From Callorhinchus milii (taxonomy: Eukaryota), in NCBI RefSeq assembly GCF_018977255.1, contig NW_024704765.1:5704001-5768000 (forward strand): a stretch of DNA of 64,000 bases. The letters are read 5' to 3'. The notes below the pieces were generated by a model that saw only the letters and a list, made by a program, of their open reading frames with translations, was not told the origin of the DNA and searched no databases. Shown in pieces: positions 1 through 64,000 of the stretch (the first letter of the stretch is position 1; each line of letters opens with the position of its first letter). A program made the position numbers and the translations under genes.

Positions 1-125
1 GCCCAACTAACGCACTCTGACAGGAGTCACCAGCACTGATGTTAGATGTGAAACAAGCTGCTCTGTGTCTTGCCGCGCGCTGAAGAATGCTCTGAATGTG
101 TCATCTCCTTTGCTCCCCTTTTCAG

Positions 126-6910
<6,785 letters not shown>

Positions 6911-9354
6911 CCTTTGGGGGTCAGGTTCTGAAACGTCCCCCCACCGCGCCCCCCCCCCCCCCACCCTCTTCCCCCCCCCCCCCCCCAATCCTCACCCCCG
7001 AAAAACAAATATTCAGGAAGTCACACGAGACGGACACTCTTCAACTGAGCCTCCAGGAGAGAATGAAAGACCTTCTGGGAACAATTCAGCAAGGCCGTGA
7101 AGTGAAGATGGGAATGGTGTTTGACATTAGTTATATATATATATATATATATAGCCAGGAAAGCCCTTTATTCCGAAGGGCTCCATGAACAGGCTCAAGG
7201 GGCTGAATGGCCTCCTCCTGTTCCTATGTTCCTGTGTAACAGAGATGCACAACCAACCACGGATCTTCCAAGTACCGAGTGTGGTGATAGGGAGGCGGCT
7301 GAAAGAGCTGCGATCGTTACTTAACCACCTCCGTGTGCCCCCGCTCCTCTCGCTCCCTCTCTCCCTCTCTCTTTCTCCCTCTCTCCCTCTCTCCTCTTCA
7401 ATAATAAACCCAACTCAGGCAAACAAAAATAACCTGGGCAACGAACAATCTCCCAACGCTGCAGGTCCCTGCCCCGGGGAAGCTCACTGCCATATTACCT
7501 GCACCATCGAAGCTTCAACGCTCGGGCTGAGGCGAGGGCCTGCTGATGGCCGTGACTGTTCGTGTTCCTCTTCTGGGCCCAAACAACAACCGTAAGCTCT
7601 TCCTGATCGATGAGAAGATTTTTTTTATTGGTGTTTCAGAACTTTTGGGTCAGTTCCTGATGGGGACGCTGTGGTTTACTTTCCCTGAGATGGGCCCCTT
7701 TTCCCCCACCAATCCCCCTCCCTCTCCCCTCCTCCCCCCCCCCCATAATATTGGTGCTGTGACCCTCAAGTCGACGTTTATATTATTAGTTTAAGATAGT
7801 GATTTCTTCCTGCCCTTAGCCCCACGCTGCCCTCGTCCTGTACATATCAACAGCAACTTGGATTTATAGAGCTCACTCCCTCACGCTGGGTAACGTCCAA
7901 CTGTGTGACCCCCACCCCACGCAAACCCTCCCCCACACCCTCCCTTTCCCCCCACCCCCAAATCCCATTTGCACAGGAAATTTTTAAAAAATCAGAAACA
8001 TCACGAAAGCGGAAGGTTGAGAGTTAACACTTTTTTAAAAAAAACACACATGCAGAGCAGCTTTTTACTGTGACGTCACCGGGTTCAGTGTTTGTGGGGG
8101 TGGGGGTGGGGGGGGGGGTGGGTACGTGAGGTGGGGGTGGGGTGGGGAGTTGGGGGCACTCATGACCCCAACTGGGTCTTTGGTACCTTGAGGGAGAGCG
8201 TTTGCTCTTAGTCTGGCCAAGCTTTCCCGCTGCTTGTCCAGCTCGGACCCCCCCCCCCCCACTCCCTGCTAGTTAGTTAGTTATAGTTAGTTAGTTAGGG
8301 CTTTGGCTGCAGGGTTAACAGGAGCTGAGGGGGAGGATTCCCTGCCCCCAGTGACTGGTCGGCCCTTCCAGGTCCTGCCAGGTCGATGGATGAGCCGGGC
8401 CGGGCTGGACTGCCGTCAGCTGTGAGTGCCCTGGGATACTGCGGCCCCTCCTGGCTCAGGAATCGGGATTAAAGACCCTGAGGGGTGACTGTGTGTGGGG
8501 TGGGGGTGGGGTGGTGAGTGGGGGTTTCATTTGACTCAAACGCTTGACAATTTTGCTGACCTTCGGACGGTCCGACCCCCCCCCCCCCCCCCCCCACCCT
8601 GGTCACGGGACAGAACAGACACGGAAGTTCTTTACAAACGACACCAGCAAAAACACTGACTGAAGTTATTCCGAAATAGGGCGTCTGAGGCTTCTTTTTT
8701 TTAACGGATGGAAATTTAGGACACGATGTGATGTGGGTCTGTTGTCACTCTGTCCGACGCCCAACTCAGATCGAAGGAGGACCTTTCGCGTCGACTCGGA
8801 GCCTTTCACAACAACAACGACGACGACGACGACGACAACAACGCCCTTTGCACGGACAGGAACTCTTTAACAGAGATGTCTAACAGCTGCATTGCATCTG
8901 AGCACAGAGCAGACCCGGCTCCTGGGTGTGAATGGATGGGGTGGTGGTGGGGGGGGATTTGGTTGGTTGGTTGGGGAGGGGGGAAAGGGGATTGATTTTG
9001 TTACTGTGTGTTTCTCCTGTGTTTTGGGGCTGGGAATCATTTGAACCAGTTTCAGTCTGTTCACTCTGGCGGGACATTGTCTCTCGCCTCGACCCTGACC
9101 CTGACCTCCCTGTGAAATTGCACTGTGATGTTTGTGGAGGTTTTTAGCGACGGGAGCAGGTCACATGCACTGGGGTCACAGCCCCCCCCCCCACCCCCTC
9201 GCTTGCCGGGCACCTGGCAAAGTGTCAGAGAGACTGTGTGACGGAGAGACCTCAATACGCGTGTCCCATCTACCGCTGTTTTCTTCCATTTCTCAGCAAA
9301 CGATTCGGAACATTGACCTGCGACTGCGGTAACCGCTCGCCACCTGGCCCTGCG

Positions 9355-9598
9355 CCTCCCCTCAGCCTCAGCCTCCCCTCAACCTCCCTCAGCCTCGCCT
9401 CAGCCTCCTTCAGCCTCGCCTCAGCCTCCCCTCAGCCTCCCCTCAGCCTCAGCCTCCCCTCAGCCTCCCCTCAGCCTCAGCCTCCCCTCAACCTCCCTCA
9501 GCCTCGCCTCAGCCTCCCCTCAGCCTCGCCTCAGCCTCGCCTCAGCCTCCCCTCAGCCTCAGCCTCCCCTCAGCCTCAGCCTCCCCTCAGCCTCAGCC
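9355..9598 (+). repeat. (CCTCAG)n-type simple repeat in EPHB2 3' UTR
   Basis: Tandem CTCAGCCTCCC variants seen directly. Confidence 0.9.
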
Positions 9599-10294
9599 AC
9601 ATGGACATTCTGATGTTCTTCATTTCCTTCAATCCAGCCAACAATAACAACAACAATAATAACCATACACCAGTGTAGACCGAGGACCTTTCCCATCGGG
9701 AGCAAGTCCCACTTTAATTGCACTCAGTCTCGGGCAGTGTCTTTGGCCTTTGCATCACAAACAAACCTCTCAAGACAGCTGCTGCGTCCATTAGACTTTT
9801 GAGTTGATCTAGACTTCGTTCTCCCCTCCCCTCCGCTCGCTGTGGAGGGTCATGTCCCCCCACCACCACCTCCACCCCTCCAGATGGCAGATATTGACAC
9901 AGCGTCAGCAGCCAAATGTGTAGCAGTTCTGGTCACTGCTTCCTGCAATGTAACATGGCTTTCTTGCTGGGTTTTCTGCTGTAGTTGGCAGTGGAGCCAG
10001 TGCCAGGGGCAGCAGAAGAATCTTGTCACCACCTGGGCCGGTGGCCTGGCTCTGAGCTCGGACATGCTACGATTCTGTGAGTCTGGTTTATTCCATCTTC
10101 ACATACATTCGGCTACAACCAGATTGTTTCCAGCGTCCAAAAGCCCAATGCGGTTGGCGCCCACTGAATCTAGTCAAGACAATAATAATAACTAATACTA
10201 ATAATTACAAAATTACATTGGTAAAGCGCCTTTCAGGTCAGGAGGACATCCCAAGGCGTTGAACAGTCAGGGATTAGCACCTGAGTGGGGGGTG

Positions 10295-10326
<32 letters not shown>

Positions 10327-11406
10327 CCTGGCACTTGATACAGCGCCTTATCACGTTGTCGAGACGTCTCAAAGCGCTCCACAGGACACACTGACATTGA
10401 TGGACAACCTCTAGTCTGTTTGATGGATGAAGTACTTGAGGAACTGGCTGTAGGATCTGGTTGGATGGGTAGAAATGGTGGGTGAACCAGGCAGATGAGA
10501 ACTATATTTAATATTCGCTCACTATATTTAACTCCTTCACCTCTCGCCCTGTATTCCCGACTCTACCCTGCTGTCCCCCCCCCCACACACATAAACATTC
10601 CGTCCAGTTTCGTGACTATGAAACCGTCGGCACGTCTCGCTTTGTGTTCCTGGCTTGGGATATATTTGGGGGAGACGTGGTTTACATTTACACTTTGCAC
10701 GGACGGAGGAGGTCGAGGGAACGTGGTTCCCACGTCCCAGAAATCAAATCGTTTTAATTAAACAGCGAAAAAGAAAGAAAAGGGGAAAAAAAACCTGCGT
10801 TCAAATGTCACGCGTCCTCTCTCCCTCTCTCTCCCTCTCTCTCTTGTATGATAATGTTTACACACGTACTTCCTGCACACCTCAATACTGTGCCCGAGGG
10901 CTCCAAATATTTGCCTGACAGACGCTTGTCAGGAGCCAGGTTATGTGTCCAGACCCGGACACCAACTTCGCTCCACCACATCGCCCCCCCCCCCCCCACA
11001 CCCACACCCCCCCTTTTGCACAGATTGCCTCCTCACTCCCACTGTGAAACCATGTCACTCACGCCCTAATACAAACCTGTATAAACTGTACATTGAGCCG
11101 TGAACCCCCGTGTGCAGATGATGTAATGATTTGATCATTTGTATAATTTGTATTCCTTTTTATGTGAATGGCGACTAGTTTGTACTGTTACTTAGTGCAG
11201 TAATCACAAAAGATGTGTCTTCCATGTAGACCGAGAATACTGCCGTGCGCGCGTGCGCGCGAGTGCCCAACATCTTTGGATGTTAAACGAGATGTATTTA
11301 TAAAGAGTTCAGTTCGAACCGCAGTTCCTGCTCCTTCCTTCCCGATGTCTTTGTAGGAAAATTTTAACAGAAACATTTTTTTTCCCCCCCCCCCACCCCC
11401 CCGTGA

Positions 11407-11412
11407 AATAAA
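11407..11412 (+). promoter_or_regulatory. Candidate EPHB2 polyadenylation signal (implies a ~4.5-kb 3' UTR)
   Basis: AATAAA follows an AU-rich UTR-like block (11080-11400) and precedes a GT/T-rich downstream element (~11440-11490). Confidence 0.45.
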
Positions 11413-12811
11413 TGTGGGAAGCGAGTCCCTCGGCCACGGTCTTGTACTTTCACACCGGTCGCTCAGGTTGTTTTTTTTTTTTGGGTTCTGCTCCGGCTTT
11501 CCCGACCGACTTCAGACCTCGCGGGTCTCGCTCCAGCAATAACGTTTGACACAGCGCCTTATCCCGTCGTCGAGACACCTCCCAAGCGCTTTCGGGGAGG
11601 GAAAGAACACTCTCCCCCCCCCCCCCCCTGAGCTGCGGGAGCCTAACCTTCCCGATGACCTTCAGCGACTTTCCCCCCGAGGCAAAAAAATGAACCATTT
11701 GTTCGGTGTAAACCTCAGGCTGCACTCTGCAAACACTGCGCATTCTGGTTCCACTCTTCACAAAGCAGAGAACAGTTGACAGTCCCCCCCCACCCCACTC
11801 CCTCCGCACCCCCCAACCCCCGCCCAACTCCCTCCGCGCCCCCCAAACCATCCCCACTCCCTCCGCCCGCCCCCACTCCCTCTACCACACAACCCCAACC
11901 TCGTGGCTACAACACTGATCAATGCGCTTTGACCTGTTTCACACATTGTGGTGAGATAATCATTAGCAAAAGCCCTTGTCAGCAGCCAACTAGAGAGAGA
12001 GAGAGCAGGAGTTGGCTCGGGACCTGCTCAGACACTGAGGCAGCCCTTAATACACAGTCACTACACTTTGCACTCTATCCTGTGAAGCGCTTTTGAGACA
12101 TTTCGAATGTCCGTGAAAAGCGCTATATCAATTGCAAGGATTATTATTATTATAATTATTATAATAGTCCTTACTGTTGATCCAGATATTTTTTCTCAGC
12201 CTCCCTCCTTCCCTCCCCCGCTCCCTCCTTCACTCACTCACTCACTCCCCCCCCCCACATAGTAATAATAATAATCCTTGCATTTGATACAGTGCCTTAT
12301 CGCGACGACGAGACGTCTCAAAGCGCTCCGCCGGACGCACTGTAAAGCGTAGTGACTGTGTGTGTGTTTGTGGGCGAAACGCGGCAGCCAACTGCACCCA
12401 ACGGTGTCCCACAAACGGTCGCGGGTTGAGCGAGCACCGATCGTTTTCTTTATCGGGACATCATCAGGAAAGGCAACCCGCAAATATATTTCAGACCTGG
12501 TTTACAACCTGAAACAATAACGCTCTTTCCCCCACTTCCTCCCCCTTCTCTCATCCCCTCTCTTTCCCCTCTCACCCCCTCCGCGCACCTCGAAGGGAGC
12601 AGGTTCAGCGACAGTTCGCAAAACATCTCAGGAAGGGTTCGTGCCTTCATTGTGAATCCAAGCATCACAGGAACAGTCAATCTCAGCATTTAAATGGCCG
12701 TTTGTTCTCAGGGCCATTAGACTGGCAGTAAATCATGTTCATCCAGGTTCCGCCGATCAGCATCGCCGTTGTGTGTGAAATGAGTTTTTAACAAGACCGC
12801 AGCAGTGTAAC

Positions 12812-12926
12812 GGAGTCGTGTAGCTCAGTGGTTAAGAGCGCTCGCCTCGCAAGCGAGAGGACCCGGGTTTGATTCCCGGGCCGGGCGAAAACTTTTAGCA
12901 ACTTTGCTTACTCCACGCACACGCGC

Positions 12927-12957
<31 letters not shown>

Positions 12958-13130
12958 AGCCTCTGTTTACACAGCAGTAAGTAGGAGTCTGTATGTCAAT
13001 CGATTGTTAGTAATTAAACCCTTTTAAAAAAATGGGTCACTCAATCCACAACCGTTTGTGGGGACACTGCTGTGCGCAATCGGCTGCTGAGTTTCGCCCA
13101 CAAAATATACAGTCAATTCATTTCACCGTA
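12812..13130 (+). mobile_element. tRNA-derived SINE (DeuSINE-type)
   Basis: A-box TAGCTCAGTGG, CTCGCCTCGCAAGCGAGAGG, B-box GGTTTGATTCC, followed by the body shared with other copies. Confidence 0.8.
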
Positions 13131-13770
13131 TAATAATAATAATAATAATGATAATCCTTGCATTTGATACAGCGCCTTATCACATCTTTAAAACATCTTC
13201 ACAGGATATACTGTAAAGTGAATTGTCTGTATATTTCGTGGGTGAATCCACACAAAACCCCGTTTACCTCCCCTCCAATCCGGCTCCCCCTACCCCCACC
13301 CCCCCCCAGACAACGGTCACCAGTCACACTAATTGGAAAGACAACACTGAACAAAAAAGACTCGACTGCCACACGTCTCCAGAACAGGTGCTTGAAGCAA
13401 ATATCATTGACATGATGTCTGCCTGGGGCTGGTCCAGCTTCACGCCTCTACGCTGTTCATGAAGATGCCATTCGATGCTTTGACAGGCAGTTGGTGAGTG
13501 AGTGAGGGAGCGAGGGAGGGGAGGGGAGGTGAGGGAAGGAGGGGAGGGGGGTGATGAAGGGAGGGAGGGACCTCAAATGTGAGTTTAACAAGTTTCATTT
13601 GCTGCTGCTAATTATTTCGCTTTGACTTTTGTCACAAATGACTTGCTGATTAGCAATTATTGCTGCTTTCCCTTGTCGTACAGTCTGTTTCTTTGGCCCC
13701 AAACGATTGACTGTAAATTCGCAAACCAGTGGACGTGGGCGAGGAACAGCAGCACTTTAATTTGATAATT

Positions 13771-14110
13771 TGGAGTCCCGTAGCTCAGTGGTCAGAGCAC
13801 TCGCCTCGCAAGCCAGAGGACCTGGGTTCGATTCCTGGTCAGGGCGAAATGTTGGGCAAGTTTCCTTACTCCGCACACAAACCTTGGGGGGGTTGCCAAA
13901 CCCTTTAAAAATATCTGATAACAATAATTTGGCCACTCAATCCACGGCTGTTTGTGGGGACGCTGCTGTGTGCGATTGGCTGCCGCATTTCGCCCACAAA
14001 ATATACAGTCAGTTCACTTTACAGTCTATTCTGTGAAGCGCTTTGAGACGTCTCGATGACGTGAAAAGCTTCATATCAAATGCAAGTATTATTATATAAT
14101 ATTATTATTA
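13771..14110 (+). mobile_element. tRNA-derived SINE, near full length with (TTA)n tail
   Basis: tRNA head (TAGCTCAGTGG...GGTTCGATTCC), body GCTGTGTGCGATTGGCTGCCGCATTTCGCCCACAAAAT, tail GTGAAGCGCTTTGAGACGTCTC...AAATGCAAG-TATTATTA. Confidence 0.85.
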
Positions 14111-15218
14111 TAACGCAGACTGCCAGTTCCCTCCATCCCAATTGTGCTCTTTATCACTAACGGGTGAACCTGGATTTAATCTCTGTTTCCACCCACGTCT
14201 GTATGTCAGATATTAGCCTTAACCTCTATCAGCTGATTGTCAACCAAACTGAAGCCAATACACACACAAAATAGATACACACACACACACAGCAACACAC
14301 CCACACACACACACACGCAAACATAGATGGATAGACACACGCATACACACACACTAACACAGACATGTTCATACCTACATAGAGACACGCACAGACTCAC
14401 ACAGACACACACACACACAAAACGCCTTCAGGCCTTGTACACAGCCGTAGCTTTACTATGAGAGGCTGAGTTCACCATATGTTTAAACATGACCCCACAT
14501 CACATCCCCCATTTGATTCCGGTTTGCTGGGGTTGGGGTGGGGGGGGGGGGGGCGGGGGGTTGACAGCTTGTCGTTGGGAGTTGGAGATTACCCATCGCT
14601 GCTGAAGGTTCCCCTCTGGACACGCAGTGTTTGGGCAGCGTTGGGACCAACATTAGAATAGCCGTGAGGAGTCGTAGCTCTGGACAGAGAGAGAGAGAGG
14701 GAGAGAGAGAGAGAGACGTTGGAGGGCGAGCGATTGCTTCTCTCTGCTCATCGCTCTGACAGCACAAGCTTCGGCCCTCGGGCGACTTCGCAGGAGAATC
14801 GCACTGAAGCCGAGAGAAATTAATAGGTTTCCTACACGGCTCCTGCTGATACTCTTGGCGTCTCTCTCTCTTTTTCTCTCTCGCTCGTTTTCTCTCTCAT
14901 TCTCCCTCTATCTCTCTCTCTCTCCCTCTCTCTCTTTCTCTCAACGATGCCACTCGCGTTCGCTTCAGGCCCAGAGATGTCACAAGGCCCAATGTCCACA
15001 GCTGTGCTTGACTTTCCTGCAAGGAATTAGCTGGAGACGCTGCCTGTTAAAGTGAGTTAGAGCTGGAGCGGGTTTATAATTGCCCAATGATGTCGATTCA
15101 AGGGTGTCCGGCTAGTGTGGCCTTTGGGAGGGTTGGAGGTAGGGGGTTGGGATTGAGCAGCGCCAGTGAGAACCATGGGGCTGGGTTGGGAAACTCTGTC
15201 ATAAGTGATGCAGAACAG

Positions 15219-15545
15219 GAATCCCGTAGCTCGGCGGTTAGAGCCCTCGCCTCGCAGGCGAGAGGACCCGGGTTCGGTTCCCCAATGGCGGGACGAAACC
15301 TTAGGCAAGTTTCCTTCCTCCACACACAAGCCGCTATTTACCAGCAGCGGGTAGGGACCTGTTCGTCGATTGGCAGATCGCTTGCCGGGGTGGGGGGGGG
15401 GGTTCATAAGGCATTCGAAATAAATAACTAAATACCTAAATAAATGATTTGGTCACTCAATGCACAGCTGTTTGTGGGACGCTGCTGCGCGCAATTGGCT
15501 GCCTTCGTTCGCCCGCAAAATATACAGTCGAGTCACTTTACGGTA
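15219..15545 (+). mobile_element. tRNA-derived SINE, 3'-truncated
   Basis: Same head and body as the copies at 13771 and 30583. Confidence 0.75.
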
Positions 15546-16084
15546 CATTCCGTGTGCAGTGTTTTATGAATGTTATTATCATTGTGATCATCTTTCTCTC
15601 TTTCTGTCCGTCCCTCGCTCGCTTGGTTAGGTGGAACCGAGGAGGGGGAAACGGGGCACAGGCTCGGCGGATCGTGAAGGTTGGCATCTTGTGACAAGGA
15701 CGGAGGCGCGCAATGGACGAGGAAGCTATTTATTTCACTGTCAGCTAAGCCGAGCGCGGGGTGAAACGCTGGCGTTAACATCAGTCAGACAGCCAGAAAG
15801 GTTGCACAGAGGCCAGATCCGCAGCACGACTGTTCAGCAGGTTAAACGGCATCGCATGTCGCAGGAGTGAAAAGCTCTGTGTTAAGTTGATTGAATCAGA
15901 TGTCGAGCATTGATGTGGAATCAATGGGAGCATTTCCATTCTGCCCGAGGCGAGGGAAGTCGGAACATACACTGACACAGGGGCAGGAGGAGGCCAATCA
16001 GCCCATCTCGTCTGTTCCACCATTTTACCGCTTTGAGACGTCTTGATAGCGTGATCAGCTCCTTATCCACCGCGAGGATATTTT

Positions 16085-16410
16085 CGGAGGTGCCGTCCTT
16101 GGGAGGAGACGCTCAACCGAGGTCCCGTCTGCCTGATGTTAAAGATCCCGCGGGGCTATTGGAAAAGAGAAGGGAGTTTCTCTCTCTCTCTCTCTCTCTG
16201 TCCCAATGTCCCGGCCGACAATCCCCCAAATAAAATCAGTCGCTCACTCCGTGGCAGTTTGTGGGGCACCGCTGTGTGCGACCGGCTGTCGCCTTCGGCC
16301 CACAATATACACAGTCAGTCCACTTGACAGCATATCCTGTGAAGCGCTTTGAGACGTCCCAACGACATGATCAGGCGCTAAATCAAACGCGAGGATTATG
16401 ATTATGATTA
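16085..16410 (+). mobile_element. DeuSINE-type element with Deu-like central domain
   Basis: GGAGACGCTCAACCGAGGTCCCGTCTGCC...AAAGATCCCGCGGGGCTATTGGAAAAGAGAAGGGAGTTTC, followed by the common tail. Confidence 0.65.
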
Positions 16411-16909
16411 GGGTTATTATTAGGATTATTGTTGATCTCCGCAGAGAGGCGGGTGGGCAGTGGGGCCAGCAACGGGCAGCTGATGATGTGAGGATTGAGG
16501 TATGGTCGTGACGGGGATTAAACGGTGAACTGCAGTCACACAGCGACAGCTGGGGGTTTTGACCAGGGATTTTTTTTTTTTGGGGGGGGGGGGAAAAACT
16601 TTTGAAAGGCGGAAAGGGGATGTGATAATCATTTTACTCCCATCACCTTCTGAAGTGCTTTTTGAAGACATTCCCAGAAAAATGTCGGATACAGCCTGAC
16701 TCACCACACAATCTCATTCCCCTTTTGCTGGGACTCTATTCCCCTCTCTTACATCCCTCTATCTCTCTCTACCCCACCCCTTTATCCCCCTCTCCCACAC
16801 CCCTCTATTCCCCTCTCCCCCACCCCTCTATTCCCCTCTCCCAAACCCCTCTATCTCCCTCTCCCCTCTGGTATGCATCAAGTTTCCTTCTAAATTTGGT
16901 GCTTTTAGG

Positions 16910-17290
16910 TTGAAGCACAGGTCCCAGCAGCGAGTTCCACATTCTCACCACCTTGTGTGTGAGTGAGTTCCCCCTGAGCTCTCTTTCAGATTTGCTAATG
17001 ACAATCCCACATTAACCCATCCTTGGACTTGGACTCACCAATGAGTGGGAAACAGTTTAGCAGTGCCCACGCCATCGAATCCTTTTATAGCCTTCCCTAC
17101 CTCCAGTCACACGTCATCTCAGTGCTCTCATCTCTAGAGAGAAAGGTTCCAATCTGTCCCATCTCCCCACTCATCCCCTGGGAAAGTCCTGCTGAAATCT
17201 AAACGCACTCTCTCCAATGCTACAATATCCTCCCTGTAACAGGCTGACCATTTTGGGTGGGTTTACGACAAATCTTACAGGACACAAATC
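16910..17290 (-). mobile_element. Degenerate CR1-type LINE RT/3' fragment
   Basis: Minus strand reads ACACAAGGTGGTGAGAATGTGGAACTCGCTGC, typical of the CR1 RT C-terminus (VVRMWNSL). Confidence 0.55.
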
Positions 17291-18082
17291 TCTTCTGCCC
17301 GTTCGACGTGGGGTCGCAAGTTGCTGGTATATCATTTGAGATGGTAACTTGTCTCGTTCCCACCTGCTCACATGTTTTTCACACTCGCACTCACACAACA
17401 ATCTATATATTTCCCTGTAACTCTGTGTGGCAGCTGCAGCAGTCGGACATAATCTTGGATCAAGTGCAGAGTTTACCGGATTAACACAGGCCCAGCCCCC
17501 AGCGGGACACACACACGCACACGCACACACATACACACACACAGCGCTGCCTTGGATTTAGACGAAGACAGATTGGAGCTGGAAATGCCGGTAAGGAAAC
17601 CAGCCGCGGGGATACCTGACGAGAAGCAGAGCGCGCACTTCATATAATAGGATCGGAAGTTAACCCCCACCCCCTTCCTTCACTTCTCCCCTCCCCCCCC
17701 TCCCTTTCCCCCCACCTCCCCTTCCCCCACCGCCATCCCCCACCCCCCCCCTCCTCCCCCCACCACCAGAATCGCAAAGTCCACGTTATTAACCCAAATA
17801 CTAACTCCAATTGTCATAATATCTCTCTGATGTGTTCAGGGTTGTCAGGAGTTGGCTGAGCACCCGGGACCTCCTGTTCTCTGAGTTTCTCGTGGGAGAA
17901 TATTCCAGACGGTATTTGCGAACCAACCTCACGCAATGGACAAAGTGCGACGAGGAGAGGTAAACGTTCGATCGCCAAATCACACCCTCACATAAGAGCC
18001 TTTCCCTGAGAGTTGGGAGGATCGTGTGTTTTTTATTCCCTGTCACGTTAGAGCCGTCATTTGCTTTACAGCGATTGTGAAA

Positions 18083-18115
<33 letters not shown>

Positions 18116-19250
18116 CCTGGCGTTTGATATAGGGGCCTATCCCATCGTTGAGACATCTCAAAGCGCTTCGTGGAATGTACTGTGAAGTGAATCGATTTGT
18201 GCTTTGTGGGCGAATCACGCACAGCAATGGCCCAGAGCCAGGCAGACACCGACGCTTAATCTATTCTCCGTGGTCCTCGCCCATGTTCTCAGCCTCCTTC
18301 CCAAGGCCGATTTTTATTTCTGGTTCGTTAAGCTTTTTCTAACTAAACCCAAAACAAACGTCTCCTACCCGACAGAGCCATTAATTGAAGGCAGACAGAA
18401 GCCAATAGGCAGAATGTTTCGAGGAAAGGACAGCGCCTCCCAATAACACAGCTCTGCACTTGAGTGTCAGCTAAGAGTCCTGACTGTCCAGCGCCTCGGG
18501 ACGTCCTCCCGACGCTATACACATATCATTTTGTTGTTGTGTTGCTGTTGACCTGGAGCTGGAACCCACAAACGTTCATGGCCTCATAGAGGCGAGAGCC
18601 AGGTTCGCTCGCAGGACTAAAGGTCTGAAAACTGTGAAACTCATCCACTCATAAACGACTTTATGTCTCGCTGCAAAAGAGAGAGTTGCTGAATGACTGA
18701 TAGATTGCGAATCAGGGGAAACCAGACGCTTGAAATATCAAATTAATGTACAATAAATATCTTGAGGTCCACGGTTTTTATCGCCTCTTAGCCCCGTGCT
18801 GAATTTGACACCGGAATTTCTTTACTATTTGTTACATCGACCGCAGAGAAATGGCAGTTCGCCAGCACATCCATTGATTTCATTTTACATTTGGAAAGCC
18901 TGGCGCTCTATCCCTTGAGCTGATTGTTTAGCAACTGTGTTCTGACTCGTTGCAAGTCTGACCAGTTACATAATAAAAGCTGTTTTATATCCGCGGCATT
19001 TTTGACATTTCCCTTTTATTCTCTCTGCTTATATGGAGATGGAAAGTGTTTTACTACAAGTACAGCTCCCGCGTTCCAATGGGGGGAGGGGGGGGGGTGG
19101 GTTCCTTTTCCAAAGCCGTTTGATACCGTGAGACGCGGAGGTTTGCTGTGTGACGATTATCTTTGCATTTACTGCAGCGCCTTTCATTTCGGGAGCACGT
19201 CCCAAAGCACGTCACAGGAATTCCTGTCTGAGGTAGTCACACTGTCTGTT

Positions 19251-19282
<32 letters not shown>

Positions 19283-20209
19283 CCTTGCATTTGACACAGC
19301 GCCTTAATCACGTCTCAAAAGCGCTTCACAGAATACGCTGTAAAGTGAATTGGTTGTATATTTTGTGGGTGAAACGCGACAGCCAATTGCGCACAGCAGT
19401 ACAGTTTTAATAAACCATCCATTGATGTGACTGTACAACAACAACAGGCCATAATCCAAGAGGGAGCCAGTGTTTCACAGCTTTTTCATTGAGGAATATC
19501 CACTCTTGTGACAGAAGTCAATTAAATAGGAGGATTAATAGACTTTGCTTCCCACCTCGGAGTTTAAAACTATAAACCCAGGTCAGGGATTATGACGTCG
19601 GCAGAGAGGAAATCGAGATGAGATGTAACGGATCGCGGGAGGTGAAAGAAGAGAGTAGATGGCGGGTGTTTCAACGCAAACCGTCTGTCAACCCGAGGTG
19701 TAACCCTGCGGTTAATGGGGCGATGAAAATACAAGGTGGTGTCGTTGTTGTTGGAAGTGCTGTGTCATGTGGACCATTTGACAAGATATCGTCAGACGTA
19801 AAGTATTTGTTTCTGCACAAGACAGGGTGATAACGAGGGAGAGGAAAACCAAATAAAGGATAGGAAATAGTGTGTAAAGATCTATCAGGTAATGATAATA
19901 ATAATAATAATATTCATATTATTATTATATTAGTGTATTATTATTATTAAATTTCAATAGGAGATATTGTAAGGAGATATTGTACATATTAATGATGTTT
20001 GATGATAATCCTTCCATTGAATACAGCATATTTCGCATTCGAGGATGTCTCAAAGTGCTTCACAACCTGTGCGTTAAAGTGTAGTGACTGCGTGGTGTTG
20101 CAGGCATTAACTTGAGATCAATATCAAGATTACGGTCAAGAATTTCCTTTGTCCTTTTGCCGTTTTGCAGCCGTTCTTTGGCAGGAAGCTGGTGAACAAA
20201 GCCCTGGTC

Positions 20210-22598
20210 ATGGAGGTGAAATGGCCGTTTGTGGGAATGGCGTTCTTCATCCTGGTCTCCATCATCATGACCTGCTGTTTTGTCTGGCAGTACAAGCTCC
20301 CGAAAGAGGAGATAAGTACGTCCACAACAAGATTATGAATAGTAATAATCCTTAAGATTTAATTATTACAGCGATTTACAAGGAATATCCAGCACCGAGA
20401 CAGGGCACTGTGCCCAACAAGGTTATTAGTAATGAATTAAGACCCCCCCCACCCCGACCATTCCCCCCTGCACCCCCCCCCCCATCCCTATTTGCCCTTA
20501 ATGAGGACAAGCACTTCCTCCTTTGGCTGAGGGAGGGATACAGTCAGGTTCCTCGATGAATTAAAGTCCCGAGTTGCCTTTGGTGCAAATCAATGGAACT
20601 AAGTATCTCAGAGAACCTTCCTGTTGGACCTCACCTGCTCAAGTCCTCCCCCTGGTGGGTCGACCGAGATATTGACCTGACAACTCCACATACCCGGGGG
20701 GGCTGAGATACTGTTGCACTTGATACAGCGCCCGAGACGTCTCAAAGCGCTTCACGGACTACACTGTAGAGTGTAGTGACTGTGTGTTTTGTGCAGCAGC
20801 CGCAGAGTCCACGCAAACGGTCGTGGATTCAGTGGACCAATTTTTTATTTGCAGGGATTACGACCCCCCGGACAGTGATCCCGCTAATCCACTCACAAGA
20901 CAGTTCCTAACTTACTGCTGGGAAACAGAGACACGTGGAGTAAAGTTGCCTAAAGGTTTCGGTGCCACTCGCTTGTGAGACAAGCTCACTAACCGTGACC
21001 CGACTGGACTAAATGTATACTTGTGCGTATTTTTCAGGTAAATATTCCATTTCTAAAGCACCGGAACCCGTGCAGATGTGTCCACGCCATCCCCAAGCTG
21101 TGCCTCTGGAACATCCCATCCCCATCCTGAAAGAAGCCCTGGAAAAGGTTTGTAAAGGAAATCAAAAAAAATGTTTCGCTGAGCGAAGGCGGATCTCCCT
21201 CTGACTAGAGTATTGTCTATCCTCTGGTCACCTTGTCTGCCGTGAAGGCGACCAACAATGGCCGGTGAGAGAGCCATGAGCTGTGAGCCACCGTTACACA
21301 ACGTGAGTCTCTTCAATCATGAAAGGAGACATCTCAGAGGAGAACCTCAAAGCCATATATAAAAATAATAATCCTTTTAGGACACCCTCCTACCCCTCCC
21401 CCTACCCCTCCTTGCCCTCCACTCCTCCTGATCCTAACCACCAGCTCAGGTCCAAATCCATGAATGTCCAGCGCCTCCAACGTGAAAGGCACTTTACAAA
21501 TGTAATTTTGTTGTTGTTAGGTCAGGGGATCAAGAGATAAGGGGAAGGGGCGGGTAATTGGAGTTGAGGTATAGATCAGCCATGATCTTATAGAATGGCA
21601 GAAAAGGCTCGAAAGGCTGAATGGCCTCCTCCTGTTCCTATGTCAAAAGGAAGTCTCAAAGCGCTTTGCAGGAGTAAAGTGGAGTGACTGTGTGACCCGG
21701 CTGTCGTTTGCAGGTTGACATGTTTCTACGCCATCAGATACATCCACTCAGTCTGCCCTCCATCTCAACTATCGTGATTTACAACGACACCGTACTGTGG
21801 ACTGGCAACTTTGGCAAGAAGAACGCATCCGACGAGTTTTCACCCCCACCCAATGAATACACAGCGTACAGGTACCCCACCCGGTCTGTGTGATAATATA
21901 ATAATATAATAAGCCTGGCAGTTGATACAGAGCCTCATCACGTCTCAAAGCGCTTCACAGAATATACTGTAAAGTGAATTGACTGTATATTTTGTGGGCG
22001 AAACATGGCAGCCGATTGCGCACAGCAGCGTCCCACAAACAGTCATAGAGTGAGTGACCAATTTTCTTTTGGAGGGGAGATTATCACCCCTCAAAAAGCA
22101 GTCTGCCAATCGACTAACAACCGGGTTCCTACTTACTGCTGGTAAACAGATGCGGGTGGAGTAAGGAAACTTGTTTAAGGTTTGGCCCCGTATGTGGGCT
22201 ATAGGTAAAGAGCAGAGAATTGCATTCCCTGTCAGTGTGATTGTCTAACACTGGGGCCATGGTCCTCCGTCTAAAACCTTCTCCCTTCTTCTTCCAGGAT
22301 CGCGAGTCTCTCCAAGATCTTCCCAACTATTATGATGTACAAATTGTGGCAAGAAGGAAAAATCACCTCATTGGACGACCCGCTAACAAAATACATCAAA
22401 AACTTTACTGTTAAAAACCCGCTGGGAAACTCGAGAGAATCCGAACATCACTCCTTGGCGGATGGCCTGATGTTCCTGGAGAAGAGGGAGCCCTTAGTGA
22501 GAACATCAGCCGTCACACTGAAGAGAATGGCCAGTCAGCTGTCAGGTTGGAGACACATTACTTTCTCCCACAACACTATTCTTCAGTAAAACAATAGA

Positions 22599-22646
<48 letters not shown>

Positions 22647-24193
22647 CCTTGCATTTGATTTGGGGCTCGGGAGACATGTGAAGGTCAGTCTCAACACCTA
22701 CCTCATTCCGTCATCTTTCACCCCCCCCTCCCTAACGCCCCTCCTCCCCCACCCCGTCCTCCCGGCGTGAAAGGTTCTGTGTAAATGTAAATTTGTAACG
22801 TTTTGGTACCTTTGGGAAATATTGAAAAGCGGTGAAATCTTCTGCCAATATCCGCAGGGTTACCCAGACGTCTGCGGTCAACAAGTCTGCTGTGGAAAGG
22901 CAACACGCAGATGGCACTCAATCTACTACAGGACGACTTGCTGGTTGCTGACCCTGGCACAAGGTTTGAGTCAACCTTAGACCATTGGTGCTGGGACTTT
23001 CAAGCTCTGGCATTCTTGACCATAGAGCCGTAGATGTTTACAGCACAGGACGGGGGGTACGATGGGAGACGATGGGAAACGAGAGGTCAAGCAGTGGTAT
23101 ATTCTGTGAGGAGAAGCCAAAGGCCTACACATGGTTTGGTCTTGTTCATTAATGTTTGTGGAAGGTTTTGGAGGAAACGTTGAGGTGACCTCACTAACCT
23201 TTTCTCTCCTAATTCCCCAGATGCCACTACAGTAACCTGGCCTTCTCGCTCTTGGCTCACGTCCTGGCTGACAAGGTGGCCGAGTGCGACTATCAGCGCT
23301 GGGTCAGGGAGAACATTCTGGACAGAATGGGGATGGAGCACACAGGATTCGAGTTCACAGCCTCGGTCCGGTCACAGTTGGCGATCGGCGTTTACAGTAA
23401 CGGTCGTCCTGCTCAGCTGTACGACCTGGGCTGGTACCGCCCGTCTGGTCAGATGTATTCCACGGCTGCGGACCTGGCCAAGCTGGCGATGGTCTTCCTG
23501 GGAGCCTTCCACAAACGCCTCCTGGAGCCCGACGCCCTCAAGATGATGCTCACGCCCATGTTTAGATGTTCCGAGGAATACTTTGCCCGGAGGACAGGAA
23601 CGCCTTGGGAGGTCAACGAGCTGTTCGGCTATGACATCGTCAAAAAAGACGGCGACCTGGACGGTTACTCGGCCACCTTCTCGCTCGTCCCCAAACTCAA
23701 GCTGGGCTTCATCGTCCTGATGTCCGGCTCCCGGCCACAAGAGGAAGACCTGACCACCAGTGTTTACAATTACCTGATCCCAGCCATGGAATCCGCCTTC
23801 CGCCAAGCCAGGCGTCTCCTCTCTGCCCCGCCTCACCCCAAGCCCTACGTGGGCTATTACACCTACGCCAACCTGACCTTCTACGAGATCAAGGGAAGCC
23901 CAAGTGGAGTGTTGGTCATGCAGCAGTTTGGGCCTCACATCGAGGACCTGATCCCAGAGAGGTACAGGACCATCCAGTTGCATTATTTGGAGGACAGGGT
24001 GTTCCAGATCGTTTTTAAGAATGAATATCCCTGCGTCCTGCGGTTCAACACCGCTTCCGTCTCGCTGGAGGCTCAAGACGGGCAACTCTTTAATTTTTAT
24101 CAGTTCAACAGGAAAGGCCTGTCTCCCGGATTCGATGCTCCGGGTCTCAACACCTACAACGTTCTTCGAATAAATAAAAAGCCGAGGTTTTGA
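20210..24193 (+). CDS. LACTBL1: Beta-lactamase-like 1 (serine beta-lactamase/PBP fold with N-terminal hydrophobic anchor)
   Basis: Exons 20210-20315 (acceptor at 20171; frame open upstream of the ATG), 21038-21147, 21714-21871, 22298-22545, 22858-22963, 23221-24193, phases consistent. Motifs RIASLSK (SxxK), CHYSN (YxN), KKDGDLDG. N-terminus [28 protein letters not shown]. Position downstream of EPHB2 matches known vertebrate synteny. Confidence 0.9.
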
Positions 24194-25234
24194 GGCTGGG
24201 CCTGGGGTGTTTGGTGGTTCGGGCGGGGTTACAGGCAGAGAGAGAGGAGGGAGAGGGTGGGGGGTGGGGGAGGCTGAGAGAGAGATGGAACCCTGTAGAC
24301 TATGAATTCTTCTTCATATAGTTAGATATAGTCTGAACCCCTCCCCCTCCCGTTATAACGTGACTTGTTTTGAGCGAGTCCGTTGGTTAGGGACATGCTC
24401 TGTACAGGAAGCCAACCAGTGGAAGTCACCTCAGCGCCAACCAGTGGAAGTGGCCTCAGCGACGACCTGATGACCCAGAAGCAGGACAGGTGGCCATTTT
24501 GTATTTTGCAGCCCCATTGTAACATGGGGACTCCAGATGTAAACCCCTAAACACTGTGTGATATTGGAGTTGGACCCCATTTGGTCCGACTCAACTTTTG
24601 GTTTACCGAGAGCTTCTGTGACTGCCGACCTCAACTCCTGGTGTACTCTGCTTCGTAATGGACCTGGATGTCCGTCTCCTGTACTGGGAAGTGCAGAGAG
24701 GCGTTCCAGGCAAACACGTGAAAGCTGCACCCCTCCCATTGGGGCTGTGGTGTGTGTTTTAGCGTCCGGTCGTTCGCCCCGATATCCGTGATGTCGCCGA
24801 AGCGAGAGAAAGGGAAACGAAACAGCCGACCTGTTTGGTGGGAACAGGGAAACCTTTCCCCACTTAACGGGGGGGAAAATAAGCGCTGTAGCTGCGTGAT
24901 CTGCGGCTGTACAGCACTTGCTCCCGACCAGGCAGGACTGCCTGCCAAGGATGCCTGCGGTCTGGTGCCTTCTCTCTCTCTATTGCTGCTCACTGCACTG
25001 GTGACTGTCCACCTGAACAAGCAACAACAACAGACAACATTTACACAGAGCCCTTCAAGTCGGGAGAACGTCCCGGACGGTTGGGAGGTCTATGTTTAAC
25101 GATCCCTCCAACAGGAAGCAGATTCCCAGGGCACAGGTGTGTCCCAGGACCTCCTAACGTGAAAGACACTGTCTCAACAGCAAGGATATAATTCTGATAA
25201 TTATTATTTATAATAATATTATTTATGTTGGAAG

Positions 25235-25650
25235 TTGTTAAAAGAAACAGAGGGGAGGTGAGGAGACATTTTTCACACAGTGAGTTGTTGGGATCTGGAA
25301 TGCGTTGCCTGAAAGGCCGGTGGAAGCCGATTCCGTAACAACTTTTAAGAGAGGCGTAGATCATTATTTGGGGAGGACAAGTTTCCAGGGCTATGGGGAG
25401 AGAGGGGGGAGTGGGGTTGATCAGGGCTATGGGGAGAGAGCGGGGGAATGGGGTTGATCAGAGCTATGGGGACAGATTGAGGGAGTGGGGGTGATCAGGG
25501 CTATGGGGAGAGAGCGGGGGAGTGGGGGTGATGATCAGGGCTATGAGGAGAGAGGAGAGAGAGAGAGCGGAGGAGTTGGAAGCTCTTTCCAAAAAGCGGC
25601 ACAGACACGATGGGGCAAATGACCTCCTTCTGTGCTGTATAATTCTATGA
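25235..25650 (+). mobile_element. CR1-type LINE 3' end with an internal minisatellite expansion
   Basis: GAGGAGACATTTTTCACACAGTGAGTTGTTGGGATCTGGAATGCGTTGCCTG...GGGCTATGGGGAGAGAG (x5)...GGCACAGACACGATGGGGCAAATGACCTCCTTCTGTGCTGTA. Confidence 0.7.
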
Positions 25651-27073
25651 AGATTGTCCATCGGGTTTGTAATATATAATAATATATTATAATAATAATG
25701 TGTAAACATCGCCACAAGCGATTAATCCCACTGGATATGGACCTTGATCTGTCAATAATTCGACACACAATGAAACAAAGTCAAACCACAACACATTGTA
25801 CATTGTAATATTATTCATTTACCCGAGAAGATTTGAGATCTGGATTGTACAGGGTAAAAAATAAACTCAATCGGTCACATTCAACAGAAGCAAGGTTCAC
25901 ATCTGAACAGAAATAAATTAAGAGACATTTTATCCAGACAGACATTGAAAGATCCATAAAATTAGCAACGAAAACGGACACCAAATATTCCTATTTCATA
26001 AGAGATCAAACGGAATTAGTTGTTGTGCCAATCGATAATAAATTTTCCTCACTAACTCGGTTGCTTTTTTTTTTAAAAAAGTGCTCTTTGAGAAACGCGA
26101 CACAAAATCATTTCAGTTTAAAATCAAATCTGGAAGTGGAACAAAGAGCAGGCGGCACAACACATCAGGTTAACCATTGAAGAATTGCGACTGAAGGGAG
26201 AGCAGAGTTCAGGAGTAATTCTTAATAACCTTCTTAAATGTGAGAGCGAGTATTCCACCCCCCACCCCCACCCCCTCCCAATGCACACAGACAGCTTTCA
26301 AACAACAGCAAGTAACAGTTGCACAGCGCCTCTCACGTCGGGAGGACATCCCGAAGCGCTAAGTTTAAAAAAACGTTTAGCTTAAGCACAGCTGTGAGGG
26401 GAGAGAGCCCCGGGATGTTCAGCTCTCACACAGCCCGATCAGTAACCGTGGGCAAGTGTAACTGTAATGATAAGTAAACGTCTCTACTCAGCCCCCAAGG
26501 CCGGTTTCAGGCCAGTCTTGATCTAGTCCACGACAAATTCTGCTTTGGCACAGAGTGGTGTTAGTGTGCATCTGATCCGCCTGGCAAGATAGTGTTGGCG
26601 ACATCACCCTTTCCCTCCCTTCGCCCCCCCCTTCCCCTTTCCCGGTGAACGATTCAGTAAAATTGTATAAATATATATATTTATAACAACAACTTGCACT
26701 TATACAGCGCCCTCCACACAGGGCAGCGTCTCCGAGCGCTGAGACACACACACACACACACACAAGTGAATTTTTGCTGTTTCAAACTTTGTTCATGTTG
26801 AGAAAAGTTCGAGACAGCAAAAATAAACTTCAGCGACTGAATCCCCCCCCCACCCCCCCGTGAAAAGTCTTTGGTCAGACGCCATCTGTTGCTGATGGCA
26901 GAAGCAATGATTGCTGAACACAACATGATTCCTCAGTGGTTTGGGGGTTGTCGGGGGTGGGGGTGGGGGTGGGGGGTGGGGGGGCCGGAAGGGGGAGAGT
27001 CTCCTCACAGGACCGTCTTCTAATTCCTGACTCTGCACAGCTGGGCCCCTCCACACCTCAGCGCGGGAGCTTC

Positions 27074-30000
27074 TCACATTCCCCCCGAATCAATCAGTGT
27101 CTCTCGTTCCTCGGAGCTCTTCGGCCGATACTGTAAAAACTGAGTGATTATCTGCAACGACTGCGTTCAGGAAAAGCATAAACTGTGTCAGAAAATCGCT
27201 GCGATCCAACACACAAACAAACAAACAAACAAACAAACAAACACACACACAAACAAATAAATACAAACAAACGCACAAACAAGACCAAACCAAACAGAAA
27301 TGGCAGGTGGAATGTTAAAGATCCCCTCGGCGCGATTTGAAAAGAGTCTCTCCCGTTTGATGTCCAGGCTAAAGAAACTCCCTCTCCCGCCCCCCGCACC
27401 CCCCACCCCACCCCATCAGTGTCAAGCGCTTCCGCCCCCCCCCCAGCCCGTTTGAATGGTGCGGTGTAAATACAAGTTGTTGTCGTTGTTGTTGTTGAGT
27501 AAAAGGATACGACCAGATCCAGTGACATGGTGCCGAGGCTGCCGAGTAGCCAGGGCAGGTGGTTCAGGATGTAGCTGCCCTCGCCTTGGCCCCTGTCCGG
27601 GTTCATCAGCAGAACGCTCACTCCGTACGTGGCGTTGCCCAGGATGACGCAGACGAAGAGGAAACACGAGATGCCTTCTGTCGACTTCCGCTTAAACTGA
27701 GACCACATTTGTTTTTAAAAAAACACAAAAGATTTTTTTTGACAAAAAAACACCTCCCCCAAGTCTCTGGAATGCTTTGCCCCCCACCCCCCCCCCCCCA
27801 CCACCTCGCTAGCCGTCTCTTCAAATCACCACCTGCTGACTTTCTTCTTTGACGGTACCTTGGGTCACCTCCCCTCCCGTTCCAGCTCCCCGTCAAACCC
27901 CCAACTGCTGTCGAGCGCTGGGGCCTCTGCCCCTATGAGGGGGTTATTGACCCTAACCCTAAGTTACTATTGTCCTGGTTGATTTTATAGAACAAGACAA
28001 ACAGGAATTAAAAGCAGAAAACTGTTTGCTGACGTCCTTCTCTGCTTCCTTCCAAACTACTCCAGCATCCCCCCACCGCCCCCCCCCCTCACCCGGAGAG
28101 CATCCCCCACCCCCTGGAGAGCTTCCCCCCCCCCGGAAACTTACGTTTGTGAGGATCTGAGGAATCCTGGATGACAGGTACAGAACCGCGGAAATCGAGC
28201 CGATCGCCAACCCACAAATGTTTTTGGTGTCAATCTGCGGGTCAGAAGGTTCATCCATCAACAGCGTGAAGACAGACAGTGAACAGGGCAAACTAGTGTG
28301 GGCAATGGTGAGGGGAGGGGGGGCCCGGCAGGGGGTTTGGGGGGGGGAGGCCCGGCAGGGGGTTTGGGGGGGGGCAGGCAACACAATCGATAAGTAACAA
28401 CCTCCCCACACACGCNNNNNNNNNNNNNNNNNNNNNNNNNNNNNNNNNNNNNNNNNNNNNNNNNNNNNNNNNNNNNNNNNNNNNNNNNNNNNNNNNNNNN
28501 NNNNNNNNNNNNNNNNNNNNNNNNNNNNNNNNNNNNNNNNNNNNNNNNNNAAACAGCGATGGAGCGAGCGACCAATTTTATTTGGGGGATTGTCAGCCAG
28601 AGGATCTTTATCATCCACCTGAACAGGCAGACGGGACCTCGGTTTAACATCCCACCTAAAGGCCTGCAGACCATGTGTGTAGTGTGTGTGTAGCGTGTGT
28701 GTAGTGTGTAGCGTGTGTGATGTGTAGCGTGTGTGATGTGTAGCGTGTGTGTGGTGTGTAGCGTGTGTGTAGTGTGTAGCGTGTGTGTAGTGTGTAGCGT
28801 GTATGTAGTGTGTAGGATGTGTGTAGTGTATAGTGTGTAGCGTGTGTGTTGTGTGTAGCGTGTGTGTAGTGTACACTGGCCATTGGGAGTCTGGGATCAG
28901 TCGGAGGCCGTGGTAAGGTGAGCACTGACCTTGTTGGCAGAGGGAGAAGCCACGGCCAGGAGAGATCGCCTGAGCACCTTGGGGCTGTCCAGCCACACAG
29001 AGTCCACTTTGCCGCCAGGAATCAAGGAGATGGATCCCAGAATAGTGAACGTCACAGCGATATTGATCAGACCTTCATCTGCACACAAACAGGTTGTAGA
29101 TTATCCCTTGGACCAGCCTCGCGACACAACCGAACATGCGGGTTTTCGAAACAAACACGGAATACTTGAACCGACGGCTCGGTCCACAAGAAATGTCAGA
29201 TTTCAGCTTCCTATTGTTTCCCCCACGTTGGGGAAAAATGATTTCCCACCAGGTTAAAATGCGGGAAACCCTGGATTAATGCGGGGAAGTGATCAATATC
29301 TTACATTAGTTGAAACATTTTCACCCACAGTTCACCAGGTCATTGAGGAGGAGACCATCACAATTAAAAGGGAATAAGGTTGATATTTTTTAGTTCTGTT
29401 CCTGCACTAATAGCAGAGCGGTGAGGCCGAGGGGATTAAAATAAACTGTCTCCACTAGCTCACTCCTCCAGTTAGTTTCCAAAACAAGTTTCCCCCTTCG
29501 CTCCTCCCGTCCTGAAGGCATTAGACTTCTCTTTCCCTCCTGGATTTGTGTTGTCCACATTGTCACACGAAGATTGGCAACGCCAACCATTCTTAGGTCA
29601 GGGGAGTAGTTAGCAGTTAGTATAGGGTATAGGGCGCTCTGAGGGAACGGGAACAGTTGTGTAGAAGCTGCAGCTGTGTGTGTCAGGACAGCATCACTCA
29701 CAATGTCTGTGTCGGTGCTTCATCTTGTAATACGTGAACATGCCAATCATCACCAGGTCTGCCAGGACATAGTACATTGCGGTGTACGTCTGCAAGAGAA
29801 TCAACAGGAGCAAGGCTGTGAGCTGGTCTCTCCCACACGCACGCGCGTGTGCGTGTGTGCGTGTGTGTGGGTGGGTGTGTGGGGGTGGGGAGGGGGGAGT
29901 GAGGGTGGGTGGGAACGAACTGTAATTAAATCTGTTCCAATTAAGACCCAATCTTTTTGCTCACTGAGTCATGAACCAGCACAGCCCCTGTCTATGCTGA

Positions 30001-30312
30001 GTTGTGTGTGTGTGTGTGTGTGTGTCCCACCCCTTTCCCACCCCTCTGTGATGGCCTACAGTCCCACTGCCATTCCCACACCACTCCTTGCTAGCTCAAG
30101 GATTGCTACACCAACCTCTGCCTCCTCCACCCCCAACCATTGGCGGGTGAGTTTTCAGATACTTTACCCAACTCTCTGACGTCTCTCACTCTGCCTCGAC
30201 CGCCCCTCCTCAACCCCCTATCCACCACACGTCACTACAAATCACTTTAAGAGTTTTGTCCTACATGTCAGGCTCTATGTATAAATTACGTGGTTGTTAT
30301 TGTTGTTGTTGT

Positions 30313-30346
<34 letters not shown>

Positions 30347-32938
30347 CGGATTTACCTGGATTGGAAGCTGGTCAGACAGGAAGGCACCAATCAGATTGCA
30401 GGAGTCGCCCCCCAGCCAACCCAACAGGAACCACAGCGACAAAGCTTGGTCCATATTTCCGGTCTTATAGGAGCTGTAATATTGGCTAAACAAACAGAGG
30501 CTTCAGTTAATCACAGGGCATTGAAATCTTAGTGAGCGCTAGAGTGTCACAGCACAAAAACACAGGCCGTTCTGCCCATCGCAGTCCTGTAGCTCAGTGG
30601 TTAGAGCTCTCGCCTCGCAAGCGAGAGGACCTGGGTTCGATTCACGGGCAGGGCGAAACCTTACGCAAGATCCCTTACTCCACACACGGCTCTGTTTACC
30701 CAGCAGTACATAGGAACCCAGTTGATAGTCGATTGGCAGATCACTTTTCCGGGGGTAATAATCCCTCAAAAAAAAATGGGGTCACTCAATACAAGACTGT
30801 TCGTGGAACGCTGTTGTGCGCATTTAGCTACCGGGTTTCGGTCACAAAATATACAGTCAATCCACTCTGTAATACATTCTGTGAAGCGCTATGAGACGTC
30901 TCAACGACATGTTAAGGCACTGTATCCATTGCAAGGATTAGTATTATTATTATTAACTCGCACCATCAGGACTTTTAACTTCCCACTTGGCAAACTCTAT
31001 CCTATCCATGGAACACACACACACACCTCCTAGTTTTACTTCTTAAACGCAGATTCGCAGCACTCCGAGAAACAGTCCTGCATGAAGTATTTTGTATAAA
31101 GATGCAAATTGCTTTAACCAAACAAATCTCTATGCAGGGCAACAGGTCACGTAGATGCACAGTCATCAGGTTTTCAGTAAATGCGGTTTACTTAAATGCA
31201 AGGCAGGAAGAGGAAGGGAAAAGCTACAAACTTCAGTCATGAGGACAGACAAGGGCAGACTAATCTCGTGAAACCAGAATTAAATGGGAAGTAGATGCTA
31301 AATAGGAGCAATCAAATGATCTGTTCCCGTCACTTGCCGTTCTCACTCTATGATTATTACCCTCGCTTCTCCGGGGGCAATAATCCCTTCAAAAAAAATA
31401 AAATGATAAGTAAGTAATAATTTGGTTACTCGATCACGACTGTTTGTAGGACGCTGCTGTGCGCAATTGGCTACCAGTTTTACCCACAAAATGCAGTCAA
31501 TTCACTTTACAGTCTATTCTGTGAAGCGCTTTGAGTCGTCTCGAAGATGTGATAAGGCGCTGTATCAAATGCCAGGATTATTATTATTATGTATCCCGGC
31601 GACATTTAGAAGAAGAAGCCACCATTTCACCACATTAATGTCACAGTAACATCAAGATGTCCCATCAGGCAAGAATTTCTCTGACTGGACCATTTAGAGA
31701 GATGCTGCTGAATATGTACATCTCACCCTGTTACACAACTGTAGCTGCAGTGAGTCAGAAACGTGAAGCAGAAATGTGAAGCAATTCACACAAAGAGCTG
31801 TTTACTGAGGAAATTCTGAACACATCAGCATTTTGTCCCATGTCTGCAGCCCGGAGCAGAGTGGAACCCACTGCCTCCAGAGGCTGTTAGTGAAACCATT
31901 CTTCACACGGAGGGGAGTGGGATGCAGAATTCTCTGCCACAACCACTCGTTGGAGCAATTGTTTGAAAGGGTAAATCCTTGAAGTGGAGGAGTATTACAA
32001 AGGAACAGAAGGATCAGCCTAGTTTGGCTCATGTGGAGAGAAACACAAGCAGAACATCGATGAGCCAAATGGGCTGTTTCTGTGCAGTGATTTGTAATTA
32101 CAGGTTTGCACTTTACGGGGGGGGGGGGATATTTTTTCTGATGAACCGTCATACAGATGAACAGTTCTTCTGTATTGTCGGATGTGTTTTCCTTGAGGTG
32201 AGACATTAAACCAAGTTCCTGTCTGACTGTTCATGTGAACATCCCGCTGCACTATTCAAAAAGGGAAGAGTTTCCTTCCAGTGTCCTGACTATGAAACTT
32301 CCACATAAACCAGTTTGTGGAACATTGTGGAACATCAGTAAATTGGCTGCTGCGTTCACATTTTACAGTAAAATCCTGTGACACACTTTGAGACGTTTCG
32401 TTAACGAAATAAGACCCTGCATCAAAAACAAGGATTATTATTTATTATCAGACCTCTTCTCACTTAGGTGCTGAGCACGGAAACACAGCATCTAACTGCA
32501 CACAACAGGTCCCACAAACAGACATGGATTGAGTAACTAAAATTGTTTTTCAAAAGGCATTACTACCCCCAGAAAGCAATCCAGCAATCGGCTAATAACC
32601 TGGTTCCTTACTTACTGCTAGGAAAAACAGAGACTGATTGAGTAATCCCCTGCTCTCTCCCCATAGTAAGGTGTCGCCCAGCCCGGGTCCTCTCACTTAC
32701 GACCGAGCGTACCAACTAAAACACGGCAGAACTCCACGAATACTTGCACTCACGGTAAAGAAGAGATCATGAAGAAAATGATGGAGATCAAACCCAGGGC
32801 AACGCTGGCTAGATCCCTGCTATCTTCAGCACACTCGTGGAAAGCATCCCAGATGAGCCAGGAGCCGTTTGGGCAATCCACGGTGAAGTTTCCGTGTAAC
32901 GAGAAGGCAGAACTGCGGGTGAGCCGGCTCCCAGGCAT
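27074..32938 (-). CDS. SLC66A1: Lysosomal cationic amino acid transporter PQLC2/LAAT-1 (PQ-loop protein)
   Basis: Minus-strand exons 32938-32754, 30485-30356, 29789-29702, 29078-28930, 28234-28145, 27696-27511, 27151-27074. Two PQ motifs (SSLP|[12 protein letters not shown]), [29 protein letters not shown], and a C-terminal dileucine-type motif ERETLI. Confidence 0.93.
28416..28550. other. Assembly gap
   Basis: Run of N. Confidence 1.
28675..28872. repeat. GTGTAGC/GT-rich tandem repeat next to an assembly gap
   Basis: Repeated GTGTGTAGCGTGTGT units. Confidence 0.85.
30583..30955 (+). mobile_element. tRNA-derived SINE, full length, in SLC66A1 intron
   Basis: GTAGCTCAGTGGTTAGAGCTCTCGCCTCGCAAGCGAGAGGACCTGGGTTCGATTC head, body and TTA tail. 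Confidence 0.85.
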
Positions 32939-33137
32939 GATTCACCCTGCGATCGGTACCAGGGGCACGCTGGTGAGAAAGAGCAAAACAAAACGTGTGA
33001 CAGAAACCGATAAGGAATAGGCTTTCATGGAAAATCACGTCGACAAATTGTGCTGCTTTCACACTTCCCCAAATCATCCAGTCATCAAAAGATTGTCCGC
33101 AAAACTGTGGCAACATCGCTTTATATAAAGTGACTTA

Positions 33138-34025
33138 TCCCACAGCCCTGATCAACCCCACTCCCCCCACTCTCTCCCCATAGCCCTGATTAACCACACT
33201 CCCCCCACTCTCTCCCCATAGCCCTGATCAACCCCACTCCCCCCGCGCTCTCCCCATAGCCCTGATCAACCCCACTCCCCCGCGCTCTCTCCATAGCCCT
33301 GATCAACCCCACTCCCCCCGCGCTCTCCCCATAGCCCTGATCAACCACACTCCCCCCGCTCGCTCCCCATAGCCCTGATCATCCCCACTCCCCCCCCCCA
33401 CCCATAGCCCTGATCATCCCCACTCCCCCTGCTCTCTCTCTCCATAGCCCTGATCAACCCCACTCCCCCGCTCTCTCCCCAGTCCTGATCAACCCCACTC
33501 CCTCCCCATAGCCCTGATCAACCCCACTCCCCCGCTCTCTCCCCACAGCCCTGATCAACCCCACTCCCCCATTCTCTCCCCACAGCCCTGATCAACCCCA
33601 CTCCCCCGCTCTCTCCCCACAGCCCTGATCAACCTCACTCCCCGCTCCCTCCCCGAAGCCCTAATCAATACCATTCCCCACTCTCTCCCCACAGCCCTGA
33701 TCAACCCCACTTCCCCCACTCGCTCCCCACAGCCCTGATTATCCCCACTCCCCCGCTCTCTCCCCACAGTCCTGATCAACCCCACTCCCTCCCCAGAGCC
33801 CTGATCAACCTCACTCCCCCCCCCCCATAGCCCTGATCATCCCCACTCCCCCGCTCTCTCCCCACAGTCCTGATCAACCCCACTCCCTCCCCATAGCCCT
33901 GATCAACCCCACTCCCCCACTCCCTCCCCACAGCCCTGATCAACCCCACTCCCCCACTCCCTCCCCACAGCCCTGATCAACCCCACTCCCCCACTCCCTC
34001 CCCACAGCCCTGATCAACCCCACTC
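33138..34025. repeat. ~37-bp minisatellite (AGCCCTGATCAACCCCACTCCCCCGCTCTCTCCCCAT), roughly two dozen copies
   Basis: Direct tandem array. The unit is the reverse complement of the array at 25388-25550. Confidence 0.95.
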
Positions 34026-34250
34026 CGTTATTATAATAAGACTTTACCATTGAGTAACTTAAGTTTGAAAAGGAAACACTTTAGCTGAGCAGCAGCAGCA
34101 GCAGCTGAGGGAGGGAGGGAGTGAGAGAGAGAGAGAGAGAGAGAGGGAGGGAGGGAAGGGGAGAGGGGAGGAGGGAGAGTGAGGGGGAGAGAGAGGGGGA
34201 GAGCCCCAGTGTGTCTGTGTTCTGTGGGGATGGCACCAGGAAGTGAGTGG

Positions 34251-34325
34251 GTCACATGACTCTCCAGCTGATCGCTGTGACCTCATCACTGCCCCGCCCC
34301 CTCCTCACAGCCCGGCCACGTGACC
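34251..34325. promoter_or_regulatory. CLEAR/M-box-like E-boxes in the SLC66A1-PINK1 divergent intergenic region
   Basis: GTCACATGAC at 34251-34260 and CCACGTGACC at 34316-34325, with a GC box (GCCCCGCCCC ~34291) between them. Confidence 0.5.
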
Positions 34326-34771
34326 ACAGCCACACCCTGACACAGGGACAGCCAGGAGGAGGCCATTCAGCCCCTCCAGCCTGTGCCGGTAGATCATGGC
34401 TGATGTGCGCCTCGACCGTGGACCGCAGCCCCCCCCCCCCCCCCATTACCCGCCCTCGCCCCGTGTTCGAACCACAACAACACAGCACCCCCACCCCCCA
34501 GGGGTAGGGTCCCGGGGGTGGGGCGGGGGTGTGACGGGGCCGGAGTCTGACCCCCGAGCCGGGGAGGGGGAGTAATAATCCCTTCAAAAAAAAAATCATT
34601 CGGTCACTTCAACCCACGGCTGTTCGTGGGGACGCGGCCCCCAAAACACACACAGTCACTACACTTGATGTGTGTGTGTGTGTCCCGTGAAGCGCTTTTG
34701 AGACGTCTCGACGACGTGATGAGGGTCTGCACCGACTGCCAGGATCATTACTGTAATATATTATATTATAG

Positions 34772-35372
34772 ATGTGATGGTGATGGTGATGATGAAGCTG
34801 ATGGTGATGATGATGATGAAGCTGATGGTGATGGTGGAGATGATGAAGCTGATGGTGATGATGATGAAGCTTATGGTGATGATGGTGATGAACTGATGGT
34901 GACGATGATGATGATGAAGCTGATGGTGATGAAGCTGATGGTGATGGTGAAGATGGTGATGAACTGATGGTGATGGTGATGGTGAAGCTGATGGTGATGG
35001 TGATGATGAAGCTGATGGTGATGGTGAAGATGGTGATGAACTGATGGTGATGATGATGATGAAGCTGATGGTGATGATGATGATGATGAAGCTGATGGTG
35101 ATGATGATGAAGCTGATGGTGATGGTGAAGATGGTGATGAACTGATGGTGATGGTGATGATGAAGCTGATGGTGATGATGGTGATGATGAAGCTGATGGT
35201 GATGGTGATGAAGGTGATGGTGAAGATGATGATGGTGATGAAGGTGATGGTGAAGATGGTGATGAACTGATGGTGATGATGATGATGATGAAGCTGATGG
35301 TGATGGTGAAGATGGTGATGAACTGATGGTGATGATGATGATGAAGCTGATGGTGACGGTGAAGCTGATGAC
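34772..35372. repeat. (GAT/GGT)n trinucleotide-based compound repeat immediately upstream of PINK1
   Basis: GATGGTGATGATGAAGCT units over ~600 bp. Confidence 0.95.
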
Positions 35373-35432
35373 GCGGCCCGGGCGGTTGCTATGGTGACCC
35401 GCCGCTCGCTGCGGCCCCGCCCACTGGCCGCC

Positions 35433-38400
35433 ATGTTGCTGCTGCGGCGGCTGCTGTACCTCGGGCTGCGGCTCCGGCCGGGCTTCCGGGCCCCGCGGCT
35501 GCCGGTGCCGGGGCCGTGTGTGCGGGCCCCGGGGGGAGCCCGCGACCCGCCCCGCTCCCGGTACCGCTATTACCGGGTGTCGGTGACCGGCCTGGCCGCC
35601 CGGTTGCGGGGGGGAGGCCGCGGCCTCCTGCTGGCCTTCGGCCTGGGCCTCGGGCTGGTGGAGCAGCGGCGGCGGGTGGAGGAGGAGGCGGGCAGCCGGG
35701 CGGCGGCGTGTGAGGAGGTCCGGGTAAGAGGAGCCGGGCCCCGGGGGGGGGGGGACACGGCCCCGGGGGGACACCGCCCTGGGGGGACGGGACACGGCCC
35801 CGGGGTCAGGGGTCACAGGCAATTAATTCCCCCTCAATAAATAATAATAATTGGGGGTCACTCCCCCCCCCCCCCCCGACCTGCGACAGTTTGTGGGGAC
35901 GTCGGTCGCTGGGGGCGATGGGGCTGCCGGCCTCCGCGTGCACACGCACAGTCACTACACTCGACTGCCAAGCGCTTTTTCCCGGGACGTCCGGGCGGGA
36001 ACGTTGACGGTCCAGCCCCCTCGGGCGGGGGCGGGGGGGTGGTGGGGGTGCGCTCTCCCGACCCCGACGCCCACCCGCCGCGGCCCCGAATGGCCCCCCT
36101 CCTGCTGCGCCCCGAAACCCCCCTCCCCCCGGGGTTGATTCCCTGACGAGCCCGCGGGGCGGGGCGGGGGTTAATCCGAAACTCACCCTTGACCGTTAAA
36201 ATCCCTTTCTGTCTGTGTTTACCGGGATTAACCCCTCGCTCTTTCTCTCTACCCCCAACCCCCTCCCCAACGCCCGCTTTCTCCCCCAACCCCGAACTAC
36301 CCCCCCCCCACCCCCACTTCTCCAGTTGCTGTTTAACGCCCAAAAAAAGAAATACCAAGACTTCCGCGGCTTGCGGGCGCACGGCTACCGGCTGGAGGAT
36401 TACCTCATCGGGAAGCACATCGGGAAGGGCTGCAACGCCGCCGTGTACGAGGCCGCCATCCCCGGGGCAGGCCACCTGCCGCACGGGAGAACCGGGGCCG
36501 GGGAGGGTGGGAGCCCGGCACGGGGAGACTCCCGAGCAGTAGAGGGTGGGAGCCCGGCACGGGGAGACTCCGGAGCAGGAGAGGGTGGGAGCCCGGCACG
36601 GGGAGACTCCCGAGCAGTAGAGGGTGGGAGCCCGGCACGGGGAGACTCCCGAGCAGTAGAAGGTGGGAGCCCGGCACGGGGAGACTCCCAAGCAGTAGAG
36701 GATGGGAGCCCGGCACGGGGAGACTCCCGAGCAGGAGAAGGTGGGAGCCCGGCACGGGGAGACTCCCGAGCAGGAGAGGGTGGGAGCCCGGCACGGGGAG
36801 ACTCCCGAGCAGTAGAGGGTGGGAGCCCGGCACGGGGAGACTCCGGAGCAGGAGAGGGTGAGAGTGTGGCACGGGATAGATCGAGTCGTCTGCAAGGAGA
36901 AACGGCACCAACTCAACCACAAAGTGAACTGAAGCAAAGTACCTGCTACCCACTGGCGGTGAAGATGCTTTGGAACTTAACCGTAAGTCACTCCCAGTCC
37001 AGCGGCTCTTGGTTGAATTATTGGGGTTGGTTTTACCTGGAGGGACAGGGACCCTCGTGTTGAGAGCGAAACAGGATAGGATTGACGTTCTTCTGGCAGG
37101 GAGTGATCATTGTGGAATGGCTCGTTCCAGAAAGCGAGGGGTTAGCTTGGTTCGTTTGTCTTGCGTTAATCTCTGGGGTCAGAAGGCTGTAGGTTCAAGC
37201 CCCCGCCTCAGGACTTCGAGCTTGCAGGTTAGGACGATGTTTCAACATCGTCCTAACCTGCTCTTGGGGAAAGCACCACATTGTTGCTGCGATACGAGAG
37301 ATTAAACCAAGATCCTGCTGACACTAAAGATCCTGTGACACTATTGGGGAAAAAAACAAGGAGTTTCTCCCAGTGTTGGCCTCCCAGTAGATAAGATAGA
37401 TTCATCTCATGGCTGTTTGTGGAACCTTGTGTGTAAATTGGCTGCCACTTTCCTGTGAATACACAATCACTGCCTTTGATAACAAATACAATGCAAAGCC
37501 CCGGCATTTTATGTTGCTTGAGATCTGTTCACTGTTCCTTTACAGGCAGACTCATCCTGTGATGCCATTCTGAGGACAATGGCCCAGGAGCTGGTCCCAG
37601 CCACTCCCAGCGCCTTAACCGGTGTGTTTGGAAAATCTGCTTCTACCGGGTTAGTCATGCTCTGCTTCCTAGTTATCTACAGACTGTGGCGGATTCACTC
37701 TGCACTGATTTATTGGTGACATTTTGTCTTATCTAATAGGGGAAGGGGAGAAATCAAGACACTTTTTTTTAGTCTCTTCTCTGTTCCAGTGAAAAATCTG
37801 GCATTGGCAGATCCACGAAAGATGGACAGACTGTGGCTGTGAAGTTTCTCCTGCAGCGTCGTTTGTGGCCTAATCTCTTGTGTTTGTGTTGATCAGCTCA
37901 GACATCCGTAAAAGAAAGAAGATGAAACCGCACCCAAACATTATCCAGGTCATTCGAGCATTCACAGCAACGTTCCTCTCTTGCCTGGAGCCTGGGTAGA
38001 GTATCCCGATGTCCTGCCGTCCAGAATTAATCCCAGAGGGATCGGACGCAACCGCACTCTCTTCCTGGTGATGAAGAAGTAAGTGTTTGGGCTTATTCCA
38101 CACCTACGAGGTCTGCTGTTTCTTCAGGAAATGCAGGTTGAAGAATTATCTATGTTATCTTGTCTGCACTCTTACCATGGATGTCTGTACTATTGGCCCT
38201 GGCTTCATTGTTTGATGTCTTTGCTTCTCCAACTCTCTGCGAGTTTGACTCCTGAGGCAATTTTCCCATCTAGGTGCAACTCTGTTTTAAAATGGCTGGT
38301 GGGGGGGGGTTTCCAGCACCGAATTGATGAGAGATCTAACGCCTTTGTGCTTTGTGCACCAAGCTATCCCTGCACCTTGCGGCAGTACCTGAGCATCTCT

Positions 38401-40395
38401 GCCCCCAGTAGTCGCTGGGCCACACTGATGATCCTGCAGTTACTGGAGGGAGTGGACCATCTGGTTCAGCAAGGCATCGCACACAGAGACCTCAAATCGG
38501 ATAACATCCTCGTGGAGTTTGATTCAGGTAATTGAAGCAAGAGGGGAAAAATCAGGTTATCCTTATATACAGTACATATATGGGCAGACACTTTCACAGC
38601 TGTAGGAAAGACAAGATACCAATGTTCTTCTGGAGACCATATTAAAGCTAATAATTTGGGGGAAGACCTGGCAAATGGGATTAATGGTTACCTCTCGCAG
38701 ACAACCTCAAAATACTGAGGTGCGGAGGCAGCTTAAGCAGGCTTCTGTCTTCTGTGCTGTAAAATTCTGTTTCTCACTTGCACTTTTATAACACCTAGAA
38801 CTTCGAAATCTCTCAAAGTGCTTTACAGTAATAACGTAGGTGTGGTGACTGTTTTTTGTGGACCAATGCAGCAGCTGTTTTGCGCAGAGCAAGGTCCCAT
38901 ACACAGCCTTGAGGTGATAGACCAATGTTGTCTGGAAGGTTGTTGGCCAGGGAGTGGGGAGGAATTCTCTTCTTTCAGATAGTGGAGGCCTGTAGGGCGA
39001 GTGAGTCCCACATTCCCACCGCCCTGTGTGTGAAGAAGTTTACGTGGATTAAACAGAATTGAATAATTTCAGGGGTAATCAATTTTTGCTTTCCTTCTCC
39101 GTGTAACAATTTGAATTGCTCTCCTCTCTTCACTCGACTCTGGTGGATTACAAGTGGGGTGCCCTCGGTTGGTGATCACAGACTTTGGCTGCTGCCTGGC
39201 AGATGAGAGGCTGGGAATGAAGCTTCCTTTTACCAACATGTATATCGACCGGGGAGGAAATGGCTGCTTGATGGCTCCAGAGGCAAGTGCTTATTAAATA
39301 CCAAACAATAAAATAAACACTATTGTGCTTCTCAATAGTTTCTGTTTCTTGCAGGAGTTGCCCCCACATAAATAATTCCATCAATTTATGTACGTGTGTG
39401 TAACTGATGAACGAGAGAGAGAGAGAGAGAGAAACAGCAGTTTACATTTATACTGACCGAGTCACGAGAAACTCACAGACTGACATTAATTAGGAACGAA
39501 GTGAATATATTGTCTGAGACTTGCTTTGATCTGTCTCTGTCACGTACTGAGGGGATTTGTTGGTGTGTGTTTCAGGTGTCTGCAGCCAACCCTGGCCCCG
39601 GCAGGTCCATCAACTACAGTAAGTCGGACGCCTGGTCCGTGGGGGCTTTGGCCCATGAGATCCTAGGGCTGCCCAACCCCTTCTACAGACAAGGAGGAGG
39701 GCATCTGGAGAGCAGGCACTACCAGGAGACTCAGTTGCCAGCCCTGCCCGACTGCACTCCCCACCATGTGCAGTTTGTGATCACACTCCTGCTCCGTAGA
39801 GACCCCAAGAAGGTGAGTTACAGTAGCTAGAAAACCATCGGCCACAACAGCTTCTCACAGTGACTTCGGCCACCCGCCTACCTCCACCCTCCCTGCCCTC
39901 CAAACCTCCAGATCCCAACCCCCAGCTCGGGTCCAAATCCCTGACTGCCCATTGCCTTGGGACGTCCTTGTGACGTGAAAGACTCCGTGTAAATGTCCTG
40001 TGTTATTGTTGTCGTGAATGTCCAGTTGGCACTCGGGGTGTGCCCCAGCCTGTACCGTGGCCTTCAGGAGAGGAGAGAATGGGGAGCACAAAGCTAACCT
40101 GAAGAACTAACGGGAGTTTCATTTGATCTTTAAGCGGCCGACGGCTCGAGTTGCTGCTAACATGCTACACTTGCACCTGTGGGGGGCCGAGCTACTGACC
40201 CCTGCTCCGAGCAGCCTGGAACAGATGTTGTCCTGGCTCCGCTGCCAAACTCTGCTCACCTTTCTGCAAGTCGGGAGGAACCGCGACAGCCCGGTGGAGA
40301 CCGAACTGAGGAGATGTTTCTTGGCGAATCTCAGCTTCGAGGAGATGGATGAGGCGATGGAGCTGCTGCTGCTGTGCGGAAACCGCAGCCAGTAA
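35433..40395 (+). CDS. PINK1: PTEN-induced kinase 1 (mitochondrial Ser/Thr kinase); apparent 1-nt frameshift in exon 4
   Basis: GCCGCCATG Kozak at 35433. Exons 35433-35723, 36326-36982, 37546-37649, 37897-38078, 38364-38527, 39155-39282 (GC donor), 39576-39812, 40135-40395. Arg-rich presequence, [61 protein letters not shown]. Confidence 0.95.
36503..36885 (+). repeat. 39-bp coding minisatellite in PINK1 exon 2 (9 full copies + 1 degenerate)
   Basis: GAGGGTGGGAGCCCGGCACGGGGAGACTCCCGAGCAGTA, encoding [13 protein letters not shown]. Confidence 0.95.
37140..37500 (+). mobile_element. Degenerate DeuSINE-type element in PINK1 intron 2
   Basis: GGTTCAAGCCCC B-box, GAGAGATTAAACCAAGATCC..AAAGATCCTGTGACACTATT..GGAGTTTCTCCCAGTG, TGTAAATTGGCTGCC. 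Confidence 0.55.
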
Positions 40396-42496
40396 CCGCA
40401 GCGCGGGGGTTAGTTAATAATCCGAGATTTGTAGGATAACCTTGCAGCTATTGTAGTGGGTCTGAATCTGAAACATCGCACTTTTAAACTTACTCTCAAA
40501 TACTGAAGTGTGGAGTCGGAGCTTAAACAGCAGCAGCAGCAGGAGACAAAGAAATAACTTGCATTGTTCCTCGCTCCATTGACGTCAAGTCTCAAAGCAC
40601 TTCAGTCATTACTAACAAATGTAGGTATTGTAGGCAAATGTAACAGACATAATAAATTAGTTGTTGCACTTACCTGCAAATGAACAGAGCATATAAGAGT
40701 ATTACTATAACAACAACTTGCATTTATGTAGCGTCTTTCAAACAGGTGGAGCACCGGAAAGCGCTTCGAGAGATTTTGACGTGATAAGATGCTATAAAAA
40801 TGCAGGTTCTGTCTTGTCTCGCTAATTGCACACAGTGGAGCAGTGAAACAGCCAAGGATGGAAAGATGTTTTGGAGAATTTCTTCGCTTAGAAAGTGATA
40901 GTGAGTCGTTGGCACACAAGTGTTTTGGCAGCACGTAACTAAACATGAGGCTTGGTCGCATGCGCACTTTAAAGTAAATTCAAGGTTAGGAGTTCAAGCT
41001 AGCAGCGTGTCTGAGCCACGCTGTAAGGGTTGCTGTGACAGTCAGGGATTTACACCAGCTTGGATCCAAATCCCTGACTGTCCAGCGCCATGGGACATCC
41101 TCCCAACGTGAAAGACGCTGTGTAAATGTAATGTGTGGTTGAAGGGGGAATGTTAAAGGGTTTGGGGGAGCAAGTAGGAGATTAGATTGGCTCCTTTGGG
41201 AAAACACACAGTGCACAATGGTCTGTTTCTTCATATAACTTTGTTAAATCTAACCAGAATGTGGTTCTTATTATTCTTCTTATTGCATATTGTGGACTTG
41301 GAATAGTTACGAAAGTTTTCAGTTTGGCTGCCTCTGTTAATATAATTTAAATAAATTTAGAGCGATTTTGAGCATTGCTGGTTTGAATCCTCGCCTCTTT
41401 TGCCTGTTCTGTGAGAAGGTCACAGTTTTACCACCACAATCAAATGCATAGATACTGATTTGATATAAACCTCAAGAACAGTTCCCAGCACACATTCACT
41501 GAATTCTGTTTGTTTATATTGGAAAGCTTTGATGCATGGTTGGTTAGAGCAGGTAATTCAGTTGTTAAACAATTGAAAGCAGTGGAAAGAGCAGGAAAAT
41601 CAGTTCAAACATTGGAGTTAAAGTCCAGATAAATGATTATCATCAGTTGCAATAACAAGCAGCTTTGCCTCCAGTCTGGGGCAAGGTGGGTATTTATTGT
41701 GGGAGGGAGGAGCAAACTCCGTTCTCAGAAACTTTAAAAGCACACACAACACAGCAAATACAAAGCCAGCGAGCGAACTTGAGAGGTGCAGAGAACAGCG
41801 CAGAGTGGCTTAAAGAGCAAATCAAGTGCAAAGGAAGAATTCAGGACTTTCAGGTAAGTGACTGAATTACGTTGCTACTGCTGTACATCCTGCGATTGAA
41901 AGGCAGGTAAATTCAGAACGAAACTACATCAACACTATTTCAGTGAGCAAATAGTGTAGAACAGGCTCCCTCGATGGAGAGATGGTTGAAGCAGGAATTG
42001 TTGATTCTTACAAACACAGATTAGATAGTTTTAGGAATTAACGTTATGGGACATAGTACATATGTGCATGCGACCACCAGGAAGGTGACCTCGATGGACC
42101 TTGGTCTTTTTTCGCCCGGCATTTCTTATGTTCTTATGTACTAACATGCGGGATGATCCAGGGTTTTCTAACCTTTCCACATCCTTCATTGAATGATGTG
42201 GGTACGTGCCATGGTGAAAGTTTACGAAGCCAAAAAAAGTTTTGCAAAACTTTGCCAAAGAACTAAAGAATAAAAACACAGAGGAAGCGAGTTGAAACTT
42301 ACAGGGTTTCAAGTAGAACTCTTCACAGTTCAAAGCTCTTCGCAGAATCGCCTGAGGTGACGTTTAGACACATAAAACTCTTTAAAAATGCAAATTTCTT
42401 TCTTATGTTGTATTTTTTATTCTTGCTAGTTGCTCCCGATAAATAGATGTAAGTCTCTATGAAAGTCCTTTTGTGCTGGAGGCCGAACTAGATAAA

Positions 42497-42569
42497 CTAA
42501 TGACCATTAGGACTTTTAGTTTGACACAGTCAACGGCAATGTTAGGAGTAAAGTCCTAATGGTGATTAG
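42497..42569. repeat. Inverted repeat/hairpin (20-bp arms, 1 mismatch, 33-nt spacer)
   Basis: CTAATGACCATTAGGACTTT ... AAAGTCCTAATGGTGATTAG. Confidence 0.8.
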
Positions 42570-43906
42570 ATTATATAAATCTTTAATGAGGTCTCAAAGC
42601 AACAACAACAAAATTACATGTGTATATGTGTATTTCAAGTCGGGAGGATGTCCCAAGGTGCTGGACAGTGTTTCGGACCTGAGCTGGGGTCGGGATTGGA
42701 GAGGGTGGAGGGTGGTGGGGGGGTGAAGTACCTGCCTTGTGACTTAGCTCTGAGGGTTTGCTGCATTAGAGAAGTCTCATTGAACTCATTCCGCCCACCC
42801 AATGCAGTCAAATCACTTTACAGTATAGCGTGTGAAGCGCTTTGATACGTCTCCAAGACATGATAAGGCGCTCTATCAAACACAAGGATTGTTATTATTT
42901 TACAACCAATGCTAATAGTGGTTGCATTGCGGTCAAAGGTATTTTGAATAAGCCTTAAACAATGGAGCTTTCTACATATCTTCCCCCATTTATTCAGTCT
43001 TTAGTTAAATAAAATAAGTGTGGGAGGGGGGAGACGTAAGGGCACTTTCCCTGTAAGAGTTCCATGTCTATTATAAGCCATCACGTGGTTCTCTAGCCTC
43101 TCAGGTAACCTCATTTCGTTACGGAATTACACTGTCACTGACTGTTCACTCCTGTTACGAGGAACTCATTTAAGAAACAGGTCAATGCTGTCTGGAAGGA
43201 TGAGATCAAACGAGCTGGATGGCCTTCTTCATCCAAATCTCTCTTGTGGTTTAAAGAAAAGCTCTTGACAAATCGAGTGGTGACCACCAAGCAAGAAAAA
43301 TTACAGAATTGAGGATTTTGACCAACGGCAGCAAAATATGTCAAATAAATATGGTTTAGGAGGTTTTTGAAGCGATTCAGAGCAGTGAGAGGGCGAGAAG
43401 AGGTTCCAGAGAGGAGCGGAAGGTACGGTCACGGATGGCGGAGCGAAGGGAATAGGTTTGCAAGCAATAGATCAAAATCAAGAAGTGAAGGATAGAGGCT
43501 GGATTGCAAGGCTGGAGAAGATTGCATAGGTATGGGTGGGGGGGGGGGGGGCTTAAGAGCACTTATCAAGCTCAAGTGACAGAAGACGTGGGCAGCTGTC
43601 AGGAGGAGGTCACTCTCCTGTTCCTCTCAGTCAGGAAATTGGGGAGCGTTTAAATGAACTCAATGCACTGCTGCTTACGTACAGGACTAAATACAGCCAA
43701 GGCCCGACTGTGTTTCTGGCGATGTTGGAATGTCAGTAAGAGCCCTATTTGGAATCTAACACTCCTGGGTGGGGTGGGGGGGGGGATGCAGGGCGTGAGT
43801 GTGTGCCGGGTGGAGGGGTGGGTGGGTGTGGAACTCCAATTTGCACAACCTCCCGCTCGCAGCAGCTGACAGCGTGACCCACGTTGTTGTTCTATCCTCA
43901 GTAGAC

Positions 43907-46900
43907 ATGGCGAGACTGCTCCTGCGCTATTCTGGGTCGCTGCTGAAGTCGGGACCTCTCCGGGACCTGCCCCTCTCCCTGCCTCAGCGAGCAGCCTCCT
44001 CCTCCCGCTTCAACATGCCCAAGAGGGCCCAGGAAGTGGCCAGGCCGGTGGGAATCTGCTCCATGATGAAGCTCCCGGTGCAGGACTCCCCCCAGGGACT
44101 GGACGCGGCATTCCTCGGCATCCCGCTGGACATCGGCACCAGCAACCGTCCGGGAGCCAGGTGAGCAACACAGCGGCTGGGATCAGAAGGTCACTCGCAA
44201 AGAGATTCTCAGGACGGCTGGACTGGGCTGGGCTGGGGGCTAAGTTGGTGGCGAAGCCCTGGAGGTGGGCAGAGGGTGACTGTTGAGCACTCTCCCCTCC
44301 GAGCCTGTAATTACCTGTAAAATACGAGACCCTGTGAGAGGCCAGCCTGTGTGAAGCGCGCTCTACAAATGCAAGTTGCTGCTGTTGTTTTAGCGTTACG
44401 GCTTATTATCATTATTATTATTATTATTGCTACAACAATGGTTTGGGTTTGGATCTAGGTTCGGTCCTCGTCACATTAGAGGAGAGTCTGTGATGGTGAG
44501 AGCTTACAATGGGGGCACAGGAGCCTCTCCCTTTGAATCTTTGATGGTGGCCGACATCGGTGATGTTAACGTGAACGTCTTTGACCTAAAGGACAGCTGT
44601 GACCGGATCCGAGCGTATTTCAAGAAGGTCGTCTCAACAGGCTGCGTCCCACTCACCATGGGTACGTACACAAGCCATCTGAGAACAGGGCAGATATGCA
44701 CCTCCACTCCCCCCCACCCCTGCGGTACCTGGGCTTTATGTGGTCTCATTACATTTCAGGCCCTGACCCCCCCCCCCCTCCAACGTGGAGGTAATCTTAC
44801 ATGTTGTTCACATGATTACACAATTGATTTGGATGAAGGCCCTTTAGCCTCTCTGATCTCATCCTCACACAACACCCGCTCTAACCCCCGCTCCCCCCCC
44901 CACCACCACAACACTTCCCCCCACCACAAAAACACTGTATCAAATGTAAGGATTATTACTATTATTATTACTGTCCCGGTGCACTCTAATCACCACGGTT
45001 TTCTCTCTCGTGCCTCTGGTCTCCAGGTGGTGATCACACCATAACCTACCCCATCCTGCAGGCAATGGCAGAGAAGTGAGTATGTGTGTAAGACAGATAC
45101 CTTTGTTATTTTAGATAGGATAGGAAGCTTACCAAAGGCCCATTCGAAAGAGGATCTTGAAGGAGGCAAGGGAGGGGGGAGGCCAAGGGACTGTGGGTGT
45201 GGGGGCAGAAAGGCTGAAGACTCACTAAAGATGATGGGAGGCTTCTTTTCCAGTCCGCAGCCAGGTGTCTGAGACACATACGGAAACCCATCACTTCAAT
45301 ATAAGACAAAATTTGGTTCCTCAACCCACGACTGTTTGTGGGGATGCTTTCTGTGCGCGATTGGCTGCCACGTTTTGTCCACAAAATATGCAGTCAATTC
45401 CCTTTACAGACCATTCTCTGAAGCGGTTTGAGACGTGATAAGGCGCTGTGTCAAATGCGAGGATGATTATTATTACTGTGTTTACTGAGTCTTCAAACCA
45501 AACAGTCGGAGGCGGCCAAAGCTGACCTAACGGCGTGGCTTTCCTGTGACAGGTACGGGCCGATGGGGCTGGTACACGTGGACGCTCACGCTGACACGGC
45601 AGACACGATGCTGGGATCGAAGATCGGCCACGGGACCCCGTTCAGGCGCGCTGTGGAGGAAGGGCTGCTGGACTGCAAGCGGGTGGCGCAGATCGGACTC
45701 CGCGGCTCCACGTACGATCCCGAGGGTTACGCCTGGAGCAGAGAGCAGGTTTGTCCTCTTTTTATTACGATCGTAGTAGAGGATCCTACAGCACGGGAGG
45801 AGGCAATTCAGCCCGTCGTGCCTGCGCCAGCTCTTAAAATAGGCTTGTCCGACAAGTCCTGTTAAGCGCTCGGAGACGCTGCCCCACCAGGAGCCGCGAT
45901 ACAAACAAACACAAGTTGTTGTTGTTGTCCACCTCACAGGGTTTTCGAGTTGTGACTGCTCAGGAGTGTTGGCTCCGCTCCCTGGTTCCTCTCATGGAGG
46001 AGGTGAAGCAGCAGATGGGAGACGGTCCCATGTACATCAGCTTCGATATCGACGGCATTGACCCGGCCTTCGCTCCCGGGACAGGAACCCCAGAGATCGC
46101 CGGCCTGTATCCCAGCCAGGTAACCCTCACTGACGGGCAGTAATAATGTTAGTAATAATAATAATCCTAGCATTGATACAGCGCCTCATCGAGACATCTC
46201 AAAGCGCTTCACAGGATACATTGCAAAGTGTAGTGACTGAGTATTTTCTGGGCGAAAGGCGGCAGCTGATAGCAAGGAACTGGCTTCATCACAGCGACTC
46301 ATCAGGCCGTGGGGATGAACTGAAAGCACGGTGAAAGAGGTGGGCCTCGGGCTGGGCGAGGGATAGAGAGGGGTAGTCAGGAAGGGAGTGTGGCAGGGAG
46401 GGAGGGAGGGACTCAGAATGGAACTCCAAAATGATCATGACACCCCCCCACCAAACTGTTTGCTCATCACAGGCTTTGGAAATCATCCGTGGCTGTCGGG
46501 GGATGAAGGTTGTCGGCTGTGACCTGGTGGAGGTGGCGCCACAGTACGACACCACAGGTGGGTGAACGTCGCTGGTTTATTTGGGGTTTGGCCGCCGTGG
46601 AGGACAGGGCGGGCGTCGTGAAGAGAGATGGGGTTTTGCCCCGGGACCATCCTGAACCTGGGGGCGATTGGTGTTGGTAATCACTGGGCGGGGGTGGGGG
46701 GCCAGGGTGGGAGTAACGGTGTGCTGTTTTTTTCGGGCTCGGCTCCCACTCTCTGCCACCATTTAAAGTGTCGCTGTCGCTTTGAGGCCAAAGGGTCCCG
46801 AAAGGTACTGTTAAACAGCTCGCACCAAAGGCCACTTGGGTAGATACTGCGCAGCAGCTGGAGTCTGTGAGTCCTTTCTGTTTTAAGTCCTTTCTGTTTC

Positions 46901-46982
46901 TCTCTCAGGTAACACTGCTCTGACAGCCGCCAACCTCCTGTTCGAGATGCTGTGCGTGTTGCCCAACGTTAAGTACGCGTGA
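43907..46982 (+). CDS. AGMAT: Agmatinase / guanidino acid hydrolase (ureohydrolase family, mitochondrial)
   Basis: Exons 43907-44160, 44459-44661, 45027-45075, 45553-45748, 45940-46119, 46473-46557, 46909-46982. Motifs GTSNRPGARFGP, GGDHT, HVDAHADT, SFDIDGIDPAFAPGTGTPE, DLVEV. AATAAA at 47089. Confidence 0.96.
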
Positions 46983-48533
46983 ACACTCCAGGGGCCCACA
47001 CTGTCAGAGCGTGAATCCCACGTTTACTGAAAGGTAGAGCAACCTGATCGCTCTGAACCAAATCCCGTCAGCTCTGGCCTCGACCACGAATAAAAAAAAA
47101 AAACGGAAAAAAATAATGAAAAAATGTCTTTAGAATCGAGGATTCTGGATTCAGCGGAAATTCAAGGGTGATGATTGGAAGCTGTGATATAATAATCCTC
47201 GCGTTCCATTCAGCCCTCCATCAAATCGTCAAACTTCTCAAGAGGCGGTGTGGCTTCGAGCTGTTGACTGGAGAGCCAAGAGAGGGCAAAAGGGAACAAC
47301 ACACAAAGTACAGGATTTGTAGTACTACTTACACTTATACAGCGCCTTCCACATCGGGAGGATGTCCCAAAGCCCCGACAGTTCTGCCCGGACACCTCTC
47401 AAGAAACTGGTCATGTACAGCATTTTTCTGTCCTGCCCTCCATAAGTCTGTGCTGAATAAAAATAATTTTCTACAAAGCAAACCATGGTCTTTGTCTTGT
47501 CTGCTTATTCACCTTGTAACCAAAGAACCTCGAGGACAACAATCTTCTCATTTCCCTTCTCAACCTGCTCTGACTTTGTTCAATAAATAGCTCTGGGATT
47601 TCCATGTGTAGGTGAGATGCTTGGAATTCTCAGTTGGGTTTGGAGACTCCTAAGCAACGGTGATGGGTTTCCACACGTGTCAGACACGTGGCTGACCCCA
47701 AATAAAAGCACATCCATTTTTTTTAACATCCCCTTTAATTCTTCTTGTGATGAACATTTGGACTGGAGCCAAACCAAATCTTGATCCATCAAATATTAAT
47801 CTGGCTTCTTGGACTATGGGTAGAGTGGAAATAGCTTTGCTCACCGCTCTTCACTCATTTTATTCCAACCGACTGTTCAGCTTCAATCAGCCTCGGATAC
47901 TTTGTTCAGTTGCGTAGGTTAGATATTACAGCTCCCAGGTCACAGCCATCAATAAAGACATGATAAGGCGCTATATCAAATGAAGGATTATTATTTGAGT
48001 GAGTTTTTGACGACTCACTTTTCAGAACAAGGGTAACCTTCACAGAACTATTTATTACCGGTTGTGTTAAGAACGTACGAATGGCACTAAGATGTTTTGC
48101 TGCCAGACATGGCTCCTGCTCTCCTGCTGCACCTCTCTCTCTCTCCGCGCCTCAAATGAGACTGCGCGGGGAGGGAAGCGGGGCACAGCCGGGAAGTAGT
48201 TGTCAACAATAACTGGGGCCCCTCAAACCTCGGGCCCTAAACCATGGCTTACCTGGTTTATTAGCTAATCCGTCTTTTTAATAAACACGCTCTTTGATCC
48301 TTTGGTAAAACATCCTTAAGTTCCCTGCTCATCAGCACTTGGGAGACGTTCATCCTACACGAGAGGTGCCATTGGAGTGCGAGTTGCCATCTTAATTTCT
48401 GAAGCACAAAACGTAGCGAAAAAATGTCTCAGAATCTCTGATCTCGGGAATCACCGATTTAATATTCTGGTTAAAAAACAGGCTTGAGAAATTCAATTGG
48501 ATTCTCGGGTTACACGTCTGTAGGAACAGAACC

Positions 48534-48539
48534 TTTATT
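48534..48539 (-). promoter_or_regulatory. Candidate DNAJC16 polyadenylation signal
   Basis: TTTATT on + (AATAAA on -) at the end of an AT-rich 3' UTR-like region downstream of the stop codon at 50375. Confidence 0.45.
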
Positions 48540-50374
48540 CACTTCTTTGTAAAAAAAAACTTACGTTGCATATTTATATGACGGGCATCTATCTGGGGAG
48601 ACATTCCTAGTAACGATACGTACAATTATTGCAGACACAGCGCTGTAAAGCCAAGTTAACAATAAATTATACAACATTAATAAATAACTACAGCTGTGTT
48701 GTAAACTAATTCTATTCTGGTAAACTTGAATTCGTTTTTTTACAACAACTTTTAAGAGATGAATTGATTTTAAAAAAAAAGTATGGGCCAGCACTGCTTT
48801 ACTGCTTCATTCAGCTTTTCAAGTGAAACTCGACCACTGGAGTGAAATGACATCTCTGTCCATTTCAGTGACATTAAATCTCTTGCTCGTGGTCACAAGG
48901 TAGGGACGGGGTTTGCAACTTTTCACAAAGGTCTAATGCCTAACACGACGGAGTTCAATAATTATCACATTAAATCGGTTGGTAACTAGGGTCTGGGGGT
49001 CAGGTAGGAACAGCACATTTTGTCTCAACAGCACAATGTGGCCTGAAGCCCTCTGTGCTCCTGATAGCAGAGGCTGGAGTCTCACATGTTAACGGTATCC
49101 ACTACAGCAGTGCTCGCTCACTCCAAGCCCCTCTGCTCACTCAGCCCCAAGGATAGAGCCAAAGAGTTTCACGAGCTCTCCAGCAGCAAATCAACGTGCC
49201 GCCCCCCCCGAAATCTCCCGATAGTGATTCTGAACCGTTTCAATGTGATTTCCCGTTGAATCAGTCATGAGTGGTCGCAATTTTCCACCTCGTGTAGAAT
49301 GCAAGGAAAAGCTGGGGGCGATTTACGGAGGGTGGGGGTGGGGGGGGATTAATCTCCTGATGTGCAGATCGACAGCAAGCTATTGCCGGGTAAGTAATTC
49401 TAAAAGTTTAACATTTAATAAATAGGTTAAATACACGGATACGTCAGTTGCACTCGATACTGTTACACGGCAACCAAACACAAACTGTGCGTTCTCTCCT
49501 AAATAAAGGGTTAAAGTGTTGGCGTTTTATTCTGCTCTGCCTTCAGTGAGTGTGCAAAATAAGTTCAGGAATAGGAGGGCCCCACATGTCGCATCCAAGA
49601 CTAGGAACTCCACCTGGTCTTAGCCTTATGAACATAGTCCTAAATTGAAGATACCGCTGAATTATTTTTTGGGGGGAAAATCGTTCAATTCGATCGTTCT
49701 AAAAATTTCAAACTTTTAATGTTATATTTTTTTAAAACTTCCAATTATTTTCACAAATAACAATAATAATAATCCTTGCATTTGATATAGCGCCCTATCA
49801 CGTCTTCGAGACGTCTCAAAGCGCTTCACGGAATATATTGCAAAGTGTAGTGACCGGATATTTTATGGGCGAAACACGGCAGCCAATGGCGCACAGCAGC
49901 GTCCCATAAATGGTGGTGGGTTGAGTGATCAATTTATTATTATTTACAAATGGAGAAAACTAAATTTAACAATTTTTCCCAAATCCTGAGGGACCTCAAA
50001 TTCTTAGACGACCGCCATGGGGCTGAGACCGCGAGGAATTTCAGGCAACGGACCATGCTGCCTCCACACGGACCCCACGACAGAACTCTGCTTCACCTGG
50101 ACACACTCCCTCCTCTCACCCCATGTCTCCTGCAGGCTAGAGCACAGTGGTACAATGCTAGTTACTCTTCTGTTTCAATAAACCCTGTTGTCGCAACTGG
50201 TGACCGAGAATAGGAATTTCCAAAGTCCTGGAGTGTCCCGGGCTACAGTCAGATTAGGGGTGGGGGGGTGTGGAGGGGCCTTCCAACACTGGAAACCTGT
50301 ACAATTCCATTCCGTTAGCGCGTGGCTCAGATACGTTACAGCCATAAAATACCATCTGCCCAAACGACAGGACA

Positions 50375-51218
50375 TTAATCCAGGTCAGGCCAAAGGGGGA
50401 CATAATATCGTTGCAATATTCCTTCCAGAAACCTGTCCATCCACAGGTTCAGTCTGTTGAGCAGCTGATGCGTCTGTTTGACAGACAGAGTGGGGTGGGT
50501 CGGTGACTGCTGACCCCCCGACTCGTCACCTGCAGCCGGAGCAGCTGCTGATCCCTGGGGGTCTGACCCCGGGCTGTTGGCTGCAGGGCAACCCTCCTTC
50601 CTGCTACTGTCCTGAGGCTTGAAGAGGCAGAAGTACTTGCGGTGTCCGTTTAAAGCCAGCACGTAGCCAGCGTAATCCTGGTTTGGGGAACTCTCGTCTG
50701 GTACGTTTGATATTGGCGAAGGATCCTGGGCGAACTCCAGCACATTCTCTAACCAACGGCCATGTTTTGTCAGGTTTAGAAAGGAGAAGTGTAGTGCTTT
50801 ATTCCTGTAGGGAGTGGGGGGGGGGGGAAATGGAGTGGAGGGAGGGAGAAAACAGGTTCAGCGTCACAAGCAAAACTTTAATTGACAGTTTTCACCCAGA
50901 AAAAGGCCGTGTTCAGAGCTCCGAGACGCTAACCCGGGTGAAGGGCAGAATAAAAAAAGCGCTGTGTCCATGTCCTACATACACTTAATCCCGAAAAGAG
51001 AATCAATTTTACAAACGAGCTCAGCTCAGTTTGGGATACTGGGAAAAGTGGATCGAGCTGACGCTCATGGACCAGGAGGGCACCGGTTCGACTCGGGGCA
51101 TCGCGCAAGTCATACTAAATGTTGTGGCCCCGACTGATACGTCTTACGTGAGTTTTACTGTACTCAAGAAACAGAATGAGCATAGAAACAAATACGGTGA
51201 TTTAATTCCACTATTATG

Positions 51219-51250
<32 letters not shown>

Positions 51251-54200
51251 ATATCTATATCAATTTGCTCCCTCTGTTGCAGAAGCCCTTTAAAGTATTA
51301 TTAAGTAGTAATAATAATAATCATCCCCGCATTTGATATAGCGCTTTTCATGCCTTGTAGAACGTCTCAAAGCGCTTCAGAGTGTACTGACAGATATGCA
51401 CGTCTTCGGAAGACACTGGCTGACACTGAACCGCCTCCACTCACCAGGTAACGGCATAGACTTCGTGAGCAAACTTTTGTAGCAGAGCGTCCTTTGTCGT
51501 GTCCGTCACCACGACCAACACATTAATGTGTCCAGGCATCAGGCGCACCAGGTTGCTGGTGTAGTTCACGTAGGTTAGTTCTGTCACTTCAACGTAGTTT
51601 TTCTCAAGGGATCTGTCTCGGAAACGTTATAATGATAATTGTAAATCCACGTGTTTGATTACAGCCTGTATATCAACGAGAGGACTTAAAGCGACTCACA
51701 GATAACTTCTGACGAGATTGGTGACTGTAGTAGCTGCAGGGAAGCCTAGCAGCCAGTGTGCGCACGGTAAGCTCCCACACACAAAGCAACGAGGGGAGTA
51801 ACCAATCAATACGGAGGATTGTGAGGCTGGCAGCCCAAGAGAAACTCTCTTCCCTTTTTGATTATTGCCGGGGAATCTTCCACCACCACTTAAAGAGCTG
51901 TCAAACAGGACCGGAGTGTCACATCTCATCTAAAAAGCCGGCACCACTGACAATGCAGCCCACCCCCACCTACCCTCCCCACCACGTCTCCCAACCTCCC
52001 TCCCACCCCCACACACACTGAGCTGAGCTCAAGTTCCCATGTGGGGGTCTCGGGTAGGCCCCTCCTGCCCCGGCTTCGAAAGTGCAGCCGATCGATCCAG
52101 GATGGTGCGAACAGGGAAAGGACGTGAGCTGCAAGTGTGAGTGACACACACAGCGTGTTCTGCCAGACCTGGGAGTCCCCGCGCTGTTGCTCCGCTGCTT
52201 TTTGGGCTCCTCCTGAGCTTTAGCCGCTGCGGGTTCCTGCTTCTCAGCCCCGGGGCTCCTCTCCTGCTCGCTCGGTTCACTGCAACAACAATCGGGAGGT
52301 GACACTGCAGGCGGAGCGATTTTGTTTCCACAAAAAGAAATGGGTAGTTTTGTGATGCACTAAATTTTGTAATTAAACGATGAAAAGGACTGATTGCTCA
52401 CGACGCAATTAAAAATGACTTTAATTGTCTGTTAATTACATAATCACAGGCACCTGTAACTCCATCTGCACGTGTTATACATAATGTGTAATAGCTCTCA
52501 CTCCGTTTCCCATTTGCCCTTCTCACCCCAACCACCACCTCCTACCCCAAACACCACCACCTCCCCGCCACCAACTTCCCCCACTGACAGACGTCAGTCT
52601 TAGTCTCATGTTGCCGAGTCTTACCTGAAGGTCTGGATGATGAAGGCTCCGAAGAGAATGAAAATCACGGAGAAAAGCAGCGAAATTAGAGGCATCATCT
52701 CGCGCCTGAGAGATAGAGAGAGAGGGGGAGACAAAAAACAAACCGTCAGCACCAAGCAGGGACTGTGGGAATAAGCCGCAGGACAAGAGGTGCACGTTAA
52801 AGCCAATGTCAGTAACGTACCAGTTTTGATTGAACCCAGATTCCCAGAAATGAGAAGCATAATCTATCAAGACGTGGAGCCAACGCACGAGAAATATCTG
52901 CAGAAAAACAAGATCTGGTTATAATCCAAGTCAGTTTCATCCCAAAAGATATCTCCAGCACAGATCTAATCCTGAAAATAGCACCTTATATCTGGTACTT
53001 GATAAGTCTAAGGGATTAAAGAAAAAGACAGAGAGAGAGAGAGAGAGATAGAATGCAAAAGAGAGACAGAAAGAGAGAGATCTAGGCATCTTCTGCTTTC
53101 CTTACACTGCCTCAGGCTCTCGTTAAGTGAAACAGGGGGAATACAACAACAACAAACTACATTTGTATAGCACCGTTCACGTCGGGAGGACGTCCCAAAG
53201 CGCGAATAGATCAATCAGGTCTTGTTGCTCCTAACAATTATTTAGCTGTGACCCCACCCACCCCCACCCCAGTTACATAAGCAGGAACCCCGAGCTGGGA
53301 CTCTGCAGCAAGATTGGCCACGTGAGCGAGGCCCAGGAGACACCACGGAACCAAGCTTCAGCTCATGTAAACAACAGCTTCAAAAGGTTGTTCCTGTGGG
53401 AAAGGATCTGTACAGTGTTGAGAACAGAGCTACTAATAGACGTGAGCAATAGAGAGAAAAGGTAAAAAATGCATGAAGAATGGCCTCACTCACTCACGTA
53501 TCAAATGCAAGGAAGATTATTATTATTATTAAGTTGTACATCTGCCCGAGTCCTATTAAAGAGTTTATACTCTGTGCAAGTTTGACACAACTCATACTTT
53601 GCATAAGTCGCATTAAACATCTGGTCACAGCTTTTACGTGAGGTTTATTGTTTACTGTTACTGCAGCAACTGTCGATAATAATAATAATCCTTGGATTTG
53701 ATACAGCGCCTTATCACGTCTTCGAGACGTCTCAAAAGCGCTTCACAGGATACACTGTAAAGTGAATTCCCTGTGTATTGTGTGGGTGAAAATACATAGG
53801 TAAACAAGCCAATGCACTCACAGAGGCAAATTCTTCATTGAGCTCCGCCAGCACGGCCTGGTGTGGCAGCAGCTTGTAGTCCCCCTCCGCCAGCAAGTGA
53901 TTCAGGCGGTCAAACAGTCGCTCTTCATCCTCCTCACTGCCAGTCCAGCCGTCCTCCAGCACCGTGTAAAACACTTTCCCAGGAGTGTTTCTTTGCTCAA
54001 AAATCACAACCTAGTTTTGTTTTTAAGGAAGACAGTAATCATGTTACAAATTCTTTTTNNNNNNNNNNNNNNNNNNNNNNNNNNNNNNNNNNNNNNNNNN
54101 NNNNNNNNNNNNNNNNNNNNNNNNNNNNNNNNNNNNNNNNNNNNNNNNNNNNNNNNNNNNNNNNNNNNNNNNNNNNNNNNNNNNNNNNNNNNNNNNNNNN

Positions 54201-57200
54201 NNNNNNNNNNGTATCTGTGGTGTGTGGTGTGTGGGCAGTGTGTGGGTGTGGAGGTGAGAAAGAGGGCTTTCATTTTCATTGATTAGAGAAACAAATGTTT
54301 AATTTTCATTCGGTCTTTGATTCCCCCACCTGGAGTGGTTACCTGACTGCCCACTTACACCCTGCTCCTTACCTGAGAGGCTGCAGTAAGCTTGGGTGCC
54401 ATCTGGAGTAGGGCATCGCTAAATGCTTGCTGCCATTCTCGATACACGTACACAAATCGCAAAGACTCTTCAGCATTCACAGAGGCAAAAGAGACGAAGG
54501 AGTTGTACGAGGCACGGAACCCCTCGCCTTCACCTGTGATGAGCAGGACACAGTACCTACAGAAATACAAAAGGTGAATGGTTCATCCTGAGGATGGCAG
54601 CTCTGACAATGCAGTGCTTCAAGTTCTGTACTCCGGCACTAGCCTGGACCAGCGGTAGCCAACCTGTGGCCCCCAGGGGCCGTCAAAAAGAGCCCCCAGC
54701 CCTCCCCCACCCGAATATTCGCACTAGTCACGGTAAGTCCGTGTTCGATCGGTAGTGTTTTCATTTTTTTCTTGATTGAATATTTTTTGATTTAGAAATA
54801 AATAACACCAATTTACTCACTCAACAAAAAAAATCTCGTCACGTTTCCGGGACCGTGTTACCATCGAGCCCCAAGCTCACGGCAGCATGCAATTCCCAAA
54901 CCGTTTGGTTACCTCCTCTGCCGTCGGTTCTCCCTCACGAGGCACAGCTCCTCTAAAAGCTTCTGGCTTGTGAGCCGCGGCACCAACAGGAACTTGTTCT
55001 TGGAGAGGATTTCATCAATGATGTGCCTCTTCATGTTTTTGTTCTGCAAGAAATTATTGAGTGCCGATTGAATTGCTCTGGTTTGAGGGCAGCTGAGCAA
55101 GAATTTAACATTATTACTAAATAATAACAATGCCACTCGCGTTTGACACAGCGCCTTATCACGTCGTCGAGACGTCTCAAAGCGTTTCACAGGACACACT
55201 GTAAAGTGGAGTGACTGTATATTTTGTGGGTGAAATGCAGCAGCCAATTACGCACAGCAGCGTCCCACAAACTGTTGTGGATTGAGTGATCGCATTTTTT
55301 TTTAGGGACTGTTGGCCAGGACACTGTGTGCTCTGGATTTCTGCTTTTCCAATTTAACAGCGGCGACCGAATGCATTGTCAATTCAATACAATACACACC
55401 TGAATTAAATAGATCGGCTTTGTAACCTTCTCCTTAAAGATCAGCCAGGTTGGAATGTCCATATTTATGGAATACTGATTCAGCAACTCTTCCGATTTCT
55501 GCACCTTCGTGTCCACGGAGCCAAAAGCCACATAATCTTTGTACGTGAAGGCAGCCAGCTTTAGAAAGAATGTCAAGCTCAACAACAGGTCAACCATTAA
55601 AAACCGAAATTTTCTGCACGGAACATGGCTTTTCGACCCACCGTGTCCCTGATCAGGTGCTTGTCCAAGTTCCCTTCTGAACAATTGCACTGAGCTGTTT
55701 TCAATGTCCACTTCTGATAATAAATTCCAATTCTCGACTCTCTACCCCCTCCTCGCTCCCTCCCTTCCCTCCCTTCATCCTGACCATTTCCCCCCCTGCT
55801 CGGATCCCGACCCACTGTCCAGCGCCTTGGGACATCCTCGCGACGTGAAAGGCGCTCTATAAATGCAATCTTGTTGTTGTCGTCCAAGTGAAGGAAGCCA
55901 TCTCCTCGCCTCAGTGTGATTGCTAACAATCCGGAGATTGCCAACTCAAGCAAGTTTGGTTTTTGATTTGATTAGTCAATCGTGAACTGCCCTTTGTGAA
56001 TCCGAGCTTGTTGTCCCTGATCAACATAGTCTTCAGCTTTATTAATAACAGGATCTAATTCTTTTTGCAATGTAAAAAGTATGGGAGAACTCTATTGTTT
56101 TAACTGCAAAGCTTCACACCTGCACACTGCAGCTCCCAAGGAACTCATCTCAATCAGAAGGACTATAAATCGCATTACCTTGTACATCAGCAGCTCTGCG
56201 GTCCGCTGATGAAAGGTCAGCACTCGAGGCTTGTTGTCCTGCTGCCAAGCTGACAGAAAGTTTGCGGAATTCGTGACAGTTACCTGGAAAGAGAAACACA
56301 AATATCAAACTCTATTTCTAACCAACTGAAAAAGAAGCCGGTCTGTAAGCACCTTGTACTCCAACACTCCACTTTCCAGCTGATCAACTCTTAACAATTG
56401 CAACACAACACATCACAGTGAATAAGAACCAAATTCTGTGCGAAAGCTTCTAGTCAGGTAACCAAATCGTCACTGCTCTGACCTTCCATCTCTCTAACAC
56501 CTTGATCTCTCTCTATTCTAGGCACTGTACTTGCTCGCCTCTGACCTCATACCACCCAGTGAGATGGTAGCTGGCTCCAATGATCTCTGCCGCTGACAGC
56601 AATCCTGAGCTCCTCCGAGGCAGATTGCGGTGAAGTGTTGTGAGTGTGCGTAGTAAAAAGCAACAGCAACTTCCACACAAGGCCCTACAAACAGCTCGGA
56701 TGTAAATGGCCAGTTGATCTGTTCGCAACATCTGGACAGACCTGATCCACAGGTCTTTTAACATCCGACTGAACAGCCTCAGTTTAACATCCTATCTGAA
56801 GGACAGGACCTCTGATAATGTTCTCTTTTAGGATTGTCAACACAGACAAGTGAACTTAAAGTCTTAACACAGAGCCTTAATCCACCACCTTCTGACCCAA
56901 AGAATACTAGTTGTTAAAAACACAAGTGAAAGGTCCTTCGGCACGTACCTGCTCTATGAGGTTAGTCGGCAGCAGGTTTTCCAGGAATTGGCGTAGGTTT
57001 TCCCAAACCACAGCATTTTTGAAAAAACGCACTCGCCCGCTGATGATTCCCAGAATAGTGGGGTGCTGGTACACCCCCAAGTGCTGCAACAGGCGACGTT
57101 CGTACCCTGAATCGATGACGCCAATTCCTACCCCTGAAAAAAAATCCAACGACACATCACCTTCTCCTTCTTTGATCGGTATACAGAGAGCGGCTCCGGT

Positions 57201-59003
57201 TTAAAGCCGAGCTTGGCTGTGTTCGTTAGCGTCCAGTCAAACACTGAGGGGCTCGAGCCCCACACCAGGTCCTGAAACTCTGGAACACTTTCCCTCTAAC
57301 CCTCCACTTTGCCCCTTCCTTCCCCATCTTCAGGTCGTGCCTGAAGATCTTCCTCCTTCGGCCATGCCGACTGTGACCTTCCTCCCACCCCGGCTGGGTG
57401 TCGTGCTCTGCGACTGTCGAGCGCTCTGGGACTCTGCTCTGCGTGAGGGGGCGCGGTGCAAATGCAAGTTGTTGTTGTTGAGCGAGTTCATTTTAAGTTA
57501 GACTGACAACAGCTTGTGCGTATGTAGGATCGTTCAAACAAGGCGAAGAAGTGGCAGAGCTAGGGAGGAGCACGAGGACAACAAAACGTGCGAGCAAGTG
57601 AACCTACCAAGTGGTTCCAGCTCCAGCACCACCTCCCTCCACACCGGCTCAATGTGAATGCAGCTGAAACACCAATCCGAGGTCACTTTAATGAGGTATG
57701 GCTTGCGGTAGCTGTCCGGCAGGATCTCATTCATGTACTGGGAGAAGTGCAGCAGGTACTTGTCGTCGAACGAGTCATGGCCGGAGTTGAACTGAAAGTG
57801 AAAGGGGTCATCGAAGAAGAAGCTCTCGTAGTTGTGGAAACCCCGGAAATGGTGAGGGGCGAAGGTGTGCTGGCTTTCTGCCTCTCCATATCTGTCAAAG
57901 TTCTGTCTCTTCTCCTCATTTGAAAGAATCTGAAGCAAGAATCAACAACAACAACCACACGTTACATTTACACGGTGCCTTTCACGTCGGGAGGACATCC
58001 CAAGGTGCTGGACAGTCAGAGATTTGGACACAAGCTGGGGGTTGGGATCAGGAGAGGGAGACAGGACAGGGAAGGTAGGGGGTAGGAGGCTGACCGCAGG
58101 AGTGGTCGAAAAGGAGGGTCTTGAGACAATAAAATAACAACCCGTTTCCTCAAATACATTTTAAAAAATGAATGAATATAAATATAATAAAAATTTCACT
58201 GGATACAGCACCTACAATGCTTCACAAGTATTTGGGGACAGATTCCATGCACAAAATGAACAGAAACCAGAGAAATGAACTGACTATTTGGAAACTACAA
58301 GCCAGTGAACTTTGAATTAATTAACAATTAAAAAGGAAGAGTTAGTTAGTACCTGATATGCTTTACCAATCTGAATAAACCGGTCTTCTGCCTTGGGGTC
58401 CCTGTTCTTGTCGGGGTGCCTAAAAGGGATATGTTGAGTGGCATTAACGTGTAATAACTATTTGTACTGGCTAACGCTTTTAAGTAGACCCTCCCATACA
58501 GAACAATGCTATTCAAATGCTCTCCAGGCCAAACCCCTTATAAAGCAGCAGTTTGGGTCCGTCAAACGACAGCACCGTCCAGGTCACAAGATCATCACTG
58601 ACATCATGACCGCGCAAGTAGACAGGAAACTAGCAACCGCTCTCGCAAGCTTTTACAGTAGATGCTAGGACACCACTGGAGAGGGGGAAGGCCATCTGTG
58701 GCTGCATACATCACCCAGCGAGCAACAGAAGAGTGCCACGGTACGCAGCGTTAGAAGATGACCCGCGCTACACGGAGGCACATTACAACAGGGTCAACCT
58801 GTAGTTAGGATCGCGCATGCATACCACTCGCGGGCCAGGCGTTTGTAAGCCTTCTTTATGTCTCCCTGGGTCGTCGCTCTGTTCACTCCGAGGACTTTGT
58901 AGGGGTCAAATTCGATGGCTTGGTGCAGAGGGCTGTTCAACAGCAACACGATGGCCAGAGCCACTGGAAACCTTCCAAAGTACAACTGCCACAAGCCGGC
59001 CAT
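50375..59003 (-). CDS. DNAJC16: DnaJ homolog subfamily C member 16 (ERdj8; J domain, thioredoxin domain, TM)
   Basis: Minus-strand exons 59003-58825, 58419-58353, 57929-57608, 57133-56949, 56283-56179, 55558-55400, 55043-54913, 54556-54373, 54010-53822, 52897-52821, 52705-52625, 52279-52169, 51612-51445, 50804-50375, phases consistent. Signal peptide, FDPYKVLGV..REWHPDKN, SDWCFSCIHIEP, TM REMMPLISLLFS, C-terminus LQRYYVPLWPDLD*. Confidence 0.95.
54059..54210. other. Assembly gap
   Basis: Run of N. Confidence 1.
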
Positions 59004-59673
59004 CGCGAAAACAATCTCAAAACGCTCTGCCAGATACAAAGGATGGGTTACGGCGATTTGCAAAGCAAATAAAAGATTCCAGCACAAAAAATAACCAAGT
59101 AGCAGAGAGACGATTATCCCGACCAATCGTAACCGACCAACTATGCGGATAAGCAAATAACGAGGGTTACGGGTAAATCACACGCAATGCTAATTAGCTT
59201 CGGTGCTAACTAATAACTAATTGTCATCAGGAGTTTATGTGGTCGCTGCAGTTCCACAATACGACAGCTCTTCACCTCTAAAACCCCCCACTCTCACTCT
59301 CTCTCTCTCTCTCTCTGACTCGAATTGCGTAAACATATTGTGCGAGACTTGCCTCGGGTGTGAACCTGATTTTATTTCTATCTAACCTGAAAATCACATC
59401 CGGGTTTGGATTTAATTTATCCTTCAGAAGTAAAACTGGAACGAGCGTTACCCGATCCAATCAACTCAACCTCGGATCAAGGGAGTTATTTAAGGGACAT
59501 GGGGAGAAAGCGGGGAATTGGAATTGAAAGGATTAGTTGAGGTGCAGATCAGCTGTGATCTAATTAAATGGCAGAACAGGCTCGAAGGGCTGAATGGCCT
59601 CCTCCTGTTCCTATAAATATCGGCTGAAACTCTCTGTTGCTGATCTGTCATAGACAGGGGGACAGGGATTGTG

Positions 59674-60274
59674 CCCCAATCACACACTATTACTGACCCC
59701 AATCACACACTATTACTGACCCCAATCACACACTATTACTGACCCCAATCACACACCATTACTGACCCCAATCACACACTATTACTGACCCCAATCACAC
59801 ACTATTACTGACCCCAATCACACACTATTACTGACCCCAATCACACACTATTACTGACCCCAATCACACACTATTACTGACCCCAATCACACACTATTAC
59901 TGACCCCAATCACACACTATTACTTACCCCAATCACACACCATTACTGACCCCAATCACACACTATTACTGACCCCAATCACACACTATTACTGACCCCA
60001 ATCACACACTATTACTGACCCCAATCACACACCATTACTGACCCAAATCACACACTATTACTGACCCCAATCACACACTATCACTGACCCCAATCACACA
60101 CTATCACTGACCCCAATCACACACCATCACTGACCCCAATCACACACCATCACTGACCCCAATCACACACTATTACTGACCCCAATCACACACTATCACT
60201 GACCCCAATCCCACACTATCACTGACCCCAATCACACACTATCACTGACCCCAATCCCACACTATCACTGACCC
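59674..60274. repeat. 23-bp minisatellite (CCCCAATCACACACTATTACTGA), ~26 copies, probable DNAJC16 intron 1
   Basis: Direct tandem array. Confidence 0.95.
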
Positions 60275-60359
60275 CCCTCTCCCTCTCACACGGTGATGTT
60301 GATGAGCGGCTGTGGGGGGGCAGACATGTCCCCCTCCCCCTCCCCGGGCCCCCGGACTC

Positions 60360-60495
60360 ACTCCGCCGCGGCCTTGGCTGTGAGGGACGCGGGAACCATG
60401 ACGTGGGGACGGCCACAGACAGACAGACAAACAGGTGTGGACAATCACTTCCGGTTCCCCCGCCCCCCCCCCGCGCGGGGTTGCCATGGCACCGA
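60360..60495 (-). promoter_or_regulatory. Likely DNAJC16 promoter and non-coding first exon (CpG-rich)
   Basis: Minus-strand donor GTGAGT at 60361-60356, TGACGTGG at 60399, ETS CACTTCCGG at 60446, GC boxes, and X-box GTTGCCATGGCACC at 60480-60493. Confidence 0.5.
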
Positions 60496-61220
60496 GGCCT
60501 AGTCCGTCCCTGGCCCCAACACAGCCTGAGCCTCGATTAGCTACTGTTATCATTATTATTATTAACCAACACGGGGGGGGGGGGGGGGTTGGGGGGCAGT
60601 TACTTACCTATTAACTAAGTAATGATGATAATAATAATCATCTCTACAATGACTATTGTTGTGAGTTATTAGCTTCAGCGCCTTCTTATCACGTCTCCGG
60701 GACATCTCAAAGCGCTCCGCACCGCCATGTGTAGTGACTGTTTTTTTTTTGGGGTGGGGAGGGTTGGGCGTGGCGGGGGGGGGGGGGGGAAGGGGGTGGT
60801 TTGGGGGAAGCCGGGGCGAAAGGCGGCGGTCGATTTGCCCTCCAAACTGCCGCGGGTCCGCAGCGGCCCGAATGACCTTGTTTTACGAGGGCGCGGACGC
60901 CGCAAATGCGGCTCCTGTAGTGCGCGCGCGTGTGGCCCACTTCACCGATCACCCCCCCCCCCGGCCCCCCCGGCCCACCCGCCCCACTGCCACCCGCGTT
61001 CAGATACAGATCGGCAGCAGCTGCGAGACTCCGGGTCTTTCTTCCACCTCAACTTTGCTCCCGGTCAATATTTTGAGCCACGTCGACATACTACCGCACA
61101 CGCGACGTGTGTCCCGGCTCAGCGTGTGGCTAAGGAATAGGGGCTCAGTGACGAGGCCTCGGGGTACCCCCTCCCGCCCCCGCACCACCATCCATCAGAA
61201 GCCAGAGCCACACTCTGGTC

Positions 61221-61341
61221 ACACCCGGGTGACGAGCCGCCCGGAGCCCACCCGGGTGACGAGCCGCCCGGAGCCCACCCGGGTGACGAGCCGCCCGGAG
61301 CCCACCCGGGTGACGAGCCGCCCGGAGCCCACCCGGGTGAT
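61221..61341. repeat. 27-bp tandem repeat (CACCCGGGTGACGAGCCGCCCGGAGCC) x4 plus a partial copy
   Basis: Direct tandem array, CpG-rich. Confidence 0.9.
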
Positions 61342-62213
61342 GTCCCCCACCCCAAAAAGCCCGAAGCTTTCACACCACACCACACCAACACCCAATCACA
61401 CAAGTTCACTGAGTCGGAAACTTCAACGACTCGGTTTAAGCAATAAATCCAAATAGACAAAAGTAGTCGGTCGGTTATTTGAAATGTGAATTTTAATCAG
61501 TTGGATTTTGGAGGGGTGGGTGGGTGGGTGGTCGGGGTTTGGTGGGTGGGGGTTGATTTTAAGTGTTCACATAATCTCCACCACCGTTAGAAAAACAGCT
61601 ACGGTTCCCTAAAAGAAGAATTGAAAGTCTTAGTTTCCCTCTCCCCCCCAGCGCTGGAAATAAAAAGTTCATTTAGATTCACATTTGTGCGTGTGCATAT
61701 TAAAAAAAACTCATCAAATTTTACAACCTCTCGTGCACTTAACTATTACCAGCCCTATTCAGCATACATTTTATACATTTATATTTTTATACAGTTTATT
61801 TGCATTTTATACACTGTTTATACATTATATTCCCCAAAAATGTACATGGTTACAAATATTCTACATAACTCAGTTGTGATAGAAATTTATGGCTTGGAAA
61901 GCATAGAGGGCAACACACAGTAAGGCATTCATTCTTATTGATTGATTGTGGGGGAAAGGGAGGGAATTTGCAATGTATTATCTGTAGTGATAATCACAAA
62001 GAGGGGAAAGAGGTAATATGTACGTAGTTCCCCTGCCCTAATTCAATCATATTCTGATCAGCGACTGCATGTTCAGCCCCAAATATAACATTAACGTCCT
62101 GGACAAATCTGTCTGTGGACACATAATGTACATTTCCTAATTATTTTTACAGAAAGGTGAGAATTGATTATTTTTTCATTGTGAGGTGGCAGCAGAAAGG
62201 ACAGCACAGACCC

Positions 62214-63957
62214 TCATTGGTCTAACGGCTTTATGAAGTACAGTTGTTTCCGCAGGAAGTTGAACGATCCAGGGATCTGTTTGTATATTCCTTTGGCTTC
62301 CTCGTCTTCCGAAATTCTCTTTGTCACCTGAACAGAAAAAGAGATGGGATTGAACCATTCAAAGAACCAGAGGCCTGAGCACTGCTGTTTCTCAGTTTAT
62401 AACAAATTTGTAAAAGAAGCTATGAAAGCCAAGACAGATTCTGTCCACACCTGATATCCTTATAGAAGTGATGGCCAACACACAGGATACAGAGGTCAAT
62501 TATATCCCCAACAACAACAATTTGCACTTATAGAGGGCCTTTTTTATGTCAGGAGGACGTCCCAAGGCATTGGACAAAGAGGGAGGGGGTTTGCATTTGA
62601 GCTCCAGAGAGGGGTGGAGGAGCGAAAATGACCAAAGGCGCGGTTAAAAGGAAGGTCTTGAGATGGGCCTTGAAGGAGATAAGGAAGGGGGTGAGGCTGA
62701 AATCAGGAGAGTACTAACCATTGTTAGAAGTCTTTGCAGATCTTCCAAATGAGCATATTCACTGAAAACTTCCACTAACGTTTTCATGTACCATGAACCT
62801 CATTCTTGTCTCTCCAGGATACATAACCTGAGAGAAAGAACCAAAACAGCAGGTAAAACAATCTGTTGCTTCTTAACGATCGGAAAACAAAATAGGACTC
62901 GGGTTTTATATTCAGAGGCACAGAATACAAAAGCAAGGAGTTGATATCAAACTTGACAAGACCTTGGCTACAGTTGGAGTATTGGATACAGTTTTGGGCA
63001 CCCCATTATAGGAAAGAAATAAAACCAATTGAAAAAGTTCAACATAGATTCGCTAGGATATTACCAAGGTTATGAGTTTCAATCATGTGGAGACACTTGA
63101 ACAATTAAGATGTTTCCTTTAATAGAGAGCAGAAGTTTAAGGAGTGACTCTCTTAGTTGTCTTGAAGATCATGAAGGGTAAATATTAATATTGTTAAAAG
63201 GGTAAATTTGAAAGTTAAAGGATAGACATTACTATTATTATTATATACTGACATCAGCATGGGTGCTATTCCCTGTAAACAAGATGCTCTGCTTGAGGAG
63301 GTTAGGATACCTGGGAATGTGGAGTAGGAAACCAAGATGTCACTGGGTGTTGGTAAGCTCGATGTTGCATCAATTTCATCCAACGTCTGACAGGGAACTG
63401 CGTCCATTTGCAAGCTCTCACCACTCGAAAGTAAACCAGGAGCACCATCAATTTCATCAGCTGTCTTGAATCCAAGATCCTTCATCCCTGTTAGAATAGT
63501 AAAGGTTCACTGTTCATTGGACCCGAGCTGGGGGTTGGGATCAGGAAGGATGGAGGGCAGGGATAAAAGGGTGTCCAAAAGCACAGTCAAAGAGGAGGTC
63601 TTGAGACAAGAAAGGGAGCGAGGTGAAAGAACTGTGGGATGGAGTTCCAAAGGGTAGAGGCCAGGTCACTGGGACTCGAATATTCAAGAAACAACTAAGT
63701 GCTGAAGTGAGAAAGTGGGTATTCTGGAAGGATGTGATCAAATGAACCAAACATCCGACCACTTGCCTACACACTATCCATACAAGTCAGAAATAACCAC
63801 GGTACATACCTCCACCACAGGCTTGAATAAAGAACAATTTGGGTTTTTTACGTAGTGTTGGGCAGTTTGACCCATCAAAGTGCCTAACAATTTGCTGGAC
63901 AGATATTGGATTTCCATCTACTCCATAAATAGCGCCTGGAAACTGACTGTGCTGAGC
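62214..63957 (-). CDS. CASP9: Caspase-9, 3' exons (5' part beyond window); apparent 1-nt frameshift in the penultimate exon
   Basis: Minus-strand exons 63957-63810 ([10 protein letters not shown]...[12 protein letters not shown]), 63487-63311 ([31 protein letters not shown]), 62827-62719 (GYVSWRD..GSWY), 62327-62214 ([20 protein letters not shown]). The QACGG pentapeptide is diagnostic of caspase-9, and the gene is adjacent to DNAJC16. Confidence 0.93.
62900..63180 (+). mobile_element. Degenerate CR1-type LINE RT fragment in CASP9 intron
   Basis: CAGTTGGAGTATTGGATACAGTTTTGGGCACCCCATTATAGGAAAGA ([18 protein letters not shown]). Confidence 0.6.
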
Positions 63958-64000
63958 CTAAGTAAGAAAAAGCAAAATGTATACATTATGTTTTTGTGTC

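Follow-up and report, generated by a model that had tools for sequence, protein, structure and literature searches.

An in-frame 39-bp tandem repeat within insertion 1 of the PINK1 kinase domain of the elephant shark, Callorhinchus milii

PINK1 is a kinase whose gene carries mutations in inherited Parkinson's disease. In the human enzyme, insertion 1 (Ins1, about residues 174–215) lies between the Gly loop and the β3 lysine; it is 42 aa long, has low sequence conservation and contains no repeat. Two groups of described systems resemble an enlarged Ins1. The DRD4 48-bp and PER3 54-bp repeats and the PRNP octarepeat are coding VNTRs in disordered loops, and the PDGFR/KIT kinase inserts and the SRPK spacer are large, largely disordered inserts that split a kinase domain without blocking its folding. 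At the other extreme is insect PINK1 (Tribolium, Pediculus), in which Ins1 has contracted: in beetle PINK1 it is nearly absent and is disordered in crystal structures, and active TcPINK1 has an 11-residue remnant, Lys182–Pro192. One preprint places Ins1 near the back-to-back dimer interface in low-resolution beetle models. According to PMC5679756, human PINK1 without Ins1 (180–209) still phosphorylates ubiquitin and Parkin in cells, and bioRxiv 2023.03.31.534916 and bioRxiv 2026.09.05.749644 also support the dispensability of Ins1. In these deletion tests, transiently expressed protein was shortened by about 30 residues, which is different from adding 120–460. The tests of Ins1 that we found in the literature are deletions or short-loop swaps. 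bioRxiv 2023.03.31.534916 also gives phosphorylation of human Ins1 at Thr185 and Ser187 and low confidence for this segment in AlphaFold models. The role of insert 1 has been stated as still to be elucidated (bioRxiv 2021.08.05.455304), and passages of two HSP90–PINK1 papers yielded nothing on Ins1.

The locus described here differs from human PINK1 in both the size and the makeup of the loop. Ins1 is 166 aa in C. milii, +124 aa relative to human PINK1 measured between the same anchors, and it holds nine 13-aa units; in the white shark it reaches 500 aa. Like the DRD4, PER3 and PRNP repeats, the C. milii array is a minisatellite that keeps the reading frame, includes variant units and lies in a flexible segment, and it likely works in the same way, although it sits inside a kinase N-lobe and variation between individuals is only hinted at. 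The PDGFR/KIT and SRPK inserts differ from it in having docking or localization roles, other positions in the kinase and no recent tandem repeats. Insect PINK1, the opposite extreme to a repeat expansion, shows PINK1 working across a wide range of Ins1 lengths.

The window, a stretch of 64,000 nt from C. milii, contains an eight-exon PINK1 gene on the + strand at 35433–40395. The coding part of exon 1 (35433–35723) encodes an N-terminus which, by eye, is rich in Arg and Leu and has a hydrophobic stretch, candidate mitochondrial targeting and transmembrane features; an additional in-frame ATG at 35391 makes two candidate starts. Exon 2 (36326–36982) carries the Gly loop, Ins1 and the β3 Lys. 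Exon 3 (37546–37649) has Ins2 and the Ser228-equivalent site, a Ser six residues past the β3 Trp (human Trp222). Exon 4 (37897–38078) is short by one base in the assembly near 37967, a base that is present in all four sequencing runs considered below. Exon 5 (38364–38527) has the HRDLKSDN motif, exon 6 (39155–39282) has DFG and APE and ends in a GC donor, and exon 7 (39576–39812) is followed by the coding part of exon 8 (40135–40395), which has the C-terminal extension and the stop. In the restored frame, all of the kinase motifs were found, GKGCNAAVY at 130, LAVKM at 307, HPNI at 363, HRDLKSDN at 452, DFG at 476 and MAPE at 506. Ins2, Ins3 and the C-terminal extension are present, as exons 3–8 align with other PINK1s over 364 columns and are spliced in run X13. 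The best protein matches of exon 2 are C. milii PINK1 models (98% over 27% of the exon), and its PDB matches are human PINK1 only, aligned on both flanks of the array. By every feature that could be checked in the sequence, the gene is a PINK1 orthologue. Two minor features of the gene may be recorded here. Intron 6 (39283–39575) is a GC–AG intron whose GC donor is used in 3 of 3 spliced runs, and a polymorphic 3-base in-frame deletion in exon 7, at 39691, is seen in X13 and at about half of the depth in X1.

The array consists of nine 39-bp units of 13 aa each at 36503–36853 on the + strand, about 72% GC, followed at 36854–36892 by a degenerate tenth unit in which the resemblance persists for the first 22 nt. 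Tandem Repeats Finder reports 36503–36875 with period 39, 9.6 copies, 94% matches, 0% indels and a score of 648. The full units differ from each other at 0–4 of 39 bases, a likeness far beyond chance. Five types can be distinguished among them, arranged in the assembly as V,G,V,V,Q,D,R,V,G. The array thus has the properties of a minisatellite (head-to-tail units of 10–60 bp with high identity); it is exonic, in frame and kept in the mRNA as borders and internal pieces. It is located in the middle of the loop, with the Gly-loop strand on one side and the β3 lysine (LAVKM) on the other. A preliminary description made from the sequence alone had reported nine near-perfect units adding about 120 aa between the Gly loop and the catalytic Lys, with an SP site and an RGD in each. 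The added length agrees with the computed +124 aa, and the nine units are in frame, but the 13-mer given there is exact in only four of the nine, and the SP and RGD motifs, present in all nine full units, are both missing from the degenerate tenth. A four-tract G-quadruplex pattern was searched for in the array and was not found. All three antisense frames over the array are open, but this was set aside, since any given frame is open in 70% of shuffled units. The best matches of the repeat region in the search of representatives were of low identity, the top one being a Streptococcus hypothetical protein, and were discarded as chance repeat likeness.

Is the array retained in spliced transcripts? 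Four runs, X1, X5, X8 and X13, were compared with positions 36776–40500, an interval that opens at unit 8 and so takes in the last two units only. X5, X8 and X13 were taken as RNA since their contigs skip GT–AG introns; this status is a guess, being unrecorded in the run records. The contigs of the spliced runs contain the right border of the array in three runs, internal units in three and the left border in one. X13 contig 9 starts exactly with unit 9 (36815) and continues, spliced, across exons 3–8, and contigs of both X8 and X13 contain the core–spacer–core sequence. In an X5 contig, the left flank of exon 2, as a loose end, is joined to a unit, showing that the donor-like site of unit 1 is read through, and an X5 contig with three diagnostic bases of units 5 and 6 has a depth of 1,991, compared with 7–17 for intron contigs. 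The tandem repeat inside Ins1 is thus coding, as had been proposed. Exon 2, described as 657 nt, open throughout and with intact splice sites, indeed has AG and GT ends, and its 3′ junction (36982>37546) is present in contigs of two of the three spliced runs, X5 and X13.

The preliminary description had itself named two outcomes that would count against it, splicing out of the repeat as a cryptic intron and expansion of the array by the assembly. In favor of the former, eight of the nine units contain a donor-like G/GTGGG, no contig listed for X1, X5, X8 or X13 covers the array from end to end, and an exon 2–3 joint is missing from the X8 listing, where the contig reaches 31 nt into intron 2. 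(X8 has no substitutions relative to the window and may therefore not be independent.) There is no pyrimidine tract within the array, however, and both borders and internal units are found in spliced contigs, so that this objection fails. The frame of exon 4 raises a related concern that had passed unremarked, because the exon as assembled shifts the frame, giving a stop at aa 385, as might be expected of a pseudogene that had gathered the repeat. None of the four runs has the frameshift, since each carries an extra base at 37966/37967, which is G in X8 and C in the other three. The site is a G/C polymorphism (Ala or Gly codon) flanked by a G and a C, and the base was probably dropped by the assembly. 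When the base is restored, as an unknown letter, a 674-aa open frame without internal stop is obtained, and five UniRef C. milii PINK1 models read through the same site. The PINK1 gene of C. milii is intact and spliced, and we regard a cryptic intron or a pseudogene as extremely improbable. In all six public C. milii PINK1 models seen, the halves of exon 2 are left unjoined, and it is the array in this exon that accounts for their fragmentary state.

The number of units is less certain than their existence. Expansion by the assembly fails as an account of the array itself but may affect the exact count; the figure of nine applies to this assembly alone, and alleles may differ. The array contig graph was simulated with k = 31 and compared with the contig ends of the runs. 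The ends in X13 (a 69-nt piece, 36776–36844, and a flank from 36815) are reproduced by an array of V units closing with one G unit, and the X8 flank likewise begins at 36815, fitting the simulated V(n),G array. The ends in X1 (a 68-nt piece and a flank from 36831) fit an internal G unit, V,G,V,G. The simulated nine-unit array yields neither the 69-nt nor the 68-nt piece. Furthermore, the V-spacer contig has about 0.4 times the depth of a flanking contig in X8 and X13, and about 1.1 times in X1, compared with the 3 expected from nine units, although contig depth is not copy number, and graph cleaning and GC dropout can mimic simpler arrays. These data, together with the one-base error of the same assembly 1.1 kb from the array, could mean that the assembly has inflated the count, or that nine units represent a single long allele, and that typical alleles are shorter. 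We consider this rather doubtful, as the succession of the five types is irregular, X5 confirms both of the rare types, Q and D, and another assembly has at least four units; in any case it would affect the size of the repeat and not its existence. That other assembly is represented by UniRef A0A4W3HH10, which has four units, the fourth differing from that in the window, and then leaves the exon. The term VNTR, as used in the preliminary description, is thus justified as to a coding tandem repeat, while the variation between individuals is hinted at only by the contig ends and by unit 4 of A0A4W3HH10.

The enlarged loop is predicted to be disordered. The C. milii repeat is composed of 87% disorder-promoting and 4% order-promoting residues, and AlphaFold gives it a pLDDT of about 47–52, in a model of the exon-2 fragment alone with a pTM of 0.19, to which we attach little weight. 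For the catshark, Ins1 (158–413) is predicted with a pLDDT of about 30 and no secondary structure, while β1–β3 and αC are still formed. The alignments are shallow in the repeat (for catshark a mean of 6.4 rows per column), so that low pLDDT values are weak evidence.

Relatives were collected from homology searches in which PINK1 of C. milii and of Mustelus served as queries (best 120 of 981 matches and best 120 of 523, respectively) and from cluster look-ups, which gave 20 named elasmobranch species. In all 20, among the matches listed and as predicted proteins, Ins1 is long, at 84–500 aa. By contrast, Ins1 is 26–61 aa, with a median of 42, in bony vertebrates (161 of 172 nonchondrichthyan proteins with both anchors, 11 being unmeasured, in a sample rich in birds and teleosts), and none of these 161 measurable sequences has a repeat, the best period score being 6 compared with 83 for the window. 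A further 27 PINK1 matches from the search of representatives, mostly exon-2 fragments, have Ins1 of 29–51 aa. No other holocephalan PINK1 was found among the homologue matches listed (best 120 of 981 and of 523) or in the search of representatives.

In sharks, Ins1 contains an acidic 11-aa unit with the computed consensus GASEGDISYPL, the last unit ending in the Y-P-L that opens β3. A nonrepeat stem with an S-L-S-F-x-I-L-like motif is kept in all elasmobranchs; it is about 70 aa long in sharks, where in most cases the array follows it. The predicted proteins have 2 copies in Heterodontus (horn shark), about 4 degenerate copies in carpet sharks (the counter gave 2 for Stegostoma), 6 in Heptranchias, 9–10 in Cetorhinus (basking shark), 10 in Mustelus, 14 in Pristiophorus, 17 in Scyliorhinus torazame (two records on different contigs, both 17), 18 in S. 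canicula and 38–39 in Carcharodon (white shark), whose protein is 1,002–1,013 aa in two full isoforms. In Carcharodon carcharias (P0147, P0297, P0298), Ins1 is 489–500 aa with a net charge of about −77. A full-length PINK1 of 649 aa with 6 units, on a contig of 2,096 nt, fits a transcript. In rays, the 11-aa unit is present in 0–2 copies, and a separate short repeat, of 8 aa, occurs in Mobula. The isoform models of Carcharodon, like those of Cetorhinus, are exactly one unit apart, which may reflect small introns predicted within the array. In Narcine bancroftii, several 'PINK1-like' models (P0013, P0302, P0303), one of them of 259 aa, are located on one scaffold and may be a local duplication.

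The shark repeat resembles that of C. milii in being an in-frame tandem array in the same loop, rich in S, G, D and E, with interspersed variant units. It differs in period and sequence, is strongly acidic (net charge of Ins1 up to −77, compared with −4 in C. milii) and is anchored at the C-terminal end of the loop, whereas the C. milii array is in the middle. Homology of the 13-mer and the 11-mer, an idea formed by eye, was rejected, since the best local score of 16 does not exceed that of shuffled sequences (p = 0.64 and 0.47). The unrelated sequences suggest that the loop expanded independently at least twice, in the chimaera lineage and in the shark or elasmobranch lineage, and perhaps a third time in Mobula. 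Latimeria PINK1 (P0090) has the longest Ins1 that we saw in a bony vertebrate, at 61 aa. It contains a motif similar to that of the elasmobranch stem, which suggests a longer ancestral Ins1; the chimaera does not have this motif.

A tree of the core from β3 onward, with 37 rows, places the window PINK1 as sister to the 20 elasmobranch rows with support of 100/99, and the identity to Heptranchias is 71% over 364 columns. HRD, DFG, APE and HPN are retained in 21 of 21 chondrichthyan rows. White and basking sharks differ by about 29 units (38–39 vs 9–10), while their terminal branches in the core tree are 0.013 and 0.0098, which puts the two cores about 0.02 changes per site apart.

We suggest that the array is probably the product of in-frame minisatellite growth in a tolerant, disordered loop, near-neutral in effect and leaving kinase activity likely largely unchanged. 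A GC-rich 39-bp unit would have been duplicated in the weakly constrained Ins1, and slippage or unequal crossing-over would then have multiplied and shuffled the units. As the kinase would be lost on a frameshift, whole-codon gains and losses alone would survive, giving units of 13, 11 and 8 residues. Since the loop would bulge outward between strands β2 and β3, the N-lobe could still fold. The copy range of 2–39 among sharks, over which the catalytic core barely changes, supports near-neutral growth. Counting against it are the phosphorylation of human Thr185 and Ser187, the position of Ins1 near the dimer interface in the beetle models and the confinement of repeats to cartilaginous fish. 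With 0 of 161 bony-vertebrate sequences having a repeat, tolerance alone fails to explain why repeats recur only in this group. The pattern of the shark unit, kept across lineages, and the elasmobranch stem with its motif could also mean constraint.

It is therefore necessary to consider whether a long, disordered Ins1 was selected in cartilaginous fish as a length-tunable module that sets the activation threshold of PINK1, acting as a phosphorylation sink, a solubility bristle or a brake on import or dimerization, where length and disorder count and the motif does not. Ins1 is at least 84 aa in 21 of 21 named chondrichthyan species, among the matches listed, and at most 61 aa elsewhere; there are at least two independent origins within one clade; and the shark units are rich in S/T-x-x-D/E sites, with up to 44 in the white shark. 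The coelacanth, which like sharks retains urea, has the longest Ins1 among bony vertebrates, although this is a single case (n = 1), and its stem-like motif, common to sharks, means that the length may be ancestral. The phosphorylation of human Ins1 also favors a selected module, but copy number varies about 19-fold among sharks, a clear array is mostly absent in rays, and the chimaera unit is near neutral in charge and has no S/T-x-x-D/E site. The contrast of 21 species with 0 of 161 reflects only two or three origins, and deletion of human Ins1 was of little effect in PMC5679756. On balance, selection of this kind is unlikely. The fuller form of the idea, in which Ins1 has repeatedly been made into a module of about 85–500 residues that governs how stable PINK1 is or how readily it is activated, possibly suiting cells rich in urea and TMAO, seems to us somewhat less likely again.

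A different kind of function would lie in the motifs themselves. RGD is an extracellular integrin ligand, and the kinase domain of PINK1 is cytosolic, which argues against a role for RGD here. The nine SP and nine RGD motifs of C. milii Ins1 might nonetheless be a specific proline-directed phospho-array or a binding surface, since unit variants never hit S-P or R-G-D and both motifs occur jointly in 0.4% of open shuffled units. The motifs were chosen after the fact, and with only five variable positions among the 39 their sparing is unremarkable. Elasmobranch Ins1 has no RGD and 0–2 S/T-P sites, and RGD occurs in 1 of 206 other Ins1 examined. We consider this role very unlikely, and the functional multi-phosphosite loop of the preliminary description is not borne out, as the motifs are not shared with elasmobranchs and, in PMC5679756, deletion of human Ins1 leaves phosphorylation of ubiquitin and Parkin. 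Near-neutral growth of the loop is still the reading that we favor.

In cartilaginous fish, the N-lobe of PINK1 has thus been enlarged naturally, by about 40 to 460 residues, with at least two independent repeats and a conserved core. This is the opposite of the published deletion tests and constitutes a natural test of what Ins1 does. If the expansions are neutral, they show how much bulk is tolerated by the PINK1 N-lobe, by TOM import and by the dimer, and Ins1 is likely a safe site for a tag; if they are not, Ins1 can be assigned a function. A length-tunable module, if true, would give Ins1 its first function and would mean that a kinase domain contains a dial on mitophagy set by repeat length. 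To a PINK1 specialist, an N-lobe insert of 500 residues would come as a surprise, as would the presence of two independent repeats in the same loop. RefSeq and UniRef already contain the expanded shark proteins, and in a literature search with most subscription journals outside its scope we found no report of a shark or chimaera PINK1 repeat. The main text of a preprint on PINK1 evolution in 48 species, whose species table is in the supplement, has no mention of shark, Callorhinchus, chondrichthy or cartilaginous, and the insertions are omitted from its alignment figure.

The neighboring genes were assigned by Pfam, with 110 of 284 ORFs scanned. They are tyrosine-kinase exons (3658–6243, + strand), a β-lactamase-fold gene, likely a LACTB-like host gene (22275–24190, +), a PQ-loop gene (27151–27714, −), an agmatinase-like gene of the arginase family (43799–46140, +) and a DnaJ domain (58797–59177, −). 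The region is rich in tandem repeats. A GAT/GGT-rich repeat of 600 bp (34774–35371) ends about 20 bases upstream of the ATG at 35391, a 37-bp minisatellite is found at 33139–34026 (24.7 copies) and again, with its orientation reversed, at 25386–25554 (4.5 copies), and 26 copies of a 23-bp unit form an array at 59674–60275.
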